From: Terriglobia bacterium
Lineage (GTDB): Bacteria > Acidobacteriota > Terriglobia > 20CM-2-55-15
Reading direction: 5' to 3'
Length of the DNA stretch: 64,000 nucleotides
Assembly: GCA_965198225.1 (NCBI GenBank)
Contig: CBDAOY010000006.1
Coordinates: 800,001-864,000, forward strand
Translations under genes and position numbers: made by a program
Notes under the pieces: generated by a model
The model's input: only the letters and a program-made list of their open reading frames with translations
What the model was told of the DNA's origin: nothing
The model's database searches: none
Part shown: positions 1 to 64,000 of the stretch, one piece after another
Layout of the letters: the number at the start of each line of letters is the position of its first letter
Numbering within the stretch: position 1 is the first letter of the stretch

Positions 1-2
1 AG

Positions 3-3000
3 GTCACCGACGGGACGACGAGCGTGGAAATCGTGGGCCTGCAGGTGGACCTGGCCGGTTTCGTCACCTTCGGTGGGGACTTCGGGTTCCAGAAGTCGGG
101 CAGCACGATCATAGCGGCGGCCGATCAGGTGTTCGCGACGCTGGAAGCTGGCCCGTTTGCGGTGGGAGTGACGGGTGGGACGCTGGCGCTGATCCTGAAC
201 GACGGTGGCACGCTGGCGCTGCAGGCCGGCGGCAGCCTGGTATTCAGCGGCGGGAGCTTCGCCAACGCGAGCGCGACGTCGGTGACGGTGCGGTTCAACG
301 ACACGGGAGCGAACGTCGACACGACGGTGGCGGTAGGAGCGGTGAGTGCGCCGCTGCAGGTAACCGACGGCACGACGAGCGTGGAAGTGGTCGGGCTGCA
401 GGTGGACCTGGCCGGTTTCGTCACCTTCGGTGGGGACTTCGGGTTCGAGAAGTCGGGCAGCACGATCACTGCGGCGGCCGATCAGGTGTTTGCGACGCTG
501 GAAGCTGGCCCGTTTGCGGTGGGAGTGACGGGTGGGACGCTGGCGCTGATCCTGAACGACGGTGGCACGCTGGCACTGCAAGCCAGTGGTGGTTTGACCT
601 TCTCGGGAGGGAACTTCGCCAACCCCAGCGCGACGTCGGTGACGGTGCGGTTCAACGACACGGGAGCGAACGTCGATACGACGGTCACGGTTGGAGCAGT
701 GAGCGCACCGCTGCAGGTCACCGATGGGACGACGAGTGTGGAAGTGGTCGGGCTGTCGGTGGATCTGGCCGGTTTCGTCACTTTCGGCGGAGACTTCGCG
801 TTCCAGAAGACTGGGGCTCCCGGAAGCGAGACCATTATCGCGGCAGCGGATCAGGTGTCCGCCACAATGGGAGCGGGTTCGTTCGGCGTCGGGGTTACCG
901 GCGGGACCCTGGGGCTGATCCTCAACCCCGACGGTACGCTGGCACTACAGGCGGGCGGCGCCCTCTTCCTGACGGCCGGCGACTTCGCCAACGCCAGCGC
1001 GACGTCGGTCACGGTCCGATTCAACGACACAGGTGCGAACATCGACACGACGGTGACCGTGGGAGCGGTGAGCGCTCCGTTGCAGGTGACCGATGGCGTG
1101 ACGAGTGTGGAAGTGCTGGGCCTGTCGGTGGACGTGGCCGGTTTCCTGACTCTGAGCGGGAATCTGGGATTCAGTCGGGCCGGGGCCAACATCCATGGAG
1201 TCGGGGACCAGGTGACGGCGCGGATGGAAGTCGATCCGACCGTGTACGTGGAACTGGCGAATGCGGAGTTCGGTCTGATCGCCGGCCCGGGGACCTTCGC
1301 GTTCGAGCTGAAGAACGGGGCGCTGACGATCGCGCTGGGCCCGTTGGGACCGATCACCTCCACCGCAGTCCTCGTTCAGTTTACAGCCCCCACCACGACC
1401 GTGACGGCCGGCACCGCGCTCAGTGTCGGTTCCCTCAACTACACGTTCGATAACGATATTGCGCTGAATACTGTCGCCTTCGCTGTCTTCGGCCTCAATG
1501 TCGACGTGGCCAGCGTTTTCACGCTGACGGGGGATCTTGGATTCAAGAAATCAGGCCTGAATGACATCGTAGCTGTGGGCAACAACGTGACGGTGCGGCT
1601 GGAAGTCACGCCGTCGGTGTATGTGGAACTGGCGAACGCGGAATTCGGTCTGATCTCGGGCTTGGGGAAATTCGCCTTCGAGCTGAAGAACGGGGCGCTG
1701 ACGATCGCGCTGGGCCCGATCACCAACATTACCGCCACCGCGGTCTTTGTCCAGTTCTCGGGTCCGACAACGACGGTGTCGGCGGCTACGACGATTGCAG
1801 TCGGGCCGCTCAGCTACACGTTCGATAACGCGATTGCGACGAGCACGGTCGCCTTCGCCCTCCAGGGCTTCAGTTTCGATATCGGCGGGGTCTTCAGCCT
1901 GAGCGGGGACCTGGGGTTCAAGAAGTCGGGTACGCTGCCCGAAATCGTGGCGGTGGGCAACAACGTGACGGTGCGGCTGGAAGTCACCCCGTCGGTGTAT
2001 GTGGAACTCGCCGGTGCGGAGTTCGGTCTGATCTCGGGCACGGGGAAATTCGCCTTCGAGATGAAGAACGGAGCGTTGACGCTGGCGCTGGGCCCGATCA
2101 CCAACATTACGGCCAGCTCGGTCTTCGTCCAGTTTTCGGGTCCGACGACGACGGTGACGTCGGGCAAGTCGATTTCGGTCGGCCCCCTCAGCTACACGTT
2201 CGACAACGATATCGCGGTGAGCACGGTTGCCTTCGCCCTCCAGGGCTTCAGTTTCGATATCGGCGGGGTCTTCAGCCTGAGCGGGGATCTGGGATTCAAG
2301 AAGTCGGGTACGCTGCCCGAAATCGTGGCGGTGGGCAACAACGTGACGGTGCGGCTGGAAGTCACGCCGTCGGTGTATGTGGAACTCGCCGGTGCGGAGT
2401 TCGGTCTGATCTCGGGCACGGGGAAATTCGCCTTCGAGATGAAGAACGGAGCGTTGACGCTGGCGCTGGGCCCGATCACCAACATTACGGCCAGCTCGGT
2501 CTTCGTCCAGTTTTCGGGTCCGACGACGACGGTGACGTCGGGCAAGTCGATTTCGGTCGGTCCCCTCAGCTATACGTTCGACAACGCGATCGCGGTGAGC
2601 ACGGTCGCCTTCGCCCTCCAGGGCTTCAGCTTCGACATCGGGGTCTTCAGCCTGAGCGGGGACCTGGGGTTCAAGAAGTCGGGCACGCTGCCCGAGATCG
2701 TAGCGGTGGGCAACAACGTGACGGTGCGGCTGGAAGCCACCTCGTCGGTGTACGTGGAGCTGGCGAACGCGGACTTCGGCCTGATCTCGGGTTCTGGGAA
2801 ATTCGTCTTTGAGATGAAGAACGGGTCGCTGGATCTCCAGCTGGGCCCGATCGCCAACATCACGGCCGTCCAGGTGTTCGTCCAATTCTCGAACCCGAGC
2901 CCGACGTCGACCGTTTCGGCGGGGACGACAATTGCGGTCGGCCCGGTCAGCTACACCTTCGATCAGGCGATCGTGTCGAACACCATCGCCTTCGCCGTGG

Positions 3001-5024
3001 TGGGCTTGGATGCGGACATCGGCGGGGTGTTCAGCCTCAGCGGTGACATTGGATTCAAGAAGTCCGGTGTGTTACCGGAGATTCTGGCGGTAGGCAACAA
3101 CGTGACGGTGCGTCTGGAAGCCACCTCCTCGGTGTATGTGGAGCTGGCCAACGCGGAATTCGGTCTGATTGCCGGCTCGGGGAAATTCGTCTTTGAGATG
3201 AAGAACGGGTCGCTGGATCTCCAGCTGGGTCCGATCGCCAACATCACCGCCGTCCAGGTCTTCGTCCAGTTCTCGAACCCGAACCCGTTGTCGACGGTGT
3301 CGGCGGGGACGACGATTTCGGTCGGCCCGGTCAGCTACACCTTCGACGAGACGATCGTATCGAACACCATCGCCTTCGCCGTGGTGGGCCTGAATGCGGA
3401 CATCGGCGGAGTGTTCAGCCTCAGCGGTGACATTGGATTCAAGAAATCCGGTGTGTTACCGGAAATCCTGGCGGTAGGCAACAACGTGACGGTGCGGCTG
3501 GAAGCCACCTCGTCGGTGTATGCGGAGCTGGCCAACGCGGACTTCGGCCTGATTGCGGGCTCGGGGAAACTCGTCTTCGAGATGAAGAACGGGTCGCTGG
3601 ATCTCCAGCTGGGCCCGCTCGCCAACATCACCGCCGTCTCGGTGTTCGTGCAGTTCTCGAGCCCGAACCCGTTGTCGACGGTTTCGGCGGGGACGACGAT
3701 CGCGGTCGGTCCGGTCAACTACACATTCGATCAGGCGATCGCCTCGAACACCATCGCCTTCGCCGTCGTCGGCCTGAGTGCGGACATCGGCGGAGTGTTC
3801 AGTATCAGCGGCGATGTTGGATTCAAGAAGTCCGGCCTGTTGCCGGAGATCATCGGGGTCGGCAACAACGTGACGGTGCGGCTGGAGGCCACGTCGTCGG
3901 TGTACGTGGAGCTGGCGAACGCGGACTTCGGCCTGGTAGCGGGCTCCGGGAAATTCGGCTTTGAGATGAAGAACGGCGTGCTGGATGTCCAACTCGCCCC
4001 GCTGGCCAACGTCACCGCCACCGACATCTTCGTCCAGTTCACAAGTCCGACGACGTTGATCACGGCCGGAACGACGATCGCGGTCGGCCCCGTCAGCTAC
4101 ACGTTCGATGCCCAGATCCTGCCGAACACCATCGCCTTTGCCGCGGTCGGCCTCGACGCCAATGTAGGCGGAGTCCTCACGATCACCGGGGATCTGGGAT
4201 TCAGTAAATCACTGACCCTCATCAAGGTGGTGGCCAACAACCTAACTGCGCGTCTGGCAGTGGGCTCGGTGTCTGTGGAAGTGGCGAACGCGAGTTTCGG
4301 CCTGAAAGCCGGCCTGGAGAACGGCAATGCCGTGTTCGCCTTTGAACTGAAAGACGGCACGCTCAATGTCGATCTGAGCCCGGTGGGGACTCTAAACGTC
4401 ACCAGAATCTTCGTCCAGGTTACGGGCCCGACGACGACGATTACGGCCGGCGATATCATCCAGATCGGTCCAGCTCAGTACGTTTTCGGGAGCGACATTG
4501 CGGCGAGCACGATCGCCATCTTTGTCGAGGGTAATCTGCAGCTGGGTACAGGCGGTTTTCGGCTCGATGGCACGTTCGAGTTCGTTGCGACCCCGAGTTT
4601 TGTGAGGCTCCTGGTCATTGCCTCCATGAACATGGCTCCGCTCAACGGCCAGTTGCTGGTTAGCGGTGACCTGAGAATATCGGATGCCGGCATCGTCGGC
4701 GGTCTGGCGCTCGGCGGCCAGTTGACGCTTGGGCCATTGACCATAGTTGGGGCGTTCACACTGGAAGTGAACTCGACCACATCGCAGCAGACCGTACAGC
4801 GTTTCGTTTTCGACTCCGGCACTGAGACATTCGCGGTCGACGGCGCGGGTACACCGATCACCCAGAGCGTCGCCGTCGCGGCAGGAACCGTCCGTCTGTT
4901 CGCCTTCGCGAAGATCAAGCTAGGAGTCTGCGCGGCAGAAGAAAGTACATTCACGCTAAGCTCTATACCCACAGCATACTGTGGGCCTGATGGCCTAAAA
5001 ACGTTCTGCCGCGCAGACTCCTAG
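3..5024 (+). CDS. 5' part (open at window edge) of a giant repetitive surface protein/adhesin with ~12 tandem 119-128 aa beta-rich repeats; terminates prematurely inside a MITE
   Basis: Frame is open from nt 3. Repeated units such as GDLGFKKSG...VGNNVTVRLE...VELANAEFGL are spaced 357-384 nt apart. The last ~33 codons (GVCAAEE...RADS) are MITE-derived and the stop is the TAG of the second CTAG (5022-5024). Confidence 0.85.
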   Translation, partial: VTDGTTSVEIVGLQVDLAGFVTFGGDFGFQKSGSTIIAAADQVFATLEAGPFAVGVTGGTLALILNDGGTLALQAGGSLVFSGGSFANASATSVTVRFNDTGANVDTTVAVGAVSAPLQVTDGTTSVEVVGLQVDLAGFVTFGGDFGFEKSGSTITAAADQVFATLEAGPFAVGVTGGTLALILNDGGTLALQASGGLTFSGGNFANPSATSVTVRFNDTGANVDTTVTVGAVSAPLQVTDGTTSVEVVGLSVDLAGFVTFGGDFAFQKTGAPGSETIIAAADQVSATMGAGSFGVGVTGGTLGLILNPDGTLALQAGGALFLTAGDFANASATSVTVRFNDTGANIDTTVTVGAVSAPLQVTDGVTSVEVLGLSVDVAGFLTLSGNLGFSRAGANIHGVGDQVTARMEVDPTVYVELANAEFGLIAGPGTFAFELKNGALTIALGPLGPITSTAVLVQFTAPTTTVTAGTALSVGSLNYTFDNDIALNTVAFAVFGLNVDVASVFTLTGDLGFKKSGLNDIVAVGNNVTVRLEVTPSVYVELANAEFGLISGLGKFAFELKNGALTIALGPITNITATAVFVQFSGPTTTVSAATTIAVGPLSYTFDNAIATSTVAFALQGFSFDIGGVFSLSGDLGFKKSGTLPEIVAVGNNVTVRLEVTPSVYVELAGAEFGLISGTGKFAFEMKNGALTLALGPITNITASSVFVQFSGPTTTVTSGKSISVGPLSYTFDNDIAVSTVAFALQGFSFDIGGVFSLSGDLGFKKSGTLPEIVAVGNNVTVRLEVTPSVYVELAGAEFGLISGTGKFAFEMKNGALTLALGPITNITASSVFVQFSGPTTTVTSGKSISVGPLSYTFDNAIAVSTVAFALQGFSFDIGVFSLSGDLGFKKSGTLPEIVAVGNNVTVRLEATSSVYVELANADFGLISGSGKFVFEMKNGSLDLQLGPIANITAVQVFVQFSNPSPTSTVSAGTTIAVGPVSYTFDQAIVSNTIAFAVVGLDADIGGVFSLSGDIGFKKSGVLPEILAVGNNVTVRLEATSSVYVELANAEFGLIAGSGKFVFEMKNGSLDLQLGPIANITAVQVFVQFSNPNPLSTVSAGTTISVGPVSYTFDETIVSNTIAFAVVGLNADIGGVFSLSGDIGFKKSGVLPEILAVGNNVTVRLEATSSVYAELANADFGLIAGSGKLVFEMKNGSLDLQLGPLANITAVSVFVQFSSPNPLSTVSAGTTIAVGPVNYTFDQAIASNTIAFAVVGLSADIGGVFSISGDVGFKKSGLLPEIIGVGNNVTVRLEATSSVYVELANADFGLVAGSGKFGFEMKNGVLDVQLAPLANVTATDIFVQFTSPTTLITAGTTIAVGPVSYTFDAQILPNTIAFAAVGLDANVGGVLTITGDLGFSKSLTLIKVVANNLTARLAVGSVSVEVANASFGLKAGLENGNAVFAFELKDGTLNVDLSPVGTLNVTRIFVQVTGPTTTITAGDIIQIGPAQYVFGSDIAASTIAIFVEGNLQLGTGGFRLDGTFEFVATPSFVRLLVIASMNMAPLNGQLLVSGDLRISDAGIVGGLALGGQLTLGPLTIVGAFTLEVNSTTSQQTVQRFVFDSGTETFAVDGAGTPITQSVAVAAGTVRLFAFAKIKLGVCAAEESTFTLSSIPTAYCGPDGLKTFCRADS
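4924..5020. mobile_element. 97-bp MITE with perfect 17-bp terminal inverted repeats, flanked by CTAG duplication (alternatively a 99-bp element with TA duplication)
   Basis: GAGTCTGCGCGGCAGAA (4924-4940) and TTCTGCCGCGCAGACTC (5004-5020) are exact reverse complements. CTAG lies at 4920-4923 and 5021-5024. Internal hairpin CCCACAG-CATA-CTGTGGG (4968-4985). AT-richer than the flanks. Confidence 0.92.
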
Positions 5025-5077
5025 CCGGCAGTTTCACACTTGAGGGAAGCGTTACCTTTGAGAACACACCGACTCAT

Positions 5078-8000
5078 GTGGCGCTCGACGTCGACATGTC
5101 GATGCAGTTCTTCTCGGTCCAACTGCGGGTTGTGGGCGCCGCCAGAATCGTCAAGACAGGATCGACGGGCCTGGTGCTCAATCTCGGCGCCACGCTCAGT
5201 GCCAGTGCGTTCGGCGTGTCCGGCATCTTCGACTTCTCGGCCGATCTGAGGTTGCAGCTCAACACCCGCGGTGGCACCGGCTCGGACGCCAACGATCTGG
5301 GCGTTCCGAGGCAAACGTTCCGCGTCGAAGTGACCAACGCGACGCTGACGCTCCTGGGATTCATCACGCTCAACGGCTCTGGCTTCGTGCAATTCAGCCA
5401 GGGCGTCTTCAGCATGCAGGTGAGCCTTTCGGGGAACTTCCTCAACCTGGTCACGATGAGCGGGTCCGCGTTCTTTAGCTCGGAAGGCGAATTCGAGGTG
5501 ATACTCGACGGCGGTATCTTCCTGGGAGTCACCGGGTTCAACGTTTCAGGTAGCGCTCATATCGAGGTGAGCCTGCTCGATAGCAACGGGAAATCGCCTT
5601 TGGGTACGGGCACCAAGGTTCTCAACATCGCGGGGTCGGCAACGGCTTCGGCTACGATCTTTTTCATCCCCATTGGCCCATTCACTATCGGTTTTGCCTA
5701 TAACTCCGGGACGGGCGATATCACCATCAGCGTCGGCCCGGTTCCGGTTCCGGGCATTGAGTGGGTGACGGTCGACTTAGGATTCTTCGGCTCGGCCCGC
5801 ATCCCGTATCCGACGATTACGTTCAAGTCTTTCAGCTTTACGATCGGTAGGCTGAAGCTTGGCGCTCCTCCACCGCCGCCTGTCCTGGGTTTTGTCAACT
5901 CCGGTGGCCGATTGACGCTGAACGTCGGCCCCAGAGCCGTCGACCGCAACTTACAGGAGGGTGAAATCGACGAAGGGGTCATCATCGAGGGCGTTGGCCC
6001 CTTGACCGGCGGCAGACAGACGATCAGGGTCTCCATGTTCGGCGTGACCCAGGTGTTTAACAACGTCGCCGACATCATGATCGAGGATATGGCGGCGGGT
6101 AACGATTTCGTGGAGGTCGCCAGCTCCGTCGCGGTCCCGATTGAGGCGCACCTGGGAGGTGGCGCAGACATATTCAACTCCGCCGGTTCGGGTGTGGTGA
6201 CGGTTCACGGAGACGTTGGCGACGACCGGTTGCAAGGTGGCAGTGCCGCCGATCACTTGTTCGGAGGGCCTGGTTCGGATGAGTTTACAGGAAGGGCAGG
6301 TGCGGACACGATTAGCGGGGGCAACGATGGTGACCGCGTCAACTGGAATGTCGGTGACGGCAACGACTCCATCAACGATACCGGCACCGGAGGAAGCGAT
6401 CAGGTCATTGTTTTCGGAACGTTCAATCCCGACCAGATGACCATCAGCGGTAGTGGTGCCGGCTTCACCGTTGCTGTTGGAGCGGAGACCTTGGTCGTCA
6501 ACGGTGTTGAACTTGCCGAGCTCGACGGTGGCGATGGAGGCGACACGTTCACGATCAACAACTTGACCTCCACCCTCTCGGTCAATCTCCTACTCGGTGC
6601 TGGCGCAGCCGACACGGTAACCTTCAATGGCTCGGCCGGCCCCGAAGCCTTTGACCTCTCAACCGCGGTGGCCAGCCGCCCGGTCGTGGTTGGTGGTGTG
6701 CCGACTGTCAGCAACGTCAATGTCTTCCGGCTCTCTGAGCTGGGTGCTGCGACGGTCGACGTCATCGACGCCTCGGCAGGTGACACGGTCACGCTTGGTG
6801 GCGGGGGCGGTAACGACGTCATCAACGTACGCAGCCTCCGGTCCGGACTGCCGACGACCGTGAACGGCGGTGGGGGCGCGGATACGATCAATGTGGGCAC
6901 CAACGCCCTCGGTACGACCTCGAACCCGTCCAACAACAGCGGCGGCAACCTGAACAAAATCGCAGCGTTGCTGACGGTCAACGGCAATGGCGGCGGCGAC
7001 ACGCTGAACGTGGACGACGGGGTCGACGGCGCCGGGAACACGGGCGTTCTGACCGCGACGGCGATCACCCAGTTGGGTATGGGTGGAAGCATCACCTACG
7101 GCACGGTCCAGACGTTGACTATCGGTCTGGGCTCGGGTGGAGACGGATTCACAATCCAGAGCACGCACGGCGGCACAACCAACCTGAACACGAACAATGG
7201 CGCCGACACGGTACATGTGAACAGTGCCAGCGGCATTCTGAACGTTGTCGGTGGAAACGGGACGGACACCTTCAACGTGAACGCCACTAACAGCTCGAGT
7301 GTTTCCACTCTGAACGGATCCGGCGACGCCGATACCTTTAACGTTCATGCGATGAACGGCCAGGTGACGGTGAACGCTGGTGGCGGGTCCGACACGGTCA
7401 ACGTCGGGTCGCTCGCGCCGGGCACTGGCGGAAACGTCAACGCTATCGCAGGCCACCTGACGGTCAACGGCAATGGCAGCGCCGACACGCTGAACGTGGA
7501 CGACACGGGCGACGGCGCCGGGAACACGGGCCAGCTGACCAACACGACGATCACCGGGCTGGGCATGGGCGGGAGCATCACCTACGGCACGGTCGAGACA
7601 TTGAATATCGGCCTGGGATCGGGTGGAGACGTATTCACAATCCAGAGCACGCACGGCGGCACGACCAACCTGAACGGCAACGGCGGAGCGGACATCACCA
7701 ATATCCGCACGATCAGCGGTACCACAACCGTCGGTACCGGCGCCGGCGCCGACACCATCAATGTTGGCAGCAACGCCCAGGGTAATTCCAGCGACCCGGA
7801 TAACAACGCCGGCGGCACGCTGAACGGCATCGACGCCTTGCTGACCATCACCGGCGGTGGGAGCGGCGGCGACAGGGACTCGCTAACGGTTGACGATACC
7901 GCCGACGCCGCAGCCAACACCGGCATCCTGACCAGTAGCCGCCTGACCGGCCTGGGCATGGGCAACCCCGACCAGTCGGTTGTCGCAGCGACGCTCGGCA

Positions 8001-11000
8001 TCAGTTACAGCCAAGTCGAGGACCTGGTGATTTCGCTCGGCACCGGCGCCGACACCTTCACCATCAACGGCACCCACAATGGCGCCACGGCGGGCACGAC
8101 CGAGACGACCACGCTGAACACCGGCGCGGGCACGGACCTCGTCCATATCAACGACGTCAGCGATACGCTGGTGGTGAACGGCGAAGCCGACGTGGACACC
8201 ATCAACGTCAACGGTACCGGCACCGGCAGCGTTTCGACCCTGAACGGGGACGCCGGGGCCGACATCTTCAACGTCCGCGACATGGACGGCCGGGTCAACG
8301 TGCGCGGTGGCGCCGATAGCGACACGGTCAATGTGACCGACATCGCGCCGACGCTGCCGACCGGAGCCCGAACGACCCAGACCGGCAGCATCGACGAGAT
8401 CAACGCCCTGCTGGACGTGGACGGCGGCACCGGTCCGCTCGACGTGATGAACGTCGACGATTCCCGCGCCGCGGCGATCAACGACAAGACAGGAACCCTG
8501 ACGGCCACGACCCTGCGCGGCCTGGAGTTGGATGTCGGCATCGATTATCTCGGCCTGGAAGAGCTCAATATCTGGCTCGGCTTCGGTGACAACACATTCG
8601 ATATCAACAGCACGCATCCGGGCGAGACCACCCTCAACACGGCCGAGGGCGAAGACACGGTCAATGTCAACAATGTCAGCGGCCTGGTGACCGTCAACAC
8701 GGAACAGCAGGACGACACTATCAACGTGCGCGCTACCGGACTCGGCAGCACGCTGCGTATCAACAGCCACGAGGGGTCGGACACAATCAACCTCAGCGAC
8801 CTGTCGCCGACGCTGCCGGGGGCATATCCCTCGACCCTGCCACCGGCGGCTGCCGATAGCATCGGCAATATCGATGCCATCGATGGCCTGGTCGTCATCG
8901 ACGGCGGTACGGAGTTCGACACCATCAATGTCGACGACTCCGGCAACGCAACCGCGAAGGCCGGAACCCTCACGCTCAATACCCTGCGCGGCCTGGCGCT
9001 GCCGGCCGGTGTGGACTACACGGGGGCGGAAGACTTCAATCTCTGGTTTGGAACCGGCGCCGACGTACTGTTCATCGACAGCACGCACGCGGGCACCACT
9101 CAGGTGTTCGGCGGCGACGGCAATGCGACCACCAACGAGCGCGACGACACCGTCGCCATCAATACGATCGGCGGTGTGACTACGATCCACGGCCAGGCCG
9201 GCAACGACTTCATCGAGGTCAACGTGGATGCGCCGGTCCTGCCGCAGGACGCGACGTTCGGCTCGCTGGATCCGATCACCGGATTCTTTGTCCGCACGCA
9301 TCTCAACGGCCTGGGCGCGGTGTTGAACCTGCACGGCGAGGGCGACTCCGACCAGTACACCCTGAACCTCGCGGGTGACGGCACGGCGCTGGTCAATGTC
9401 CACGACGACGGCGCGCCGAACAACGGTGCCGACATCCTGATCGTCAACGGTGCCGATGTTGTCGCGGGCGTGACAAACCAGCCGAACGACACCTTCCTGC
9501 TGCGGCGCGACTTCTTAGCGCTGCTGAATGAGTCTGTCCCGGGTGGAGGTTTCGACCGGGTCGAGCGGGTGAATTATGACCAGAACATCAATGCCCGCTT
9601 GATCGTCAACGGCCTGGGCGGTGACGACAAGATCGTTGCCGACGACAACAGTTCCATCACCACGCTCGACGGTGGCGACGGCAACGACACCTTCCAGATC
9701 GGTCAGGTGTTCGGCACGCCGCGTGACGCAGCCGCGGGCCTTGCACCGGGCGACACCTTCAATACGACGCCGGTGATCATCGGCGTGATTAACGATCCGG
9801 TTACCGGCGCCGTTATCTTCGACCCGACCTCCTTCGATCCGGTCCTCGACGTTCTGCCGGCGGCTACCATCGCGGCCATCAACGCGGCCATCGCCCACCA
9901 GGCGGCGCTCGGACTGGCGCTCGACGGCATTGCCTATGTCAGCGATGGTGTCAACAACGCCACCACCGCATTCGGTGGTGACGGCGCAGACGTGTTCAAC
10001 GTGTACCACAACAAGGGTACCTTGCGGCTTGAAGGCGAGGCAGGTAACGACGAGTTCATCGTGCGCGCGTTTGTGACGGTGGACCTTTCGCCGCAGGCCG
10101 AGACAGAAATCCTCGCCGGTGGCGGTGACGATACCATCAACTACGCCATCAACGCACCGGTCAGCCTCGACGGCGGCGCCGGCTTCGACACGGTGGTGGT
10201 ACTGGGTACGCCGTTCAACGACAACTTCGTGGTCACCAGGGACGGCATCTTCGGTGCGGGCTTGAACGTGACCTTCGCGAACATCGAGAGTGCCGAACTC
10301 GACGCGCTGGAAGGTGACGACACGATCTACATCCTCGGCACCAGCTCGGATTTTGTCACGAGGGTGATCGGCGGTCTGGGCAGCGACACCATCGAGGTGA
10401 TGGGCGACGTCCTGCGCACCATCGTCAGCGACGACCTGCTCGGTCGGTCCGGCGTGATTACCCACGGTGCGACGAGCCTGGATGACGACTTCAATAACGT
10501 GGGCGTGAGCGGCGTTGGGGTCAATGTCCTCTCATTGGGCGGCGACAGCCTGGTGAGCATCCAGCCCACCGGCGAACCCCTGCGGGTGACCGAGGCCGGT
10601 ACGCTCGCCTCCTACTTCATCAGCCTGGTCGGCCCGAATGCAGGGGCGCTGGCCGCCAACCCGGTTTACCTCACGGTGTCGGCCGGCGTGGCGAGCAGTG
10701 AGGACCGCGGCAATGGCGGAGCCAGCATCCTGGTGTCGGTCAACGGTGGGGCGTTCACCAACGCGGTGGTGCTCACTTTCGACGGCACGACGGCGAGTAC
10801 GGTGTTCGAGATCGAGGTGATGGCTGTCGACGATCTTGCCGCGGAAGGTCGACGGATTGCGCTGATCAGCCACAGCATCAACAGCGACGATGCGGCCTTT
10901 GACGACTTGCCGCTCATCGGCATCTTCGTCGATGTGGTCGACAACGACAAGGCCGGTCTGGACATCCGTCACCTGCAGGACCTTGCCGGCGGTGTTGTTC

Positions 11001-14000
11001 CCGACAACAGGACAGAGGTGCTCGAGGGTGGCGCCACGTTCGGTTTCGATGATGTCTATTCGGTTGCCTTGACCGCGGCGCCCGCGGTGGGCGAGATCGT
11101 CACAGTGGCACTGAACACCGACGGACAGGTCACGGCGCTCTCGTCGGTGACAGGGAATTCCTTCCTGGTGTTCGACCATACCAACTGGAATACGCCGCAG
11201 TTGGTTGTCGTCACGGCGGTAGAAGATGGTCTGGACGGAATAGAGATCTCCACCGTCGCCCATCAAATCACCGGAGGGGCGGTCTACGGCGGCACCCCGA
11301 GTGAAACACTCAAAGTCACCGTCTACGATGACGAAACGCCGGGTGTCATCGTGCAGGAAACCGATGGGTCCACGATCGTGGTCGACGGCGGGGCGAATGA
11401 CAGCTACAGGGTCCGGCTCACCAGGATGCCCGACGACGTGGTCACCCTGACGCTGCGCACGGACACGCAAACGCTGCTCAGCACCATCGGCGGTTTTGCC
11501 ACTACGGATGAGACGGGCGCGCTCGGCTTCTTCGAGTACACCTATCAATTCACCGCCGCCAACTGGTATCAGTGGGTCGACATCGAGGTCACCGCCAATT
11601 CCGCGTTCACCGGTACGGGGGAGAAAACCAAGGCGTTCCCGCCGCAGGATCAGAACCTCGACCAGATCGGCGGTCCGCTGACCATCGAAGGCGGTGTCGG
11701 CACCGGCGGCTTGCGAGCCCTCGTGGAACCGGTCCTGTTACCGAATGAAACCAACGCGGTCAGCCAGCAGAATCCCTCGTCGACGTCCGAGTCCGGCGAT
11801 ATCGATACCCTCAACGTGTTCCATACGGACAACAGCGACGGGGACACCGGCAACCTGTTCTACCGCACCGTCGATGCCGGCGGCCGTACGATCGCCAACC
11901 CCGGGCTTGCCCTGACGGGTTTCGAGATGGGCGATGACCTGACCGTTGATCAAGGCACACCGGGCAACCCGCAGAACCTCTACTACGGTGGCGGCATCAC
12001 CCTGAACGGTTTCGAGGTCGTGGAAATCCTGCTTGGCAAGGGCGACGAAACCCTCACCGTTGCCGATACCGGCGACCGCGACGAGAAAGATCCGGCTGTC
12101 ACCGACGATCCGGCGACCATCACAGCCATCCACGGCGGCGGCGGTAGCGACATCATCACCATTACCGGCCGCGGCAATGGCCCGCTGGTGGTGTACGGCG
12201 ACACCTCGGAAGATCGCATCCGCTACGGCAATGACGCACCGGAAGCCTCCGTTCACGGAACGAGCTTTGCGAACGACGGCGACGACACCATCGATGCCCG
12301 TTTAATGGCGGAGCAGAACGACGGGTTCGTCGGCCTGGTGGCCTACGGCGGGTTCGGGAACGACACGATCTGGGGCAGCCAGGACGACGATCACCTGGCC
12401 GGCGGCACGTCGAGCGCCGCGGGCCATGACTTCATCGACGGTCAGGCAGGCGACGACCACATTTACGGCGACTCGCACTTCAACGTAGGCCTCCAGCTCT
12501 TCGCCGAGGACCAGGTCCAGGCATTCGACAACGCCGATCCGCGGGTTGCGGACATGTTCAGGGTGCTCGTTGCGACCTCCGGCGATGACAATGATTTTGG
12601 ATCACCTGACTTCCGCGAATCGGCGGGTGCGGACGAGCTGTGGGGCGGCGACGGCGCGGACATCATCTTCGGCGACCACGGCGTCATCTCCCTGGCACAG
12701 GGCACGCGCCGCCTGACCACGACGGCTTCGGTGGAGCGCATCGAGACCGCGCAGCCGACGTTCGGCGGCGACGACACACTCTACGGCCATTCGAACGACC
12801 CGGCAGGCCCGGTAGACGATGCGGCGGGTGACCGGATCTTCGGTGGGCAGGCTGCTGATTACATCGACGCCGGACAAGGCAACAACGTCGTACTGGGCGA
12901 TCACGGGTTCGTCGATCTCGGTGAAGCCGATTCCCACATCGACCGGATCGAAAGCACGCAGACCACGTTCGCCGGCGGCGTCGACACCATTCTGACAGGC
13001 TCGGGCAACGACATCGTGATCGGTGGCCGTTTTGGAGACACCATCACGGTCGCAGACGGGACCAACGTCGTTCTCGGCGATGCAGGCTTCCTGCAGTACC
13101 AGAATGGTGGGCCGCTACTGGGCGAGGTGTCGAGCATTTATCTGGACGGCGCCGGAGCGTTCATCCAGGGCGGCGACGACACGATCAGCGTGGGCGTCGG
13201 GGCCAACACGGGTGACGACATCGTCATCGCCGGCCTGGGTGACGACAACGTCACGATCGGGAACGGGAACAACGTCGTCTTCGGAGACGATGGATCGGTC
13301 ACGTTCCAGACGGGCAGCACCCTGAGGGACCGGATCGAGAGCCGGTACCTCGATGGCGCCGGTCTCTCGGCGCTGGATGGGGCTGGAGCCGTGGTCGGGA
13401 ACGACACGATCATCACCGGCGTGGGCAATGATGTGGTCATCGGCGGCCTGGGTGTTGACGGGATCACGGTCGCGGACGGGAACAACATCGTCGCCGGCGA
13501 TGAAGGCTTCGTGCAGTACCAGGACCAGGGCCAGACCGGCGGGACCTCGGTGCTGGGCGAGGTGTCGAGTTCCTACCTGGATGGTGCCGGAACGTTTGTC
13601 CAGGGTGGGATCGACACGATCACGGTGGGAGCGAGCGCGGGGAGCACCGGAGCGGGCAGCGACACGGTGATCGCCGGTCTGGGCGATGACGACGTCACGA
13701 TCGGCGACGGCGACAACGTTGTGTTCGGCGACGAAGGTGGGATCACGTACCAGACGGGCAGCGGCCTGCGGGACTTGATCACGAGCCGGTACCTGGATGC
13801 GGCCGGGTTTGCAGCGCTGGATGCCGTTGAGGCCGTAGTCGGGAACGACACGATCAGCACGGGCATCGGCAATGACGTGATCATCGGCGGCCTGGGCGAT
13901 GACGGGATCACGGTCGCGGACGGAAACAACATCGTGGCTGGCGATGAAGGCTTCGTCCAGTACCAGGATCAGGGCCAGACCGGTGGGGCCTCGGTGCTGG

Positions 14001-17000
14001 GCGAGGTGTCGAGCCAATACCTGGATGCCGCGGGAACATTTGTCCAGGGTGGGATCGACACGATTACGGTCGGTGCGAGCGCAGGGAGCACCGGAGCGGG
14101 CAGCGACACGGTGATCGCCGGCCTGGGCGATGACAATGTCACGATCGGCGACGGCGACAACATCGTGTTCGGCGACGACGGCGGGATCACGTACCAGACG
14201 GGCAGCGGCCTGCGGGACTTGATCACGAGCCGGTATCTGGATGCAGCCGGGTTTGCGGCGCTGGATGCTCTTGAGGCTGCGGTCGGGAACGACACGATCA
14301 ACACTGGCGTGGGCAATGACGTGATCATCGCGGGCCTGGGCGTTGACGGGATCACGGTCGCGGACGGGAACAACATCGTGGTCGGCGATGAAGGCTTCAT
14401 CCAGTACCAGGATCAGGGTCAGACCGGCGGAACCTCGGTGTTGGGCGAGGTGTCCAGCTCCTACCTGGATCTTGCCGGGACGTTCGTCCAGGGCGGGATC
14501 GACACGATCACGGTCGGTGCGAGCGTGGGGAGCACCGGAGCGGGTAGCGACACGGTGATCGCCGGCCTGGGCGACGACAACGTCACGATCGGCGACGGCG
14601 ACAACGTCGTGTTCGGCGACGAAGGCGGGATCACGTACCAGACGGGCAGCGGCCTGCGGGACTTGATCACGAGCCGGTATCTGGATGCGGCCGGGTTTGC
14701 GGCGCTGGATGCCGTTGAGGCCGTGGTCGGGAACGACACGATCAGCACGGGCATCGGCAATGACGTGATCATCGGCGGCCTGGGCGTCGATGGGATCACG
14801 GTCGCGGACGGGAACAACATCGTGGTCGGCGATGAAGGCTTCATCCAGTACCAGGATCAGGGTGACACCGGCGGAACCTCGGTGCTGGGTGAGGTGTCGA
14901 GTTCCTACCTGGATGGTGCCGGAACGTTTGTCCAGGGTGGGATCGACACGATCACGGTGGGAGCGAGCGCAGGGAGCACCGGAGCGGGCAGCGACACGGT
15001 GATCGCCGGTCTAGGCGATGACGACGTCACGATCGGCGACGGCGACAACATCGTATTCGGCGACGAAGGCGGGGTCACGTACCAGACGGGCAGCGGCCTG
15101 CGGGACTTGATCACGAGCCGGTATCTGGATGCAGCCGGGTTTGCGGCGCTGGATGCTCTTGAGGCTGCGGTCGGGAACGATACGATCAGCACTGGCGTGG
15201 GCAATGACGTGATCATCGGCGGCCTGGGCGTCGACGGGATCACGGTCGCGGACGGGAACAACATCGTGGTCGGCGATGAAGGCTTCATCCAGTACCAGGA
15301 TCAGGGCCAGACCGGCGGAGCCTCGGTGCTGGGCGAGGTCTCGAGCCTGTTCCTGGATGCCGCGGGAACATTTGTCCAGGGTGGGATCGACACGATTACG
15401 GTGGGAGCGAGCGCAGGGAGCACCGGAGCGGGCAGCGATACGGTGATCGCGGGCCTGGGCGACGACAATGTCACGATCGGCGACGGCGACAACATCGTGT
15501 TGGGCGACGACGGAACGATTACCTATCAAACGAGCAGCGGCCTGCGGGACCGGATCGAGAGCCGGTATCTGGACCTGGCCGGGTTCGCGGCCCTGGATGC
15601 ACCGGAAGCCGTGGTCGGCAACGACACGATCACGACCGGCGTGGGAGATGACCTGATCATCGCCGGCCTGGGTGACGACGGGATCACGGTAGAGGACGGA
15701 AACAACATCGTTCTAGGCGATGAAGGGTTCGTGCAGTACCAAGATCAGGGCCAGACCGGGGGAGCCTCGGTGCTGGGCGAGGTGTCGAGCCTGTTCCTGG
15801 ATGGCGCCGGTACCTTTGTCCAGGGCGGCATCGATACGATCAGCGTGGGCGTCGGGGCCAACACCGGCGACGACGTCGTCATCGCCGGCCTGGGCGACGA
15901 CAATGTCACGATCGGCGACGGCGACAATGTCGTCTTTGGCGACGAAGGCAGGATCACGTACCAGACGGGTAGTGGGCTCCGGAGTCGGATCGAGAGCCAG
16001 TATCTCGACGCTGCCGGGCTGTCACCGCTGGACGCACCGGAAGCCGCTGTCGGCGACGACACGATCATCACCGGCGTGGGCAATGACGTGATCATCGGCG
16101 GACTGGGCGTCGACGGGATCACGGTCGCGGACGGGAACAACATCGTGGTTGGCGATGAGGGCTTCGTTCAGTACCAGGATCAGGGCCAGACGGGTGGAAC
16201 CTCCGTGCTGGGCGAGGTGTCGAGTTCCTACCTGGACGGTGCCGGTACATTTGTCCAGGGTGGGATCGACACGATTACCGTTGGAGCAAGTGTTGGGAGT
16301 ATAGGGGCGGGTAGCGACACCGTGATCGCCGGCTTGGGCGACGACAACGTCACGATCGGCGACGGCGACAACGTCGTGTTCGGCGACGAAGGCGGGATCA
16401 CGTACCAGACGGGCAGCGGCCTGCGGGACTTGATCACGAGCCGGTATCTGGATGCGGCCGGGTTTGCAGCGCTGGATGCCGTTGAGGCCGTGGTCGGGAA
16501 CGATACGATCAGCACGGGCATCGGCAACGACGTGATCATCGCGGGCCTGGGCGTCGACGGGATCACGGTCGCGGACGGAAACAACATCGTGGTCGGCGAT
16601 GAAGGCTTCATCCAGTACCAGGATCAGAGTCAGACCGGCGGAACCTCGGTGCTGGGCGAGGTGTCGAGCCTGTTCCTGGATGCCGCCGGAACGTTCGTTC
16701 AGGGCGGGATCGACACGATTACGGTCGGTGCGAGCGCGGGGAGCGCCGGAGCGGGTAGCGACACCGTGATCGCCGGCCTGGGCGATGACGACGTCACGAT
16801 CGGCGACGGCGACAACGTTGTGTTCGGCGACGAAGGTGGGATCACGTACCAGACGGGCAGCGGCCTGCGGGACTTGATCACGAGCCGGTATCTGGATGCG
16901 GCCGGGTTTGCGGCGCTGGATGCTCTTGAGGCCGCGGTCGGGAACGACACGATCAGAACTGGCGTGGGCAATGACGTGATCATCGCGGGCCTGGGCGTCG

Positions 17001-20000
17001 ACGGGATCACGGTCGCGGACGGGAACAACATCGTGGTCGGCGATGAGGGCTTCATCCAGTACCAGGATCAGGGCCAGACCGGCGGAGCCTCGGTGCTGGG
17101 CGAGGTGTCGAGCCTGTTCCTGGATGCCGCGGGAACATTTGTCCAGGGCGGGATCGACACGATTACGGTCGGTGCGAGCGCGGGGAGCACCGGAGCGGGC
17201 AGCGACACCGTGATCGCCGGGCTGGGTGACGACGACGTCACGATCGGCGACGGCGACAACATCGTATTCGGCGACGAAGGCGGGATCACGTACCAGACGG
17301 GCAGCGGCCTGCGGGACCTGATCACGAGCCGGTATCTGGATGCGGCCGGGTTTGCGGCCCTGGATGCACCGGAAGCCGTGGTCGGCAACGACACGATCAC
17401 GACCGGCGTGGGTGATGACCTGATCATCGCCGGCCTGGGTGACGACGGGATCACGGTTGCGGACGGAAACAACATCGTTCTAGGCGATGAAGGGTTCGTC
17501 CAGTACCAGGATCAGGGCCAGACCGGCGGAGCTTCAGTGCTCGGCGAGGTGTCGAGCCTGTTCCTGGATGGCGCCGGTACCTTTGTTCAGGGTGGCATCG
17601 ACACGATCAGCGTGGGCGTCGGCGCCAACACCGGTGACGACGTCGTCATCGCCGGCCTGGGTGACGACGTCATCACCATCGGCAACGGGAACAACATCGC
17701 CCTGGGCGATGAAGGCAGGATTCTCTACCAGACCGGTAGCGGCCTGCGGGGTTGGATCGAGAGCAAGTATCTGGACAACGTGGCCGGGATCCCCGCTCGG
17801 TCGCCACACGACGCCCCAGAAGCCGAGGTCGGTGACGACATGATCACCACGGGCGTGGGCGATGACGTGGTCATCGGTGGTCTGGGCGACGACATGATCA
17901 ACGTGTCGGATGGTGAGAACATCGTCCTCGGCGACGAGGGCGAGGTCCACTACCAGGATCAGTCGACAAACCTCGGCGAAATCACCACGCGGTTTACCGA
18001 CGGCACCGGCAGTTTCGTCCAGGGCGGCGACGACACGATCACCTCGGGCGACGGGCGCGACTATATTCTGTCCGGCTCCGGTAGCGATATGGTGACCTCC
18101 GGAGAGGGCGATGATGTGGTCCTCGGTGACGGCCTGATCCTGTTCCATCCGGGAACGAATGTTCCCGCGACTGTTGCTACTCTGTGGCAGGACGACAACC
18201 TCGTCCTTCTGCCTCCCAGCGACTCCGACATCTTCGCCGGAGGCGGCGATGACATCGTGCTCGCCGGCTCCGGCAACGACTGGGTCGAAGGCGGTACCGA
18301 AGACGACATCCTGATCGGCGACGAAGGAGTAGTCACGTTCGATCCAGGCCGTGCTCTTGCGGGCGAAGCCGTCGCCGACTTCATCCAGACGGTGTTCTTC
18401 ACCCCCGACGGCCAGTTGATACCGGGCGGCACGGACGTCCTCCTCGGCCAGGACGGCGACGACACTGTCATCGGCGGCTCCTTCGACGATCTGCTGGACG
18501 GCGGCCCCGACCGCGACCTGGTGGTCGGCGACAACGTCACCCTCGATCGCACCGGGACGCGTCTGGGCATCAACACGAATCCGCGGTTCCGGACTCTGAC
18601 CGGCGCAGAGATCTACGATCCCCAGTTTGATGGCTTGGCAGACCTGCTGATCGACCGTGCGAACGAATACGGGGATCCGAACTGGGGAGGCGTCGCGCCG
18701 CTCTGGGGTGACTTCGTGATCACCGTCCACGACAGCAGGAGCACCTGGGACGGCGGTACCGTCCTCGTGCAGGACGGTGTCAACCGGACCTACGGGAACG
18801 AGTTCGTCGCCGGCGGTCCGCACGATGACACTATCTTCGGGCTGCGCGGTGAAGACACGATCCAGGGCGACGGCTCACTCTTCTTCGACACCCGCGAGTC
18901 GGTGACAATCGATCCGGCGAGCCTCAACCACGATCCGCTGGCGCTGCAGGCCCTGCTCGAGGGCGGCACGCCGCTCGACACGCCACAGTCGTTCGAGGCG
19001 CTCGACGACGGTGACGACTACATCGAAGGCGGCCAGGACGACGATCTGATCTTCGGCAACCTGGGTCAGGATGACATCGTCGGCGGCAGCTCCGACCTGT
19101 TCGGCCTCGACACCCAGGACCAGCGGCCGGACAGCTCCGATCTCATTTTCGGTGGCGCGGCGACGAACATTGCGAGGAATGACCTGGGTGACGCCATCCT
19201 GGTCGGCGGGCAGGTTGTGAACGACGTCAACGCCCACTCGAGAGACGCGGACACGATTCTCGGCGACAACGGCAACATCTATCGCCTCCTCGAAGGGACC
19301 GGCACCGCCTTCCTGACCTTCAGCTACGACCAGACCCCGGACGAGGACGGCAGCGACCGTGGCGATCTGAGGGTCGTCGTTCGAGGGACGGAATGGATAA
19401 CGGACAGCGTCGACGGACGCCAAGATTACACCCCGGGCGGTGCCGAATTCGACGCGGCCAATGCGCAGCACAACATCGGCGCGGCGGACGAGATCCACGG
19501 CGAAGCCGGCGACGACGCCATCCATGGCATGGTCGGCGACGATGTGCTGTTCGGCGAGGGCCAGGACGATGATCTGATCGGCGGCTACGGCCACGACTGG
19601 ATTTCCGGCGGCACGGGTCAGGATGGCGTACTGGGTGACGATGGTCGGATCTACACCAACCGCAATGACGGCCTGAGTGAAGACCTCTATGGCATTGACG
19701 GATTGGGTGATCTCGACCTGAACCTGATCATATTTACCCCAGATGGCACTCACGAAGCAGAGATCCATCGTGAGGGCGAGCTCAGGAAGACGGCGATACT
19801 GCGGCCGTTCAACGTGCAGGACAAGAGCACGTTCAACCAGGATCGATGGTATGACGCGATCAACGCCAACGACATCATCTATGGTGGATGGGGTGATGAC
19901 TTCCTGCACGGTGGCTCCGGCAACGATGGGATCAGTGGCGCGGAGGCCTTGCCGCAGTTCTATCACGCGCCGACCAATTCAGGAGACGCGCTGCAATACG

Positions 20001-23000
20001 GTGCAGGGGAATTCGCGGCTTTCGATGAATCGGATGCGCTGAGCAAAATCCAGGGCTTCTTCTTGAACTTCGATGCCAGCGAAACCTTGGACGGAGACGA
20101 TAGGATATTTGGCGATCTGGGACATGACTGGTTGGTCGGTGGTGCCGGAGAGGACAATCTGTACGGTGGTTACGGGCATGATCTGCTCAATGTGGATGAT
20201 GACCTGGCGACGAACGGTGGTGCAAACGATGTCGCCGATTCAGACCTGAATGTCGACCGCGCTTACGGTGGCGCGAGCGCAGACGTCCTGATCGGCAACA
20301 GCGACAGCGATCGCCTGATAGACTGGGTGTCCACAGGATTCGACCGCTACTTCACACCGGACTCCCTGATTCCCGAGACCATCACCGACGAGGGATACTG
20401 GCGCCTTTACTTCTTCTTGTATGATCTGTCCGAATCAGATGGCGCCGACCCGGCCCGGCATGAAATCGCCGGTGCTATTGCGAAGCACAATGGTGAGCCT
20501 GAAGGTGAAACGGGGCTTGTTCGGTATCCGACGGTGTCCAGCACTGCGACCATGGAAAATCCCGCCTTGCCCGGAGACACGGTACACATTGATGGCTTCT
20601 TCGCGGATGTCGCTCTGTCAGACATCGCAGCGCCATTGATCGGAACGGTGGACTGGGGTGACGGCAATATCGAGAATGTGGTGCTCGTGGGCAGGGCGTT
20701 CTACGCTGCGCACCAGTACGATGCCGGCGGTATCTACGAGGTGGTGGTGACCATCGTCAACGATGATACGGGAGCGCCGACGGCCCATACCACCGCTGTG
20801 GTAACCGGGGCAAGCGTTCACGATGGCGTCCTCCATGTGGTGGGCACGAATCGCGACGACCAGATTCAGCTGTCGGCGGATGGTCCTCAGCAGATCAAGC
20901 TCCAGGCAGACTTCCTGTCGGAAGACAAAATCTTCTCTACCGCAGGTGTGAGCCGGATTGTCGTCGCTTCTCTCGCGGGCAACGACAGCATCCAGGTTTC
21001 GAACGACGAGGACATCTCCTCCTGGGTCGATGGCGGCGACGGTCATGACCAGATTCAGGTCGATCAAGGAGACAATGTCATCTTCGGCGGGAAGGGTCAG
21101 GACCAGCTACAGGCCGCAAATGGTGACGATATCCTGGTGGGCGGTCTGGGCTCCGACGATGTAGATGGCAACGATGGCAACGACATCTTGATCGGTGGCG
21201 CCACAATGTTCGGCGTCAACGGGCCCGATTTCATGAACCTGGATAGCCAGGAACAAGTGGTACCGGTCAGCGGAACAACCCTGTTCGGGCTCGACCGAGA
21301 GATCTGGGAAACCATTCAAGCTGAATGGCTGCAAGGTATTGTGACCCTGTTGAACGAACACAGGGTGATCGATGATTCGGTCCATGATTCTTTAGACGGA
21401 CAAAGTGGAAGCGACTTGATTTTCGCCAATAGCGAAGACAGTCATGATGCCGGGGCAGGAGATGAATTAATAACTGCAAGTGAATGGACTGTCGAGAGTG
21501 GCCACTACAGCGCTACCCCGATATTGGGTGTGCACACAGTCCATGTACTGCCGCAAGACGTAGTGCCGCGGGACAGCTTGTCGATCAACGCGGCAATCAA
21601 CACAACGCATACCGGTGGCATCATCTTCGATGTGCACAGCGAAGACGATTTCAAATTCGCGGTGTTGTCCGTCGCAAACGACGAGGTGTGGGTCGGTCAT
21701 TATTCCGTGCATCAAGGGTGGCGCGTAGGGGCAATTGCCTCGTTCGAGGGTGACATCGACCGTTTCTATCAACTGTCGGTCAAAACGGAAAATGAAACGT
21801 TGCCGTTCAAAACGGAAAATGCAACGGTCCGTGTGTTTGTCGATGGTCAGGAGACGGTAAGCTATACATTCAGCGGGCAGGTCATCGACGGAGATTTTGG
21901 GCTGATCAGCCGTCAAGGAACGAGTGTTTTTGAGCTTTTGACATTCTTGAGCGATGCCACAGACCATATCCGAATCGTCACCAGTGCAACCATGGAAGAC
22001 AAAGTGTTGCCTGGCGAGACTGTCCATGTCGACGGCGTGTTCCTGGTCGATGGCCTGGTCGGCGGGTTCATCGATTGGGGCGATGGAGTCATCGAAGAGT
22101 TGCTCATTTCCGGCACGACGTTCCACGCGGAACATGCCTACAGCCATGGGGCTGTCTTCGATGTGCAGGCCACGCTCATCAACGAGGATGGGGAAACAAT
22201 AACGGCGAGTGCGGTCGCTGTGGTGACGGGTTCGGGCGTCAACAGAGGAGTTCTCCACGTCGTAGGTACGAACCAAGCCGACTCCATTCAGATCTCATCT
22301 GACGGACCTAACAGAGTCAAGCTACAGGCAGATTTCATATCGGGTGATCGTATTTACTCCATCGAAGGGATAGGTCAGATTTCCATCGTTACGACGGATG
22401 GGAATGATCAGGTGCAAGTGAATATTGACCAGGCCATTCCCTTCATGGTTGATGCAGGCGATGGTGACGACCAGATCAATGTCGACCAGGGAGACGGTCT
22501 TGTTTTCGGCGGCGCGGGTGACGATCAAATCACAACGAAGGATGGTCGGGATCTGTTGATAGGCGGCCTTGGCAGCGATAATCTGACCAGCGGCAAGGGC
22601 GAAGATATCGTGATCGGCGGGACGACCATGTATGGCACGGACAGGGCTATCTGGGAAGCGATCAGAGCGGAGTGGGTGAGAGACGATCTGAATTACTCCG
22701 AACGCGTCGAGCATATTCGCAACGGCGGTGGTCTGAACGGCGCGTATGTGCTCAACGAACTGAGGGTGATCAATGATTCCTCTGACGATTCCATGGATGC
22801 CAAGGAAGAAAAGGATCTGTTCTTCAACAACAACGGCGATTCTGATGACAGAAACAGCAATGAAACACGGATCCGTGACAGTGAGTGGAAGATCGATGGC
22901 AACCGTTACGAGGGGACACCGATACTCGGTGATCAGACTGCAAACGTCCTGCGCGAGATCGTGCCGGCGCAAACCTGGCAGAGGATAAGTGCGACCATCA

Positions 23001-24184
23001 GTACCGATCACTCGGGCGGCATCATGTTCGATGTACACGGTGAAGACAACTTCAGGTTCGTCGTGTTGTCGGCCGAGGACAATGAATTACAGATAGGGCG
23101 CTATTCAGCACTCCAGGGTTGGACCCTAGATCTGGCTACCGAGTTCACGGTCAACAGCGGTGTAGACTACGAGCTAACCGTGTTCCTGAACGATTCGGAC
23201 GTAAGTGTCGCGGTCAACGGGCAGGAAGTCGTGGTCGCTACGTTGAGCTCGATCGTCATCGACGGTGGTTATGGATTGGTCAGTCGTCTCGGGACCAGCG
23301 AGTTCGATGTCATCGCGGTAGCCAGCGATGAGCTCAGCATCGGCGGGAGCGGGGGCGGCTCAGGGGGTGGGGGTGAGGATCCGCCTTCAGGAGGAGACCA
23401 GCAGGCGCCCGCGGTCACCGTGACCTCCGCGAATGGCGGGGAGAACTGGGAGGCGGGATCCACACAGAATATCACCTGGACGGCCACCGACGACGTCGGG
23501 GTGGCGTCGGTGGACATCTATTATTCCACCAACGGAGCTAGCGGTTCGTTCAGCCCGATCGCGTTGGGTGAGGCCAACGACGGGGTCTTCAGCTGGACAG
23601 TGCCCGGCAATCCGACAACGGACGGGTTCATTCGGGTGGTGGCGCACGATGCGGCTGGCAATTCCGGAGAAGACCTGTCGGATCAGGTATTTACGATCAG
23701 CGGTCCGCCGGCTCAAACGCAAACGGTGAGCCTCGAAGTCACCGACGGTTGGGACGAGAAGAATGGGAAGACCCTGGTGGAGGACGGCAAACTGGGTCTC
23801 GTTCAGACCAGTAATAACAACCGGATTGAAGTGGAATCCGGTTTCTACACATCCTTCCAATTCGAGGGCATTGTGCCGGCCGGTGCCACAATCCTGTCGG
23901 TGGTGGTCTATGCCGAGCATTGGGAAGAGAGCGGTATGTCCCAGTCCGATCCAATCCTTTGGGAACTCGGTACCGGAAACCTGGAGAATCCGAACGTTTT
24001 GTCCTCGATGAATCCGGGCCTGTTCATTAACGAAAACAACGAGGGAACGACGTCGTGGGACGTGACGGCCTCGATGGATACAGCGGCGAAGGTGAACGAC
24101 CTTAAGTTCGTCATTCAGAACAACGACCCGGCCGGCAAGAAGACTTTCATAGACCGTGTCTACGTGGAAGTCACCTATGCCTGA
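5078..24184 (+). CDS. 3' part (6368 aa) of the giant calcium-binding RTX-like/adhesin protein: GGxGxD repeats, Calx-beta/Ig-like segments, ~12 x 148-aa tandem repeats, two PKD-like + RTX + beta-sandwich modules, C-terminal Ig-like domains
   Basis: 6368-aa ORF with very many GGxGDDxL/I motifs. PKD-like VDWGDG/IDWGDG...H.Y motifs lie near 20650 and 22075. In frame with the upstream ORF once the MITE is removed. Confidence 0.9.
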   Translation: MALDVDMSMQFFSVQLRVVGAARIVKTGSTGLVLNLGATLSASAFGVSGIFDFSADLRLQLNTRGGTGSDANDLGVPRQTFRVEVTNATLTLLGFITLNGSGFVQFSQGVFSMQVSLSGNFLNLVTMSGSAFFSSEGEFEVILDGGIFLGVTGFNVSGSAHIEVSLLDSNGKSPLGTGTKVLNIAGSATASATIFFIPIGPFTIGFAYNSGTGDITISVGPVPVPGIEWVTVDLGFFGSARIPYPTITFKSFSFTIGRLKLGAPPPPPVLGFVNSGGRLTLNVGPRAVDRNLQEGEIDEGVIIEGVGPLTGGRQTIRVSMFGVTQVFNNVADIMIEDMAAGNDFVEVASSVAVPIEAHLGGGADIFNSAGSGVVTVHGDVGDDRLQGGSAADHLFGGPGSDEFTGRAGADTISGGNDGDRVNWNVGDGNDSINDTGTGGSDQVIVFGTFNPDQMTISGSGAGFTVAVGAETLVVNGVELAELDGGDGGDTFTINNLTSTLSVNLLLGAGAADTVTFNGSAGPEAFDLSTAVASRPVVVGGVPTVSNVNVFRLSELGAATVDVIDASAGDTVTLGGGGGNDVINVRSLRSGLPTTVNGGGGADTINVGTNALGTTSNPSNNSGGNLNKIAALLTVNGNGGGDTLNVDDGVDGAGNTGVLTATAITQLGMGGSITYGTVQTLTIGLGSGGDGFTIQSTHGGTTNLNTNNGADTVHVNSASGILNVVGGNGTDTFNVNATNSSSVSTLNGSGDADTFNVHAMNGQVTVNAGGGSDTVNVGSLAPGTGGNVNAIAGHLTVNGNGSADTLNVDDTGDGAGNTGQLTNTTITGLGMGGSITYGTVETLNIGLGSGGDVFTIQSTHGGTTNLNGNGGADITNIRTISGTTTVGTGAGADTINVGSNAQGNSSDPDNNAGGTLNGIDALLTITGGGSGGDRDSLTVDDTADAAANTGILTSSRLTGLGMGNPDQSVVAATLGISYSQVEDLVISLGTGADTFTINGTHNGATAGTTETTTLNTGAGTDLVHINDVSDTLVVNGEADVDTINVNGTGTGSVSTLNGDAGADIFNVRDMDGRVNVRGGADSDTVNVTDIAPTLPTGARTTQTGSIDEINALLDVDGGTGPLDVMNVDDSRAAAINDKTGTLTATTLRGLELDVGIDYLGLEELNIWLGFGDNTFDINSTHPGETTLNTAEGEDTVNVNNVSGLVTVNTEQQDDTINVRATGLGSTLRINSHEGSDTINLSDLSPTLPGAYPSTLPPAAADSIGNIDAIDGLVVIDGGTEFDTINVDDSGNATAKAGTLTLNTLRGLALPAGVDYTGAEDFNLWFGTGADVLFIDSTHAGTTQVFGGDGNATTNERDDTVAINTIGGVTTIHGQAGNDFIEVNVDAPVLPQDATFGSLDPITGFFVRTHLNGLGAVLNLHGEGDSDQYTLNLAGDGTALVNVHDDGAPNNGADILIVNGADVVAGVTNQPNDTFLLRRDFLALLNESVPGGGFDRVERVNYDQNINARLIVNGLGGDDKIVADDNSSITTLDGGDGNDTFQIGQVFGTPRDAAAGLAPGDTFNTTPVIIGVINDPVTGAVIFDPTSFDPVLDVLPAATIAAINAAIAHQAALGLALDGIAYVSDGVNNATTAFGGDGADVFNVYHNKGTLRLEGEAGNDEFIVRAFVTVDLSPQAETEILAGGGDDTINYAINAPVSLDGGAGFDTVVVLGTPFNDNFVVTRDGIFGAGLNVTFANIESAELDALEGDDTIYILGTSSDFVTRVIGGLGSDTIEVMGDVLRTIVSDDLLGRSGVITHGATSLDDDFNNVGVSGVGVNVLSLGGDSLVSIQPTGEPLRVTEAGTLASYFISLVGPNAGALAANPVYLTVSAGVASSEDRGNGGASILVSVNGGAFTNAVVLTFDGTTASTVFEIEVMAVDDLAAEGRRIALISHSINSDDAAFDDLPLIGIFVDVVDNDKAGLDIRHLQDLAGGVVPDNRTEVLEGGATFGFDDVYSVALTAAPAVGEIVTVALNTDGQVTALSSVTGNSFLVFDHTNWNTPQLVVVTAVEDGLDGIEISTVAHQITGGAVYGGTPSETLKVTVYDDETPGVIVQETDGSTIVVDGGANDSYRVRLTRMPDDVVTLTLRTDTQTLLSTIGGFATTDETGALGFFEYTYQFTAANWYQWVDIEVTANSAFTGTGEKTKAFPPQDQNLDQIGGPLTIEGGVGTGGLRALVEPVLLPNETNAVSQQNPSSTSESGDIDTLNVFHTDNSDGDTGNLFYRTVDAGGRTIANPGLALTGFEMGDDLTVDQGTPGNPQNLYYGGGITLNGFEVVEILLGKGDETLTVADTGDRDEKDPAVTDDPATITAIHGGGGSDIITITGRGNGPLVVYGDTSEDRIRYGNDAPEASVHGTSFANDGDDTIDARLMAEQNDGFVGLVAYGGFGNDTIWGSQDDDHLAGGTSSAAGHDFIDGQAGDDHIYGDSHFNVGLQLFAEDQVQAFDNADPRVADMFRVLVATSGDDNDFGSPDFRESAGADELWGGDGADIIFGDHGVISLAQGTRRLTTTASVERIETAQPTFGGDDTLYGHSNDPAGPVDDAAGDRIFGGQAADYIDAGQGNNVVLGDHGFVDLGEADSHIDRIESTQTTFAGGVDTILTGSGNDIVIGGRFGDTITVADGTNVVLGDAGFLQYQNGGPLLGEVSSIYLDGAGAFIQGGDDTISVGVGANTGDDIVIAGLGDDNVTIGNGNNVVFGDDGSVTFQTGSTLRDRIESRYLDGAGLSALDGAGAVVGNDTIITGVGNDVVIGGLGVDGITVADGNNIVAGDEGFVQYQDQGQTGGTSVLGEVSSSYLDGAGTFVQGGIDTITVGASAGSTGAGSDTVIAGLGDDDVTIGDGDNVVFGDEGGITYQTGSGLRDLITSRYLDAAGFAALDAVEAVVGNDTISTGIGNDVIIGGLGDDGITVADGNNIVAGDEGFVQYQDQGQTGGASVLGEVSSQYLDAAGTFVQGGIDTITVGASAGSTGAGSDTVIAGLGDDNVTIGDGDNIVFGDDGGITYQTGSGLRDLITSRYLDAAGFAALDALEAAVGNDTINTGVGNDVIIAGLGVDGITVADGNNIVVGDEGFIQYQDQGQTGGTSVLGEVSSSYLDLAGTFVQGGIDTITVGASVGSTGAGSDTVIAGLGDDNVTIGDGDNVVFGDEGGITYQTGSGLRDLITSRYLDAAGFAALDAVEAVVGNDTISTGIGNDVIIGGLGVDGITVADGNNIVVGDEGFIQYQDQGDTGGTSVLGEVSSSYLDGAGTFVQGGIDTITVGASAGSTGAGSDTVIAGLGDDDVTIGDGDNIVFGDEGGVTYQTGSGLRDLITSRYLDAAGFAALDALEAAVGNDTISTGVGNDVIIGGLGVDGITVADGNNIVVGDEGFIQYQDQGQTGGASVLGEVSSLFLDAAGTFVQGGIDTITVGASAGSTGAGSDTVIAGLGDDNVTIGDGDNIVLGDDGTITYQTSSGLRDRIESRYLDLAGFAALDAPEAVVGNDTITTGVGDDLIIAGLGDDGITVEDGNNIVLGDEGFVQYQDQGQTGGASVLGEVSSLFLDGAGTFVQGGIDTISVGVGANTGDDVVIAGLGDDNVTIGDGDNVVFGDEGRITYQTGSGLRSRIESQYLDAAGLSPLDAPEAAVGDDTIITGVGNDVIIGGLGVDGITVADGNNIVVGDEGFVQYQDQGQTGGTSVLGEVSSSYLDGAGTFVQGGIDTITVGASVGSIGAGSDTVIAGLGDDNVTIGDGDNVVFGDEGGITYQTGSGLRDLITSRYLDAAGFAALDAVEAVVGNDTISTGIGNDVIIAGLGVDGITVADGNNIVVGDEGFIQYQDQSQTGGTSVLGEVSSLFLDAAGTFVQGGIDTITVGASAGSAGAGSDTVIAGLGDDDVTIGDGDNVVFGDEGGITYQTGSGLRDLITSRYLDAAGFAALDALEAAVGNDTIRTGVGNDVIIAGLGVDGITVADGNNIVVGDEGFIQYQDQGQTGGASVLGEVSSLFLDAAGTFVQGGIDTITVGASAGSTGAGSDTVIAGLGDDDVTIGDGDNIVFGDEGGITYQTGSGLRDLITSRYLDAAGFAALDAPEAVVGNDTITTGVGDDLIIAGLGDDGITVADGNNIVLGDEGFVQYQDQGQTGGASVLGEVSSLFLDGAGTFVQGGIDTISVGVGANTGDDVVIAGLGDDVITIGNGNNIALGDEGRILYQTGSGLRGWIESKYLDNVAGIPARSPHDAPEAEVGDDMITTGVGDDVVIGGLGDDMINVSDGENIVLGDEGEVHYQDQSTNLGEITTRFTDGTGSFVQGGDDTITSGDGRDYILSGSGSDMVTSGEGDDVVLGDGLILFHPGTNVPATVATLWQDDNLVLLPPSDSDIFAGGGDDIVLAGSGNDWVEGGTEDDILIGDEGVVTFDPGRALAGEAVADFIQTVFFTPDGQLIPGGTDVLLGQDGDDTVIGGSFDDLLDGGPDRDLVVGDNVTLDRTGTRLGINTNPRFRTLTGAEIYDPQFDGLADLLIDRANEYGDPNWGGVAPLWGDFVITVHDSRSTWDGGTVLVQDGVNRTYGNEFVAGGPHDDTIFGLRGEDTIQGDGSLFFDTRESVTIDPASLNHDPLALQALLEGGTPLDTPQSFEALDDGDDYIEGGQDDDLIFGNLGQDDIVGGSSDLFGLDTQDQRPDSSDLIFGGAATNIARNDLGDAILVGGQVVNDVNAHSRDADTILGDNGNIYRLLEGTGTAFLTFSYDQTPDEDGSDRGDLRVVVRGTEWITDSVDGRQDYTPGGAEFDAANAQHNIGAADEIHGEAGDDAIHGMVGDDVLFGEGQDDDLIGGYGHDWISGGTGQDGVLGDDGRIYTNRNDGLSEDLYGIDGLGDLDLNLIIFTPDGTHEAEIHREGELRKTAILRPFNVQDKSTFNQDRWYDAINANDIIYGGWGDDFLHGGSGNDGISGAEALPQFYHAPTNSGDALQYGAGEFAAFDESDALSKIQGFFLNFDASETLDGDDRIFGDLGHDWLVGGAGEDNLYGGYGHDLLNVDDDLATNGGANDVADSDLNVDRAYGGASADVLIGNSDSDRLIDWVSTGFDRYFTPDSLIPETITDEGYWRLYFFLYDLSESDGADPARHEIAGAIAKHNGEPEGETGLVRYPTVSSTATMENPALPGDTVHIDGFFADVALSDIAAPLIGTVDWGDGNIENVVLVGRAFYAAHQYDAGGIYEVVVTIVNDDTGAPTAHTTAVVTGASVHDGVLHVVGTNRDDQIQLSADGPQQIKLQADFLSEDKIFSTAGVSRIVVASLAGNDSIQVSNDEDISSWVDGGDGHDQIQVDQGDNVIFGGKGQDQLQAANGDDILVGGLGSDDVDGNDGNDILIGGATMFGVNGPDFMNLDSQEQVVPVSGTTLFGLDREIWETIQAEWLQGIVTLLNEHRVIDDSVHDSLDGQSGSDLIFANSEDSHDAGAGDELITASEWTVESGHYSATPILGVHTVHVLPQDVVPRDSLSINAAINTTHTGGIIFDVHSEDDFKFAVLSVANDEVWVGHYSVHQGWRVGAIASFEGDIDRFYQLSVKTENETLPFKTENATVRVFVDGQETVSYTFSGQVIDGDFGLISRQGTSVFELLTFLSDATDHIRIVTSATMEDKVLPGETVHVDGVFLVDGLVGGFIDWGDGVIEELLISGTTFHAEHAYSHGAVFDVQATLINEDGETITASAVAVVTGSGVNRGVLHVVGTNQADSIQISSDGPNRVKLQADFISGDRIYSIEGIGQISIVTTDGNDQVQVNIDQAIPFMVDAGDGDDQINVDQGDGLVFGGAGDDQITTKDGRDLLIGGLGSDNLTSGKGEDIVIGGTTMYGTDRAIWEAIRAEWVRDDLNYSERVEHIRNGGGLNGAYVLNELRVINDSSDDSMDAKEEKDLFFNNNGDSDDRNSNETRIRDSEWKIDGNRYEGTPILGDQTANVLREIVPAQTWQRISATISTDHSGGIMFDVHGEDNFRFVVLSAEDNELQIGRYSALQGWTLDLATEFTVNSGVDYELTVFLNDSDVSVAVNGQEVVVATLSSIVIDGGYGLVSRLGTSEFDVIAVASDELSIGGSGGGSGGGGEDPPSGGDQQAPAVTVTSANGGENWEAGSTQNITWTATDDVGVASVDIYYSTNGASGSFSPIALGEANDGVFSWTVPGNPTTDGFIRVVAHDAAGNSGEDLSDQVFTISGPPAQTQTVSLEVTDGWDEKNGKTLVEDGKLGLVQTSNNNRIEVESGFYTSFQFEGIVPAGATILSVVVYAEHWEESGMSQSDPILWELGTGNLENPNVLSSMNPGLFINENNEGTTSWDVTASMDTAAKVNDLKFVIQNNDPAGKKTFIDRVYVEVTYA
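13000..18060 (+). repeat. Intragenic tandem array of ~12 units of ~444 nt (148 aa)
   Basis: The QYQDQGQTGG(T/A)SVLGEVSS motif recurs about every 435-444 nt (10 near-identical copies plus divergent first and last units). Boundaries approximate. Confidence 0.9.
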
Positions 24185-24367
24185 GCGGTGTCCGAACTGC
24201 TGACAGCGCGTTGGGTTTGAAACCCCACGCCGGCTCCCCATTTTGGCAGGAAAGTTTTGTGCAGGCCTCCTGAAGCAAAAAATACTGCTGGCCCGACACT
24301 TATTCTCACCCGATAATCCACACTTCCACAGAGTGCATGCGTGCCCAAAGTTTTTCCGGGATAAAGG

Positions 24368-24487
24368 AAAATATTCGTCCGTCTCGCAGATAATGCCGTT
24401 CTTTCCGGCGAGTTTCTTCGCGGTGTGGCTTTTGCCGGTCGCAGGCAGACCGCGCATCAGATAGACGAACTTTTCCGGTGGCTTCAT
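24368..24487 (-). pseudogene. Truncated P-loop kinase (AAA_33 / N4BP2-like polynucleotide kinase N-terminus), 40 codons
   Basis: MKPPEKFVYLMRGLPATGKSHTAKKLAGKNGIICETDEYF contains a Walker A motif (GLPATGKS) and the family-like DEYF. Recognisable similarity ends abruptly at 24368. Confidence 0.6.
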
Positions 24488-24722
24488 CTCTTGACGTTGA
24501 CTCACAGCCGCCGCCGCAAGCCTGCTTCAGTAAAGCCCCTGCTTCACTCGTCACTCCGGGTTCACCGATTCTGACGGAGAAAACCAATCCCGACAAGGAG
24601 CCAACGAGCAAGAAAGCAGCAGCTCGACGCGTGAATACTCCGAGCTCACGGTCGGTTCCGATCCGATGTGCTATGTTAGCAACCTGGAATCTAGCAGTCT
24701 TAAGGGCGCTCTCCAGAGTGGC

Positions 24723-25727
24723 ATGAAAACAAAGAACAAATATCGGTTGGTCTGGCGGGAAGCCAAGATGATTGCGGGCGGTCTGTTCTCGACCGGCCAC
24801 CCCCTGCTGGCCCACATCATTCCGATGCGTCGCTGCAACCTGGCGTGCGCCTACTGCAACGAGTACGACGACTTCTCACCTCCGGTCCCCACCGAGGAAA
24901 TGCTCCGGCGGCTGGACAAGCTCGCGGAACTGGGAACCTCGGTCATCACGATCAGCGGGGGCGAACCGCTCATGCACCCCGAGATCGAGCAGATCATCCA
25001 GCGTATCCGGCGCCACGACATGATCGCGGGCATCATCACGAACGGCTACCTGCTGGTACCGGACAAGATTCGGTCGCTCAACGACGCGGGCCTGGAGTAC
25101 CTTCAAATCAGCATCGACAACGTCGAACCCGACGAGGTGTCGATGAAGAGCCTCAAGGTGCTCGAACGCAAGCTGCAGTACCTGGCGGAGTACGCGGAGT
25201 TCGACGTCAACATCAATTCCGTCATCGGCGGAGGCATCAAGAAACCCGAAGACGCTCTTCACATCACCGAACTCGCGCAGTACCTCGGCTTCTCCACTTC
25301 ACTCGGGATTATCCACGACGGCGAAGGACAGGTGAAGCCGCTCAACAAGAGGGAAGAGCGCGTTTACCGCAAGATTCGAAGCTACGGCACGAGCAGCTAC
25401 GCCCGGCTCGACTGGTTCCAGGAGAACCTTGCCAAGGGAAAGCCGAACGACTGGCATTGCCGCGCGGGAGCGCGCTACCTCTACATCTGCGAGGACGGTC
25501 TCGTTCACTACTGCTCCCAGCAGCGCGGTTATCCCGGCATTCCACTGGCCGACTACACCAGCGAGGACGTGAAGCGGGAGTTCAACACCCGGAAGTCCTG
25601 CGCCCCGGGGTGCACTGTGAGCTGCGTGCAGCGCGTTTCGGTGATCGATCACTGGAGAGCGCCGCAGGACGCCGAAGCTGCCCTGCCGACCGAGATGGAA
25701 AAGGAAGTTCTTCAGCCGGTCGACTGA
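24723..25727 (+). CDS. Radical SAM protein with C-terminal cysteine-rich (SPASM/Twitch-like) domain
   Basis: CNLACAYC (CxxxCxxC) and GGEP motifs. C-terminal CRAG...C...YC...[12 protein letters not shown] at 24723. Confidence 0.9.
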
Positions 25728-25763
25728 TCCCTCCAGAGAGTTCAGACTGACGACATTACGACG

Positions 25764-25952
25764 ATGAACGGAGTCGAGACAGCTCGTGTTCAGTGTCCTT
25801 CATGCGGCGAGACGATCGAGCTGCTGATCGACTGCTCCGTCGAGCGGCAAGCCTACATCGAAGACTGCGAAGTCTGCTGTCGACCCATCAATATTGTTGT
25901 TCTTTCGGGCGACGATGGGTTGCCCGTGGTTCAGGTATCCCGGCCGAATTGA
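25764..25952 (+). CDS. CPXCG-motif cysteine-rich small protein
   Basis: CPSCGE...YIEDCEVCCRP is the family signature. Confidence 0.85.
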   Translation: MNGVETARVQCPSCGETIELLIDCSVERQAYIEDCEVCCRPINIVVLSGDDGLPVVQVSRPN

Positions 25953-25960
25953 GAGCGGTG

Positions 25961-26034
25961 GTGTAGGTGCGCTCTATGAGCGCACAAAGCCCTTGGAACA
26001 ACAATTGTGCGGTCATAATAGACCGCACCTACAC
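25961..26034. repeat. GTAG-type REP doublet (REPIN-like)
   Basis: GTGTAGGTGCGCTCTATGAGCGCAC followed by the inverted partner GTGCGGTCATAATAGACCGCACCTACAC, between convergent genes. Confidence 0.85.
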
Positions 26035-26039
26035 CTTTA

Positions 26040-27527
26040 TTACTGTCCCCGCCTCCGGCCACGCCTTCCGCGCCGGCCACGTCCACCACCCCGGCGAGCA
26101 CGCCGTGGGACGGCGTCCTCCTCCTTCCAGGCGCTAAGCTGGGCCGCCAGCTCCTCGACCTTTTCCCCGTGCTCCGGATCCATAGCCAGGTTGGTGATCT
26201 CGCGCGGGTCCTCCCGGAGGTCGTAAAGCTCGTGCTGCTGTCCGTCGCCGTTGTGGATGAACTTCCAACGCCCATCGAACTGCATCGCGATCCCGCGCCC
26301 CTGTTCACTGTGAACCAGGTTCCGACTCGATTCCATCTCGCCCCGCAGCACGGGGGCGAGGGAGCGGCCCTGAACCGAGTCGGGGGTCTCGAGGCCGAGC
26401 AGGTCCATGAACGTCGGAAACAGGTCGACGTGTTCGGCCAGCGCGTCGCTGTTCCCGGCTTCCAACCGGCCCGGCCAGCTCAGAACCAGCGGTACGTGGA
26501 CCGACTGTTCGAAGAAGTTCGACTTGGACCACAGCCGGTGGTCGTACAGCATTTCTCCATGGTCGGACGTGAAGACAACCAGTGTGTCTTCCCTCAAACC
26601 CAGATGATCCAGAACCGCGAGCACCTGACCGAACAACTCGTCGCAATAGGCAAGGCAACCGTAATAGCCCTGCATGGCGTCGAGAACGACCTCATCGTCG
26701 AGTTTCCTCGCACGGCTCGCACCGTTGGGCCGTTGCCACAGGCTGGGGTGGACGTCGTCCAGGTCGTCATCGGGGTAGCGGGGGATCACCAGGCTCGAAC
26801 GGTCGACTCTGTCCCACTGACGCTGCGGAGGCAGGAACGGGGGGTGCGGTTTGCGGAACGAACACTGGATCAGCCACGGCTCATCGCGATTCTCTTCCAT
26901 GAATGCAATCGTGTGCCGCATGTCATGGAGCTCGGGATGCAATTCTTCGTCGAAGTCAGCCGGACCTCCGATCGGGATCGCCCCGGCGGGAGCCTCTGAA
27001 TCGGGAGTGTTCCCGGCGGCCCCGCGGCCCCGCCGTCCACGCCTCGAACCCCGCGCTCCGCCGCGAGACGGCCGGGAATCGTCGACGACATCCCAGTCCA
27101 GGTCGTTGCGGTCCTGGACGTGGAGCTTCCCGAAACACGCCGTCTTGAAGCCCGCTTTGCGCAGAACCTGGGTGAAGGAGACCTGTTCCCGGTACGGGAG
27201 GTCCTGATTGGTCAGGACTCCGGTGGAGCGACAATATCGGCCGAGCAGAAGCGAGGTGCGCGCGGGGACGCACAGTGGATTCTGGCAGTAGCTCCTCGAG
27301 AACACTACACCTGAGCTTGCCAGCTTGTCGAGGACGGGTGTGACGGCGAAGCGATTCCTGGCGTAGCCAACGCCGTCGAAGCGAAGCTGATCGCACATCA
27401 ACAGCAGGATGTTCGGTGGGCGCGTCTGCGCCTGGCCATGCGCAAAGGGACCAGCGAGTTTAGCGAGCATCCCACCGAGCGATGTGCTTCCGACGGATTT
27501 CAAAAACCGACGTCGTGATGTAGGCAT
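26040..27527 (-). CDS. Tat-exported formylglycine-dependent sulfatase (choline-sulfatase-like)
   Basis: SRRRFLK Tat motif, PNILLLMCDQ, CVPAR (CxPxR), GKLH, SDHG, ELYDL..DP.E..NL. Confidence 0.9.
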   Translation of the reverse strand: MPTSRRRFLKSVGSTSLGGMLAKLAGPFAHGQAQTRPPNILLLMCDQLRFDGVGYARNRFAVTPVLDKLASSGVVFSRSYCQNPLCVPARTSLLLGRYCRSTGVLTNQDLPYREQVSFTQVLRKAGFKTACFGKLHVQDRNDLDWDVVDDSRPSRGGARGSRRGRRGRGAAGNTPDSEAPAGAIPIGGPADFDEELHPELHDMRHTIAFMEENRDEPWLIQCSFRKPHPPFLPPQRQWDRVDRSSLVIPRYPDDDLDDVHPSLWQRPNGASRARKLDDEVVLDAMQGYYGCLAYCDELFGQVLAVLDHLGLREDTLVVFTSDHGEMLYDHRLWSKSNFFEQSVHVPLVLSWPGRLEAGNSDALAEHVDLFPTFMDLLGLETPDSVQGRSLAPVLRGEMESSRNLVHSEQGRGIAMQFDGRWKFIHNGDGQQHELYDLREDPREITNLAMDPEHGEKVEELAAQLSAWKEEDAVPRRARRGGGRGRRGRRGRRRGQ

Positions 27528-27622
27528 GTTTCCTTTCTCGGGACTTGTAAATCTAACTACGGGCGAGAGTTGGCGTCAATGAAACACTCAACTCTGTTAT
27601 CTTTCTGTTGCGGAAGACTGTC

Positions 27623-28657
27623 ATGGACGAACTCAAGCGACTTTTCGAACAGCGGTTCGATTCAACCGTCGAGCGGACAGAGGATCTCCAAGGTCAGCTC
27701 GGTGCTTCGGGACGGAAGATCGTCCGGCTGGCCAACGACAGGTTCAGTGCGGTCGGCATTTTGTATGACGTTCGTGAAGAGAACGTCGCGTTTCTGGAAT
27801 TCTCCAGACACTTTCGCCGCCATGGTCTGCCGGTACCGGAGATCTATGCTGAAGACCTGGACAGGAACGCGTACCTCGAGGAGGACCTCGGCGACACGAC
27901 GCTCTTCGAGTTTCTCCACGAGAATCGGACGGGCCCGAACATCGGCTCCGAAGTACTGGCCGCCTACCGAAGGGTTGCGGCGATGTTGCCGCGCTTTCAG
28001 GTCGAGGCCGGCCGCGATCTGAACTATGCGGTGTGCTATCCGCGGGACAGTTTCGATCGGCAGTCCATTTCCTGGGACTTGAACTACTTCAAGTACTACT
28101 TCCTGAAGCTCTCCGGTGTCCCATTCAGCGAACAGGCGCTGGAAGACGACTTCAACCGCCTCACGGAGTTTCTGCTCGGCGCCGATCGCGATTACTTTCT
28201 CTACCGAGACTTTCAATCCCGCAACGTCATGTTGCGCGACGGGGACCCGTTCTTCGTGGACTACCAAGGCGGCCGCAAGGGGGCGCTGCAGTATGACATC
28301 GCGTCCCTGCTTTACGACGCGAAGGCCGACCTGACACCGGCTGTGCGGGAGCAACTGCTCGAGACCTACCTTGATACGCTTTCAGGTTTCATCGACCTCG
28401 ATCGCGCCGCGTTCATGCGGCACTATTATGCTTATGTCTACGTTCGGATCCTGCAGGCGCTGGGTGCCTACGGCTATCGCGGCTTCTTCGAGCGCAAACC
28501 GCTCTTCCTCCAGAGCGTTCCGTACGCGCTCGGGAACCTGCGCTGGCTGCTCCACAATGTCGAACTCCCGATCGAGCTGCCCGCTTTGGTCGATGCGTTC
28601 AGGCGGATGCTGGGCTCCGAGAAGCTGCAGAACCTCGGTTCGGAAGCCGAAAGCTAG
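27623..28657 (+). CDS. Aminoglycoside phosphotransferase-fold sugar kinase, AmgK-like
   Basis: EDLGD, YRDFQSRNVM, DYQGG and YDIASLLYD motifs. Adjacent to a nucleotidyltransferase. Confidence 0.8.
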   Translation: MDELKRLFEQRFDSTVERTEDLQGQLGASGRKIVRLANDRFSAVGILYDVREENVAFLEFSRHFRRHGLPVPEIYAEDLDRNAYLEEDLGDTTLFEFLHENRTGPNIGSEVLAAYRRVAAMLPRFQVEAGRDLNYAVCYPRDSFDRQSISWDLNYFKYYFLKLSGVPFSEQALEDDFNRLTEFLLGADRDYFLYRDFQSRNVMLRDGDPFFVDYQGGRKGALQYDIASLLYDAKADLTPAVREQLLETYLDTLSGFIDLDRAAFMRHYYAYVYVRILQALGAYGYRGFFERKPLFLQSVPYALGNLRWLLHNVELPIELPALVDAFRRMLGSEKLQNLGSEAES

Positions 28658-28708
28658 GGAGAGCTTGAGAGTGGCCCTTACCCATCTCGGGTCGGAAAGG
28701 TCGGGCGA

Positions 28709-29440
28709 GTGAGAGCGATGATCCTGGCCGCGGGTTTCGGAACCCGGTTGCGGTTGCCTTTGACCGAGGAGCGGCCCAAGGCTCTGGTCGAGGTGTCGGG
28801 CCGCACGCTCCTCGAGATCACGCTCGAACGCCTGCGAAAGTGCGGTGTTGCCGAAGTGATCGTAAACGTGCATCACCTGGCCGACATGATCGTCGATTAT
28901 CTCGAGGCGAACGAGAACTTCGGTATGCGGGTCGAGGTGTCTCGGGAGGAACGCCTGCTCGACACCGGTGGCGGCCTGAAGAAGGCCGCCTGGTTTTTTC
29001 TCGAAGATCCGGAGCGGTTGGATGAGCCCTTCGTCCTCCACAACGTGGATGTGCTCAGCACGATCGACCTGGGTAGGATGTTGCAGTTCCACAGCGACAA
29101 CGAGGCGCTCGTCACGCTCGCGGTCCGGGAGCGGGAAACTTCCCGGTCCCTGCTGTTCGACGACCAACTTCAACTGTGGGGCTGGAAGTCCGGCGGCAAA
29201 ACGAGCGTCGTTCGAGAGTCCGAGCACCTTCAGGCGCTGGACTTCTCCGGCATCCACGTCATCTCTCCCCGACTGTTCCAGAAGATGCAGGAGGACGGGG
29301 AGTTTTCTATCATTGATGCTTACCTGAGTCTGGCGGCCCAAGACATGAGGATCATGGCCTTCCGGGCCGACGACTATTCGTGGCGAGATGTCGGGAGTCT
29401 CGAAGATTTGAAGCGGGCTTCCGAAGAGGCGGGCGTGTAG
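28709..29440 (+). CDS. Nucleotidyltransferase, MurU-like
   Basis: MRAMILAAGFGTRL...PKALV, LDTGGGL, NVD, WRDVG. Confidence 0.85.
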   Translation: MRAMILAAGFGTRLRLPLTEERPKALVEVSGRTLLEITLERLRKCGVAEVIVNVHHLADMIVDYLEANENFGMRVEVSREERLLDTGGGLKKAAWFFLEDPERLDEPFVLHNVDVLSTIDLGRMLQFHSDNEALVTLAVRERETSRSLLFDDQLQLWGWKSGGKTSVVRESEHLQALDFSGIHVISPRLFQKMQEDGEFSIIDAYLSLAAQDMRIMAFRADDYSWRDVGSLEDLKRASEEAGV

Positions 29441-29450
29441 GAACAAGCAG

Positions 29451-29507
29451 GTGTAGGTGCGGTCTATGACCGCACATGTTCGATTCGGTACGTTTGTGCG
29501 CCTACAG
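29451..29507. repeat. GTAG-type REP with a degenerate inverted partner
   Basis: GTGTAGGTGCGGTCTATGACCGCAC at 29451-29475; partial partner TGTGCG-CCTACA. Confidence 0.75.
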
Positions 29508-29535
29508 GGTGCGTTTTGTTGTGCCCCGCGGGTTG

Positions 29536-30996
29536 CTAGTCTTTGCGCGCGATCCTGCCGCCCCATCGCATCCAGCGGATCACACCATCCGGAGCTCGGA
29601 TGAAGTCCACGGGATCTCCGAACACCCCGTCGAATGTTGCCATTGCGCGATCCGGGGCATAGAACCCGATGGCTATTTCGTTTCCGTTCGTGTTTTCGAT
29701 GATCAATCCTCCATCCCCGTCACGCACCCGCCACACCGTGTTGAGCGGCGGCCGCCGGTAGACGCCGAGGTAATGTGTTGTGTCCGGTTGCTCGTCCAGG
29801 AGCCGGGGAGCCGGCAACCTTTCTCCCACGCCGCGGTTGGTGACCGTGTGTCCGGGGTCCATTGCGATGTCTTCGTAACGCCGGAGCACAGCGCGTTCGA
29901 CGTCCTGGATCAACCTCGTGCCATTGCTGTGATTCGTGAGGATCGAGAAGGCCAGATCCCGCTCGGGCACGAGTTCGAGAAGGAGGCGATGACCACCAAG
30001 CGTTCCCCCGTGGGCAGCCGTAACGATCCCGCCGACGTTTCGCAGGTGCCATCCGATCCCCATCTGGTCGTCCGTTCCGAGCTTCTCGAGCTGAGGCGTC
30101 CGCATCTGTTCCAGAGAGGAACGAGTCAGGACCCGCTGACCTTCGTGCCCGGTCCCGTCCCCGAGATGGAACACTCCGTACGCAAGAATGTCGGTGAGAT
30201 TCATCGCAGCACCGCCTGCGGTCACACTCGCGGGGAGGTTGAACGGACGGATGACCACGGTCCGATCATTCCGGATGCGATGTCCCAGTGCGAACCGAAA
30301 GGTTGCGACGTCTCCCAGCTCGGTGAACGCGCGCGACAGTCCCAGCGGTTCAAAAACGAGCTCGCGGAGGGCCCGGTGAATCGATTGCTCCGTGACAGCT
30401 TCGATGACCCGGCCCGCCAGGCTGAACCCGGCGTTATTGTAGCTCCAGACGACTCCGTGCGGAGCGAGCTGCGGTAACCGATCCATCGTCTCGACGAAGT
30501 AAGCGAGTGACCGAAACCCGCGGTTCTCGGTAGGGAGTTGACCCTCCCAACCAGGTGTGTGTGTCAGGAGGTCCAGAACCGTGACTTCACGGCTTGTTAC
30601 CTCGTCCTGGACACGAAACTCCGGGAGATAGCGGCGAACCGGCGCAGCCAGGTCCACGCGCCCGTCTTCGGCGAGCTTCATCAAAGCCGTCGTCGCCACG
30701 GTCTTCGAGATGGAGGCGATCGGGAAGATCGTGTCTGGAGTGATGGGCTGCGGATCCTCGAGGTTGTTGACACCGAAACCCCGGAGCGTGACAACCCCGT
30801 CTTTCGCGACTCCAAAGGCCACACCCGTAACCCCGTATTCCTCCATCTTCTCGGTGACGAGCGATGCCAACTCCTCGAAACGAGGATCCGTCTGCCTTCC
30901 GGCGGCTTCGCCAGTCACCGTCGACGCGCTGATCGCCGCCAAGGCCAACACGACCATTGCGACGGTCTTTCTCACCAGTCTTGATTCTTTTCTCAT
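29536..30996 (-). CDS. Secreted serine hydrolase, beta-lactamase class C/CubicO-like family
   Basis: Signal peptide, FPIASISK (SxxK), LLTHT, WSYNNAG (YxN), HGGT. Confidence 0.88.
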   Translation of the reverse strand: MRKESRLVRKTVAMVVLALAAISASTVTGEAAGRQTDPRFEELASLVTEKMEEYGVTGVAFGVAKDGVVTLRGFGVNNLEDPQPITPDTIFPIASISKTVATTALMKLAEDGRVDLAAPVRRYLPEFRVQDEVTSREVTVLDLLTHTPGWEGQLPTENRGFRSLAYFVETMDRLPQLAPHGVVWSYNNAGFSLAGRVIEAVTEQSIHRALRELVFEPLGLSRAFTELGDVATFRFALGHRIRNDRTVVIRPFNLPASVTAGGAAMNLTDILAYGVFHLGDGTGHEGQRVLTRSSLEQMRTPQLEKLGTDDQMGIGWHLRNVGGIVTAAHGGTLGGHRLLLELVPERDLAFSILTNHSNGTRLIQDVERAVLRRYEDIAMDPGHTVTNRGVGERLPAPRLLDEQPDTTHYLGVYRRPPLNTVWRVRDGDGGLIIENTNGNEIAIGFYAPDRAMATFDGVFGDPVDFIRAPDGVIRWMRWGGRIARKD

Positions 30997-31194
30997 GGTT
31001 CACCAACCTGGCGGTCAATGTATCAATTCGCGCAGGCAACGCTCCTCTTTTTTTCGCATTAATGAACGTTGCCTGAGCGGACCGGGCAGGATAATGTTCA
31101 AACCGTTCTTCGGACAACAATGCTCTCGAGGCACGTCGCGTGGCTGAAGGTTCAAGACAGCTTCGACAGCAGCGCATGCGTCACGGAGGTAAGG

Positions 31195-33022
31195 ATGATG
31201 GCAGTGACCGGTTTCCTGCGGTCCGTCCGCTACATTTTGCTCGCGATCGCGCTGATCGCAATCACGACATGCTCGTCGCCCTATCCGGCCCCTCCCGATA
31301 CGCGCAAGGGTCCGGTTGTGGACGTGATCCACGGAGTCGAATTCACGGACGATTATCGATGGCTCGAGAACCAGGACGCTCCGGAAACCCGGCAGTGGAT
31401 CGCGGCGCAGAATGAGTATGCCGAAACGATCGTCGGAGAGTCGCCACTCCGCGAGCGAATTCGCACGCGCCTCAGCGAGTTGCTCGACTTGCCGGAGGTC
31501 GGGACCCCGCGGCGGGCAGGGAGCCATGAGTACTTCACCATTCGCCGCAAAGGTGGGGAGGCTCCGGTGATCTATCGTCGTCCGGTCCCGGAGGACGAAG
31601 ATCTCGAAGAAGCCGAGCCCGATCCGGACGGCAGATACGAGGTCGTACTCGACCCCGCCGACATCGACCCGACCTATCGAACCCTGCTCTCGATGATGAA
31701 CTTCTCGCCGGACGGTGACGTGATGATGTATTCGGTCCGGGACGGTGGGGCGGGCGAAATCGAAATCCGTTTTCTGGACCTGGATAACCTCGCCGACCTG
31801 CCAGATCGGCTCCCGCGAGCCCTGTACGCATCCGTCAACTTCGATGAGGAGGGAGAGGGCTTGTACTACACGCACCGCTCGCGAGAGGTCGGACCGCGCA
31901 TCCGCCATCACGCGTTCGGTTCCCCTCCAACCGACGACGAGGAGATCTTTGGCGACGGCCTCGGACCCACGAGTTTCCTGAATATGAATTCAGTTGGAGA
32001 CGGCCGATATCGCATCTTCGGAGTCCAGCACGGTTGGGCCCGCAACGATGTCTACATCCAGGATCTCGAGGGCAGCGGCGAGATCCGTCCGGTTGTCGTC
32101 GGCCTCCCCGCTCACTTCACCGTCCGCTTTCGGGAAGGACGCCTCTATGTGCGCACGGACATGGATGCGCCCATGTACCGGCTCATGGTCGCAGACCCGG
32201 AGCGTCCGGAGCCGGAGCACTGGGAGGAACTCATCCCGGAGTCCGAAGATCTGTTTGAGACTTACAGCTTCATCGACGGCAGGATCTACGCCACGTACCT
32301 CCACGACGTGAGTGATCGCATCCGTGTCTTCGCAGAGGACGGAACGCTGGTCGGTGAGGTGGAAATCCCCGATCACCTTTCCGCGACGATCCGGGGCGAC
32401 GGTGATGGCAAGGCCTCCTTAACGTTGCGCGGTCACCTGCAGCCGAACACGACCTACGACCTCGACCTATCCAAGGGCGAGCGTCTGGTATCCGAGGAGT
32501 CGGAAGTGCCCCGACTCGGGGTCACGGGTGCAAGCAATGGAGGATTGCTTGTGGCGAGCGCAATGACCCAACGCCCGGACCTCTTCCGCGCCGTTCTACG
32601 CCCGGACCTCTTCCGCGCCGTTCTGCGCCTATCCCGATCTGGACATGGTGCGATTCAACACGTTCCGCAGCACGAACAACCTGCCCGCCCTCTTGGAGTA
32701 CGGAGATGCCTCTATTCCCGAGCAGTTCGAAGCCATTCGGCAATACTCACCCTATCAAGCCGTGCGCGACGGTGTGGACTACCCGGCCGTGATGCTGACG
32801 ACTGGAGACCTGGACACCCGAGTGCCGCCTCTTCAGGCCAGGCGGATGACCGCCCGGCTACAGGCCGCAACGTCGTCGGGCTTGCCCGTGATTCTGTATT
32901 ACGACGAAAGGGGCGGCCACGCCGCCGGCCGCGGGCGACCCGTGAGCCTGCGAATCGAGGACTCGGCTCGAGAGATCACGTTCCTGGCCCAGCAACTGGG
33001 GTTGGGCGTGGAGCGTGAGTGA
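31195..33022 (+). pseudogene. Prolyl oligopeptidase (S9A) with internal deletion, 27-bp duplication and frameshift
   Basis: DDYRWLE N-terminus and propeller, then a jump to RLGVTGASNGGLL. 27-bp tandem duplication at 32571-32624. The catalytic Asp (DTRV) and His (GGH) lie in another frame (32645-33022). Confidence 0.85.
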
Positions 33023-33073
33023 AGTTTCGGAACAAAAATACGCACGCTGGGAAGGCCGGCTCTCGACGATTTC

Positions 33074-33138
33074 AAATCAAGCAATTTCCAATGAAAAACC
33101 TGCAATGCGGATTACTCAATATCGCGATTTGCAATTGA
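33074..33138. repeat. AT-rich degenerate short-unit intergenic repeat, related to 55185-55331
   Basis: AAATCAAGCAATTTCCAAT...CAATGCGGATT resembles AAATCGAGCAATTTGCAAT...CAATGCGGAAT at 55269-55309. Confidence 0.55.
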
Positions 33139-33279
33139 ACCCACTCAGTTTCCGAAGAGCTATTCTTCAGTAAGCGGTGGAACCCGAGGATCCCACTTCC
33201 CCGACCCGTTCTTGGGCACAGACTGGATTTGAATTACAATTCACGTCCCTACACCAAAACAAAGTGGAGGAGATCGGCG

Positions 33280-34317
33280 ATGACTATCTCGAACTTGAAT
33301 CGGAGAGACTTCCTCAGGATCTCGATTGCAACCGGCGCCGCCGCATCCGCGATGCTGGACCCAGGCCCCGCCGACGCCCAGACGTTTGCGAAGCCCGACT
33401 GGCGAATCATCGACATGCACACGCACCTGCTCCGGCAGGTGCGGCCTCCGTTGCCACGCACCCCAGTCCTGCGTGACAATCCGCTGACGAGTCATTACAC
33501 CTGGCACGAGCACAACGGGGACCTGCTGGTTGCCGAAATGAACGTGGCCGGCGTGACCCAGGCCCTGGTGAAGACCTACGAAGCCGAAGATCTGGCAATT
33601 GCGCTCAAACGCTTCGGAATAGATCCTGCTGAATTCCAGACCGGTGAAGAATACATGCTGCCCTGGATTCGCAAATATCCGGAGCGGTTCCTGTGGGCTG
33701 GTGTCTTCAACCCCACGAGGACCGACCGGATGGCCGAATGGAAGAGCCGCATCGAAGGCGAGGAGCTGAAAGCGGTGGTGTTCCGGCCTCCGTTCTTCCC
33801 GCGCAATCCGATCAACGACAGCACACACCGTGAAATTCTGGAGTGGTGTCGCGCCAACCAGAAACCGGTGATGATGACCTTCGAGGGCATCGTCCCTCCG
33901 GAGACGCCGAACCAGGCGGAGTACGTGGGCTGGTTCGCCGAGGTCGTCGACGCCTTCCCGGACGTGCGCTTCTGTCTCATGCACATGGGCTTCGACGAGC
34001 TGGCGCAGCTGGCGCGCGTACCGATGTTCCGTGTCGTCAACGAACTCAACGAGAGGCATGGCAACGTCTGGTTCGAAACCGCCATGCATGTCGATCATAC
34101 GTACCCGTACCTCGGCTATCTCGAGAAGCTCGAGATGCTGTACCAGGCCGTCGGGCGAGACAGGATCATGTGGAGTACCGATTGGCCCTGGACCGAAACC
34201 TGGAGCAAGTACTTCCAGCACGTCCAGGCGGTGCTCGAAAACGCCCATTTTCTGTCCCAGGACGAGAAGAGACTGTTTCTCGGCGAAAACGCCGTGACGT
34301 TCCTCGGAATCGACTGA
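33280..34317 (+). CDS. Tat-exported amidohydrolase (Amidohydro_2-like)
   Basis: NRRDFLR Tat motif, IIDMHTH, HMG, WSTDWP, GENA. GGAG upstream. Confidence 0.85.
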   Translation: MTISNLNRRDFLRISIATGAAASAMLDPGPADAQTFAKPDWRIIDMHTHLLRQVRPPLPRTPVLRDNPLTSHYTWHEHNGDLLVAEMNVAGVTQALVKTYEAEDLAIALKRFGIDPAEFQTGEEYMLPWIRKYPERFLWAGVFNPTRTDRMAEWKSRIEGEELKAVVFRPPFFPRNPINDSTHREILEWCRANQKPVMMTFEGIVPPETPNQAEYVGWFAEVVDAFPDVRFCLMHMGFDELAQLARVPMFRVVNELNERHGNVWFETAMHVDHTYPYLGYLEKLEMLYQAVGRDRIMWSTDWPWTETWSKYFQHVQAVLENAHFLSQDEKRLFLGENAVTFLGID

Positions 34318-34336
34318 GGACGGGACCCTCGAGAGC

Positions 34337-34407
34337 GTGTAGGTGCGCTCTATGAGCGCACATGGTTGGGGCTCGAAGAATTGTGCGGTCATAGACCGCA
34401 CCTAGAC
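34337..34407. repeat. GTAG-type REP doublet
   Basis: GTGTAGGTGCGCTCTATGAGCGCAC...GTGCGGTCATAGACCGCACCTAGAC. Confidence 0.85.
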
Positions 34408-34493
34408 CTCTGTTTTGGAGAAGGAGGGTGTTTGAATGTTCCATGGGTTCGGTGTAGCGTGAGGCCGAAACCAAACGACAGGAGGCAACGTTT

Positions 34494-36755
34494 TTGATAT
34501 TCGCCTTGCCTTTGAAGCCGATTGTTCTGGCTCTGGCGCTCCTCGGCGCTCAGATGCCCCCGCCTCTCGGCGCGCCCGACGAAGCCCTCCTCGATGCCGC
34601 TCAACGCAACGACATGAACGACATGAACGACGTTCTGCGGGCCCTCCAGCAGGGAGCGGATGTCAATGCGCAGAAGTTTTACGGTGGCCGCGCCTTGCTG
34701 TTTGCGGCGACCAACGCGAACCTCGACATGGTGGAGCTGCTTGTCGAACGCGGGGCGGACCTCATGGTCGAGGTCACGCCATACCTCAGCGGAGTCGTCG
34801 GTGGGGTGATGCGCAGCGGGAATATGGGAATGACCCTGTATCTGCTGGAAAGGCTCGAGGAAGGATCGGCAGGAATCTCGGCCGTCGTCCTGTACGCCGT
34901 CGAACAGAAGAATCTCACGCTGCTCGAAGCGGCGTTCGCCCGAGCCGACATACCCGATACGGTGATCGCGGCCAGTCATGCGTTTGCCGTGAGGACCGAC
35001 AATGCCGAGATGGCAGCGGTGCTGGAGGCCGAGATGGGCCGACGTCCTGGCTCGGCAGATCTAGTCGTCACGCTGCCTCGGGCCGATCTGGACGCGTTCA
35101 CGGGCTCGTATCTGGACCTCAGCACCGGCCAGACTCAGAGGCTGACGTTCGATATCGCTCCCGACGACGTGAACCTCAGCGTGTCGATCACGGGCGCGAC
35201 GCGCGAGGTCTCACTGATGCTGGTCCCAACGTCGGATTCCACCTTCATCACCCCGCAGGTCGCCCACGCCAGTTTCCGATTCGATCGCCGGGATGGCGTC
35301 GTCGGGAGCGTGGTTTTCAGCAATCCGACCAACGGGAAGAATCCAACGCTCACCTACCTGCGCGCCGATGACGAGGCCGAGACGCTGGCGGCTGCTTCGC
35401 TGCCGAACGCGGGTCCGATCGACCTGTCCACGGTGCCGCGCGACACACCGCGACCGTGGCCGTCTTTCCGTGGGCCGAGCGCATCCGGCATCGCCGACGG
35501 GCAAGGCGCCGTCACGGAATGGGACGCCGGGACCGGCCGGAACATTCGCTGGAAGACGCCCATTCCCGGCATAGCGAACGCGAGCCCCATCATCTGGGGG
35601 AATCGCGTCTTCGTCGCCACCGCGGTCAGTAGCTCGGGCAACAGTTTTTTCCGGACCGGAGATTACAGCGGCGCATCGTCGGTCGACGATCTGTCCGAGC
35701 ATAGCTGGAGACTCTATGCGCTCGACGTCGAAAGCGGGCGCGTCGTCTGGGAGCGGGAAGTCCACCAGGGCGTGCCGCGCACGAAGCGTCACATGAAAGG
35801 TAGCCAGGCCAGCTCGACGCCGGCTACCGACGGACGCTACGTCGTCGTCATCTTCGGTACGGTCGGAATGTTTGCGACTTACGACATTGACGGCGAGCTG
35901 CTTTGGAAGAAGGACCTGGGGGTATTGGGCAACGGCTCCTATTACGATTCCAACGACCAGTGGGGCCACAGCAGTTCACCGATCATCTACGGGGACACGG
36001 TCATCCTTCAGATCGATCGCCAGAAAGATCCGTTTGTGGCGGCATATGATCTCGCAACGGGACGGGAGCTATGGCGGACGAGCCGGGAGGGTGAGATCTC
36101 CTCCTGGGGCACTCCGACGATCGTGACCGCAAGGTCGGGCGGAGATGAACTGATCACGAACGGCACCTCGATCAGGGGGTACGATCCAAAGACCGGCGAG
36201 CTGCGCTGGACGCTCGCACCGAATTCCGACGTCGCGATACCGACTCCGGTGGCCGGCCCCGACCTCGTTTACGTCGCTGCAGGGTATCCCCCGATCCGTC
36301 CGATCTACGCGATTCGACCGGGGTCCACCGGTAACATTTCTCTGGAAGACAGCGCCAGTTCCAACGAAGCCGTCGCCTGGAGCGCCCGGCGAGGCGGTCC
36401 CTACATCCCGACGCCGATCTTCTATCGAGGCGTGCTCTACGTCCTCAGAAACAACGGCGTCATCACGGGCTACGACGGCGGCACCGGTGAACGCGTCTAC
36501 CAGGCGCGGGTCGGCCGCGTTGGCGGCGCATTCACTGCCTCGCCCATCGCCGCCGACGGCCGCCTGTATCTCGTCAACGAAGACGGCGACGCGTATGTGC
36601 TCGAGGCAGGCCGGGAATACGTTTTGATATCGCGGAACGACATGAACGAAATCGTCATGACGACGCCCGCGATTTCAGACGGCCTGATTGTGATCCGCAC
36701 GTTCGGCCATGTTTACGGAATCGGAGATACGAGTGACAGGGGGCGTGAGAAGTAG
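34494..36755 (+). CDS. Secreted protein: N-terminal ankyrin repeats plus C-terminal PQQ-like (BamB-type) beta-propeller
   Basis: Signal-like N-terminus; GADVNA...ALLFAA...VELLVERGAD ankyrin; WPSFRGP, SSPII, TGRELW and FTASP propeller motifs. Start codon uncertain. Confidence 0.8.
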   Translation: MIFALPLKPIVLALALLGAQMPPPLGAPDEALLDAAQRNDMNDMNDVLRALQQGADVNAQKFYGGRALLFAATNANLDMVELLVERGADLMVEVTPYLSGVVGGVMRSGNMGMTLYLLERLEEGSAGISAVVLYAVEQKNLTLLEAAFARADIPDTVIAASHAFAVRTDNAEMAAVLEAEMGRRPGSADLVVTLPRADLDAFTGSYLDLSTGQTQRLTFDIAPDDVNLSVSITGATREVSLMLVPTSDSTFITPQVAHASFRFDRRDGVVGSVVFSNPTNGKNPTLTYLRADDEAETLAAASLPNAGPIDLSTVPRDTPRPWPSFRGPSASGIADGQGAVTEWDAGTGRNIRWKTPIPGIANASPIIWGNRVFVATAVSSSGNSFFRTGDYSGASSVDDLSEHSWRLYALDVESGRVVWEREVHQGVPRTKRHMKGSQASSTPATDGRYVVVIFGTVGMFATYDIDGELLWKKDLGVLGNGSYYDSNDQWGHSSSPIIYGDTVILQIDRQKDPFVAAYDLATGRELWRTSREGEISSWGTPTIVTARSGGDELITNGTSIRGYDPKTGELRWTLAPNSDVAIPTPVAGPDLVYVAAGYPPIRPIYAIRPGSTGNISLEDSASSNEAVAWSARRGGPYIPTPIFYRGVLYVLRNNGVITGYDGGTGERVYQARVGRVGGAFTASPIAADGRLYLVNEDGDAYVLEAGREYVLISRNDMNEIVMTTPAISDGLIVIRTFGHVYGIGDTSDRGREK

Positions 36756-36770
36756 TCAGTAGTCGGTAGT

Positions 36771-38089
36771 CAGTAGTGTCCGACACGTTTCAGAATAGAT
36801 TCAATTGGTTAGCGTTAGAGTGTCGATTTGAGATGAGCCCGGATTCGGTAAGCAGCTGAAAAAGAGGCACATTCTCAAATGGTGTGACACTCAAGATCTG
36901 TAACATTGAGTGCAACGACAAAGGCAAATTCAGTTCTTTACGCACGATAGCCACCAGCACGTAAACGCTCACGGCGACCCAGACCTGAGTTTTGACGGCG
37001 TTCTCGGAAGTGCCGAAGAAACGCTTGATGCGCAGGTGCTGTTTGATCCATTTGAAGAACAGCTCCACCTGCCAGCGCAGGCGATACAACTCGCAGATGG
37101 TCCGGGCTGGGAGCGTCATGTGATTGGTCAAGAAAACCAGTCGCCGACCCTCGGGATCGCGATAACGAATGCGACGCAACCGTTCGGGGTAGCCGCGGCG
37201 GGAGCGAAATACGGTCAGTTCGATAGTCTGATCGCAGATGAGGCCCGTGTGTCGGTCGACGGGTTGGGAGTAGATGCGCTTGAACGCGAAGTCGGATCGA
37301 GCACGGGTGACGAAGAAGCTCCCGGCTTGATTGAAGGTGTAGAGGCGATCGAAGTCGAGATAGCCGCGGTCCATCACGTAGAAAGCACCGGCTTCGGCGA
37401 TGAGCAGGTCGAGAACGTTGACGTCGTGCAGCCTGCCTTCGGAGATGTGGATGAAGCTGGGGATACCGCCACGCAGGTCGAGCAGCGTATGAAGCTTCAC
37501 CGCGGCTTCGGTCTTTCGAAAGTGCGCCCAAGGGAACAGCGACAAGCACAGACTGATCATCGTGGAGTCGAGCGCGTAGACGGTTTCGTCCAGGTCGATC
37601 CCGAGCGGCTCGTGGGCATACAAGCGGCGTGCGATGCGGATCAGCGCCTGAGCGAACTCTCCGTAGATGCGCCAGTCGCGAGACTCGTTGGCATCGGCCA
37701 ATGCACTGCGGCTGACCTTCCCGTGCAACCCCAGGTGGTAGAGCTTGGCGGGTTGGGCTCGCAAGCAGGCTTGAATGTCGCGCAGGCTCTCCCGATAGGT
37801 CAGCTGAGCGAAGGCCATGCATAGGAACTGGTCCAGGCAACTGAATGTGCGGACGTTGAAATTGCCGCGGTACTTGGTCACCAGACGACGGAACGTATAC
37901 CACGGCGCGAACTCCATGACTTGTGCGAAGACCAGCTTGCCAGCGTGCATCGGTGCCTCCCAGAAACCTCTGGAAAGGCTGCCGCGAAGGCCGCACAGAA
38001 ATCAAATCGTTAACACCTTGACAAGCGCGCTACATCGCGTCAGTTCTAACTTTAGGACCGGGAGGTCCTAAATCTGTCGGACACTACTG
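36771..38089 (-). mobile_element. Complete IS4-family insertion sequence (1319 bp) with 15-bp TIRs and 9-bp target duplication
   Basis: CAGTAGTGTCCGACA (36771-36785) / TGTCGGACACTACTG (38075-38089). Direct repeat GTCGGTAGT at 36762-36770 and 38090-38098. Confidence 0.93.
36790..37950 (-). CDS. IS4-family DDE transposase (DUF4372-type N-terminus)
   Basis: AFAQLTYRESLRDI, ALDST, KLH, MDRGY, YRLRWQVELFFKWIKQ (YREK-like) motifs. Confidence 0.93.
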   Translation of the reverse strand: MHAGKLVFAQVMEFAPWYTFRRLVTKYRGNFNVRTFSCLDQFLCMAFAQLTYRESLRDIQACLRAQPAKLYHLGLHGKVSRSALADANESRDWRIYGEFAQALIRIARRLYAHEPLGIDLDETVYALDSTMISLCLSLFPWAHFRKTEAAVKLHTLLDLRGGIPSFIHISEGRLHDVNVLDLLIAEAGAFYVMDRGYLDFDRLYTFNQAGSFFVTRARSDFAFKRIYSQPVDRHTGLICDQTIELTVFRSRRGYPERLRRIRYRDPEGRRLVFLTNHMTLPARTICELYRLRWQVELFFKWIKQHLRIKRFFGTSENAVKTQVWVAVSVYVLVAIVRKELNLPLSLHSMLQILSVTPFENVPLFQLLTESGLISNRHSNANQLNLF

Positions 38090-38134
38090 GTCGGTAGTCA
38101 GTAGTCAGTTGGCGGCTGCGCCGCGGCGCTCGAA

Positions 38135-38384
38135 GCTAGCTGGAGCTTTCACTTCCGGGCTTCCAGCCATTAGGTCACCCCAATAACTGCCGGATATAAC
38201 TACGGCGCCATACTGGAAATTGCGCCGGCGGGACTTGAACCCGCTAGCACAGCAGCTAGCCTCGCTGCGCCACTTCCTCGCTGTCTACGCTTCTCTCCCG
38301 CCGGTCACCCGGCGACAGGCAAGACTCGCTACCGGCCTGCCCTCTACGGCTTTAACCGGACTGGACTTTCACCGGTTATTTCCC
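38135..38384 (-). mobile_element. Two joined 5'-end (domain I) remnants of group II introns on the minus strand
   Basis: Minus strand reads GGTGAAAGTCC...GGTAGCGAGTCTTGC...GGTGAC...GAAGCGTAGACAGCG, similar to D1 of intron 2 at 39835-39885. It is followed by GCGCAGCGAGGCTAGC...GCGGGTTCAAGTCCCGCCGGC from 38270. No D5 or ORF is associated. Confidence 0.6.
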
Positions 38385-39050
38385 CTTGTCATCTGTAGCG
38401 CTGTCGAATAGTGTGAAACACGTCGATTCGTTGTCGAATGCAATTGTTTTCAAGCCTTTAAGCCTTGGGGAAACTCTCAAGTCGGCGGCGGCGATCGGTA
38501 TGGCGTCATGCCGCTGGGAAACAATCCAGAAAGCCTCCACGAGACCTCCGACTCTACCTTTGTGCCGAAATGGATCAGAGGGGCCTGCTGTCAGTGAAGA
38601 TCACTAAAACACCCATGAGTGAGCGCCATCCGAGAGGGACAGCGTACAGACGGACAAGAGGGCTCATTTCAACCGCGCAGACTGTTACAATCCGCTTCAC
38701 GCCTGAAGACACAGTGATTCCGTCGATCGAGATCCAGCGGGTACTTCCTGCAATGGGGTCGATTCGCGACACGGCGGCCTCTCTATTCGGCTTTACGGCT
38801 GATTTCAATGTGCGCCGTGAGAAGGCGCCAATCCTCAGCGGGTGCGAATCCCGCCCGGCAACTGTCGCTCCAGTCGGTAGCAATCGGAGCGGATGGTGGA
38901 GGTAACAACATCGTCTGAAGCACTCCGATGACAAAGGGCCGCCTCGGGCGGCTCAGCGACCACACAGGCCACAACGCGAGTAAACGCCGAGCAGGCCTCG
39001 AAACGCACAATGCGGAAGCCGACCCGCCGTTGAAACGGGGAAGGCGTCAC

Positions 39051-39710
39051 GAGCGGAAGGGGACCCCGCAAGGGTCTCCGATCTCGCCGCTGTTCAGCAA
39101 CATCTACATGCGGCGCTTCATTCTGGGCTGGAAGGTGCTGGGCTACGCCCGGCACTTCAAGGCGGAAATCGTCAACTACGCGGATGACTTCGCGGTTCTC
39201 GGTCGCGCGCCGGCAGCGGTGATGCTAGCGGCGGTCGAAGCCCTGATAAAACGTCTGAAGTTGGCGATGAACGTTGAGAAGACCCGCTGCTGCCGGGTGC
39301 CGGAGGAATCGATGACGTTCCTCGGCTACCGGATCGGTTGCAACTACCGGCCGGGTACGGGTGCCGCCTACATAGGCACACATCCGAGCCGGGAAAGCGT
39401 CCAGAGCATCTGCCGTCGTGTGAGCGAGTTGACCGCGCCGCGCCACGTGCTCCTGCCGTCGGGAGTCGTAGTGGGACGCCTCAACCGGTTGCTGATCGGT
39501 TGGGCGAACTATTTCATCCTGGGACAGGTCCGCCCGGCCTACAAGGCGATTGATCAACACGCGACCCGGCGGCTGCGCCAGTGGCTCTGCCGTAAGCACA
39601 AGGTGCGGACCGGGAAACACGTGCGCTTCCCGTCCGAGCGGCTCTGGTCCGATTACGGGCTCACGCATCTTGCGCCGCGTACGGCGAGCTTTCCGTGGGC
39701 GAAGGCATGA
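39051..39710 (+). pseudogene. C-terminal half of the intron 1 reverse transcriptase/maturase (RT4 to domain X)
   Basis: GTPQGSPISPLFSNIY, YADDF, EKT, FLGY, LNRLLIGWANYF. The N-terminal RT domains are missing and the fragment is fused directly to domain I RNA sequence. Confidence 0.88.
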
Positions 39711-40162
39711 TCTCGTCCGAGAGCCGGATGCGGGAAATCCGCATGTCCGGTTCGATGAGCGTTGCGCCTTGCAAGCGCATGAGATCCAGTCGCCTGAGAT
39801 GGCGGCCGTGGCAGAGCCTAGCCGGCAGCCACGTACCGAGTCTTGCGTGGTGGTCGGTGACGGACACTGCGAAGCGTAGACAGGGAGGGAGTAGGCCGGA
39901 ACACCAGTGAACGGAAAGATAGCCCCGAAATCGAACGTGGTTGAAGTAGCCGACCCTGTCGCTCTAGGGGGAAGGCGGAATCGCAGGGCACGCAATGGCA
40001 AGTGCCCTGGGGTGCTTCCGGGGTTCGTACCGCCGGCATGCAACCAAGGATTTCATGGGAACAAGGGAGATCCGTCAGGTTCAAGCGGAGCTTGTAGGGT
40101 TGGACAAGCCAACAACGCGAGGAAGACCCGAAGGCCTGTCGGAAGTCAGACTGGCTGATAGT

Positions 40163-41975
40163 GCGTGCCTGGCAGCACGCGTTTCCGGCGGGTTAAAGTC
40201 CCGCTCGGCCCGAGGCCACGGGTCGATATCCAACAAGTGGGGGTAATGCCTCACTGGCCGAAGTGTAGACAGGTAGTGCAGATGCCTAAACGGGCACGAA
40301 GGCGAAAGCCGGATACGGCCAAGGCAAAGCTGGAGCCAGCTACGGAAACTTTGGAGGGCAGGGCGCCCACCGCGAGGTGGGGTCTGAAGGGCATGAGGAG
40401 AACCACCGGGTCGTAATCGACGGGAGCCATCCCGAGGATGAACCGGTCGGCCAAAGATGGGGAATGGTCGAGCCCGCACTATTGGGGCGAAGGCGCATTG
40501 GTTCCACCCCATCGCACCAAGGTGTGTGCGGGCGACACGGTGGAGAAGAGACGCGAGTGACCCAGGGAGGCCTGGTATCGTCCGAGCGGAAGGTAAGGTC
40601 GAGATGATGTGGCACCCGCAGACGAAAGGGCGGGCAACCGAGAAGACAAACATCGACCTAGAGCCCTGCGCGGTAGGTGCGGATATAAGCGAGAGCGAAA
40701 TTCCGGCCGACGCGGTGTCAGGAATCGGATCGGGGAATAGTGCGTGCCTGGCAGCACGCGTTTCCGGCGGGTTAAAGTCCCGCTCGGCCCGAGGCCACGG
40801 GTCGATATCCAACAAGTGGGGGTAATGCCTCACTGGCCGAAGTGTAGACAGGTAGTGCAGATGCCTAAACGGGCACGAAGGCGAAAGCCGGATACGGCCA
40901 AGGCAAAGCTGGAGCCAGCTACGGAAACTTTGGAGGGCAGGGCGCCCACCGCGAGGTGGGGTCTGAAGGGCATGAGGAGAACCACCGGGTCGTAATCGAC
41001 GGGAGCCATCCCGAGGATGAACCGGTCGGCCAAAGATGGGGAATGGTCGAGCCCGCACTATTGGGGCGAAGGCGCATTGGTTCCACCCCATCGCACCAAG
41101 GTGTGTGCGGGCGACACGGTGGAGAAGAGACGCGAGTGACCCAGGGAGGCCTGGTATCGTCCGAGCGGAAGGTAAGGTCGAGATGATGTGGCACCCGCAG
41201 ACGAAAGGGCGGGCAACCGAGAAGACAAACATCGACCTAGAGCCCTGCGCGGTAGGTGCGGATATAAGCGAGAGCGAAATTCCGGCCGACGCGGTGTCAG
41301 GAATCGGATCGGGGAATAGTACTCAGGAACGAGACGGCAAACATAAGGTCTCGGATCGTTGCTTCGAGCAGCGGCGCTGGCGGGTCCAAAAGGCCCGTTG
41401 GAGGGGGAAGTCCCCGTACTCAGTCGTGAATGTGCGAGCGATGGGAAACGCGGAGATATCGTGGAATTGGATAGTTCCCTTAGCGAAAGACCCAAACGCG
41501 GTACGAACGAAGCCGCCACCTGCCGCCACACAGCGAATTCCGAACGAGGAGCAACTGAGGAAAGCGGCTTGCGGGAAAACCGCACGAGCCGTTTGATTGA
41601 GCGGACGGTGGAGCGGACGGTGGGATCGGCCCGACCACTTTCGACTCTACACTCAGGAACGAGACGGCAAACATAAGGTCTCGGATCGTTGCTTCGAGCA
41701 GCGGCGCTGGCGGGTCCAAAAGGCCCGTTGGAGGGGGAAGTCCCCGTACTCAGTCGTGAATGTGCGAGCGATGGGAAACGCGGAGATATCGTGAACTTGG
41801 ATAGTTCCCTTAGCGAAAGACCCAAACGCGGTACGAACGAAGCCGCCACCTGCCGCCACACAGCGAATTCCGAACGAGGAGCAACTGAGGAAAGCGGCTT
41901 GCGGGAAAACCGCACGAGCCGTTTGATTGAGCGGACGGTGGAAGGGCCGATCGGCCCGACCACTTTCGACTCTAC
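40163..41975 (+). ncRNA. ORF-less group II intron copy 3A (904 nt: 40163-40741 + 41651-41975), interrupted by copy 3B
   Basis: Starts GCGTGCCTGGCAGCACGC. D5 AAGCGGCTTGCGGGAAAACCGCACGAGCCGTTT. Ends CGACTCTAC. No RT ORF. EBS1 ACTATT at 40478-40483. Confidence 0.85.
40742..41650 (+). ncRNA. ORF-less group II intron copy 3B (909 nt, uninterrupted, innermost)
   Basis: 5' 579 nt appear identical to 3A. Contains the empty site GGGGAATAGT/ACTCAGG (41311-41327). D5 at about 41562-41594. Ends GACTCTAC. Confidence 0.88.
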
Positions 41976-42101
41976 ACTCCGAGGTCGGGAGAGCCGATCA
42001 CATGGGGAAGCGGCCAGCAGAAGTGGACTCGTTCTTGGGAAACATGAGCTCCATGCAACGGGAGGATACGGTCCTCTATGCAACGAGAGGAACAACCAGT
42101 C

Positions 42102-43424
42102 ATGGAAACGAAACTGGAACGAATAGCGGCGAAAGCTCGGAGTGAGCCAAAGCTCCGGTTCACGTCACTGGCGCATCATGTCACCCGAGAGCGTGTGTGG
42201 AAGAACCTGTGTCAAGTGCCCCGCAACACGGCTCCCGGATGTGATGGTCAGAGGGTACCGGAGGCGAAGGAGGAATTCGGAGTCTGGGTGGAGCCAATGC
42301 TCCAGTCTGTTCACCAGAAGGGATATCGCGCTCCGCCGATTCGGCGGGTGTATATCCCCAAGCCCGGCAAGCAGGAGAAACGTCCCCTGGGCGTGCCCTG
42401 TGTTCAAGATCGGGCCCTTCAGCGCAGCGTGGCCGAGGTATTGGTCGCCATCTACGAGCAGGACTTCTTGCCCTGTTCCTTTGGTGGCCGGCCTGGGCTG
42501 GGCGCCCACAATGCACTGGCAACCCTCCATGAGGTGATTTCCGGATGCAAGGTGAGTTGGGTGTTGGAGGCGGACTTGAAGAACTTTTTCGGGAGTTTAG
42601 ACCATGGATGGCTACTCCGCTTTGTGGAGCATCGAGTCGGAGATCCGCGGATCATCAGTCTGATACGACGATGGTTAAAGGCGGGCGTTTTCGAAGACGG
42701 GGAATTGCATTCGAACGAAGAGGGAACCCCGCAAGGTGGGTCGATCAGCGTTCTGCTGAGCAATCTGTACCTGCATTATGTGCTTGACCTGTGGTTTGAC
42801 CGGATGGTCCGGCCACGCCTGAAGGGTGAAGCGTATCTGGTGCGGTACATCGACGACTTTGTCGTGTGTTTCCAATATCGGGACGATGCGCTTCGTTTCC
42901 AGAACGTTCTGCGCAAGCGACTGGGAAAGTTTGGACTGGTTCCGGAGCCGACCAAGACGAAGCTCGTCGAATTCGGCCGCTATGCCCAGCGCGATGTCGT
43001 CCGGCGCGGGAGAAAACGTCCAGAGACGATCTATTTTCTGGGCATGACCCTGTACTGTACGCGTAATCGCAAAGGCAATTTTAGAGTGGGACTGCGAACA
43101 GAGAAGTCTCGACTTCGACGCAGTCTGGCTCATCTACGCGGCGTGATGAGGCGAATGCGTCACTTGCCGGTCCGGGAGCAAGTGCACAATCTGAACCGAG
43201 TCTTGCGCGGGCACTACGCCTACTATGGCATTGCCGGGAACCTCCGGGCTCTGCAGCACGTCGCTCGGGCCGTGGAACGTTACTGGCGCCAAATGCTCAG
43301 CAGTCGTAGTCGTGCAGGCTTCGTCCGGTGGGAAGTATTCAACCGGATTCAGCTGCACTTTCCGTTACAGCGTCCCAAGTTGGCTCTCCGCTATCGGGAG
43401 TTCCAGTCTCTCGCTGTGCTGTAA
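42102..43424 (+). CDS. ltrA: Group II intron reverse transcriptase/maturase, intact, no endonuclease domain, YIDD active site
   Basis: FTSLAHH, RRVYIPK...RPLGVP, ADLKNFF, GTPQGG, VRYIDDF, FLG, LNRVLRGHYAYY. Followed directly by D5/D6. GAGG precedes ATG 42102. Confidence 0.93.
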   Translation: METKLERIAAKARSEPKLRFTSLAHHVTRERVWKNLCQVPRNTAPGCDGQRVPEAKEEFGVWVEPMLQSVHQKGYRAPPIRRVYIPKPGKQEKRPLGVPCVQDRALQRSVAEVLVAIYEQDFLPCSFGGRPGLGAHNALATLHEVISGCKVSWVLEADLKNFFGSLDHGWLLRFVEHRVGDPRIISLIRRWLKAGVFEDGELHSNEEGTPQGGSISVLLSNLYLHYVLDLWFDRMVRPRLKGEAYLVRYIDDFVVCFQYRDDALRFQNVLRKRLGKFGLVPEPTKTKLVEFGRYAQRDVVRRGRKRPETIYFLGMTLYCTRNRKGNFRVGLRTEKSRLRRSLAHLRGVMRRMRHLPVREQVHNLNRVLRGHYAYYGIAGNLRALQHVARAVERYWRQMLSSRSRAGFVRWEVFNRIQLHFPLQRPKLALRYREFQSLAVL

Positions 43425-43620
43425 ATCCAATTCTGAAGAGCGCAGTGCGGGAAATCCGCACGCTGCGTTCTGTGGGAGCCGGAGGCGGGCAACTGCCTCC
43501 GGCCACCCGGTGCGACTGGAAACGAAGCCACGGCGAGGAGTGAGGCACCGGAATCGGCGAAAGCCACCGGCAACAGCTACCCCCTTTGCCTACCGCCACC
43601 GCGCCAGTCGTCGACTCTAC

Positions 43621-43703
43621 ACGAAGTAACGAAGGCAACGAAGATCGGAAAAGATATTGCTATCTTCGTCTCGCTTCGTGCCCTTCGTTACTTCGTGTTA
43701 AAA
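43621..43703. repeat. Imperfect palindrome of ACGAAG-containing 8-9-mer units (insertion target of intron 1)
   Basis: ACGAAGTAACGAAGG...CCTTCGTTACTTCGT inverted arms. Confidence 0.75.
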
Positions 43704-43742
43704 GAGAACGTTTGTCTTAGCGCAATGATCGGGTCAGGGCTT

Positions 43743-44795
43743 TCACTCGGGGCCCAGCAGCAGCTTTCGGTCGAGGTCGGCGACATTCCCGGCGCCCACT
43801 AGAAACATGGCGGTCCTCATTTCCCGGAACAACCGTTCGCCCGCCGCCACGACAGCGTCGGCCGATTCCCTGGCGGCGAGCAGAAACGGTCGGGCGACGG
43901 CCACGTAGTCAGCACCGAGCGCCAGCGCTTTGATGGCCTGGATCCCGTTCCGAATGCCTCCGCTGGCGACGATCCTTGCCGATCCTGTTCGGTCGGGATC
44001 GATCCTTTCCAGGATCCATCGCGTTGGCAGGCCGAAGTCGCTGAACATCTCACCGAAGGATGGATCCTGGCTCAGTCGGGCCTCGACCGCGGCCCAACTC
44101 GTTCCGTCGTTGCCTGAGACGTCGATGTAGCCGACACCAAGGCCGGCAATGGTTTCGACCAGTTCGGGGGCGATTCCACCGCCGCATTCCTTCACGTAGA
44201 CCGGTAGTGGACAGCGTTGGACAAAGTCGTCCAGGTGTGATGTGAGGTTTCTGAAGTCGGTGTCCCCACCCTCCTGGATCGATTCCTGAAGCGCGTTGAG
44301 GTGGAGTCCGAAAACATCCGGTCGGATGCGTTCGATGATCTGCGCGGCCTGGTCCCAGGCCAGACCGTAGTTGAAACTGACCAGTCCCAGGTTCGCAATC
44401 AAGGGGACCGACGGGGCAAGGTCGCGCACTTCGAAGCTGGGCACGGCCGCATCGTCCTTGACCATCACCTTCATCGATCCCAGGCCGAGAGGTACCTGTA
44501 GCCGTTCTGCCCCTGCGGCCAGGTTCGAGTTGAGCCGTTTGAACTCCTCTCCGACACCCCCGGTCATCGACGAGATGATCAACGGCGCCGCGATCGCTCG
44601 TCCGGCGAATCGGGTCTCTGTTGAAACTTCCGACAGAGCGAGTTCCGGCAGGGCGTTGTAGCGTAGCTTGAGGTCTGCAAAACTGTCGCGTCGCAGGTCC
44701 ACCGACGGGTCCAGACACACTTCGATGTGGCCCTGCTTACGTCTGTTCAGCGACTCGTTCAGGTCGGCGTTGGCCTCGCCCCCGGGGTCCGGCAT
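43743..44795 (-). CDS. fni: Type 2 isopentenyl-diphosphate delta-isomerase (FMN-dependent)
   Basis: RKQGHI, ISSMTGG, LGLGS, IANLG, HLNALQESIQEGGD, VKECG, GTSW, SGGIR. Confidence 0.93.
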   Translation of the reverse strand: MPDPGGEANADLNESLNRRKQGHIEVCLDPSVDLRRDSFADLKLRYNALPELALSEVSTETRFAGRAIAAPLIISSMTGGVGEEFKRLNSNLAAGAERLQVPLGLGSMKVMVKDDAAVPSFEVRDLAPSVPLIANLGLVSFNYGLAWDQAAQIIERIRPDVFGLHLNALQESIQEGGDTDFRNLTSHLDDFVQRCPLPVYVKECGGGIAPELVETIAGLGVGYIDVSGNDGTSWAAVEARLSQDPSFGEMFSDFGLPTRWILERIDPDRTGSARIVASGGIRNGIQAIKALALGADYVAVARPFLLAARESADAVVAAGERLFREMRTAMFLVGAGNVADLDRKLLLGPE

Positions 44796-44966
44796 GGGCG
44801 GTCATTCTAACACCCCATTCGAGAGACTTCCCCGGCCCCGCGTTCGGCGCCCTTGCGGTTCGGCCTCCGGCCTTTTTGGAGGCGAGGGGTCAGTTGTGGC
44901 GGATGCTGTGCTGCCTCTGCGGTAGAATTCAGGCTCCAGTCCGCCGGTAGAAGTCGAGGAGTCTTG

Positions 44967-45713
44967 ATGACTGAGAGTAACGACAGGGTATCGCCGGGTG
45001 GGGGTTCGAGCGGTATCCCTGATCGGAAACACTCCGAAGAAAAGGCCCCGTCGAGCTATCTGATCCAGGTTTCGCCACGCTTTCTCGTGACACTACTCGC
45101 GATCCTGGCGCTCACCCTCCTGCTCTGTCACGCCGCGTTGACGATTTACCACTACCAGGTCGATGAGTTGCCCTGGCTTCCCTGGCGCCAGCTCTTCGAC
45201 GTCGACGAAGAGAATAATCTGCCGACATGGTTTTCGGAGTTGCTGCTCCTTACCGCGACGGTGCTGCTGTGGTTATGCGCCGGTAAGAAGCGCCGTGATG
45301 AGGACCCGTCCTTCGGCTGGTACGTGCTGACCATCGGGTTTTTCCTGCTTGCGATCGACGAGGTCGCGGGAATCCACGAGACAATCAACAGCTTGATCGA
45401 TACGACCTGGGCGATCGGTGGCGGTTTGCTTGCTCTTGGAATTGGCCTGGGCTTCATACCGTTCCTGTGGCGGCTGCCCAGGCTAACGGCAATTCTGTTC
45501 GCCCTCGCCGGGGCAATCTATGTCGGCGGTGCGGTGGGTGTGGAGATCATCGGGGAACCACTCGACAGCGACTCGCTCCAGTACAACCTCTTAACCGTCC
45601 TGGAGGAGGGCATGGAGATGTTCGGTGTCATCTTCTTCATACACGTGCTGCTCGGCTACATGCGGGAACCTCGGGCGAACATCCTGCAGGGAGCTGTTGA
45701 GTTGACAGGGTAG
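44967..45713 (+). CDS. Hypothetical multi-pass membrane protein
   Basis: About 6 hydrophobic segments with ENNLPTWFS, IDE..IHE and EEGMEMFG charged motifs. Confidence 0.75.
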   Translation: MTESNDRVSPGGGSSGIPDRKHSEEKAPSSYLIQVSPRFLVTLLAILALTLLLCHAALTIYHYQVDELPWLPWRQLFDVDEENNLPTWFSELLLLTATVLLWLCAGKKRRDEDPSFGWYVLTIGFFLLAIDEVAGIHETINSLIDTTWAIGGGLLALGIGLGFIPFLWRLPRLTAILFALAGAIYVGGAVGVEIIGEPLDSDSLQYNLLTVLEEGMEMFGVIFFIHVLLGYMREPRANILQGAVELTG

Positions 45714-45770
45714 CGGATCCCGACGATCGCTTCGTTGACTTCCAGGCGTGCCCAAGCTAGCCTCTCGGTC

Positions 45771-47354
45771 ATGACACGACCATCCGCTTTGACCGCCGTT
45801 ATTCTGCTCTTGTCAGGGTGTAGCGGCCCTCCCCCGGATTCCGCCGCGATTCCTGACATCGACGGCGATGCGATCTCGGGCCACATCCAGGCCCTGGCGT
45901 CGGACGACATGGAAGGCCGCGCTCCCGGCAGCGCCGGGGAGGGGCTGGCGACCACGTACATCGCCGACTATTTTCGATCGATCGGCCTGGATACGTCTTT
46001 CCAGAACGTGCCCCTGGTCGGGACGACCGCAACGCCGACATCGCTGACCCTGCGCAAAGGCGGCGAAACCCGGACGCTCGCCTACCGCGATGAGTTTATG
46101 GCATGGACGACTCGGGAGGTTGAATCGATCGCCCTGGACCCGGCCGAGATGGTCTTCGTCGGTTACGGCACGGTTGCTCCGGAGTATGACTGGGACGACT
46201 ACGCGGGCGTCGATGTCGAAGGCAAGGTGCTCCTGATGCTGGTCGGAGATCCACCGCTCGAAGACGAAAGCATGTTTGGTGGACAGGCGATGACCTACTA
46301 CGGACGCTGGACCTACAAGTACGAGGAGGCCGCACGCCAGGGCGCCCGTGGTGCCTTCATCGTCCACGAGAACGCACCGGCCGGCTATCCCTGGGAGGTC
46401 GTCAGCGGATCCTGGTCGGGCGAACAGTTCGACATGGTCAAGGCCGACAGAGGGGCGTCCGAGACCGGAATCCAGGGCTGGATCACGCTGGAGATGGCCC
46501 TGCAGCTGGCCGAGTGGGCCGGGCATTCGTTCGATGAGCTGAAGCAGCAGGCGTTGAGTCCGGAGTTCAATCCGATACCGCTGGGCGTCGATGCGTCAGT
46601 CGAGATCGAAAACACGTTGAGGCATGTGGATTCGAAGAACGTCGTTGGCGTGCTCGCCGGCGAGACTGATGAGTACGTCGTCTTTTCCTCGCACTGGGAC
46701 CACATCGGAAGAGATGGCTCGATTGAGGGAGACCAGATCTACAACGGCGCCGTCGACAATGCATCCGGGATTGCCACGATGCTTGAAATCGCCCGTGCCT
46801 TCACCGCGCTGCCGGACAGGACGCGTCGGACATTGGTGTTCCTCGCCGTGACCGCCGAGGAGCAGGGTCTGCTGGGGTCGAAGTACTACGCCGAGAACCC
46901 GCTGTTCCCGCTGGAGCGGACCGTCGCCAACATCAATATTGATGGCGCGAACGTCTATGGCGCGACCGACAAGATCATCGTGATCGGCTACGGCTACACG
47001 TCGCTGGAGGACCACCTGAGGCGGATCGCGTCCGAGCAGGGGAGGGCGGTCGTTCCGGATCCGGAATCAGAAAAGGGTTTCTACTACCGTTCGGACCAGT
47101 TCAATTTCGCCAAGAAAGGCGTTCCCGCTCTCTATATTGACAGCACCAACCTTGAGGACAGCAACCGCTACACCGCCGAGCGTTATCACAAGCCCTCGGA
47201 TGAATTCGATCCCACCTGGAATTTCGACGGAGCCGTTGCGGACGCTGTGGCCCTGTTTAGTGTGGCCCTGGAGGTCGCCGATGCGGACGACTGGCCGGAA
47301 TGGATGCCGGGCACCGAATTCAAAGCGGTTCGAGACGAAATGCTCAACCGGTGA
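45771..47354 (+). CDS. M28 family metallopeptidase with PA domain, probable lipoprotein
   Basis: LLLSGC lipobox, LASDDMEGR, SHWDHIG, GAVDNASG, AEEQGLLGS, RSD, YHKPSD. Confidence 0.9.
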   Translation: MTRPSALTAVILLLSGCSGPPPDSAAIPDIDGDAISGHIQALASDDMEGRAPGSAGEGLATTYIADYFRSIGLDTSFQNVPLVGTTATPTSLTLRKGGETRTLAYRDEFMAWTTREVESIALDPAEMVFVGYGTVAPEYDWDDYAGVDVEGKVLLMLVGDPPLEDESMFGGQAMTYYGRWTYKYEEAARQGARGAFIVHENAPAGYPWEVVSGSWSGEQFDMVKADRGASETGIQGWITLEMALQLAEWAGHSFDELKQQALSPEFNPIPLGVDASVEIENTLRHVDSKNVVGVLAGETDEYVVFSSHWDHIGRDGSIEGDQIYNGAVDNASGIATMLEIARAFTALPDRTRRTLVFLAVTAEEQGLLGSKYYAENPLFPLERTVANINIDGANVYGATDKIIVIGYGYTSLEDHLRRIASEQGRAVVPDPESEKGFYYRSDQFNFAKKGVPALYIDSTNLEDSNRYTAERYHKPSDEFDPTWNFDGAVADAVALFSVALEVADADDWPEWMPGTEFKAVRDEMLNR

Positions 47355-47368
47355 CACGTGAGGTAGGC

Positions 47369-48250
47369 ATGCCACACAGGCTCCTCCCGATAGTTCTTGC
47401 TCTGGTTCTCCCCACGTTTCTCTGCGCACAGGACGGGCCGAAGAAGATCTTCATTTCTGTCGACATGGAGGGCATCACCGGCGTCGTCAGTTCCCAGCAA
47501 AGCGGATCAAGCGGGCGCGACTACCCCACGTTCCGCCGGATCATGACTGAGGAGGTGAATGCCGCCATCGGAGCCGCGCTACGGATGGGAGCGGAAACGA
47601 TCCTTGTTTGCGACGCTCATGGCAACAAGCAGAACATCCTGCCGGAGTTGCTCCATCCCGCGGCCCGCCTCGTCCGGGGAGATCCCCGGCCCCTGGGCAT
47701 GATGCAGGGCCTGGATGAAACGTTCGATGCCGCGATGTTCATCGGGTACCACGCTTGGGCCGGAACGTCCGATGCCGTCCTCGATCACACGATGAACGGT
47801 CGAATCCACGATCTGAGGCTGGATGGCAACCAGATGTCGGAAGGCACGTTCAACGCAGCTCTCGCCGGGTCACTTGGAGTGCCCGTGATTTTCGTTTCCG
47901 GCGACCGTGCGGCGGTGGAACAGATTCGGGAGTTTGTCGGGGATGTCGAGTCGGCCATCGTCAAAGAGGGCGTCGAACAGGCGACGATTTCCGTGTCTCC
48001 CCGCAGAGCGCTCGAGATGATCGACGAGTCGGTCGAACGGGCCATGCGCCGCTATTCGGATTTCAGACCCTATTCTGCCAGCACTCCTCACAGCGTCGAA
48101 ATCGATTTCTCGACGGAAGCCCAGGCCGGGATGGCGTCATGGGTTCCGTCGGTAAGCCGCGTGAATCCGCGCTCGATCCGGTTCACCGCAGACGACATGC
48201 TGGATGCGATGAGGATGACACGGCTGCTGGCGATCTACGTGAGCCCCTGA
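47369..48250 (+). CDS. M55 family D-aminopeptidase (DppA-like) with signal peptide
   Basis: ISVDMEG, CDAHG, IGYHA, LDHT, SE, VSGD. Confidence 0.9.
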   Translation: MPHRLLPIVLALVLPTFLCAQDGPKKIFISVDMEGITGVVSSQQSGSSGRDYPTFRRIMTEEVNAAIGAALRMGAETILVCDAHGNKQNILPELLHPAARLVRGDPRPLGMMQGLDETFDAAMFIGYHAWAGTSDAVLDHTMNGRIHDLRLDGNQMSEGTFNAALAGSLGVPVIFVSGDRAAVEQIREFVGDVESAIVKEGVEQATISVSPRRALEMIDESVERAMRRYSDFRPYSASTPHSVEIDFSTEAQAGMASWVPSVSRVNPRSIRFTADDMLDAMRMTRLLAIYVSP

Positions 48251-48285
48251 GCGCGGGGAGAGCGCGGTCATAGACGCACGATTGT

Positions 48286-50685
48286 CTATTCCCTCGGGTT
48301 GTGCGTGTACACCAACGACATGATCCGCCATTCTCCGTCCTTCTTCACCAGGTGGAAAGCATCGACGCCGTCGGCGACGTAGTCGCCGACCGTCACGGTG
48401 TAGCGGGTCCAGACCGCGGCGATGTTGTCGTCGATCTGGATCATCGGGTTCGACATCTCTTCGTTGATCCGGCCTTCGCCGTCGGCCAGGCCCTCGGCCC
48501 ACTCCTCGACCAGGATGAAGTCCTGGTTGCGGCCGTCGTCCCCCTCCCGGTCGGAAACCAGCATGGCGCCGGGCCAGAACAGGGTCTTCATGCCCTCGCC
48601 GTCACGTTCGGCCAGGTAATCGAAGACACCTTGGACGACGTCGAGTACCTGTTCGCGGTCGGTCCGGGTGTCGGCCACCTCGGTTCCCAGAACGTTCTCC
48701 GAGAAGAACGCATACTCCCTGCGCATTTTGTCGAGTTGATGCCGGGGCTCGCGGAGCCCGTGCGGTTCCCTGGGATACCAGACCATTTGTACCGGCACGT
48801 CGTTCTTTTTCAGCCCCATGTAGAGCTCCTGAGCCTGGCTCTTGGGCACGCGTTGGTCCTGCTCACCGTGCATGATCAGTGTCGGTGTCTTCGCCTGTTT
48901 GATGAAGGTCATTGCCGAGGCCTTTCGGTACTCCGCCTCATCATCGAACGGCGTGTCCCCAAAATAGCCTTCCAGTAACCGCTGCAGGTCGTTCGTCGAG
49001 TACATGCTGAACATGTTCGTCAGGCCGGCGCCGACCATCACGGCCTTGAATCGGTCGGTCTGCGTCAGCGTCCAGGCTGTCATGTAGCCACCGTAGCTCC
49101 ACCCGGTCTGGCCCATGCGGTCGGAATCGACGACACCTCGCCGGATCAGTTCATCCAGCCCGGACTGTACATCTTCGTAGTCCCCACCACCCCAGTCCTT
49201 GAGGTTTGACATCTGGAACTCTTCACCGTAGCTGGAACTGCCGCGTGGATTCGGCAGCAGCGTGACCCAGTCGTTGCCTGCCCACACATGAGCGTAGTTG
49301 CCCCAACGCCCTGGGAAGCTCTGGGTCCACACGCCGGACGGGCCGCCGTGAACGTTCATCAATACGGGGTATGTCTTTTCCGGATCGTAGTCGACGGGGT
49401 AGATGATTACCCCTTCGATCTCGCGCCCGTCTTTGCTCCTCCAGCGAATGACTTCGCTCTCACCCATGGCGATGTCCTCGAGCTGCGGGTTGTGGTCTGT
49501 CACCCTGGCCGGGTCGAAACTGGGTAGAGAAGCCACGAACACATCATTGGGGTGCTGCACGTCGGTTCGAGCGAAGGCGAACGTCTTGCCGTCAGCCGAC
49601 ACCGAATAGCCGGAGACGACCCCGGCATGGTCGGTGACCTGGGTGACATCGCCGCCGGATGCAGGCGCCCTGAAGATCTGGCGTGTCGTGCCCTGCCCGG
49701 CCTGGAAGTACATCGTGTCGCCGTCAGCCGAGAAACGGATATTGTTTACCGGTCTATCGAAGTCCGGTACCAGCGATCGGGGTTGGCCCCCCCCTTCGGG
49801 GATGGCATGGAGCCGCGAGAACCCCACCGGTCCTTGGCTCGCCGGGCGGGTGCTGAAGAGGATCGTCCCGCCGTCGGCGGACCATACCGGCCCGGTATCG
49901 GAACCTTCGTTCTCATACAGCTTTCGCGGCGTACCGGAGCCGTCTGCGCGCGCCACGTAGATGTCGCTGAGGCTGCTGTCGTCGGCCCTTGGCGTCGGAC
50001 GCCGGGAATACGCGATCTGCGTTCCGTCGGGCGACCATGCCGGTTGGCCCACGACGAAATCGCCCCGTACGATTTCTTCCGGGCGTCTCGACTCGATATC
50101 AATGACGTGGAGGCTCGAGTAACGAAAGTCTTCGTCGATGACCTTTGCGTCGTCGCGGTCCCTCCGCTTCTTTTCCTCTTCGTCGGTGAACGGAACCTGC
50201 GCTGTGTAAACGATCCGGGTCGAATCACCGGACCAGGCGAAGCCTCCGGCGCCGGACTTCGAGTCCGTCAGCTTCATCGCCTCTCCGCCATGAGGCGAGA
50301 TCAGGTAGATCTGCGGGCGGTTGCGGTCTTCGATGTCGCCGCCGGTCGGAGTCCCCCGATCCGTCTCCCGGTTCGAGATGAATGCGATCCACTTGCCGTC
50401 CGGGGACCATCGGGGCCTCCGGTCATTATCGCCGGAGGTAAACCGGCGCGCGTTGGTTCCGTCTGCGGAGACGAGCCAGATTTCCGAACGCGTCTCGTTG
50501 TCGTCCATGACCGCGTACGAAAGTGTGTAGACGATGCTCTTACCGTCTGGCGATATCTGCGGTGAGCCGACGTTCTTTGTCTCCATGACGTCTTCGAACG
50601 TCATCGGCCGTTTGTCCTGGGCCACACCGAACACGGTGGCCAGCAGAATCACTGAAGTTGCCAAAGCCGCAGTACGCCTTTTCAT
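48286..50685 (-). CDS. Secreted S9 family peptidase (acylaminoacyl-peptidase-like) fused to a C-terminal NTF2-like domain
   Basis: WSPDG/PD40 repeats, VHGGP, NPRGS, GWSYGG, DQRV, EPHG. Extra ~125 aa ending GVDAFHLVKKDGEWRI. Confidence 0.9.
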   Translation of the reverse strand: MKRRTAALATSVILLATVFGVAQDKRPMTFEDVMETKNVGSPQISPDGKSIVYTLSYAVMDDNETRSEIWLVSADGTNARRFTSGDNDRRPRWSPDGKWIAFISNRETDRGTPTGGDIEDRNRPQIYLISPHGGEAMKLTDSKSGAGGFAWSGDSTRIVYTAQVPFTDEEEKKRRDRDDAKVIDEDFRYSSLHVIDIESRRPEEIVRGDFVVGQPAWSPDGTQIAYSRRPTPRADDSSLSDIYVARADGSGTPRKLYENEGSDTGPVWSADGGTILFSTRPASQGPVGFSRLHAIPEGGGQPRSLVPDFDRPVNNIRFSADGDTMYFQAGQGTTRQIFRAPASGGDVTQVTDHAGVVSGYSVSADGKTFAFARTDVQHPNDVFVASLPSFDPARVTDHNPQLEDIAMGESEVIRWRSKDGREIEGVIIYPVDYDPEKTYPVLMNVHGGPSGVWTQSFPGRWGNYAHVWAGNDWVTLLPNPRGSSSYGEEFQMSNLKDWGGGDYEDVQSGLDELIRRGVVDSDRMGQTGWSYGGYMTAWTLTQTDRFKAVMVGAGLTNMFSMYSTNDLQRLLEGYFGDTPFDDEAEYRKASAMTFIKQAKTPTLIMHGEQDQRVPKSQAQELYMGLKKNDVPVQMVWYPREPHGLREPRHQLDKMRREYAFFSENVLGTEVADTRTDREQVLDVVQGVFDYLAERDGEGMKTLFWPGAMLVSDREGDDGRNQDFILVEEWAEGLADGEGRINEEMSNPMIQIDDNIAAVWTRYTVTVGDYVADGVDAFHLVKKDGEWRIMSLVYTHNPRE

Positions 50686-50719
50686 GATTCCTGTCTCCTC
50701 TTTGTGGGTCCGATTTCAA

Positions 50720-51208
50720 TCAATCTTCGGACTCGGCTTCGGGGCCCACGAGTCGGGTCTGAACGTTGATCTCCGACTTCAAAGTCCTGTGAACCGGGCA
50801 CTTGTTGGCAATCTCCAACAGCCGGTCTCGTTGCTCGTCGCTAAGTGGCCCTCCGAGTTCGATCGCCCGTTCTATCCGGTCGACTTTCCCCTCTTTCGTC
50901 TCGCAATCGTCGCAGTCGCCCGCGTGTATCTTTCCATGCCGGAGCACGACCGTGATGCTCTCCAGGGGCCATTGCTTGCGCTTGGCGTACATCGTCAGGG
51001 TTATCGATGTGCACGCTCCGAGTGCTGACGCGAGGAGGTCATAGGGCGTGGGGCCGGAGTCGGTTCCTTCAGGCGCGGGTTCGTCGGCTGTCAGTCGGTG
51101 CGAACCCACGATAATCTGGTTCGCCAAGCCGGCGCCTTCGCGCCGCACCATCACGATTCCGGGGTCACTGGTGGTCACCTGTTGTCGGTTCTCGTCCACT
51201 TTGCTCAT
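50720..51208 (-). CDS. OsmC family protein
   Basis: ADEP...[16 protein letters not shown]...KCPVHRTL. Confidence 0.9.
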
Positions 51209-51441
51209 CGACACTCCTCCATTGAGGCACGAATTCTGGGGGCCTGGCGTTGGACGATCTTATACCAGATGGATCGACTCTAAACACAAGAAATCAGAGC
51301 GTCAGGGCTCTCCCGATGCACGCGCCAGATACCCATCGGGCGGGTGATATAATTGGCGCGTCGGCTCGCGGGAAACAGTTGGCCGATCGGTCCCCTTGAG
51401 GTGATCGGGAGCTGATGATCAGTCGTTCCGGAGGACACGCG

Positions 51442-52350
51442 ATGAGAAACCTTTCCTGGCTCGCCATCTTCTGCCTGGCCTTCGCCCTGCTGATGTTCGG
51501 AACCGGCACCGGACGAACGTTCGGCCAGTCGGAGGAGTCCTACCGATTGGTGGGTGAGTGGGCCGCGTTTCCGGAGGGCATCGAATTCGGTCCCGTAGCA
51601 TCGATCGCCCATGCGGCAGACGGCACCCTACACGTCCTCCGGCGTGGGGAGCCCGCTTTCTTCACGCTTGACCGGAGCGGAAAGTACCTCCGTGCTTGGG
51701 GCGAGCAGCTCTTCGAATGGTCTCACGGGCTTCGAGTCGACCGTAACGGCTTCATCTGGGCGACGGACGGCCGGGCGCACGAGGTGATGAAGTTCTCGCC
51801 AGCCGGCAAGCGGCTCATGACGCTTGGTAAGAGAGGCGTTGCGGGTGATGGCCCCGATACGTTCAACCGGCCGACCGATGTCGTCGTGGCGGAAAACGGC
51901 GACTTCTTCGTGACGGACGGCTACGGCAACTCGCGGGTGGTCAAGTTCGATCGGAACGGGAAGTACATCAAGACCTGGGGGACGAAGGGAACCGCCCCCG
52001 GACAGTTCAACCTGCCGCACACCCTCGTCATGGACTCGCGTGGGCGCCTGCTCGTCGGCGACCGCGAAAACCACCGGATCCAGGTTTTCGACCAGGACGG
52101 AAACTTTCTCGAACAATGGACCAGTCTGGGTGCCCCCTACGGGCTTTACATCACGCCGGACGACACGTTGTTCATGGTGGAAGGGGAGGTCGACGACCTT
52201 TTGATAGTCGACGGACTGACCGGCCGCCTGCGGGAGCGGATCGACGGTCTGGACAACTCTCACTGGGTGTCGGTGGACCCGGACGGCAACGTCTATGTCG
52301 CCGAAGTGCGCCCGGGCATGAGCATCAAGAAGTTCGTTCCGAATCGCTGA
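51442..52350 (+). CDS. Secreted NHL-repeat protein (peptidyl-alpha-hydroxyglycine lyase-like)
   Basis: Signal peptide; HGLRVD, FNRPTDV, DGYGNSRV, FNLPH, DRENHRIQVF. Confidence 0.85.
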   Translation: MRNLSWLAIFCLAFALLMFGTGTGRTFGQSEESYRLVGEWAAFPEGIEFGPVASIAHAADGTLHVLRRGEPAFFTLDRSGKYLRAWGEQLFEWSHGLRVDRNGFIWATDGRAHEVMKFSPAGKRLMTLGKRGVAGDGPDTFNRPTDVVVAENGDFFVTDGYGNSRVVKFDRNGKYIKTWGTKGTAPGQFNLPHTLVMDSRGRLLVGDRENHRIQVFDQDGNFLEQWTSLGAPYGLYITPDDTLFMVEGEVDDLLIVDGLTGRLRERIDGLDNSHWVSVDPDGNVYVAEVRPGMSIKKFVPNR

Positions 52351-52411
52351 ATCGCGTCCCGCGAGCCCTGTCCTTACAGTTACCGCATCTCCGTTCGACT
52401 ACTGACTACTC

Positions 52412-52843
52412 TCACACATATCCCATCTTTTCCGTCAGAGGCATCTTGCTCCGGCTGAAGACACCAGAGCCGCGAGCGATTTCCTTGCCGGTGTCCGCCG
52501 TGACGATGGCGTCGGCGAAGAACACGGTCTTGGAAGCGTGGACGAGGGTCCCGACCGAGTGCAACTTGCCTTCGGAGACCGGGCGGATCAAGTGGACGTT
52601 GAACGATACGGTCAGGACGAAGACTTCGGGGACGACGGAACTCACGGCGAAGAAAGCGGCGTCGTCGAGCAGCTTGAAATAGTAAGCGCCGTGCACAGCG
52701 TTTGCAGAATGGAACAGGTGTTCCTGCACCGGCATTCGGATCTCCGCCGTGCCCTCTCCGATGACGATACTCGGCGAGAGGCTGCGGTTGCACGGGGCTT
52801 CGCCGTACATCCGTTCCAGCTTTCGAAAGTGCTCGTCCGCCAT
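52412..52843 (-). CDS. PaaI family (hotdog-fold) thioesterase
   Basis: VHGAYYFKLLDDAAFFA motif. Confidence 0.85.
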   Translation of the reverse strand: MADEHFRKLERMYGEAPCNRSLSPSIVIGEGTAEIRMPVQEHLFHSANAVHGAYYFKLLDDAAFFAVSSVVPEVFVLTVSFNVHLIRPVSEGKLHSVGTLVHASKTVFFADAIVTADTGKEIARGSGVFSRSKMPLTEKMGYV

Positions 52844-52907
52844 CGCGGCGGGAATGTTACCATAGCCGTCATCCTGGTTTCGGCTACCGAAAAGGGAGGG
52901 CAAGGTC

Positions 52908-54263
52908 GTGGCGGAGAGAGGTCACTGGGGATCGAAACTCGGGTTCGTCCTCGCGGCGGCAGGGTCCGCGATCGGACTCGGCAACATCTGGAAGTTTCCC
53001 TACATAACTGGAGAAAACGGAGGAGGCGCGTTCGTCCTCATCTACCTCGTCTGCATCGCGCTGGTGGGCCTGCCCGTGATGACCGCAGAGATTCTGCTGG
53101 GTCGGTCGACGCAGAGATCCCCGGTCGGCGCCTTCAGGAAACTCTCCGACGGCCGGGGCGGCTGGGTTGCTTTCGGATGGCTGGGAGTCGTCGCCGCATT
53201 TGTCATCCTTTCCTACTACAGCATCGTTGCCGGTTGGGCCCTGCATTACAGCTACCTTTCGATAACCGGGCAGATCGTTGGTTTGGGCCCTGAGGGAGTC
53301 GGGCCCGCTTTTGGCGCGCTTTTCGCCTCGAACGGGCTGAACCTGTTCTGGCACGCCATCTTCATGACCGTCACGATCGGAGTGGTGGTCGGCGGTGTCA
53401 GCAAAGGGTTGGAAAGGGCGGCTCGGATCCTGATGCCGGCCCTGTTCGTCCTGATGATCATCCTGCTGGTGAACTCCTTCACGCTCGACGGGTTTGGCCG
53501 TGCCCTGGATTTCGTCTTCGGTTTCCACACCGAGCAGTTGACCGCGGCGGGAGTCCTCGAAGCCCTCGGGCACGCGTTCTTCACGCTGAGCCTCGGGATG
53601 GGTGCGATGCTGACCTACGGGAGCTATCTCCATCGGGACGACGACATCATGTCGGCCTCGATCACGATCTCGGTACTCGACACGGTGATCGCCTTGACCG
53701 CATCGATGATTCTCTTCCCGATCATCTTTACGTTCGGCATGGAGCCGGGGCAAGGTCCCGGCCTCGTGTTTGTCAGCGTGCCGATCGCGTTGAGTCAGCT
53801 TCCCGCAGGCGGGTTCCTGTCTTTCGTCTTCTTCGCGTTGCTGGTCTTTGCCGCCCTTACAAGTTCGATCTCGATGCTCGAGGTGGTCACCTCCTACATG
53901 ATCGACGAAAAGGGTTGGCTGCGATCTCGTGCCACCCTCGTTTCGGGAGCGATCATCGCCGTAATTGGCATCCCCTCGGCCCTGAGCGGCGGAACGGCCC
54001 TGTTCGGGTCCAGTTTCGCGGATGTCTTCGGCCGAAACTGGTTCGATACGTTCGATTACCTGGTGTCGAACTGGATGCTGCCACTGGGTGGGCTCGGGAT
54101 CGCACTGTTCACCGCGTGGCGTGTCGACGACGCGATCCGGCACCGGGAATTCCTGAACGGCACGAAGCTAGCCTTCTTCTACCAGGCCTGGTTGTTGCTG
54201 CTGAAGTTCGTCGTTCCGTTCGCGATCGCGCTCGTGTTTCTGCGCGCGATAGGGGTGATTTAG
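52908..54263 (+). CDS. Sodium-dependent transporter, NSS/SNF family
   Basis: GSAIGLGNIWKFPY..GENGGGAF, FFTLSLG, GPGLVF. Confidence 0.93.
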   Translation: MAERGHWGSKLGFVLAAAGSAIGLGNIWKFPYITGENGGGAFVLIYLVCIALVGLPVMTAEILLGRSTQRSPVGAFRKLSDGRGGWVAFGWLGVVAAFVILSYYSIVAGWALHYSYLSITGQIVGLGPEGVGPAFGALFASNGLNLFWHAIFMTVTIGVVVGGVSKGLERAARILMPALFVLMIILLVNSFTLDGFGRALDFVFGFHTEQLTAAGVLEALGHAFFTLSLGMGAMLTYGSYLHRDDDIMSASITISVLDTVIALTASMILFPIIFTFGMEPGQGPGLVFVSVPIALSQLPAGGFLSFVFFALLVFAALTSSISMLEVVTSYMIDEKGWLRSRATLVSGAIIAVIGIPSALSGGTALFGSSFADVFGRNWFDTFDYLVSNWMLPLGGLGIALFTAWRVDDAIRHREFLNGTKLAFFYQAWLLLLKFVVPFAIALVFLRAIGVI

Positions 54264-54270
54264 AAGCGCC

Positions 54271-54987
54271 ATGGATGAACAGGTCGCATTCGACATCGCC
54301 TGCGGCACGCGCATCCTTGCCTCCGAGGGTCTGTCGACGCTGGTCGCCGGACACCTGAGCGTCGATGTCGGCGGCGAAATGTACGTGAATCGTTTCGGGC
54401 CGTCGTTTGCGCAGGTTCGGCCCGAAGACATCATTCGCGTCGACTACGACGGGAACGTCGTCGAGGGAGAGGGATACACGAACGATACGATCCGACTCCA
54501 CGGCGTCCTGCACCGGATGGTTCCCGAAGCCCGGGCGCTGGTCCACACGCATCCGCCGTCTGTGGTGACTCTCAGCTCGTTCCGGCTCGTACCGGAGATT
54601 TATGACCAGGAGAGCTGTTTCCTGGCCGGTGACATCGCCATCTACGATGAAAACTACGAAGGTCTGGTGACGACTGAAGAACGTGTCAGCCCGATGGCGA
54701 GCGTACTCAGGAAGGCACGGAACCTCATCCTGCCGAACCACGGAGCGTTGACCTCCGGCGACAACATCCGCGTTGCGACCCTCCGCATGACCCTGTTGGA
54801 GCACCTCGCCAAGCGCTACCTGGCCGTACGGCAGACAGCGGCGACGCTGGACAGGAAACCTAAAGGAATCCCCGAGGAGGTGGCGATCGGGACCCGAAAG
54901 GAACTGGAGGGTCTGAAGGCCGAGGGACTGGTCTGGCAGGATTACATCAGCCGGCTTGGGTTGGCGAAACCCGGCGGTTTTGATTGA
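54271..54987 (+). CDS. Class II aldolase/adducin family protein
   Basis: GHLSV, LHGVLH, VHTHP, LPNHG. Confidence 0.88.
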   Translation: MDEQVAFDIACGTRILASEGLSTLVAGHLSVDVGGEMYVNRFGPSFAQVRPEDIIRVDYDGNVVEGEGYTNDTIRLHGVLHRMVPEARALVHTHPPSVVTLSSFRLVPEIYDQESCFLAGDIAIYDENYEGLVTTEERVSPMASVLRKARNLILPNHGALTSGDNIRVATLRMTLLEHLAKRYLAVRQTAATLDRKPKGIPEEVAIGTRKELEGLKAEGLVWQDYISRLGLAKPGGFD

Positions 54988-55000
54988 GCGTCGCGCTCGA

Positions 55001-55401
55001 GTGTAGGTGCGCTCTATGAGCGGAACCATCTATTAGCGTCGGGCCCACCGTCCCCCTCACGACGAAAGACTGAACGTTCACGGACCGAATTGCAGTGCGA
55101 GGGTTCGCTGAGAAAGACAGTTGGTCCGGTCCCCCCACGCCATCCCTGACCAGAACAGTGTGTGTCATAGGCCGCACCTACACCTATCGCGAATTGCTAT
55201 ATTTGAAAGAATCCACATCGTAGGTTGCGGATTGCAGATTGTTTCATTTCAGATTTCCGACCAATAAGAAATCGAGCAATTTGCAATCTCCAAATCTCCA
55301 ATGCGGAATCGTCCAATGACCAATCTGCAATAGCTGTCGGACGAGGTCCCAGCCACCTCGCTCGATCGAGTACAATGTGCGGTCATAGACCGCACCTACA
55401 C
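55001..55401. repeat. Cluster of three GTAG-type REPs (55001-55022, 55158-55183, 55377-55401) enclosing an AT-rich heptamer-like repeat (55185-55331)
   Basis: GTGTAGGTGCGCTCTATGAGCG; GTCATAGGCCGCACCTACAC; GTGCGGTCATAGACCGCACCTACAC. Lies between convergent genes. Confidence 0.8.
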
Positions 55402-56871
55402 CTACCCCTCTTTCGGCACCCAGCCGTAATAGTGGTTGTCGCGCATCAAGCCCCGATCGTTGTATGCGGCCTTGTAGCGTGACATGTAGTCGGTCGGGAT
55501 CGCGTTCCTTCGGGTGTCCACGTCGACTTTGAAAACCTTCGCGGCGTTGAGCCCGAAAATCTTCTCCTTGTCCTCGGCCGTGATTTCCGGGTATCCCCAT
55601 CGTTCCATCAACTGTTCGGGCATCCGGAACCGGTGCATGGCCTGGATGATCCACTGCGGTGAGCCCCACCAGAGACAGTCCGTACCCCAGATGATGTGGT
55701 CCGAACCGAACGACTTCATCAGGGAGCCGAGCATGTGGCCCATCATGATCGGGTCGCCGACGCACATTGCGAATACGCTTCCGATCTCGGGGTACACGTT
55801 GGTCATGCCGGGATTCGCGTCACGATCGGCACACAGGTCGCGCATCCATTCCAGTCCGCCGTGTTCTTCCGCGTCGGCCTTCACGTCGGTACCAGATGAA
55901 TTGAATCCGCGGTAGCCGTGGCGCATTCCCGAGTGATAGACGAGGAAGTTCATTCCCGGGAAGTCCAGGGCCGCCTGCTTGATGTCTCCGGGATGGGCAA
56001 ATGCTTCGTGCGGGCTGCTGTCGGAGAGCCCCTTGTGGACGCACGTGACGTCCATTCCGAGCTCCAGCGACTTCTCCCAGAACGGATAGGCCACGTCGGG
56101 ATCGTCGTAGCGCCAGGGATCGGTCGTCAGCGGGTTGTGCGTGTAGTGCTTCCAGCCGTCGATACGGAGTTCTCGCACTTCGCGCTCGATCTCCTCGGCA
56201 ACTTCGGCGAAGGTGGCGTGGTGGTTGGGCGCGATCTGCCCGTGGACCAGCACCCGCTGGGACCCGGCCATCTCGTTCACATGATCTCGTGCCTCGGCCG
56301 CCACGTCGACCGGTAGCAGATTCCGCCCGTGGGCTTGCCCCCAGTTGTTCCCGTCCTCCGGGGAGGGGATCCCGCTGATGAGCCCCATCGTCGTGTCGCT
56401 GTCGAAGAAGATTTCCCTGATAAAGGTTTCGAAATTGTAATCCTCGGCGGAGTTTCCGATGTCGGGCGCTCCGATGTCTTTCAGAAACTGAGCGTTGCGC
56501 AGGTTGGTCTTCATCCCGTCCTGGCAGAAGTGGTTCTGCGAGTCGATTATGAAAACGCCCTTCGGAAGCCTTTCGTCCGTCGCCGCCTGCTCGAAGACTT
56601 CGATCTCCGCCACGTCGTAGGCGGCAAAGCCGAGGTTCTTGTTCAGAGCCAGGAAGGCGCAGGCCAGGCCGCCGCTGGTTCTGAGAAACGTCCGACGATC
56701 CATCCCGAGTCGTCGAGAATACCTCTCCGCGTCTTCCAGGATGGTCTGTTCAACCTTCTTTTCGAATTCCGTCTGCGGGATCGGTGTAGTCTCTTCGTTC
56801 GAGATCATCTGGCAGGGAATCGGCAGCCTCCGATCCTGGTCCCGATCGCGCTTCAGCTTACGAGTCCACAT
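55402..56871 (-). CDS. Amidohydrolase family protein (TIM-barrel metal-dependent hydrolase)
   Basis: IIDSQNH, CVHKG, VYHSG, WGTDCLWWGSPQW, KIFGLNAA. GGAGG precedes ATG 56871. Confidence 0.85.
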   Translation of the reverse strand: MWTRKLKRDRDQDRRLPIPCQMISNEETTPIPQTEFEKKVEQTILEDAERYSRRLGMDRRTFLRTSGGLACAFLALNKNLGFAAYDVAEIEVFEQAATDERLPKGVFIIDSQNHFCQDGMKTNLRNAQFLKDIGAPDIGNSAEDYNFETFIREIFFDSDTTMGLISGIPSPEDGNNWGQAHGRNLLPVDVAAEARDHVNEMAGSQRVLVHGQIAPNHHATFAEVAEEIEREVRELRIDGWKHYTHNPLTTDPWRYDDPDVAYPFWEKSLELGMDVTCVHKGLSDSSPHEAFAHPGDIKQAALDFPGMNFLVYHSGMRHGYRGFNSSGTDVKADAEEHGGLEWMRDLCADRDANPGMTNVYPEIGSVFAMCVGDPIMMGHMLGSLMKSFGSDHIIWGTDCLWWGSPQWIIQAMHRFRMPEQLMERWGYPEITAEDKEKIFGLNAAKVFKVDVDTRRNAIPTDYMSRYKAAYNDRGLMRDNHYYGWVPKEG

Positions 56872-56961
56872 GGCAACCTCCGGCACTGGATTGTAGTGGC
56901 GAGTTCGAGGACGATATCACGAATAGGGACGCTTCACACGCCGTCTATAATGGACAGACCT

Positions 56962-57864
56962 ATGAGTCGATCACCGGTGCCTTTCTCACTTGGCCTGGCT
57001 CTACTGTTGCTGTCGGCAACGGGCACACCCAATCCGACTCAGAACGATTTTCCGTCCAAATGGATCCACGGCAGTGACGATTGTGCGGAGAATCTCGATC
57101 CGCCGGTACAGGTTCACAGTTACACCGAAAGCACCTGGATCCTGCGTCAGAGCAAATGCATCCACTACGAGGCGCCGTTCGTCTATCTTCTCCTGGGCGA
57201 TGACCGGGCGTTGATGCAGGACACCGGCGCCGTTGCAGGGTCGGACGGTATCCGGAATGCCGTCGATCAGATCATCGGGAACTGGCAGGACGCACACGGC
57301 GGCGCTGTGATCGACCTCATCGTCAGCCACTCCCACGCGCACGGCGACCATGTTGCGGGCGATCCCTGGTTCGCCGACCGGGAGAACACGACGATCATCG
57401 GCGACGACGTCGCTGCGGTTCGCGCCGAGTTCGGGATTTCCGAGTGGCCCTCGGCGGGAGCGGAACTGGACCTGGGAGGCAGGATCCTGGACATCATCCC
57501 GATCCCCGGGCACCAGGAGAGTCACGTCGCGATCTACGATCGGGAGACGCGTGTCCTACTGACGGGGGACACGCTTTATCCGGGCCGGCTCTACGTTTGG
57601 GACTGGCCGGAATACCGGACCAGCATCGATAGGCTCGTCGAATTCACACGATCCAGGCCGGTCTCCTACGTCCTGGGAACCCATGTCGAGATGTCGGACC
57701 GGCCGGGTGTCGATTATCCTGTCGGAACGCGATACCAGCCCGACGAACATCCCTTGCAACTGCGACTGTCTCACCTGATCGAACTGCATCAAGCTTTGTT
57801 GGCGATCGGCGATGAACCCAAGGCCGACGTGCACGACAGCTTTATCATCGTCCCGAGGCAATAG
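56962..57864 (+). CDS. Secreted MBL-fold metallo-hydrolase
   Basis: DTG, SHSHAHGDHVAG (HxHxDH), PGH, LTGD, GTH. Signal peptide. Confidence 0.88.
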   Translation: MSRSPVPFSLGLALLLLSATGTPNPTQNDFPSKWIHGSDDCAENLDPPVQVHSYTESTWILRQSKCIHYEAPFVYLLLGDDRALMQDTGAVAGSDGIRNAVDQIIGNWQDAHGGAVIDLIVSHSHAHGDHVAGDPWFADRENTTIIGDDVAAVRAEFGISEWPSAGAELDLGGRILDIIPIPGHQESHVAIYDRETRVLLTGDTLYPGRLYVWDWPEYRTSIDRLVEFTRSRPVSYVLGTHVEMSDRPGVDYPVGTRYQPDEHPLQLRLSHLIELHQALLAIGDEPKADVHDSFIIVPRQ

Positions 57865-57872
57865 ATGAAGAT

Positions 57873-57956
57873 TAACCACGGAGGCGCGGAGACACGGAGG
57901 CCGGAACGATTTTTTTGAAAACAAAGAAGCTCCGCGCCTCCGCGCCTCCGCGGTTA
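57873..57956. repeat. Palindrome of CxCGGAG 8-9-mer units between convergent genes (possible terminator-like hairpin)
   Basis: TAACCACGGAGGCGCGGAGACACGGAG ... CTCCGCGCCTCCGCGCCTCCGCGGTTA. Confidence 0.8.
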
Positions 57957-57964
57957 TTCCTGAC

Positions 57965-60900
57965 TTACAGGTTCAGCAAATAGCCTTTGCATGGCAGGCC
58001 GGTGATTTGGGTCATCGCGTACGTGTACCAGCCGACCTGGAGTTGGTAGTGTTCGAGATTCGTTGTGATGTCTGCATCCGTCTTGAAGTCGACAACGTGC
58101 CAGGTCTCGTTGTCGAGGAACGCGAGGTCGATCACGCCTTCCAGGATTCGGGCGTTTTCCGCCGGCAGGGTTACGGGCAGCTCCCGGTGGACACGTTCGG
58201 CCTGATGGACCCGCCCCAGGAAGGGATGGTTCAGAGCGTTCGCGATTGCATCGACGGCCGCGTCGATTTCATCTTGCGGCGCATCGATGAGCCGTGCGTG
58301 CATCACTGCCAGTGATTTGATGTCCTTCCTCGAAGCTGTGAACGAGACGTCCCTCAAGAGCTGGTGGACGAGCGTGCCGAATCGCGGACCGGCCGGACGG
58401 TCTTTCACCCTGTCGAGTTCCAGGACCTGGATGTCGCCGGCCCCATCCGGCGCCAGAGTGGTGGTCTCGGTCGCGATGAAAACCTCGAATCGCGACCGGC
58501 TGCCGCTCTCGATGCGTGCTTTCCGACGAGCCCTCCAGGATCGGTAGGCTTCCCCCGAGTCGTCGCCGGATTTGCCCTGCGGGTTCTCCTTCAGCATCTC
58601 TTCCTGTCTTAGCCCGAAGTTTCCTTCAACGTCGAGGTCAAGCTGGGCCGGATCCCACCAGACGACGTCCAGTTCCCCGGCTCGCGGCCGGTGCAGGCCC
58701 GGTTGCACGGAGTACTCGTCGTGTGTCATCAGGTTGGCGGGCCGTTCCAGTACGGATCGATCGCCGAATTCCGGACAGCCGGCAGCGGTTCCGGCATGGC
58801 GACGGGACGCCTCTACCGGATACAGAGCTCTGTTGAGACATCCCACCCACCCTTCGATCGGCTCATCTCCCACAACGGGGACCACCAGCAGGTCGCGAGC
58901 CCGCGTGGCGGCCACGTACGCAATCCGCGTCCCCTCGGCTTCGTCCCGACGGTGTTCGGTTTCCGTATGATCCTGGAGTTCCCAGGGCGAGCAACCCAGT
59001 ATGCGCATCGCGCACAGCTCCCTGGCCGGGTCCACATGCTTGTCGGCCGATGCGGCCGCGAGGTTCGCGGTGATGTCGGCCAGGATCACAATCGGGAACT
59101 CCAGCCCTTTTGCGGCGTGGACCGTCATGATTCGTACCCCTTCGGCTCCTTCTTCGAGAACCGGCGCCTCGGCGGCGTCTTCGGTAACGGCCTCGGCTCT
59201 GAGCTGGTCGACGAAACCTCTGAACGAAGACCCACCGCGGGCTTCAAAGCTCCGCGCCAGATCCCCTACTCGGTAGACATTGGCGAGGATCTGATTGCCG
59301 GCAGGCCGTAGCGCGAAAGCCGCGTGGGCCCGGCTCGACTCCAGCAGTTCGTTGATCGTCTCGACGAACGGTTGCCAGTTCCTCCGGCGGTGCAAACCGG
59401 CCAGTATGCCCAGGACTTCGAAGATGGGTTCGAATTCTGGGTCAACCTCGTCGGGGTGTTTTCGAAAAGGGTGCAGCGAGCCGACGGAATGGCGGTACCG
59501 GAGCAGGAGCGGGTCGGGGATAGCGAACAGTGATCCCTTCAGTGTCGCGTACACGGAGAGTTCGTCATCCGGCCATTCGATCGCGGTCAGCGCGGCCCGG
59601 ATCGTCTCGACCTCCTCCCGCTGATGAAACGACTTGGCCCCCCAGAGCAGGTGGGGGATGTTGCGGGTCTCCAGGGCGTGGACGTACCCGCGGGTGATAT
59701 CTTCTCCCCACGACAGAAACCGGCGGAACAGGATGCAGACATGACGGGACGAAACCGGAATCTCTTCCCCGCGTTTGTCGGGATTCCGGACTCGCCATCC
59801 GCTTTCTTTGAGAAGCCATTGGATGAAGGCGCCTACCGTGTCGGGCAGGCTTGCTTCCACGGCCCTCTTGGTTACCCGATACCAGCCGTAGGGACGCCCG
59901 ACCGGAAGAGCGATGACCGACGGCTGGCCCCCGATGGGGGTCGCATGCTGGTCGAGCGGGACATAGGTGGGTTGTCCGGTCATCGGATCCCCGTCCATCA
60001 CCCTGGCGAACGCGGCATTGACGGCCTTCTGGATGTCGGGTACGGCCCGAAAACTCTTCGTCAGGTACACGAGTCCGACTCCTCGCGATGTCAGCGTCTC
60101 GCGGAGCAACTGATACAAAACGACGTCGGCGCGACGAAAACGATAGATCGACTGCTTGGGGTCTCCCACGAGGAATAGCTTGCCGGGGATTGGTGTGGTC
60201 TGCAGCCAGTCTGTGTACCCAGGGTCATCCGCGGCGAGCAGCAGCAGGATCTCCGCCTGCAGCGGATCCGTGTCCTGGAATTCATCGACGAAAATATGAG
60301 TGAACCGTCTCTGCAGGAAGCGACGCACATCTCCGTTATCCCGAATCAGGTTTCGGGTCGCCAGCAGGAGATCGACGAAATCGACCTTCCCCGCCCGTGT
60401 CTTCGCCTCGTCGTAGCGTTCAACCAGATCCCATAGCTCGTCGCGGAGCAGAGACGCCAGGTCGGCCTCCGAGCGGACCTGGAACCCGTTGAGCTCCGCA
60501 AGCAGCCGTTCCCTTCGATCCAACACCTGCTGGCGGGAATAGTCGTCGGAGAACTTGCCGCGACCCTTCTTCCTGTTCCACTTCAAATCCCGCCCCAGGC
60601 GGACGAGAACGGCTTCCAGGTCGTCATAGTCTCTCCGGCGAACTGCCTCGGCCCGGTCGACTCGGGTCCTGAAATCGATCGTTCCCCTCAGCGCCTGACG
60701 CAGTGGATCACGAAAGTTGCGGCTCGAAGAGACCATCGTCGAGAGTTCGACAACCTGATCGACGAGGGCGTCGATCTCTTCTTCCCGCGAGAATTCCTCC
60801 CGCCTCCATGACCGGGGAAAGTCGCGCCACTCGACGAGCCGCCACGCGGCATTCTCAATCTGCTCGAGCGGCGACCGGTTTGGGTCCCACGAGGCAGCCC

Positions 60901-61387
60901 GGCTCAGGGCCCGTCGCAGCCCCGGCGGGGGACTACTCAATCGTTCCTGTATCCACTTGCTGAAGACGCGGGCAAACAGGCGTGGCGCCTGCCTTTCGTC
61001 GAGTTCCTCGAAACCAGGCTGGATCGATGCCTCGACGGGCCTTTCGCGAAGGATATCGGCGCAGAAAGAGTGGATCGTGCCGATGTGGGCCTCTTCCAGA
61101 CGAACCAGTGCAAGTTCGAGCGAGCTCAAATCCACCGTTTCCCGCGAGTTGGTTCGGGCGTTGTCCAGTCCCTGTCTCAGGCGGAGTTTCAGTTCTCCAG
61201 CCGCTTTCCGAGTGAAAGTGACGGCGACGACTCGGTCTATGGTCGTCCGACCGCTCCCGAGCACCGCAACGATCCTGCGCACGAGTTCGGATGTTTTTCC
61301 GGTCCCGGCCGCAGCTTCGACGATCAGGCTCTCGTCCAGCGATTCCCGGATCCGCCGGCGGACCGGGGCGTCGTCGGTCCCAGTCAT
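57965..61387 (-). CDS. addA: AddA-like UvrD helicase with C-terminal PD-(D/E)XK nuclease
   Basis: AAAGTGKT, TFTRKAA, VDEFQD, VGDPKQSIYRFR, MTVHAAKGLEF, YVAATRA, GVIDL...VDFKT. Start overlaps the upstream stop (ATGA). Confidence 0.88.
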   Translation of the reverse strand: MTGTDDAPVRRRIRESLDESLIVEAAAGTGKTSELVRRIVAVLGSGRTTIDRVVAVTFTRKAAGELKLRLRQGLDNARTNSRETVDLSSLELALVRLEEAHIGTIHSFCADILRERPVEASIQPGFEELDERQAPRLFARVFSKWIQERLSSPPPGLRRALSRAASWDPNRSPLEQIENAAWRLVEWRDFPRSWRREEFSREEEIDALVDQVVELSTMVSSSRNFRDPLRQALRGTIDFRTRVDRAEAVRRRDYDDLEAVLVRLGRDLKWNRKKGRGKFSDDYSRQQVLDRRERLLAELNGFQVRSEADLASLLRDELWDLVERYDEAKTRAGKVDFVDLLLATRNLIRDNGDVRRFLQRRFTHIFVDEFQDTDPLQAEILLLLAADDPGYTDWLQTTPIPGKLFLVGDPKQSIYRFRRADVVLYQLLRETLTSRGVGLVYLTKSFRAVPDIQKAVNAAFARVMDGDPMTGQPTYVPLDQHATPIGGQPSVIALPVGRPYGWYRVTKRAVEASLPDTVGAFIQWLLKESGWRVRNPDKRGEEIPVSSRHVCILFRRFLSWGEDITRGYVHALETRNIPHLLWGAKSFHQREEVETIRAALTAIEWPDDELSVYATLKGSLFAIPDPLLLRYRHSVGSLHPFRKHPDEVDPEFEPIFEVLGILAGLHRRRNWQPFVETINELLESSRAHAAFALRPAGNQILANVYRVGDLARSFEARGGSSFRGFVDQLRAEAVTEDAAEAPVLEEGAEGVRIMTVHAAKGLEFPIVILADITANLAAASADKHVDPARELCAMRILGCSPWELQDHTETEHRRDEAEGTRIAYVAATRARDLLVVPVVGDEPIEGWVGCLNRALYPVEASRRHAGTAAGCPEFGDRSVLERPANLMTHDEYSVQPGLHRPRAGELDVVWWDPAQLDLDVEGNFGLRQEEMLKENPQGKSGDDSGEAYRSWRARRKARIESGSRSRFEVFIATETTTLAPDGAGDIQVLELDRVKDRPAGPRFGTLVHQLLRDVSFTASRKDIKSLAVMHARLIDAPQDEIDAAVDAIANALNHPFLGRVHQAERVHRELPVTLPAENARILEGVIDLAFLDNETWHVVDFKTDADITTNLEHYQLQVGWYTYAMTQITGLPCKGYLLNL

Positions 61388-64000
61388 GGCATCCCCCGGA
61401 GCTGATCGATCGTATCCAGCGCCTTCTTGTCTTTCCGTCCGGTCCGTAATTCCTCGTAGGGACCACAGACAACACGGTAGTCGCAGTAGAGGCAAGCCCG
61501 TTCACGAGGCGCGGCCGGAAGAAAGCCTTTCTGCAGACTGCGGTCGATCAAGTCAATCGCCCGCTCGATGTTGAGCCGGGCTTCCTCGTTGATAGAGACC
61601 TCGAAGCGGCGATAGTCTCCGCGCTGCGTGCAGTAGGAAAGTTCCGACACCGCGACTACCTTCCCCAGGAGGTTTTCGGCCGCGAGGGCGTACAGCGTCG
61701 GCTGGAGCACCTCTCCCGCGCCGATCGTCACCGGTCCCTGGGCCGGCGCCCGTCCCGTCTTGTGGTCGATGACACGAAGCATGCCGTTACCCGGATGCTC
61801 CTCGACCAGGTCGATTGATCCCCGCAGCCGAATTCCGTCTAAGATCACCGCTTCCTCGTCGCGGCTTGCGGGATCCCTGCCCCTGGAACGATCGAGACCG
61901 AAAGAGAACTCGAACAGCGCCGGCAGCCACTGTTCTCCCTCCGCAGCAAGCTGGCTCCGCTGGCGCAACCATCCCCGGAGGTCGGTGCGCAGGTCCTCGA
62001 TTCCGCTTTCCCAAATCCGCACGATGGCCGGCGCGAGTTCGTCCCGGTACTCTTCGGCAACATCGTCCAACACCCGGTCGGCCCTCCGCGTGACGTCATC
62101 GAGGTTCACGGAGGTGATGGGGAGCAATTCCTCCGCGCGCAGCTGGGACAGGAGGCGGAACTGCACTTCATGAAACAGGCTCCCTCTCGTCAACGGATCG
62201 AGCCGTTCGATCCGGACGATCTCCTCCCGTGGTTGAAGCCTGTGGATGGAGTAGAGGAGGAAGCGGTACGGGCAGGCCGCGAACTTCTGGAGTGACGTCG
62301 GAGAGTAGCTCCGAAACTTCGGGCGGTGTGTCGCGAGAATTTCCAGAGCGGCCTCGTCGGGTTCGACGATACCGTCGGCCGAGGACCACCTGGGATCCCA
62401 GCGAAGCCACCGGGTTCGAAGAGACCGGGCCAGGTGCGGGTTGGCTCCGAGAAGGTACCGTCCGCGTCCGACACGCTCACCGGCTGGTCGTTGCAGCAGA
62501 TGTCCGATCGTCGCCAGGTCATACTCCGTATCGTCGATCGCTTCGGAGGCCTGGCGCGGTGACGGCCAGCCGAGCAGAGATCGCGACATTCCGGTAGCGC
62601 GCTGCTCGAGACTGCCGAGTTCCGGTATGTGCCCCTCGGCGGCACGAATGACGTCGAGGGCGTAGAAGGACGGAACGCGGGGGCGCCCCTGCATGATGTC
62701 CATGCGGGGATACGAGATGAAGAGCCGTCTTCTAGCCGCCCCGATTGCGATGTGGAGAAGCATGCGCTCGTCCATTACCCGGCTTTGCTGGAGCGCGAGT
62801 CCGGCCTCGAGTTTCTGGCAGTACTCGTCCAGAAGCAAAGGGTCCTCCAGTGCCTTACGCGGAAATGTCCCTTCGGAGACACCCGGCACGAAGACAAGCT
62901 CGAAGGACTGACCAGCCCCCTCCTGAATCGCTCCCACGAAGACTTTGCCGTAGCGGCGATCCGGAGGCTCGCTGCGCAGAAACGTCAGTCGATCCAGCAA
63001 AACCTCGCGAACTTCATCCAGCGTGACCGGTCCGACATCGAACATGGGGCGGAGTTCGGCCAGGACCGACAGCACGTGGGTGGGTTCTCGGAGGGTGAGT
63101 CGGGCGAGATCTTCGAGGAGACTCAGCCACCGGCCCCACGATGCGGAATCGGGAAAGTCGTCCAGAAACTCGATGACGGGCAGGGCAAAGCGCCGGAGGT
63201 GCCCCAGTCGATCGAGCTGCGTTTGGATGTATTCGCGTCGGTTTTCTTCTTCAGATCCCAACTCGGCGATCTGCTTGCGAAACTCGCTTCCGAGACCGGC
63301 GAGACGGGTCTTCCATCGGCTCCGGCCACCGATGACCGATGCATCGACCAGCAGCCGTTCCCACTGAAACGGGGCGCGCAGGCTTCCGGCGATCACCGGG
63401 CTGTCTTCCGGATCGACATCGACGTCGATGTCTCCGGGAGGCCCGGCCGCCGGCAACGGGGCGTCGGGGAAGAGTTCCCCCTGAGCGGGGACGAACGCGG
63501 GTTCTTCGGGGAGGGTTGGCTCGCCCTGGGCGTCGGGCTGGGGCGTCTGCCCCAGCGACAGGTATTCGGCAAAACGCGACGCCGACAAACCCTCCGAGCA
63601 GCATGAAAGCAGGGCCAGGAACGCCCGTCCCGACGGATTCGGTCGCACGCTGCCCCGCGTATAGTAGCCGGGAATGCCGCTCCGCCGGAGGGCGTCTTCG
63701 ATCAGAGGCTGGTAGGTTTCAGGGTTGCGGAGCAGAACGGCAACTTCGTCGAACCGGACCTGCTCATCCTGGCACGCAGCCATGATGTATCGGGCGATCT
63801 CGACACATTCCCGTCCCTCGTCGGTCGACGAGAAGAAGACCAGGCTGGCGTCGGAGCTTTGCGGGTTGGGTGTCTGCAGGGCGAACACCGAAGACCGAAG
63901 TCTGGCGAGCGTTGTCTTGACCTCGTCTCCATCCAGGTTCTCGGAGGCGGCGTCGAGGGCGGTTTCCAATCCCTGAAGACCTTCCGAGCTCTGTGGGAGG
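61384..64000 (-). CDS. addB: AddB-like inactive helicase / PD-(D/E)XK nuclease with Fe-S cysteines (5' truncated by window)
   Basis: SPTSLQKFAACPY, RGSLFH, LRGSIDL...IDHKTG, CLYCDYRVVC. Translationally coupled to the addA-like gene. Confidence 0.85.
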   Translation of the reverse strand, partial: LPQSSEGLQGLETALDAASENLDGDEVKTTLARLRSSVFALQTPNPQSSDASLVFFSSTDEGRECVEIARYIMAACQDEQVRFDEVAVLLRNPETYQPLIEDALRRSGIPGYYTRGSVRPNPSGRAFLALLSCCSEGLSASRFAEYLSLGQTPQPDAQGEPTLPEEPAFVPAQGELFPDAPLPAAGPPGDIDVDVDPEDSPVIAGSLRAPFQWERLLVDASVIGGRSRWKTRLAGLGSEFRKQIAELGSEEENRREYIQTQLDRLGHLRRFALPVIEFLDDFPDSASWGRWLSLLEDLARLTLREPTHVLSVLAELRPMFDVGPVTLDEVREVLLDRLTFLRSEPPDRRYGKVFVGAIQEGAGQSFELVFVPGVSEGTFPRKALEDPLLLDEYCQKLEAGLALQQSRVMDERMLLHIAIGAARRRLFISYPRMDIMQGRPRVPSFYALDVIRAAEGHIPELGSLEQRATGMSRSLLGWPSPRQASEAIDDTEYDLATIGHLLQRPAGERVGRGRYLLGANPHLARSLRTRWLRWDPRWSSADGIVEPDEAALEILATHRPKFRSYSPTSLQKFAACPYRFLLYSIHRLQPREEIVRIERLDPLTRGSLFHEVQFRLLSQLRAEELLPITSVNLDDVTRRADRVLDDVAEEYRDELAPAIVRIWESGIEDLRTDLRGWLRQRSQLAAEGEQWLPALFEFSFGLDRSRGRDPASRDEEAVILDGIRLRGSIDLVEEHPGNGMLRVIDHKTGRAPAQGPVTIGAGEVLQPTLYALAAENLLGKVVAVSELSYCTQRGDYRRFEVSINEEARLNIERAIDLIDRSLQKGFLPAAPRERACLYCDYRVVCGPYEELRTGRKDKKALDTIDQLRGMP

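Follow-up and report, generated by a model that had tools for sequence, protein, structure and literature searches.

In the 64,000-nt window of Terriglobia bacterium (Acidobacteriota, Terriglobia) DNA analyzed here, four group II introns lie nested in one another on the plus strand with exact boundaries: I1 (38810-43620) contains I2 (39762-43511), which contains I3A (40163-41975), which contains I3B (40742-41650). The original prediction had described this four-level nesting, and internal repeats, BLAST, and guest-free counterparts agree with it. We read the locus, with a probability of roughly 0.85, as a fossil stack that three unrelated group II lineages built up by retrohoming one after another; the mechanism and the order of events are what we infer. 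As the outer intron is dead, the locus mainly records introns parasitising introns.

Architecture and boundaries of the nest

The window contains two repeat pairs (40128-40427 = 40707-41006 and 41321-41620 = 41651-41950). In BLAST, the 5' halves of I3 (40163-40741 and 40742-41320) were identical at 579/579 positions, and the 3' halves (41321-41650 and 41651-41975) were 97% identical. The order 5' half-5' half-3' half-3' half indicates insertion, not tandem duplication. At all three layers, the edges of the guest were exact host sequence that is contiguous in guest-free copies. AATAGT/ACTCAGG was unbroken within I3B and in solitary I3 copies, GATAGT/ACTCCGAGG in 60 of 80 natural I2 homologues, and GATGAGCG/GCGACTGG in two guest-free I1 copies of the same genome. 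The search for partially nested or guest-free alleles thus yielded an uninterrupted natural counterpart of I1, I2, and I3, carrying the host motifs that in silico removal of the layers had been said to rebuild.

Mis-assembled repeats, or a local tandem duplication resembling nesting, could in principle produce such an arrangement, since the genome is very repeat-rich (at least 31 maturase matches) and short-read contigs break at repeat borders. However, tandem duplication cannot give a 5p-5p-3p-3p order in which both inner junctions fall exactly at intron termini, and 5' junctions of I3 in I3 were present at four places in the assembly (the window, C5:63402, C4:151332, and C8:159308), with one inner copy diverged to 82%. 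In addition, the I2>I3>I3 nest was found, 99.6% identical, within a different host intron of an independently assembled genome (L001), which makes an assembly artefact unlikely; we regard this explanation as hardly tenable. Contigs from public runs (two metatranscriptome and two other runs) over 38500-43900 were all short-read, broke at repeat borders, and cannot show splicing order. They contained the joints 39761>43512 and 40741>41651, with 40162>41976 not listed; the two joints are uninformative on splicing because both exist as DNA in guest-free copies of this genome, and the contigs speak neither for nor against transcription or contiguity.

In group II introns, domain 5 (D5) is a hairpin roughly 34 nt long that carries an AGC triad, a GNRA-type loop, and a 2-nt bulge, and domain 6 (D6) is a helix from which an adenosine bulges a few nt upstream of the 3' end. 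Folding confirmed four predicted D5 hairpins, at 39721-39753 (I1), 41563-41593 (I3B), 41893-41923 (I3A), and 43438-43470 (I2). The bulged A of D6 was present in the folds of I2, I3A, and the rejoined D5-D6 of I1, and the Rfam alignment agreed for I1 and I2; the fold of the I3B variant was less clear. In the window, only the D5-D6 of I1 and I2 exceeded the Rfam gathering cut-off. Covariance models recovered D1-D4 and D5-D6 of both I1 and I2, the D5-D6 of I1 also in a guest-free copy; D1-D4 of I3 gave no match. In each of I1, I2, and I3, the EBS1 loop was complementary to its own 5' exon and covaried with the exon among relatives, in line with the three proposed EBS1-IBS1 pairings. The guest insertions are all in ribozyme parts, as predicted: the D6 stem of I1, the D3 loop of I2, and a loop of I3 that is D3-like by analogy.

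The RTs of I1, I2, and the I3 parent were only 30-33% identical to each other, and none of the three lineages encodes an endonuclease domain. Comparison with solved structures returned only general group II RT matches. Group II classes without the endonuclease domain are described in PMC3552965, the consulted part of which gives no class for these three RTs.

The surroundings and the outer intron I1

The nest is intergenic, lies beside an IS element, and has coding exons on neither side. Its flanks consist of an IS transposase gene (36790-37950, minus strand; DUF4372 and DDE_Tnp_1 in Pfam; copies on contig C8), a 5' piece of a different group II intron (38230-38369, minus strand; Rfam D1D4-6, 59.3 bits) near which no maturase match was found, and a hairpin-forming spacer that precedes a gene for an FMN-dependent dehydrogenase encoded on the other strand. 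Joining the flanks after intron removal formed no coding gene of the kind expected around a gene-resident twintron of the Trichodesmium type. The host genome is crowded with such nests.

The 5' segment of I1 (38810-39761) starts with GTGCG and comprises the first 236 nt of D1, a deletion junction, a C-terminal RT remnant, D5, and the initial 5 nt of D6 (GAGCG). The 3' segment (43512-43620) ends with CTAC, completes an extended D6 that includes the bulged A, and was 100% identical in 10 copies. The termini, GUGCG...AC, match the group II consensus. Rfam D1D4-4 matched 38836-38979 with 82.8 bits, above the gathering score, and RF00029 gave 40.3 bits for D5-D6 in the window and 45.2 bits in a guest-free copy. 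The EBS1 loop GTTGAAA (39029-39035) pairs with the 5' exon TTTCAAT, and a variant I1 loop, CGGAAT, follows the exon ATTTTG; there are thus two loop/exon classes. Guest-free I1 copies were found at C6:7952->5959 and C5:743403, and an empty paralogous I1 site was found on contig C8. A circularly permuted group II intron (PMC8637638) was considered and rejected, as the D5-D6 order is normal in guest-free I1 copies.

The BLAST alignment of I1 with the full-length copy at C6:7952->5959 broke at positions 236/235: the window joins I1 positions 1-236 directly to 235-952, between which the full-length copy has 931 nt extra. The junction (39044-39047) lies between 39045 and 39046 and was seen at this locus alone. 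The deleted stretch begins immediately behind the EBS1 hairpin and reaches RT motif 4; gone with it are the remaining part of D1, D2, D3, and the N-terminus of the RT, including RT motifs 0-3. What remains of the RT is an open frame of 260 aa (38928-39710) that matches only positions 111-205 of the Pfam RVT_1 profile, plus GIIM; an intact I1 RT of 479 aa is encoded at another I1 copy. Because 931 nt of ribozyme and RT are lost, I1 is dead regardless of its guests and cannot finish a splicing cascade.

The middle intron I2 and its insertion site in D6

The 5' segment of I2 (39762-40162) starts with TTGCG; D1 and D2 lie in it, followed by the 5' strand of D3, which runs as far as the AUAGU loop. 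The 3' segment (41976-43511) ends with GGT and contains the rest of D3, D4 with the RT/maturase ORF, D5, and D6. This ORF (42078-43424; 448 aa, RVT_1 and GIIM in Pfam) encodes the only intact RT in the stack. Rfam D1D4-6 matched 39797-40031 with 137.2 bits, above the gathering score, and RF00029 scored 47.1 bits for D5-D6. After removal of I3, I2 was aligned end to end (1-1937) by 60 of 80 homologues in other genomes, in all 60 of which CTGATAGTACTC is unbroken and no guest is present. Its termini, UUGCG...GU, depart from the GUGYG...AY consensus, and UUGYG...GU was kept in 60/60 full-length relatives. According to the part of PMC4424553 considered here, group II introns with altered termini exist and GUGYG...AY is a consensus, not obligatory. 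We kept both I2 and I3 as group II introns because they show the other hallmarks and termini are typical, not defining.

I2 is inserted in the 5' strand of I1 D6, and RF00029 aligned D5-D6 straight across the empty I2 site in guest-free I1. The EBS1 of I2, CGCTC (39960-39964), pairs with GAGCG of I1 D6. Among 58 loci, all six positions paired for 38% of own loop-exon combinations, against 13% of the cross combinations, and the pairing classes were GAGCG:CGCUC, GCGGG:CCCGY, and GGGAG:CUCCC. In this genome, an I2-type 3' end precedes 8 of 10 I1 3' segments. Across several phyla, members of the I2 lineage (UUGYG...GU) usually directly follow the D5 hairpin of another intron, and this D5-adjacent placement is new here. 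We lean slightly towards regarding I2 as part of a multi-phylum clade that lives mainly in other introns and forms, together with the D3-targeting I3, a layered intron-parasite ecology with self-renewing targets. The marks of the proposed clade may be a homing site in the 5' strand of D6, a few nt past D5 and opposite the branch adenosine, termini co-changed to U1 and a penultimate G, and hosts that are often small ORF-less introns.

The inner intron I3, its parent, and its target

The 5' segment of I3A (40163-40741) corresponds to I3 positions 1-579 and carries EBS1 ACTATT at 40478-40483. I3B (40742-41650) is a complete ORF-less intron of 909 nt with EBS1 ACTATT at 41057-41062; within its D6 extension, 12 nt take the place of 7 nt in the common I3 form, and solitary I3 copies are about 905 nt. 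The 3' segment of I3A (41651-41975) ends with CTAC; it completes the D3-like region and continues with a short D4, D5, and D6 with the bulged A. I3 is an ORF-less deletion derivative of a 2154-nt intron in the same genome. Two other loci encode the RT of this parent (475-479 aa, RVT_1 and GIIM, endonuclease domain absent), which shares 32% identity with that of I2. The I3 termini, GCGUG...AC, are off the GUGYG consensus and were fixed by two junctions without the usual exon GU. Rfam D1-D4 models gave no match to I3 at E <= 0.01, and D5-D6 of a copy on another contig scored 36.9 bits against a cut-off of 40.

In I2, I3 is inserted at position 401|402, in the internal loop of the hairpin after D2 in a consensus fold of 49 distinct relatives. 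This hairpin has 17 pairs, with 99.3% of cells paired and compensatory changes in four pairs; 0/500 shuffles reached the observed value, and slid partners paired in at most 52% of cells. These results, resting on covariation, place I3 in the D3 internal loop of I2. The site within I3 itself appears to be a D3-like loop, judging by the likeness of the motif CGGGG-AAUAGUA-CUC ... GGG-GAAG-UCCCCG; a single-sequence fold of this region did not recover the proposed helix (z = -0.94, not significant).

TAGT precedes 18 of 20 I3 5' junctions, which lie in I2, I3 itself, and host types A-F. The EBS1 loop was ...UAUU at R-AUAGU sites and, in 3/5 copies, ...UAUG at CAUAGU sites. I3 has invaded D3-like sites in six or more types of host intron as well as in itself, and this entry into many hosts is new here. 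A DNA search of 30 relatives found I3 only in G000, apart from pieces of 77-83% identity in a single genome belonging to the same class. An RT search matched 38 of 401 genomes of the phylum at E <= 1e-60 (the tally includes the unpublished genome G179 and underlies none of our claims); the nearest RT to that of the I3 parent was 55% identical, and its intron starts with GTGCG and lies away from an AUAGU site. A family-wide D3 preference of I3 is not demonstrable from these DNA (30 relatives) or RT (401 genomes) searches.

Proposed formation and possible splicing of the nest

In the proposed sequence of events, each lineage would target a conserved RNA-coding motif of other introns. I1 would first have entered an intergenic TTTCAAY|ACG site. 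I2 would then have reverse-spliced into the 5' strand of I1 D6, two bp above the branch adenosine, guided by pairing of its EBS1 CGCUC with GAGCG. A 905-nt ORF-less I3, probably mobilised in trans by the RT of the 2154-nt parent elsewhere in the genome, would have entered the AUAGU|A internal loop of I2 D3, and a second I3 the matching AAUAGU|A motif in the I3 already in place. At some stage, the 931-nt deletion would have taken most of the I1 ribozyme and half its RT. Because each new intron copy brings fresh D3 and D6 motifs, such nests would renew their own homing sites, and homologous recombination between the duplicated halves would prune them; the recombinant forms 5p-3p-3p and 5p-5p-3p are present at other loci.

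Inner copies were 100% identical within outer introns diverged to 96% (I1 variants) or 83% (I2 variant), which points to independent insertions. On the other hand, this genome has six I2 copies that extend to position 401, and every one of them has I3 at one and the same site, which equally fits movement of I2>I3>I3 as one composite twintron whose inner layers were not added at this locus, by retrohoming of a guest-bearing I2 lariat or by gene conversion between I1 copies. The identical double nest in another genome within a different host intron also favors composite movement, and the single, 5p-3p-3p, and 5p-5p-3p forms are all derivable from the double nest by recombination. However, the presence of I3 in the 83%-diverged I2 variant and in host types A-F argues for independent I3 insertion, 60 of 80 I2 relatives elsewhere are guest-free, and with 0.9-1.8 kb of guest sequence in its D3 loop, I2 may be catalytically blocked. 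We therefore consider composite movement a minority possibility and retain stepwise insertion at this locus as the preferred reading.

The original prediction also held that splicing must proceed strictly inside-out, with one intact RT remaining for the whole stack. An obligatory four-step cascade of this kind, served by a single RT and finally restoring the flanking exons, would accord with the interruption of the host D3 and D6 by guests and with the I2 RT being the sole intact ORF of the stack. The RT count stands, but service of the whole stack is doubtful because the cognate RT of I3 is encoded elsewhere and only 32% identical to that of I2. The cascade is further contradicted by the loss of 931 nt from I1 and by the non-coding flanks with an adjoining IS element and intron fragment, and we judge it highly improbable. 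Any present-day splicing would plausibly follow the order I3B -> I3A -> I2, with the I1 step absent.

Comparison with known nested introns

The locus is a nest of the Methanosarcina type, a known kind in a new variant form. Methanosarcina acetivorans has up to five nested introns (Dai & Zimmerly 2003, as cited in PMC4424553). As far as PMC4424553 was consulted, the Methanosarcina nests share with ours the lack of coding exons, ORF-less members, a role as perpetual homing sites, and repeated site-specific homing into other group II introns that is balanced by deletions through homologous recombination. By the title of Dai & Zimmerly 2003, homing there is into related intron ORFs, whereas the three sites here are ribozyme motifs (D6 stem and D3 loop), the host is a bacterium, and three distantly related RT lineages are involved. 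In Thermosynechococcus elongatus, the TeI3-in-TeI4 nest (PMC2882425, in the portion seen) likewise involves an ORF-less derivative, the RT of a relative, a conserved host-intron site, and identical inner copies in diverged outers, which were read there as recent independent insertions. Its site is in DIV, flanked by two start codons, and nesting there reaches a single level, in contrast to the D3 and D6 sites, four levels, and self-insertion observed here.

The Trichodesmium twintron is also bacterial with its inner intron in a host ribozyme domain (D1), but excerpts of PMC4649490 describe an interrupted conserved protein gene and sequential splicing shown in vivo, whereas our nest is intergenic with a broken outer intron. 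The Lycopodiaceae 'zombie' twintron cox1i1149g2 resembles I3 in I3 as a group II intron inserted into its own copy; its site is in domain IV in a plant mitochondrion, its inner copy is degenerate and unspliced, and in such plant mitochondrial 'zombie' twintrons the outer intron splices with the inner still in place (PMC7049729, in part). At our locus, the site is a probable D3-like loop, the 5' halves are identical, and such self-insertion is repeated at several loci. The complex twintrons of Euglena plastids have several nested introns with guests in functional domains, and the inner often must leave first. These are organellar, degenerate group II/III introns in genes, whereas those studied here belong to mobile RT-encoding bacterial lineages with apparent family-wide target preferences.

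We found no description of D6- or D3-directed homing of group II introns in the literature searched, and both the proposed D6-homing clade and the D3-retargeted I3 are undescribed there. The section of PMC4649490 consulted regards group II intron nests as rare among bacteria, and intron-finding pipelines discard them (PMC4028801, PMC8919778). In annotation, outer introns are hidden by such nests, and 'fragments' are overcounted. Ribozyme tolerance of a folded guest in D3 or D6, use of a guest RT by an RT-less outer intron, and the effect of U1...G termini on catalysis are now testable. There appear to be intron lineages that have specialised in conserved ribozyme motifs of other introns, and such specialisation would give retroelements a harmless, self-renewing niche and expand non-coding DNA.

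A four-layer nest of group II introns

In the window (C6:800001-864000 of the 6.4-Mb assembly), the outermost group II intron I1 (38810-43620) contains I2 (39762-43511), which contains I3A (40163-41975), a copy of the ORF-less intron I3 (ca. 905 nt) that itself contains a second copy, I3B (40742-41650). Rfam matches on the plus strand were found at 38836-38979 (D1D4-4), 39797-40031 (D1D4-6), and 39719-39780 and 43436-43511 (both D5-D6). Repeat analysis and BLAST showed that 40163-40741 is identical to 40742-41320 (579/579) and that 41651-41975 matches 41321-41650 at 97%; the I3 halves run 5′-5′-3′-3′. Since a tandem duplication would yield 5′-3′-5′-3′, only self-insertion of the element fits this order. 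Both inner junctions have exact intron termini (AATAGT/GCGTGCC and CTCTAC/ACTCAGG; slashes mark insertion points). The four-level nesting of the original prediction is real, as borne out by the half order, these termini, and guest-free counterparts of each layer.

An uninterrupted 1994-nt copy of I1 is present in the same genome (C6:7952->5959), and the Rfam D5-D6 model spans its I2 site (152 nt aligned, 45.2 bits); GATGAGCG/GCGACTGG is contiguous in a second copy. The I1 3′ segment occurs 10 times in the genome; an I2-type 3′ end precedes it in eight cases, and the other two are uninterrupted. The two window pieces of I2 were joined by script into a 1937-nt query, and a search with the I2 RT gave 80 loci from named genomes, 60 of which aligned with the joined I2 over positions 1 to 1937 (identity, 73-89%). 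All 60 had contiguous CTGATAGT/ACTC, the 5′ start TTG(C/T)G, and a GT end (CCCGGT in 56 and CCCAGT in 4, by our count). I3 has about 20 copies in the genome, and several solitary ones of about 905 nt align over 1-909. The outcome named beforehand as refuting the nest, that guest removal would yield no complete introns, was thus not observed.

In the D6 extension of I3B (41600-41625), the 12 nt just upstream recur in place of 7 nt found in the common form of I3, and the inner GGGCCGAUCGGCCC hairpin is thereby destroyed; unlike I3B, both I3 copies of another Terriglobia assembly (L001) have the common form. At 40161-40165 and 40740-44, the RNA reads GU/GCGUG, mimicking GUGCG at a potential cryptic site 2 nt upstream of the true boundary; since the exon ends in GU at 18/20 I3 sites, the RNA reads likewise there.

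Insertion sites and exon recognition

In the Rfam alignment of the uninterrupted I1 copy, the first five nucleotides of the D6 5′ strand precede the I2 site, which is two base pairs above the bulged A. The I2-family consensus fold, built on 49 distinct 5′ parts, consists of D1 (6-305), D2 (306-386), and a hairpin preceding the ORF (about 390-448). In an alignment of 40 distinct natural relatives, the 17 pairs of this hairpin were paired in 99.3% of cells, with compensatory changes in four pairs (e.g., G-C, A-U, C-G, or G-U at column 11/58); none of 500 shuffles reached the observed values, and slid partners were paired in ≤52% of cells. I3 is inserted between U401 and A402 of I2, in the 5′ strand of an internal loop (AUAGU/A) facing GAAG. 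Insertion into ribozyme domains, as originally proposed, was therefore confirmed for I2 in the D6 stem of I1 and for I3 in the loop of D3, the hairpin between D2 and the ORF of I2. I3 contains the same motif frame (CGGGG-AAUAGU/A-CUC ... GGG-GAAG-UCCCCG), and this region may be labeled D3 by analogy only; the proposed D3-like helix was absent from its single-sequence fold.

The predicted complementarity between EBS1-position loops and the 5′ exons was seen as covariation in all three introns. Across 58 loci, the D1 loop of I2 (39958-39965) and the terminal 5-6 nt of the exon covary (exon:loop classes GAGCG:CGCUC, GCGGG:CCCGC/U, GGGAG:CUCCC, and AGGAG:CUCCU), and 6/6 pairing occurred in 38% of own versus 13% of cross combinations. 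The I3 loop ACUAUU accompanies an upstream exon R-AUAGU or similar, and the loop ACUAUG accompanies CAUAGU in 3/5 copies. In I1, the loop GUUGAAA occurs with UUUCAAY and the variant CGGAAU with AUUUUG.

Spread within the genome

The assembly has at least 31 maturase and 32 D5-D6 matches. I3 is present at position 401 in all six I2 copies of the genome extending that far. Of 20 I3 5′ junctions, with hosts assigned by us from flanking sequence, six are in I2, four in I3 itself, nine in six other host types, and one in non-intron-like sequence; TAGT precedes 18. Four of these host types, which include the structural types D1D4-2, D1D4-3, and D1D4-6, are flanked on either side by Rfam or maturase matches that confirm them as introns. 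Inner copies are identical within outer copies diverged to 96% (I1 variants) or 83% (an I2 variant), which argues for independent insertions; the same reasoning was applied to T. elongatus (PMC2882425). Other loci have 5′-3′-3′ and 5′-5′-3′ forms, consistent with pruning of nests through recombination of the duplicated halves.

A mosaic locus of intron parts (C4:145300-154100 and C5:889100-892510) comprises the 5′ portion of an I1, interrupted at about position 190 by a 1.5-kb insert (348-aa ORF, other strand), a complete D1D4-2-type intron, and the 5′ part of a second one joined via I3 copies (5′-5′-3′) to an I2 3′ part and I1 tail; this structure suggests that I3 copies in different hosts recombined. 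In a further I1>I2>I3 nest (C5:605300-610500), I1 is interrupted by an IS110-family transposase gene, and a deletion joins I3 position 555 to I2 3′-part position 1126.

State of the outer intron and RT supply

In the window, I1 positions 236 and 1168, numbered on the full-length element, are adjacent. The lost 931 nt run from just past the EBS1 hairpin to RT motif 4. The remnant ORF retains only GIIM and the last half of RVT_1, and D1-D3 can no longer be folded from the outer intron's own sequence. The nest is outside any gene. On the left it is flanked by two minus-strand features, an IS transposase gene (36790-37950) and the 5′ piece of another group II intron (38230-38369). On the right, a palindromic spacer is followed by a minus-strand gene for an FMN-dependent dehydrogenase. 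The 5.8 kb to the right (43616-49410) is duplicated at C8:586361-592156 (99.86%), beginning exactly at the I1 3′ end. The C8 copy has an I1 homing site free of any intron, TTTTCAAC/ACGCAGTAACGAAGG (reading TTTTCAAC/ACGCAG), and its left flank is unlike that of the window.

The IS element (36758-38107; DUF4372 and DDE_Tnp_1) adjoins the truncated intron fragment and has near-identical copies at C8:483657-485006 and C8:271428-272749. The I1 3′ exon (43621-43700) is a long imperfect palindrome (acgaagtaacgaagg ... ccttcgttacttcgt) with a short minus-strand self-match, perhaps a terminator or repeat element; genomes of the same family contain related pieces.

I3 corresponds to a 2154-nt parent intron (C6:345941->343788; C5 has another copy) from which 1251 nt of D4 are missing. 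The RT/maturase encoded by this parent lacks an endonuclease domain. The RT lineages of I1, I2, and the I3 parent share only 30-33% pairwise identity, so the I2 RT is not an obvious helper for I3. One RT serving the whole stack was thus not supported, and neither was strict four-step inside-out splicing, given the 931-nt loss and the location outside genes. Judged from sequence, the nest most plausibly arose as introns homed into other introns and survives as a fossil of that process, rather than serving as a working four-step splicing device.

Nests in other genomes

L001 also carries the I2>I3>I3 nest (99.6% identity). The host intron there is a different one, and its flank once more consists of a D5 hairpin and UGUGAGCG. 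A D5-like hairpin ends 5-12 nt before the junction in 42/56 full-length I2-family loci with enough flank (random positions, 221/2215). A small profile made from 13 D5 sequences of the source genome matched 34/56 (control windows, 8/1092), and every match stopped 5-8 nt short of the junction. An Rfam D1-D4 match of a host intron lay upstream on the same strand in 9/15 loci scanned. Another acidobacterial assembly has an I1-like host with an I2-like guest (full length, 81% identity), and one from Methylobacter contains an I1-like host that lacks an ORF. At two loci, an I2-like intron lies within D6 of another I2-like intron.

These two loci (L046 and L051) are on one Vicinamibacterales chromosome, in a different order of Acidobacteriota, with the guest at position 1904. 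Two I2 relatives carry inserts of about 2.9 kb near position 60 (L003) and 1.4 kb near position 1750 (L054), which could represent additional guests at different positions.

In published accounts, Methanosarcina acetivorans has up to five nested introns from homing into introns, pruned by recombination (PMC4424553), T. elongatus has guests without ORFs (PMC2882425), Trichodesmium has a D1 guest with proven sequential splicing (PMC4649490), and plant mitochondria show intron self-invasion (PMC7049729). Compared with these accounts, all targets here are ribozyme motifs, the D6 preference of I2 looks clade-wide, and the intron termini are unusual; no description of these three features was found in the literature searched.

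The host D1-D4 match is often only about 590 nt from the I2-like guest, which implies ORF-less hosts. At L018, L031, L033, and L038 (L055 less clearly), the host is a small GUGCG intron that lacks an ORF, and its D1D4-6 match lies only about 590 nt upstream of the guest. Such hosts raise the idea that an outer intron lacking an RT may rely on the RT of its D6 guest.

Follow-up and report, generated by a model that had tools for sequence, protein, structure and literature searches.

Our analysis of the window (the whole 64,000-nt stretch of DNA) very probably places its reverse transcriptase (RT)-encoding intron, I2, in a broadly distributed lineage of small IIB-like group II introns that have an endonuclease (En)-less RT and UUGYG/GGU ends, and that home to a site 8 nt past D5 inside other introns. 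On the same sequence comparisons, I2 appears to ignore a look-alike GAGCG site in I3, an intron nested within it. D5 adjacency across the family, covariation of EBS1 and the occurrence of these introns in several hosts together give strong support to the view that other group II introns are targeted at their D5/D6 junction, I2 and its relatives inserting 8 (sometimes 9) nt past D5, inside the 5ʹ strand of D6.

Structure of the intron cluster

The cluster comprises the outer host intron I1, I2 inserted in I1, and two copies of I3, one inside the other, inserted in I2 (slashes mark junctions here and below):

38810..39761, + strand: I1 5ʹ segment; starts GTGCG; its last elements are D5, linker GAT and GAGCG (BLAST comparison with intact I1, G000 C6:5959-7961)
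39721..39753, + strand: I1 D5 hairpin with a 5-nt loop (Rfam RF00029; strict hairpin scan; fold)
39754-39756, + strand: GAT, the D5/D6 linker of I1 (fold)
39757..39761, + strand: GAGCG, IBS1 for I2 and nt 1-5 of the D6 5ʹ strand of I1 (filled versus empty site; intact-I1 fold; EBS1 covariation)
39762..43511, + strand: I2, RT-encoding intron, 3750 nt with the nested I3 copies (empty-site comparison; ~1938-nt homologues with identical ends)
39797..40031, + strand: I2 domain I core including the EBS1 hairpin (Rfam RF02005, 137.2 bits, structure line)
39960..39964, + strand: I2 EBS1, CGCTC, in the 9-nt loop of hairpin 39950-39977 (Rfam structure; covariation with exon -1 to -5)
40163..40741, + strand: outer I3 5ʹ part, beginning GCGTG; the GT before it belongs to I2 (empty-site I2 homologues, GATAGT/ACTC; BLAST map)
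40742..41650, + strand: inner I3, complete and ORF-less (909 nt), in outer I3 at AATAGT/ACTC (uninterrupted copies; contig joint)
41651..41975, + strand: outer I3 3ʹ part; D5 at 41892-41924; GATTGAGCG at 41925-41933, site unoccupied
42102..43424, + strand: I2 RT/maturase ORF, 440 aa (448 aa from ATG 42078) (Pfam; TIGR04416; ORF listing)
43438..43511, + strand: I2 D5 (43438-43470), TGT linker and D6 (Rfam RF00029; fold)
43512..43620, + strand: I1 3ʹ segment, with the remaining long D6, bulged A 43614 and 3ʹ end ...CGACTCTAC (BLAST; fold)

Empty I1 copies occur in this genome at G000 C6:5959-7961 and C5:743295-744856. The first, on the minus strand, reads ...GATGAGCG/GCGACTGG... without interruption, and its positions 1895-2003 match 43512..43620 at 100%. 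It puts I2 at exactly 39762-43511, and not with an end at 43520 as in an earlier note on this DNA. The strings quoted in that note were all found at their coordinates, and I2 does follow GATGAGCG (39754-39761), directly 3ʹ of the I1 D5 hairpin (39721-39753). I2 in I1 is a twintron, since the inner intron is complete and uninterrupted copies of the outer one are known. The same is true of I3 in I2, for which homologues without I3 are known, and of I3 in I3, for which 14 uninterrupted copies read AATAGT-ACTCAGG.

I1 itself is degraded. Its RT ORF is internally deleted (positions ~246-1178 of the intact copy are absent by BLAST), and Pfam finds only the C-terminal half of RVT_1 with GIIM on 38928-39710. 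Domain I is recognized by RF02003 at 38836-38979, and D5/D6 by RF00029 at 39719-39780 (40.3 bits). Minimum-free-energy folds rule out GAGCG as a linker: GAT is the 3-nt linker, and GAGCG is D6, pairing with CG-A-CTC, in which the A (43614) is the bulged adenosine. GAGCG is common to I1 and I3 because this D6 strand has to pair, and both introns have the 3ʹ end CGACTCTAC.

The sequence of I2 proper (39762-40162 and 41976-43511) amounts to 1937 nt, and its ribozyme without the ORF to ~615 nt. RF02005 matches over the full model length (gathering score 49), covering the scaffold of domains I-IV, with a 17-nt extra stem-loop region; RF00029 matches D5/D6 at 43436-43511 (47.1 bits, gathering score 40). 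In the fold, the D5 loop is GAAAU (5 nt), and D6 has an unpaired CA, with unpaired A 43505 lying 7 nt from the 3ʹ end. The RT matches RVT_1 (4.8e-29), TIGR04416 (317.2 bits, cut-off 300) and GIIM (7.7e-05; 23.0 bits with a cut-off of 23), and a Pfam domain search found no endonuclease domain. Comparison of filled and empty sites gives I2 the ends 5ʹ UUGCG and 3ʹ GGU, which do not follow the boundary consensus 5ʹ GUGYG...AY 3ʹ. These ends are identical at six 5ʹ and ten 3ʹ I2 junctions in the genome; in the wider family, TTGCG or TTGTG opens every one of the 72 locus junctions, and GGT closes nearly all of them. A 5ʹ U, as in the I2 family, is known in TeI4h of Thermosynechococcus elongatus (PMC2882425, consulted in part). 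The odd ends are a variant and no bar to group II membership, given the ribozyme and RT matches. Contigs from RNA libraries contain the I1/I2 and I2/I3 junctions in unspliced form only, without any joint informative for the order of splicing, and such libraries can hold DNA.

Insertion sites of the I2 family

Our survey covered the best 80 of at least 510 confirmed relatives, all with at least 73% RT identity (73-100%); more distant members may differ. Boundaries were placed by nhmmer, and many of the records are MAG contigs, in which repeats can be mis-joined. The family occurs in Acidobacteriota, several Pseudomonadota classes (rhizobial plasmids included) and Desulfobacterota-type MAGs. A strict D5 hairpin precedes 50 of the 73 5ʹ junctions that have at least 55 nt of flank, compared with 4 of 5000 random 60-mers; the spacing between hairpin and junction is 8 nt in 44 of these 50 cases, 9 nt in five and 5 nt in one. 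Relaxed hairpin rules are passed by 50 of 63 distinct flanks and by 1161 of 20000 controls. Another 16 junctions, which do not pass the strict test, were classed as D5-like in part by visual inspection, and six of them fail the relaxed rules too. Folds of I1, two ORF-less hosts and one self-nested host place the insertion past the fifth nucleotide of D6. The earlier note had proposed the D5/D6 junction as the target of I2 in other introns, to be looked for in the 5ʹ exons of RT homologues. This is what most of the 5ʹ exons contain; seven of the 73 junctions are without resemblance to D5.

The note had also taken the CGCTC at 39960-39964, within GTCGCTCT (39958-39965), for EBS1. It pairs with GAGCG and is a genuine EBS1: in relatives belonging to many phyla, its changes follow those of the five exon bases next to the junction. 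Exon positions -2, -3 and -4 pair with 39961, 39962 and 39963 in fractions of 0.97, 1.0 and 0.93 of 58 sequences (0.61, 0.98 and 0.51 when permuted). Among 43 distinct EBS1/IBS1 combinations, which include 12 IBS1 and 11 EBS1 variants, the mean is 4.65 of 5 pairs; 1000 permutations gave a mean of 3.99 and a maximum of 4.28. The target logo of the family has C at -14, G at -13, G at -12, T at -10, C at -9, G at -5, -3 and -1, and G at +1. The resulting motif of ~14 nt (CGG-W-TC, 3 nt, IBS1, then G at +1) is retained at the rare non-intron insertions. The observed specificity of I2 exceeds what a 5-bp IBS1 alone can give. No covarying intron column was found that would represent an EBS2 for exon positions -6 to -16; these exon bases are conserved, so that pairing with a conserved loop would escape covariation.

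What, then, does the intron recognize? We favor a sequence target, naturally the 3-nt linker and nt 1-5 of D6 of another group II intron, into which the excised I2 RNA-RT particle would reverse-splice at the DNA level, with cDNA primed at the replication fork. Both steps are established for En-less introns (review PMC4424553, seen in part). An alternative that we consider unlikely, although it is the best of those available, is that the particle reads the D5 stem-loop as a DNA structure together with the short IBS1, as IIC introns do with their hairpins. The 8-nt spacing in 44 of the 50 strict cases and the failure to find a covarying EBS2 are consistent with this, as is the RT comparison, in which solved IIC RTs come slightly closer to I2 than either LtrA or the T. 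elongatus RT, though the differences are small. In addition, EBS2-IBS2 pairing was dispensable for splicing of IIE/IIF introns in vitro (PMC3753933). Against it, the seven non-intron sites share no hairpin and keep GG-W-TC-like bases at about -13 to -9 along with IBS1, and the ribozyme is of the IIB-like RF02005 type and above the IIC size quoted in the same paper. The conserved target bases are also the 3ʹ end of D5, and hence natural sites alone cannot separate sequence from structure.

I2 would be transcribed only within the transcript of its host intron. Moreover, it interrupts D6 opposite the branch adenosine, so that the host D6 could form only after I2 has spliced out and splicing would be sequential.

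I3, host range and the history of insertion

I3 starts with GCGTG; GTGCG was rejected as its start, which lies 2 nt later according to empty-site homologues, uninterrupted copies and a contig joint (40741 to 41651) that leaves out 909 nt with ends GC..AC. It targets ATAGT/AC, within a stem-loop 5ʹ of the ORF, in no fewer than four intron types, three of them Rfam types other than that of I2. An RT-encoding parent of I3 is present in the genome, so I3 need not depend on I2, and it is a separate intron-homing element. The cluster in the window would then be the product of two such elements, I2 entering D6 of I1 and I3 entering the conserved internal ATAGT/AC loop of I2 and of I3.

The earlier note suggested instead that I2 and I3 target each other, I2 homing to GAGCG/G after the I3 D5 and I3 homing to I2, each a safe haven for the other. 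One half of this holds: every I2 copy in the genome carries I3, so that I2 may itself no longer be active here, and all six that keep the site have I3 there. TGAGCG followed by G is indeed found (41598-41604 and 41928-41934) after both I3 D5 hairpins (41562-41594 and 41892-41924), IBS1 and the +1 G being identical between I1 and I3, and two relatives (L029 and L075) use GGTTT-GAT-GAGCG hosts near the I3 sequence. The other half does not hold. In this genome, I2 occupies four of six I1 sites, 0 of 20 I3-type sites with D5 and GATTGAGCG, and 0 of nine I2-type (GGGAG) sites; the contrast is overstated, since several of the I3 sites, and some of those in I1, are copies that arose through duplication or recombination and do not count as independent trials. 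The search of metagenomes that the note proposed, run as an exact-match scan, gave no I2-in-I3 junction and 93 stretches with I2 in I1 (raw counts, not scaled to the frequency of empty sites). The I3 site has one base more between D5 and GAGCG and mismatches the family consensus at -12, -9, -8 and -7, where its A at -8 is found in none of 54 distinct used sites. Since I3 is also not tied to I2, we regard reciprocal targeting as improbable. The general idea of conserved ribozyme sequence as a safe haven in which clusters build up fits the data, and is in print for other introns (PMC2882425, PMC4424553; both consulted in part).

Is adjacency to D5 merely the record of one ancient insertion, the twintron then having moved and diverged as a unit? 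I1-type hosts with I2-type guests (GATGAGCG junction) in Acidobacteriota, Methylobacter, Mesorhizobium and Bradyrhizobium, and in the 93 metagenome stretches, would agree with this. So would the composite of I2 and its nested I3 copies, which has moved or been copied as a unit: at L001, a 99.6% identical I2 with both I3 copies is in a different host intron, and the L001 flanks are absent from the genome of the window. However, hosts of the family are several intron lineages, the family itself included, with 49 different D5 strings among the hosts and 20 different 8-nt strings at the junctions. Rfam detects a host domain I upstream in seven of 11 non-ectopic loci tested (RF02005 in six, RF02003 in one) and in 0 of five ectopic loci; four of the seven hosts are too short for an RT ORF, and both ORF-less and ORF-bearing hosts occur. 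One genome (L047-L054) has the same intron in at least three host contexts and one non-intron site; I2-type introns are self-nested at L011, L050 and L052; and on a Sinorhizobium meliloti plasmid a member of the family lies 8 nt past a D5-like hairpin, after another annotated ltrA gene (419 aa). In the genome of the window, where empty host sites persist, I2 5ʹ parts identical at 400 of 400 positions are found inside I1 copies that share 94-96% or 99.7% identity with the reference I1, a pattern that indicates independent insertions. With EBS1 tracking the host IBS1 in addition, co-inheritance is more improbable still. Accidental insertion of I2 in I1, with TGAGCG shared to no purpose, has next to no probability: a 5-6-nt string is frequent in a 6.4-Mb genome, but D5 adjacency and covariation above all 1000 permutations exclude chance.

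Comparison with known introns and significance

The comparisons that follow draw on parts of the cited sources. In T. elongatus, ORF-less TeI3 introns lie in TeI4 introns, a related RT mobilises the ORF-less derivative, and identical inner introns in diverged outer ones were taken to reflect insertions both recent and independent (Mohr et al. 2010, PMC2882425). Insertion of I3 in I2 upstream of the ORF is a close parallel. The T. elongatus site, however, lies between two start codons within domain IV, in one genome and one intron family (PMC2882425). The I2 lineage, in contrast, hits D6 beside D5 in several host lineages and many phyla, and its insertion would keep the host ribozyme broken for as long as the guest is present.

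Introns of Methanosarcina acetivorans reportedly home into the ORFs of related introns, to go by the title of the original account. The nested introns of this species (Dai and Zimmerly 2003, per review PMC4424553) resemble the window, and other loci of its genome, in combining nesting with recombinant derivatives. They differ in being archaeal and from one genome, whereas I2 occupies the D5/D6 ribozyme junction.

Some internal introns of Euglena lie in domains V/VI. The group II/III twintrons of Euglena plastids (PMC4424553) share with I2 the interruption of ribozyme domains, and the inner intron is spliced before the outer can fold; they are organellar, degenerate, mostly ORF-less and in protein genes. 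In the portion of the Euglena twintron literature covered, we found no lineage that encodes an RT and directs a covarying EBS1 at D6.

IIC (class C) introns insert after terminator or attC stem-loops (PMC12584367, PMC3753933), and resemble I2 in their En-less RT, short IBS1, fixed short distance past a hairpin and lack of a demonstrable EBS2. I2 differs in its larger RF02005 ribozyme, in its 5-nt D5 loop (as described for IIE/IIF) and in ectopic sites that keep sequence, not structure. A IIC ribozyme type, with its very small domain I and no EBS2 stem, was rejected for I2, RF02005 being the best match at full length and a IIC intron measuring 412 nt (PMC3753933). IIE/IIF introns have small IIB-like ribozymes of 450-700 nt without the ORF (Nagy et al. 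2013, PMC3753933), and I2 matches them in size, domains, D5 loop, En-less RT and long structured D6, a likeness in these features. Insertion into other introns and UUGYG...GGU ends are not mentioned in the part of PMC3753933 covered. Nor did we find a published account of a D6-homing lineage, in a literature search that missed key papers.

What is the significance of such targeting? The D5-D6 junction is a feature of every group II intron. We tentatively propose that a cross-phylum lineage has become a specialised “intron of introns”, with this junction as its homing site, an EBS1 that evolves to copy the branch-site strand of the host D6, and its own family among those invaded. Because four of seven detected hosts are too short for an RT ORF and the RT of the window host is truncated, the guest may supply the only RT in many of these twintrons, which, if true, would be two ribozymes sharing one protein. 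Homing of introns into introns has come from single genomes, those of T. elongatus (PMC2882425) and M. acetivorans (PMC4424553); here, it would be a heritable speciality of a whole lineage. With the ribozyme core as target and no tolerant loop, I2 may offer a natural system in which the activity of one ribozyme depends on prior excision of another, and possibly a reason why nests of introns can enlarge at no cost to the cell. The natural EBS1/IBS1 variants and the conserved distal motif can be tested in standard E. coli mobility assays.

Annotation is also affected. A pipeline that assumes a single intron per locus, bounded by GUGYG...AY, will overlook elements of the I2 type or misplace their ends, and two pipeline papers, in the parts consulted, state that twintrons were excluded or missed (PMC4028801, PMC8919778). 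Plasmid matches to the I2 family are annotated only as ltrA.

Structure of the intron nest and the ends of intron 2

Group II introns are nested on the plus strand between 38.8 and 43.6 kb of the window; the window itself is C6:800001-864000 of the source genome (G000; C4-C9 are its contigs). The nest is formed by three elements: intron 1 (I1); intron 2 (I2), which encodes a reverse transcriptase (RT) and lies inside I1; and the ORF-less intron 3 (I3). A genome-wide BLAST with this region returned many copies of each. One element is nested inside its own copy, as direct repeats (579 nt and 330 nt) reveal, and the strings quoted in the earlier note are all found where it placed them.

Features of the nest (D5/D6, domains V and VI)
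38836-38979, plus strand: domain-I core, RF02003 (Rfam)
39719-39780, plus strand: D5/D6 unit (Rfam)
39797-40031, plus strand: domain-I core, RF02005 (Rfam)
40163-40741 and 41651-41975: outer I3
40742-41650: inner I3, 909 nt
43436-43511, plus strand: D5/D6 unit (Rfam)

An uninterrupted I1 at C6:5959-7961 reads ...D5-GAT-GAGCG|GCGACTGG... Since the I1 halves are contiguous there and 3750 nt apart in the window, I2 is exactly 39762-43511 and the register is unambiguous; it starts with TTGCG and finishes with GGT. Its RT ORF (42102-43424) is intact, with RVT_1 and maturase domains and no endonuclease domain. In minimum-free-energy folds of intact I1 and I3, the GAGCG that follows D5 after a 3- or 4-nt linker is the opening of D6, and pairs with CG-A-CTC adjoining the common 3ʹ end, TAC, the central A being the bulged adenosine. 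Hence, I2 interrupts the host D6 above the branch site, at a distance of two base pairs.

Directly upstream of the nest there is a 386-aa ORF (36790-37950, minus strand) that is DDE transposase-like by eye, and a partial RF02005-type intron fragment (38230-38369, minus strand; 59.3 bits). The stretch from 36.8 to 43.7 kb is a mobile-element graveyard.

Target sites of the intron 2 family

The main explanation, which we consider very probable from the sequence comparisons, is that the I2 lineage homes into the D5/D6 junctions of other introns and that I2 does not use the I3 site. Relatives of the I2 RT were drawn from one-genome-per-species contigs, and the best 80 of 510 confirmed relatives were kept (73-100% identity). 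These come from Terriglobia and other Acidobacteriota, Gamma-, Alpha- and Betaproteobacteria, Desulfobacterota-type MAGs and Vicinamibacterales. Intron ends were placed by nhmmer with two I2 queries, its 5ʹ-terminal 399 nt and its 3ʹ-terminal 112 nt. The intron starts with TTGCG or TTGTG at 72/72 locus 5ʹ junctions, the 3ʹ end is GGT in almost all cases, and the typical length is ~1938 nt, equal to I2 minus its nested I3 copies.

We scored 73 junctions, 67 from these loci and six in G000, each with at least 55 nt of flank, for a strict D5 (a 9-bp outer stem in which no more than one mismatch was tolerated, a 2-nt 3ʹ bulge, a fully paired inner stem, and C at position 4). A hairpin of this type ends within 14 nt of the insertion at 50 of the 73 junctions, compared with 4 of 5000 random G000 60-mers. 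The spacing between hairpin and insertion is 8 nt in 44 of the 50 cases, 9 nt in five and 5 nt in one. Looser rules detected a D5 in 50/63 distinct flanks and in 1161/20000 controls. Among the 23 strict failures, 16 were judged by eye to be variant, mismatched or truncated D5s (the looser rules, too, reject six of the 16), and seven junctions (loci L013, L037, L051, L056 and L057, and two G000 sites) have no resemblance to D5. We refer to these insertions, which lie outside any intron, as ectopic.

More than one intron family serves as host, with 49 different D5 strings and 20 different 8-nt strings at the junction. When Rfam was run on 16 loci, an upstream host domain I was found in 7 of the 11 with a D5 or D5-like 5ʹ flank (RF02005 at L038, L019, L023, L030, L004 and L049; RF02003, the I1 type, at L015) and in none of the five ectopic loci. 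At L038, L019, L023 and L015, host domain I is only ~600-750 nt before the insertion, which leaves too little room for an RT ORF. Family members also occur inside D6 of other members (L011, L050 and L052), and one Vicinamibacterales chromosome has the same intron at one non-intron site as well as in three or more host contexts. On Sinorhizobium meliloti plasmid pMl1 (L091:1668-4826) there are two tandem ltrA genes, the downstream one being a member of the I2 family (RT 72% identical); its intron starts 8 nt past a D5-like hairpin that is itself 3ʹ of the stop codon of the first ltrA (419 aa). The tandem pair is a twintron with its insertion in D6, here in a rhizobial species that has been studied extensively. 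Locus L001 (positions 1652-5410), from another Terriglobia MAG, is 99.6% identical to I2 over 3764 nt, including both nested I3 copies. Its host intron differs from I1 and its flanks have no match in G000; the composite of I2 and I3 was therefore copied whole into another intron.

As a side observation, ORF-less hosts at ten loci (L018, L021, L023, L025, L030, L036, L038, L055, L065 and L066) have a D5 of the form GAAC...GGGTC or GGATC, with AAC in place of the usual catalytic triad AGC, and A opposite G where G-U is usual.

By the Rfam structure line, GUCGCUCUA is a loop sequence, and the hairpin concerned is the one that bears EBS1, the intron sequence that pairs with the last exon bases (IBS1), in ribozymes of this type. 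Exon positions -1 to -5, numbered from the insertion point, pair with five loop bases of I2 (39960-39964). Across 58 non-identical sequences, the pairing frequencies at the three variable positions are 0.97, 1.0 and 0.93, compared with 0.61, 0.98 and 0.51 when exons are reassigned at random to introns. The 43 distinct exon/EBS1 combinations average 4.65 of 5 pairs, against a permuted mean of 3.99 and maximum of 4.28 (1000 permutations). IBS1 occurs in 12 variants and EBS1 in 11, with pairs such as GAGCG/CGCTC, GCGGG/CCCGC, GGGAG/CTCCC, GGAGG/CCTCC and GAGGG/CCCTC. Thus, with strict D5s in 50 of the 73 flanks and a covarying EBS1, the proposal in the earlier note that I2 targets D5/D6 junctions is real and general.

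How is the site recognized? Among 54 distinct sites, conserved target bases upstream of IBS1 are C at -14 (42 sites), G at -13 (49), G at -12 (49), T at -10 (40) and C at -9 (41), and within IBS1 they are G at -5 (44), -3 (52) and -1 (54); of the 66 distinct 3ʹ flanks, 58 have G at +1. Positions -14 to -9 are the 3ʹ end of the host D5. The seven ectopic sites retain GG-W-TC-like bases at about -13 to -9 and a matching IBS1. Folds of the 45 nt upstream of these sites revealed no common hairpin, and ARAGORN found no tRNA at the seven loci. Retention of the bases without a common hairpin favors recognition of a ~14-nt sequence, which happens to lie where conservation is highest in any group II intron. 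A IIC-like contribution of the D5 hairpin itself is less favored but may occur. For the distal part of the target, a column-by-column scan identified no intron column beyond EBS1 that covaries with exon positions -6 to -16, as EBS2 would, and the conserved loop motifs GGAAC and GTGAAC do not follow host differences.

Intron 3 and the proposed reciprocity

I2 homologues without I3 read ...CTGATAGT-ACTCCGAGG..., and 14 uninterrupted I3 copies read ...AATAGT-ACTCAGG... Given these empty sites in both hosts, insertion is clean only if I3 is GCGTGCC...CTCTAC. A start at the eye-catching GTGCG (40161-40167 and 40740-40746) is ruled out by the same comparisons, the GT being exon; the two bases before GCGTGCC differ among I3 copies (GT, AT or GC). 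One contig (side 30) joins 40741 to 41651, skipping exactly 909 nt. This is not a splice product, since the contig continues into the flank of a stand-alone I3 on C7 and therefore represents an uninterrupted I3 copy.

G000 also has RT-encoding relatives of I3 (C6:343788-345942, C5:501714-503867 and C6:408309-409881). Their RNA parts are ~96% identical, and a 1.25-kb insert just 5ʹ of D5 encodes a 417-aa RT that is frameshifted in the third copy. These relatives indicate that I3 is an ORF-deleted derivative, and the 417-aa-RT intron is likely to be its parent and helper. I3-family copies were found inside introns of types RF02005 (L081 and L083), RF02001 (L082, L085 and L088) and RF01999 (L084), and inside I3 itself.

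I3-family copies in other introns (loci L081-L088), G000 positions
C6:1004374
C7:81383
C8:902508
C5:501714
C9:457314
C6:343788

An ATAGT-like end always precedes the insertion. The I3 family is thus a second intron-homing lineage, with a target other than that of I2. In the I2 family, a conserved stem-loop precedes the start codon by ~110 nt, and the I3 site is an internal loop within it. The helix enclosing that loop includes a pair that switches between AU and GC (6:6 among 12 sequences), and we infer that the stem-loop is domain IVa.

Does I2 in turn insert into I3, as the earlier note had proposed? A D5 hairpin census of G000 gave 112 hits, with intron families assigned by reading. I2 occupies four of the six I1-type sites (D5 followed by GATGAGCG; two are empty) and none of the 20 I3-type sites (D5 followed by GATTGAGCG and then G). 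None of nine I2-type sites (TGTGGGAG) is occupied, as expected from their mismatch to EBS1. The chance of all four insertions falling in the six I1 sites, calculated by hand, is 15/14950 assuming independent sites, which is not fully the case because many copies are composite duplications. I2 5ʹ parts are identical (400/400) in at least two I1 backgrounds, whose identity to the reference I1 is 99.7% and 94-96%; for Thermosynechococcus elongatus, recent separate insertions were argued on the same grounds (PMC2882425). In the I3 site, GAGCG stands one base further from D5, and positions -12, -9, -8 and -7 do not match the target logo; its A at -8 is found in 0/54 used sites. Exact-match scans of metagenome contigs returned no stretches with the hypothetical I2-in-I3 junction and 93 with I2-in-I1, a contrast that is no more than suggestive.

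On occupancy, logo departures and metagenome junctions, reciprocal targeting of I2 and I3 is not supported, and we reject it as the origin of the cluster. Any use of the I3 site by I2 would be rare. Instead, the cluster was built by two intron-homing elements with different targets.

Known systems, transcripts and rearrangements

A PDB sequence search and NCBIfam identify the I2 RT only as “group II intron RT”, and plasmid relatives are annotated as ltrA without a class. From the D5 loop and size, class E/F is a candidate; the 5-nt D5 loop, small size and long D6 of I2 agree with published descriptions of IIE/IIF introns (PMC3753933). Introns that home into conserved sites within other introns, with nests and decay by recombination, have been described in T. 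elongatus (PMC2882425), where a 5ʹ U is documented for TeI4h, and have been reviewed for Methanosarcina acetivorans (PMC4424553). Twintrons or multi-copy cases make up 21 of 513 database introns (PMC4028801). The I2 lineage joins this known class of intron-homing, twintron-forming introns. What appears new is the regular D5/D6 target: in the part of the literature covered we found no published lineage that regularly targets this junction across host lineages and phyla, and a prior description is quite possible.

In assembled contigs from two RNA-library runs and two other runs, the I1/I2, I2/I3 and I2/I1 junctions are present in unspliced form. Sponge metatranscriptome libraries contain near-identical contigs over 38700-43700, including the I2 ORF and unspliced junctions, and loose contig ends at 39761 run on into D6 of related I1-type introns that lack I2.

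The I2 copy at C4:95723-98839 has a non-intron 5ʹ flank and an I1 3ʹ flank, and that at C5:810698-815631 has the reverse. These look like the two reciprocal products expected if an ectopic I2 had recombined with an I1-borne one, a genome rearrangement via intron copies.

Two different ~1.5-kb elements lie on the opposite strand within other I1 copies, each at a fixed point, one at I1 position 442 (C5:608365-609821 and C5:744856-746312) and the other at position 200 (C5:746555-748065 and C4:145762-147272). Both kinds encode a 352-381-aa transposase that is IS110-like by eye; they would be further mobile elements that use I1 as a target. A fourth RT intron in G000 is located at C4:148399-150749.

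Follow-up and report, generated by a model that had tools for sequence, protein, structure and literature searches.

The window, by which we mean the whole 64,000-nt stretch of DNA analyzed and to whose positions all coordinates refer, contains a nest of group II introns in which an ORF-less intron of about 904 nt (the element) lies inside domain 3 (D3) of an unrelated intron and again inside D3 of its own copy. The nested arrangement is confirmed, and very probably it is best explained by EBS1-guided homing of an ORF-less intron into D3 of introns, itself included. The 909-nt copy 3B (40742-41650) is located within the 904-nt copy 3A (40163-40741 plus 41651-41975), 3A within the unrelated RT-encoding group II intron 2 (39762-43511), and intron 2 in turn interrupts the D6 stem of intron 1, the fourth intron of the nest. 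The parts of the nest are as follows, with a slash marking an insertion point.

38810-39761, + strand: intron 1, 5' part; the outermost intron, a deleted derivative, with GUGCG 5' end (read directly), D1 fragment, RT C-terminal remnant ORF 38928-39710 (partial RVT_1 plus GIIM), D5 at about 39721-39754, and then the D6 stem 5' strand GAGCG; RF02003 at 38836-38979 (82.8 bits) and RF00029 at 39719-39780 (40.3 bits).
39762-40162, + strand: intron 2 (host H1), 5' part; UUGCG 5' end, D1, and D2; RF02005 at 39797-40031 (137.2 bits); in D1 (hairpin fold) an EBS1-type loop of its own, CGCUC, which complements the 5' flank GAGCG; AGA 40148-40150, which we assign to J2/3; D3 (by parse) with basal stem 5' strand CUGGCUG 40151-40157 and loop AUAGU 40158-40162.
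40163-40741, + strand: element copy 3A, positions 1-579; the same stretch of 3B is 100% identical; GCGUG 5' end, D1, D2, and the D3 5' strand through AAUAGU.
40742-41650, + strand: element copy 3B, full length at 909 nt and lodged in the 3A D3 loop; D3 at 41310-41416 (stem CGGGGA 41310-41315, loop AUAGU/A 41316-41321, GAAG 41407-41410, stem UCCCCG 41411-41416), D4 stub with the ORF deletion joint near 41536, D5-D6 at 41560-41650 (RF00029) with a 13-nt duplication in D6.
41651-41975, + strand: element copy 3A, positions 580-904, with 97% identity to positions 580-909 of 3B; rest of D3, D4 stub, D5, a D6 whose fold leaves an A bulged at -7, 3' end CUCUAC.
41976-43511, + strand: intron 2 (host H1), 3' part; D3 distal hairpin, GAAG 42007-42010, basal stem 3' strand CGGCCAG 42011-42017; in D4 the IEP ORF 42078-43424 (448 aa, RT and maturase without endonuclease domain; RVT_1 plus GIIM, TIGR04416 317 bits); D5-D6 at 43436-43511 (RF00029, 47.1 bits).
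43512-43621, + strand: intron 1, 3' part; the rest of the long D6, ending CCAGUCGUCG-A-CUC-UAC, contiguous with 39761 in uninterrupted copies.

Direct reading of the junctions and the confirmed repeats bear out the first-pass annotation, which had placed 3B inside 3A at AATAGT/ACTCAGG with a visible empty site and no target duplication. Positions 40742-41320 repeat 40163-40741 with 100% identity (repeat search, direct reading, and blastn), and 41651-41975 is 97-98% identical to 41321-41650, the 98% figure applying over 300 nt (repeat search and blastn); the two copies differ in D6. The junctions of 3B in 3A read AATAGT/GCGTGCC...CTCTAC/ACTCAGG, and the empty site AATAGTACTCAGG is found uninterrupted at 41315-41327 inside 3B. 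A one-base shift of the boundary either way loses the match, and the ends of the element are therefore unambiguous. Copy 3A has the flanks GATAGT/.../ACTCCGAGG inside intron 2, and the claim that this host is an unrelated intron also stands, with its RF02005 match, its own RT ORF, and its D5-D6 match. The boundary between introns 1 and 2 was set by uninterrupted copies at C5:743295-743464 and C6:5959-6128, and the 3' boundary of intron 2 was taken from empty intron-1 sites. The 3' end of intron 1 appears to lie at 43621; in its D6, as read by eye, GAGCGGCGACUGG pairs with CCAGUCGUCG(A)CUC.

The identification of the element as an ORF-less group II intron of about 904 nt, already proposed from the letters alone, is supported by its 3' end and by ORF-bearing parents. 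A match to RF00029 at 41560-41650 (37.9 bits, E 1e-5, about 2 bits short of the curated cut-off of 40 bits) stops exactly at the 3' junction. Group II introns are recognized by a D5 of about 34 nt that carries an AGC triad and a bulge of 2 nt, followed by a D6 whose bulged branch A lies 7-8 nt before the 3' terminus; in the fold of the element, D5 has 14 bp together with the triad and the 2-nt bulge, and the A at -7 in D6 is unpaired. Covariance models for D1-D4 match weakly, RF02001 at 40945-41052 with 24.5 bits (cut-off 32) and RF02003 with 15 bits (cut-off 49). Comparison of empty and filled sites gives the 5' end GCGUG, with C at position 2 where the group II consensus is GUGYG; a 77% identical relative in genome G032 begins with GUGUG. 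The minimum free energy fold of the full 904-nt element was globally non-native, and local helices alone were kept. Two copies elsewhere in the genome retain, in D4, an intact ORF for a 415-aa RT/maturase (RVT_1 plus GIIM, TIGR04416 392 bits, without endonuclease domain) that is absent from the element. The position of this ORF coincides with the deletion joint of the element, which has lost almost exactly the ORF. By sequence comparison, the element is thus an ORF-deletion derivative of an RT/maturase-encoding intron without an endonuclease domain. The motif of the parent IEP is WADD, whereas RTs usually have YADD. With two intact parent IEPs in the same genome, the earlier suggestion that RT is supplied in trans is plausible.

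The hexamer ACTATT occurs at 40478-40483 in 3A and at 41057-41062 in 3B, within the 9-nt loop of a small hairpin whose architecture is that of the intron 2 loop matching the flank of intron 2. In group II introns the EBS1 loop of D1 complements roughly the last 6 nt of the 5' exon; here ACUAUU pairs with AAUAGU and GAUAGU, and the variant ACUAUG with CAUAGU, in the copies residing at these sites. The G allele (ACUAUG) is present at 3/3 CAUAGU sites, whereas none of the 14 copies with the U allele (ACUAUU) is at CAUAGU; these are found at GAUAGU and at the element's own AAUAGU. The G032 relative carries CCAAAG in the same loop and CUUUGG in its flank. Because of these two natural covariations, of alleles with sites and in the relative, the assignment of ACTATT to EBS1 made in the first-pass annotation holds. 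Inspection by eye showed no conserved EBS2/IBS2 pairing, and no conserved IBS2 is visible in the targets, since positions -7 to -12 are covarying D3 stems; class C (IIC) introns are characterized by a short EBS1, the lack of EBS2, and a target that adjoins a DNA stem-loop.

In 7/8 insertion contexts the site falls within the D3 internal loop, on its 5' strand (stem, AUAGU/A ... GAAG, stem), with a covarying basal stem, (A/G)UAGU/A, GAAG, and the stem complement. At least seven different host sequences are invaded at the homologous D3 position. The invaded introns match at least three Rfam D1-D4 models (RF02005, RF02001, and RF01999) and are oriented as the element, whose own D3 is also invaded; a host of the RF02003 type is suggested by a single 3' flank. 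As in a twintron, there is a complete inner intron in an EBS-compatible site in the same orientation. The target helix is the last helical domain ahead of the ORF-bearing D4, the AGN trinucleotide before the site (GGA in host H7) is in our reading J2/3, and the published residue numbers of the conserved D3 S-turn in O. iheyensis agree with the target motif. An alternative in which the sequence before the site is the closing strand of D1 was ruled out by the stem/GAAG parse and the published S-turn residues. For H3, a long stem from the automatic search was spurious and a 4-bp GGUC/GACC closure was used instead. Natural negative controls are provided by three H2-like introns that read AUACUA and are empty, whereas the AUAGUA copy is occupied, and by intron-1-type D3, which reads GCAGUA and is empty at no fewer than four loci. 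Among the H3 introns, 8/9 carry CAUAGUA yet are empty. The genome contains 469 unoccupied NATAGTA heptamers, about 20 of them in intron D3, indicating that a 7-nt match alone is insufficient to explain the near-exclusive residence in introns.

A blastn search of the genome with 3B gave 33 HSPs. About 20 copies or parts of the element are present, compared with two intact parent ORFs. In the genome, 19/20 intact 5' flanks end in (A/G)UA(G/A)U and 21/21 3' flanks begin with A. The claim that ATAGTAC is a conserved D3 motif stands for AGUA and is overstated beyond it, the next base being C or G. The copy at C5:3834, with flank GATGGC, fits no target pattern and is probably rearranged. Self-insertion junctions occur at six loci, one of them inside the ectopic copy H8, which overlaps the 3' end of an ORF in antisense orientation, and the same self-nest is found in a second genome, G020. 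Short public contigs also carry nested junctions with 25-30 nt per side, the 5' junction in runs X10 and X16 and the 3' one in X2. Metagenome contigs yielded no match to an exact 30-mer taken from the element's 5' end. In genome G040, which is intron-poor with only two sub-threshold D5 matches, three ORF-bearing copies are located at non-intron sites, (C/U)GUAGU/A, one of them 12 nt past a stop codon. D3 is thus the main but not the sole kind of site: the targeting of D3 proposed earlier, own D3 included, is borne out in all but one ectopic context and these three sites. The further proposal that nesting could continue without limit is logical, with a depth of two as the only one observed.

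One contig from an RNA library fuses 40162 exactly to 41976, which corresponds to the ligated D3 of intron 2. This is a single 159-nt contig from one metatranscriptome, and the same joint was found neither in two other public runs (run parts without cover not being counted as evidence), including the RNA run X10, nor in the genome. It gives a hint that the element may splice from D3 of intron 2; the contig could also reflect DNA carryover from a strain whose intron 2 is uninvaded. The joint of 40741 to 41651 in X10 equals single-copy DNA loci and therefore says nothing on splicing.

In the mechanism that we favor, the EBS1 loop in D1 (ACUAUU, or the older allele ACUAUG) would base-pair with (N)AUAGU, the first base of the 3' exon always being A. 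The target heptamer is the 5' strand of the conserved D3 internal loop (S-turn, AGUA opposite GAA), and because it is conserved in D3, the element would reverse-splice and be copied into several structural types of intron. The change of G to U in EBS1 would have allowed all 6 bp to form with AAUAGU in the element's own D3, and copies would therefore invade copies. The two intact parent copies would act as the source of RT in trans, with DNA strands at the replication fork probably serving as primers, as in other introns without an endonuclease domain. The host D3 would be restored only when the element splices out, and nests would be trimmed by homologous recombination between nested halves.

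A competing view, possible but in our judgment doubtful, is that there is no preference for D3: the short motif (N)(A/G)UAGU/A would be recognized anywhere, and D3 residence would reflect survivorship. Selection purging gene insertions could then be the cause of intron residence instead of a true D3 preference. This would accommodate the ORF-bearing G040 copies outside introns, including the one next to a stop codon, in a genome with so few D5 matches, as well as the antisense position of H8 at an ORF 3' end and the lack of a visible IBS2. It is more difficult to reconcile with the approximately 450 matching heptamers outside introns that are empty while intron 2 and H4 are saturated. Intron 2 has no empty site, its six 5' halves and eight 3' halves all abutting the element or a deletion, and H4 has none empty and two occupied; moreover, both EBS1 alleles fit the D3 variant that each occupies.

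Less probable still is that intron 2 together with a single or nested element was duplicated as a unit, by retrohoming or segmental duplication, with the variants produced by recombination. At every locus the H1 flanks agree over 45 nt with 100% identity, the intron 2 copies are 99.8-100% identical, forms consisting of a 5' part plus a full copy or a full copy plus a 3' part resemble recombination products, and the 5' flanks of H6 and H7 are fused to 3' flanks of other host types; many H1-borne copies may indeed be duplicates of one composite and not separate events. Such copying leaves unexplained the homologous D3 insertion in at least seven host sequences, the self-insertion in the ectopic H8 copy, and the matching of alleles to targets. 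That the nest is an assembly artefact, a repeat collapsed or mis-joined, we consider extremely improbable. Copies that are 97-100% identical are difficult for short-read assemblers, and public contigs end at repeat edges, but the self-junctions occur at six loci with different flanks, the nest recurs in the G020 assembly, contigs in three runs span the junctions, and 3A and 3B do not have the same D6. Homing guided by EBS1 into D3 remains our preferred explanation.

A wider and more tentative reading, which we would not expect to hold in full, is that group II introns are the hosts of this lineage, a true hyperparasite with an EBS1 adapted to the D3 S-turn. Such a motif would be hard for any ribozyme to change, allowing infection of introns of any class. 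The host ribozyme would be silenced until the element excises, and the element would ride on the transcription and perhaps the mobility of its host; reverse splicing may even target the host intron RNA, not DNA. A one-base change in EBS1 would have led to self-targeting and to open-ended nesting limited only by recombination. If this reading were correct, the window would hold four nesting layers: intron 1 outermost, then intron 2, then two copies of the element, one within the other.

Homing of introns into introns is already known. In Methanosarcina acetivorans (Dai and Zimmerly, 2003, as summarized in the review PMC4424553), repeated site-specific homing into group II introns yields nests up to several deep in non-coding DNA, each a perpetual homing site, with insertion balanced by recombinational deletion. 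As in our genome, ORF-less and RT-encoding introns coexist there and home into introns. The targets in that archaeon are, per the title, related intron ORFs, in contrast to the conserved D3 internal loop targeted here in a bacterium, where the element invades its own copies as well as hosts of three or more Rfam D1-D4 model types. The ORF-less TeI3 introns (family F3) of Thermosynechococcus elongatus sit inside TeI4 introns, in twintrons viewed as a proliferation strategy (PMC2882425). They are likewise deletion derivatives that home through EBS/IBS pairing into a conserved site of another mobile intron, mobilized there in trans by a related IEP. As described in that paper, however, the TeI3 site is between the first two ATGs of the DIV ORF in one host family, with the core intact, and its text does not report self-insertion. 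The "zombie" twintron cox1i1149g2 of Lycopodiaceae mitochondria is a self-inserted group II intron with copies at other sites (PMC7049729). According to the account given there, it reflects an old, conserved event in domain IV of an organelle intron, and its inner intron no longer splices, whereas self-insertion here is in D3, recurrent, and between near-identical copies. In the mat1f twintrons of Porphyridium plastids, one inner intron occupies two outer introns and a gene, which resembles our case, but the target described is in DIV and the inner intron encodes its own IEP (PMC4476101). None of the main texts in the literature searched described a D3-targeting intron.

The homing targets described in these texts (ORFs and domain IV) tolerate insertions, whereas the motif targeted here belongs to the ribozyme core and is under structural constraint. 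A D3 target explains the host range across intron classes and leads to the prediction that a host intron stays inactive until the intron within it has spliced. The two EBS1 alleles, together with the natural IBS1 variants, provide a natural system in which to study how targets are chosen, how the element invades itself, and how insertion is balanced against recombination. The number of copies or parts of the element relative to intact parent ORFs indicates that ORF-less introns can proliferate strongly in bacteria.

A nest of introns four layers deep lies on the + strand of the window, as seen by direct reading of 38800-43700 together with a repeat search. The layers are as follows (the element is an ORF-less group II intron of about 904 nt, with an outer copy, 3A, and an inner copy, 3B).

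38810-39761 and 43512-43621, + strand: intron 1, the outermost; 5' end GUGCG, RF02003 match of 82.8 bits, RT remnant, D5 at about 39721-39754
39762-43511, + strand: intron 2, extent fixed by blastn of intron 2 minus the element
39797-40031, + strand: RF02005 match of intron 2 (Rfam, 137 bits)
42078-43424, + strand: RT/maturase ORF of intron 2, 448 aa, between its two Rfam matches (TIGR04416, 317 bits)
43436-43511, + strand: D5-D6 match of intron 2 (Rfam, 47 bits)
40163-40741 and 41651-41975, + strand: 3A, 904 nt
40742-41650, + strand: 3B, 909 nt

The segment 40742-41320 repeats 40163-40741 and 41321-41650 repeats 41651-41975, indicating that a complete 3B interrupts 3A. The junctions read AATAGT/GCGTGCC...CTCTAC/ACTCAGG (a slash marks the point of insertion), and the empty site AATAGTACTCAGG is uninterrupted within 3B at 41315-41327. 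A one-base shift of either boundary spoils the fit, so both ends are defined to the base, with no duplication. The host of 3A is intron 2, at GATAGT/.../ACTCCGAGG; on all these points the first-pass annotation was correct. The D6 of 3B (41603-41628) carries a 13-nt duplication, GAGCGGACGGTGG, in place of part of the distal hairpin present in 3A and most other copies, and keeps the basal stem and bulged A. The flanks of intron 2 are found joined, as uninterrupted intron 1, at two loci (blastn; C5:743295-743464 and C6:5959-6128), indicating that intron 2 is itself an insertion, in the D6 stem of intron 1. Intron 2, with 5' end UUGCG, is inserted there at GAUGAGCG/GCGACUGG (flanks 39754-39761 and 43512-43519), where GAGCG is matched by its D1 loop CGCUC. 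The start of the element's own D6 is near-identical, GAUUGAGCG/G, so that intron 2 might target it too, but no insertion of this kind was observed.

The region upstream of intron 1 is a graveyard of intron pieces. It holds a truncated RF02005-type fragment with an internal deletion (38230-38369, - strand, 59 bits) and a stray CCGACTCTAC (38549-38556, + strand), identical to the 3' ends of the element and of intron 1. Just upstream of the nest is an insertion sequence with a 386-aa transposase (DUF4372 and DDE_Tnp_1; 36793-37950, - strand), flanked by inverted repeats rich in GTAGTCAGTAGTC at about 36755-36790 and 38075-38112. Immediately past the presumed 3' boundary of intron 1 is ACGAAGTAACGAAGG...CCTTCGTTACTTCGT (43622-43700), an imperfect long hairpin that also follows the stop of an FMN-dependent dehydrogenase gene (43746-44795, - strand) and is probably the terminator of that gene.

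The element is a group II intron without an ORF, as had been proposed. Scanned alone, 3B matches RF00029 (D5-D6) at 41560-41650 with 37.9 bits (E 1e-5), two bits below the curated cut-off, and the match terminates exactly at the last base of the element. D5 folds into 14 bp with a 2-nt bulge, and the D6 stem leaves one base unpaired, an A at position -7 relative to the 3' end. The D1-D4 models match weakly (RF02001, 24.5 bits), and the 5' end GCGUG is one base away from GUGYG. At three loci the same RNA is about 1250 nt longer, the extra stretch, between element positions 795 and 798, being a 415-aa ORF with a TTG start right at the joint; this makes the element an ORF-less deletion derivative of such parents. 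The ORF (RVT_1 and GIIM, TIGR04416 392 bits) lacks an endonuclease domain, is 32% identical to the protein of intron 2, and is intact in two of the three parents and frameshifted in the third. Its RT active-site motif (L012:254-1498, - strand) is WADD in both intact copies; YADD is the usual motif of group II intron RTs. The RT that the first-pass annotation expected to be supplied in trans thus has a likely source in the same genome, and its action on the element would follow the T. elongatus precedent (PMC2882425) and a review (PMC4424553).

ACUAUU is part of a 9-nt hairpin loop; a 3-bp stem and then a 4-bp stem, separated by a GA/GAA internal loop, lead up to it. Intron 2 has a hairpin of the same layout, in a region that RF02005 also models as a hairpin, whose loop CGCUC matches its own 5' flank GAGCG. 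Two natural covariations confirm the proposed assignment of ACUAUU as EBS1. Among the 19 copies with the region, 14 have ACUAUU (one degenerate) and five ACUAUG; the G allele is found at all three CAUAGU sites and in the two parents, at CGUAAU and GAUAGU, whereas the U allele is found at GAUAGU, AAUAGU, CGUAGU and AGUAGU, with none of its 14 copies at CAUAGU. In an ORF-bearing relative from another genome (G032, 77% identical), with its boundary set by a GUGUG start and a tandem copy, the homologous loop is CCAAAG and the 5' flank ends in CUUUGG. All inner, invading copies have the U allele. Against AAUAGU of the element itself this allele pairs at all six positions by Watson-Crick rules, and the G allele would leave a mismatch at -6.

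A blastn search of the 6.4-Mb genome with 3B gave 33 HSPs. The insertion contexts, H1 to H8, were parsed after in-silico removal of the element.

Insertion contexts by the last six bases at 20 intact 5' ends, with Rfam model of the host, D3 basal stem, and D3 site and occupancy.
GATAGT (8 of 20): H1, RF02005, CUGGCUG with CGGCCAG, GAUAGUA, no contiguous empty site (six 5' halves and eight 3' halves all adjoin the element or a deletion); H4, RF02001, UCCAUGG with UCAUGGA, GAUAGUA, 2 occupied, 0 empty
AATAGT (4 of 20): the element itself, CGGGGA with UCCCCG, AAUAGUA, still empty in at least 11 copies
CATAGT (3 of 20): H2, RF02005, UCCGCUC with GGGCGGA, CAUAGUA, 1 occupied; H3, RF02001, GGUC with GACC, CAUAGUA, 1 occupied, 8 empty; H5, RF02005, CCGCGUC with GACGCGG
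CGTAGT (2 of 20): H7, RF01999, AUGGCCC with GGGCCGU (native flank, from G020)
AGTAGT (1 of 20): H8
CGTAAT (1 of 20): H6, RF01999
GATGGC (1 of 20): copy C5:3834, probably rearranged
Without the element: H2-like introns (92% relatives), CAUACUA, 3 empty; intron-1 type, GCAGUA, empty at at least four loci

Rfam scans of the flanks at 11 loci, with H1 taken from a separate scan of the window, found group II models at H1-H7, in each case upstream of the element and in its orientation; H8 and C5:3834 had none. In seven of the eight contexts the order is a trinucleotide, a basal stem, (A/G)UAGU/A, a distal part of 18-154 nt, GAAG and the stem complement, and the basal stems covary among hosts, in agreement with the proposal that the target is D3 of other introns and of the element. 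In intron 2, D4 and the ORF come directly after this helix. The trinucleotide, which we read as a putative J2/3, is AGA, AGC or AGG (GGA in H7) and directly precedes the stem in most hosts, lying a few bases ahead in H3 and the element. The published residue numbers of the conserved D3 S-turn in the O. iheyensis intron fall on the same AUAGUA/GAAG motif in what we take to be its sequence, so that the cut falls within the S-turn, on its AGUA strand. J2/3 of that intron is A287-G288-C289 in published papers. An RF02003 match lies near the rearranged parent copy C6:408309, whose 3' flank is identical to D3 of intron-1-type introns.

The narrower expectation that all copies lie at RATAGT/ACT in D3 held in part: A is the first base past the element at 21 of 21 3' ends, but the 5' flanks vary and H8 is ectopic, antisense over the final codons of an ORF (234 aa, membrane-like). 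Unoccupied NATAGTA heptamers number 469 in the genome (60.4% G+C), and intron D3 accounts for only about 20. Base pairing alone therefore does not explain the distribution, which must also reflect extra recognition, an RNA-level route or selection against insertion into genes. In another genome, G040, three ORF-bearing G-allele copies lie at (C/U)GUAGU/A, one of them 12 nt past a stop codon; no Rfam intron models were found near them, and the only two D5 matches in the whole of G040 are sub-threshold, indicating that the lineage can live outside introns.

Of the six loci with self-junctions, three hold full nests (C6:840163, C5:62160-64012 and C8:158737), one a 5' part followed by a full copy (C4:150750) and two a full copy followed by a 3' part (C5:812868 and C5:3834). 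By analogy with the Methanosarcina account (PMC4424553), the partial forms would be what remains after the repeated halves of a nest recombine. The 5' flanks of H6 and H7 continue, past the element, into 3' flanks from other host types (G020 has the 3' flank native to H7), which points to recombination between dispersed copies. At C5:889958, C4:150750 and C5:503072 the element separates an RF01999-type 5' half of the host intron from an RF02005-type 3' half, and such chimeras suggest that dispersed copies serve as substrates for recombination and so rearrange the genome.

At 99-100% identity, the element, intron 2 and the H1-borne nest recur in G020 (L031, L042, L047 and L050), a genome assigned to a different genus within the family, which suggests recent transfer, mis-binning, or very close kinship at odds with the taxonomy. 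Public runs containing the window stretch or part of it amount to 20 run rows from nine studies, of which four runs (X1, X2, X10 and X16) were compared in detail. X10 and X16 have contigs across the nested 5' junction, and X2 across the nested 3' junction, with 25-30 nt per side; in X1 and X2 the intron-2 5' junction is seen only in the filled state. In X16, an RNA library, one 159-nt contig joins 40162 to 41976 exactly, a joint absent from the genome (blastn, intron 2 minus the element). The contig hints weakly at splicing in vivo; the joint may instead derive from carried-over DNA of another strain. Contigs in X1, a different sample, have ends of the element beside flanks absent from this genome, ...GAGCAGGTCGT/ on the 5' side and /ACCGACACCCC on the 3' side; these are further insertion sites in related strains, possibly outside introns.

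Precedents are the nested intron arrays of M. acetivorans (PMC4424553), the ORF-less TeI3 introns placed in DIV of TeI4 in T. elongatus (PMC2882425), self-invasion in DIV in lycophyte mitochondria (PMC7049729) and the mat1f twintrons of Porphyridium (PMC4476101). A literature search without supplements or the 2003 M. acetivorans paper turned up no account of an intron that homes into the D3 S-turn, of a cross-class host range or of recurrent self-invasion in bacteria. We hold it very probable that this ORF-less intron homes by EBS1 into the D3 internal loop of other introns and of its own copies. Intron-in-intron homing is of a known kind; the D3 S-turn target, the cross-class hosts and the recurrent bacterial self-invasion, as read from sequence, appear to be new.
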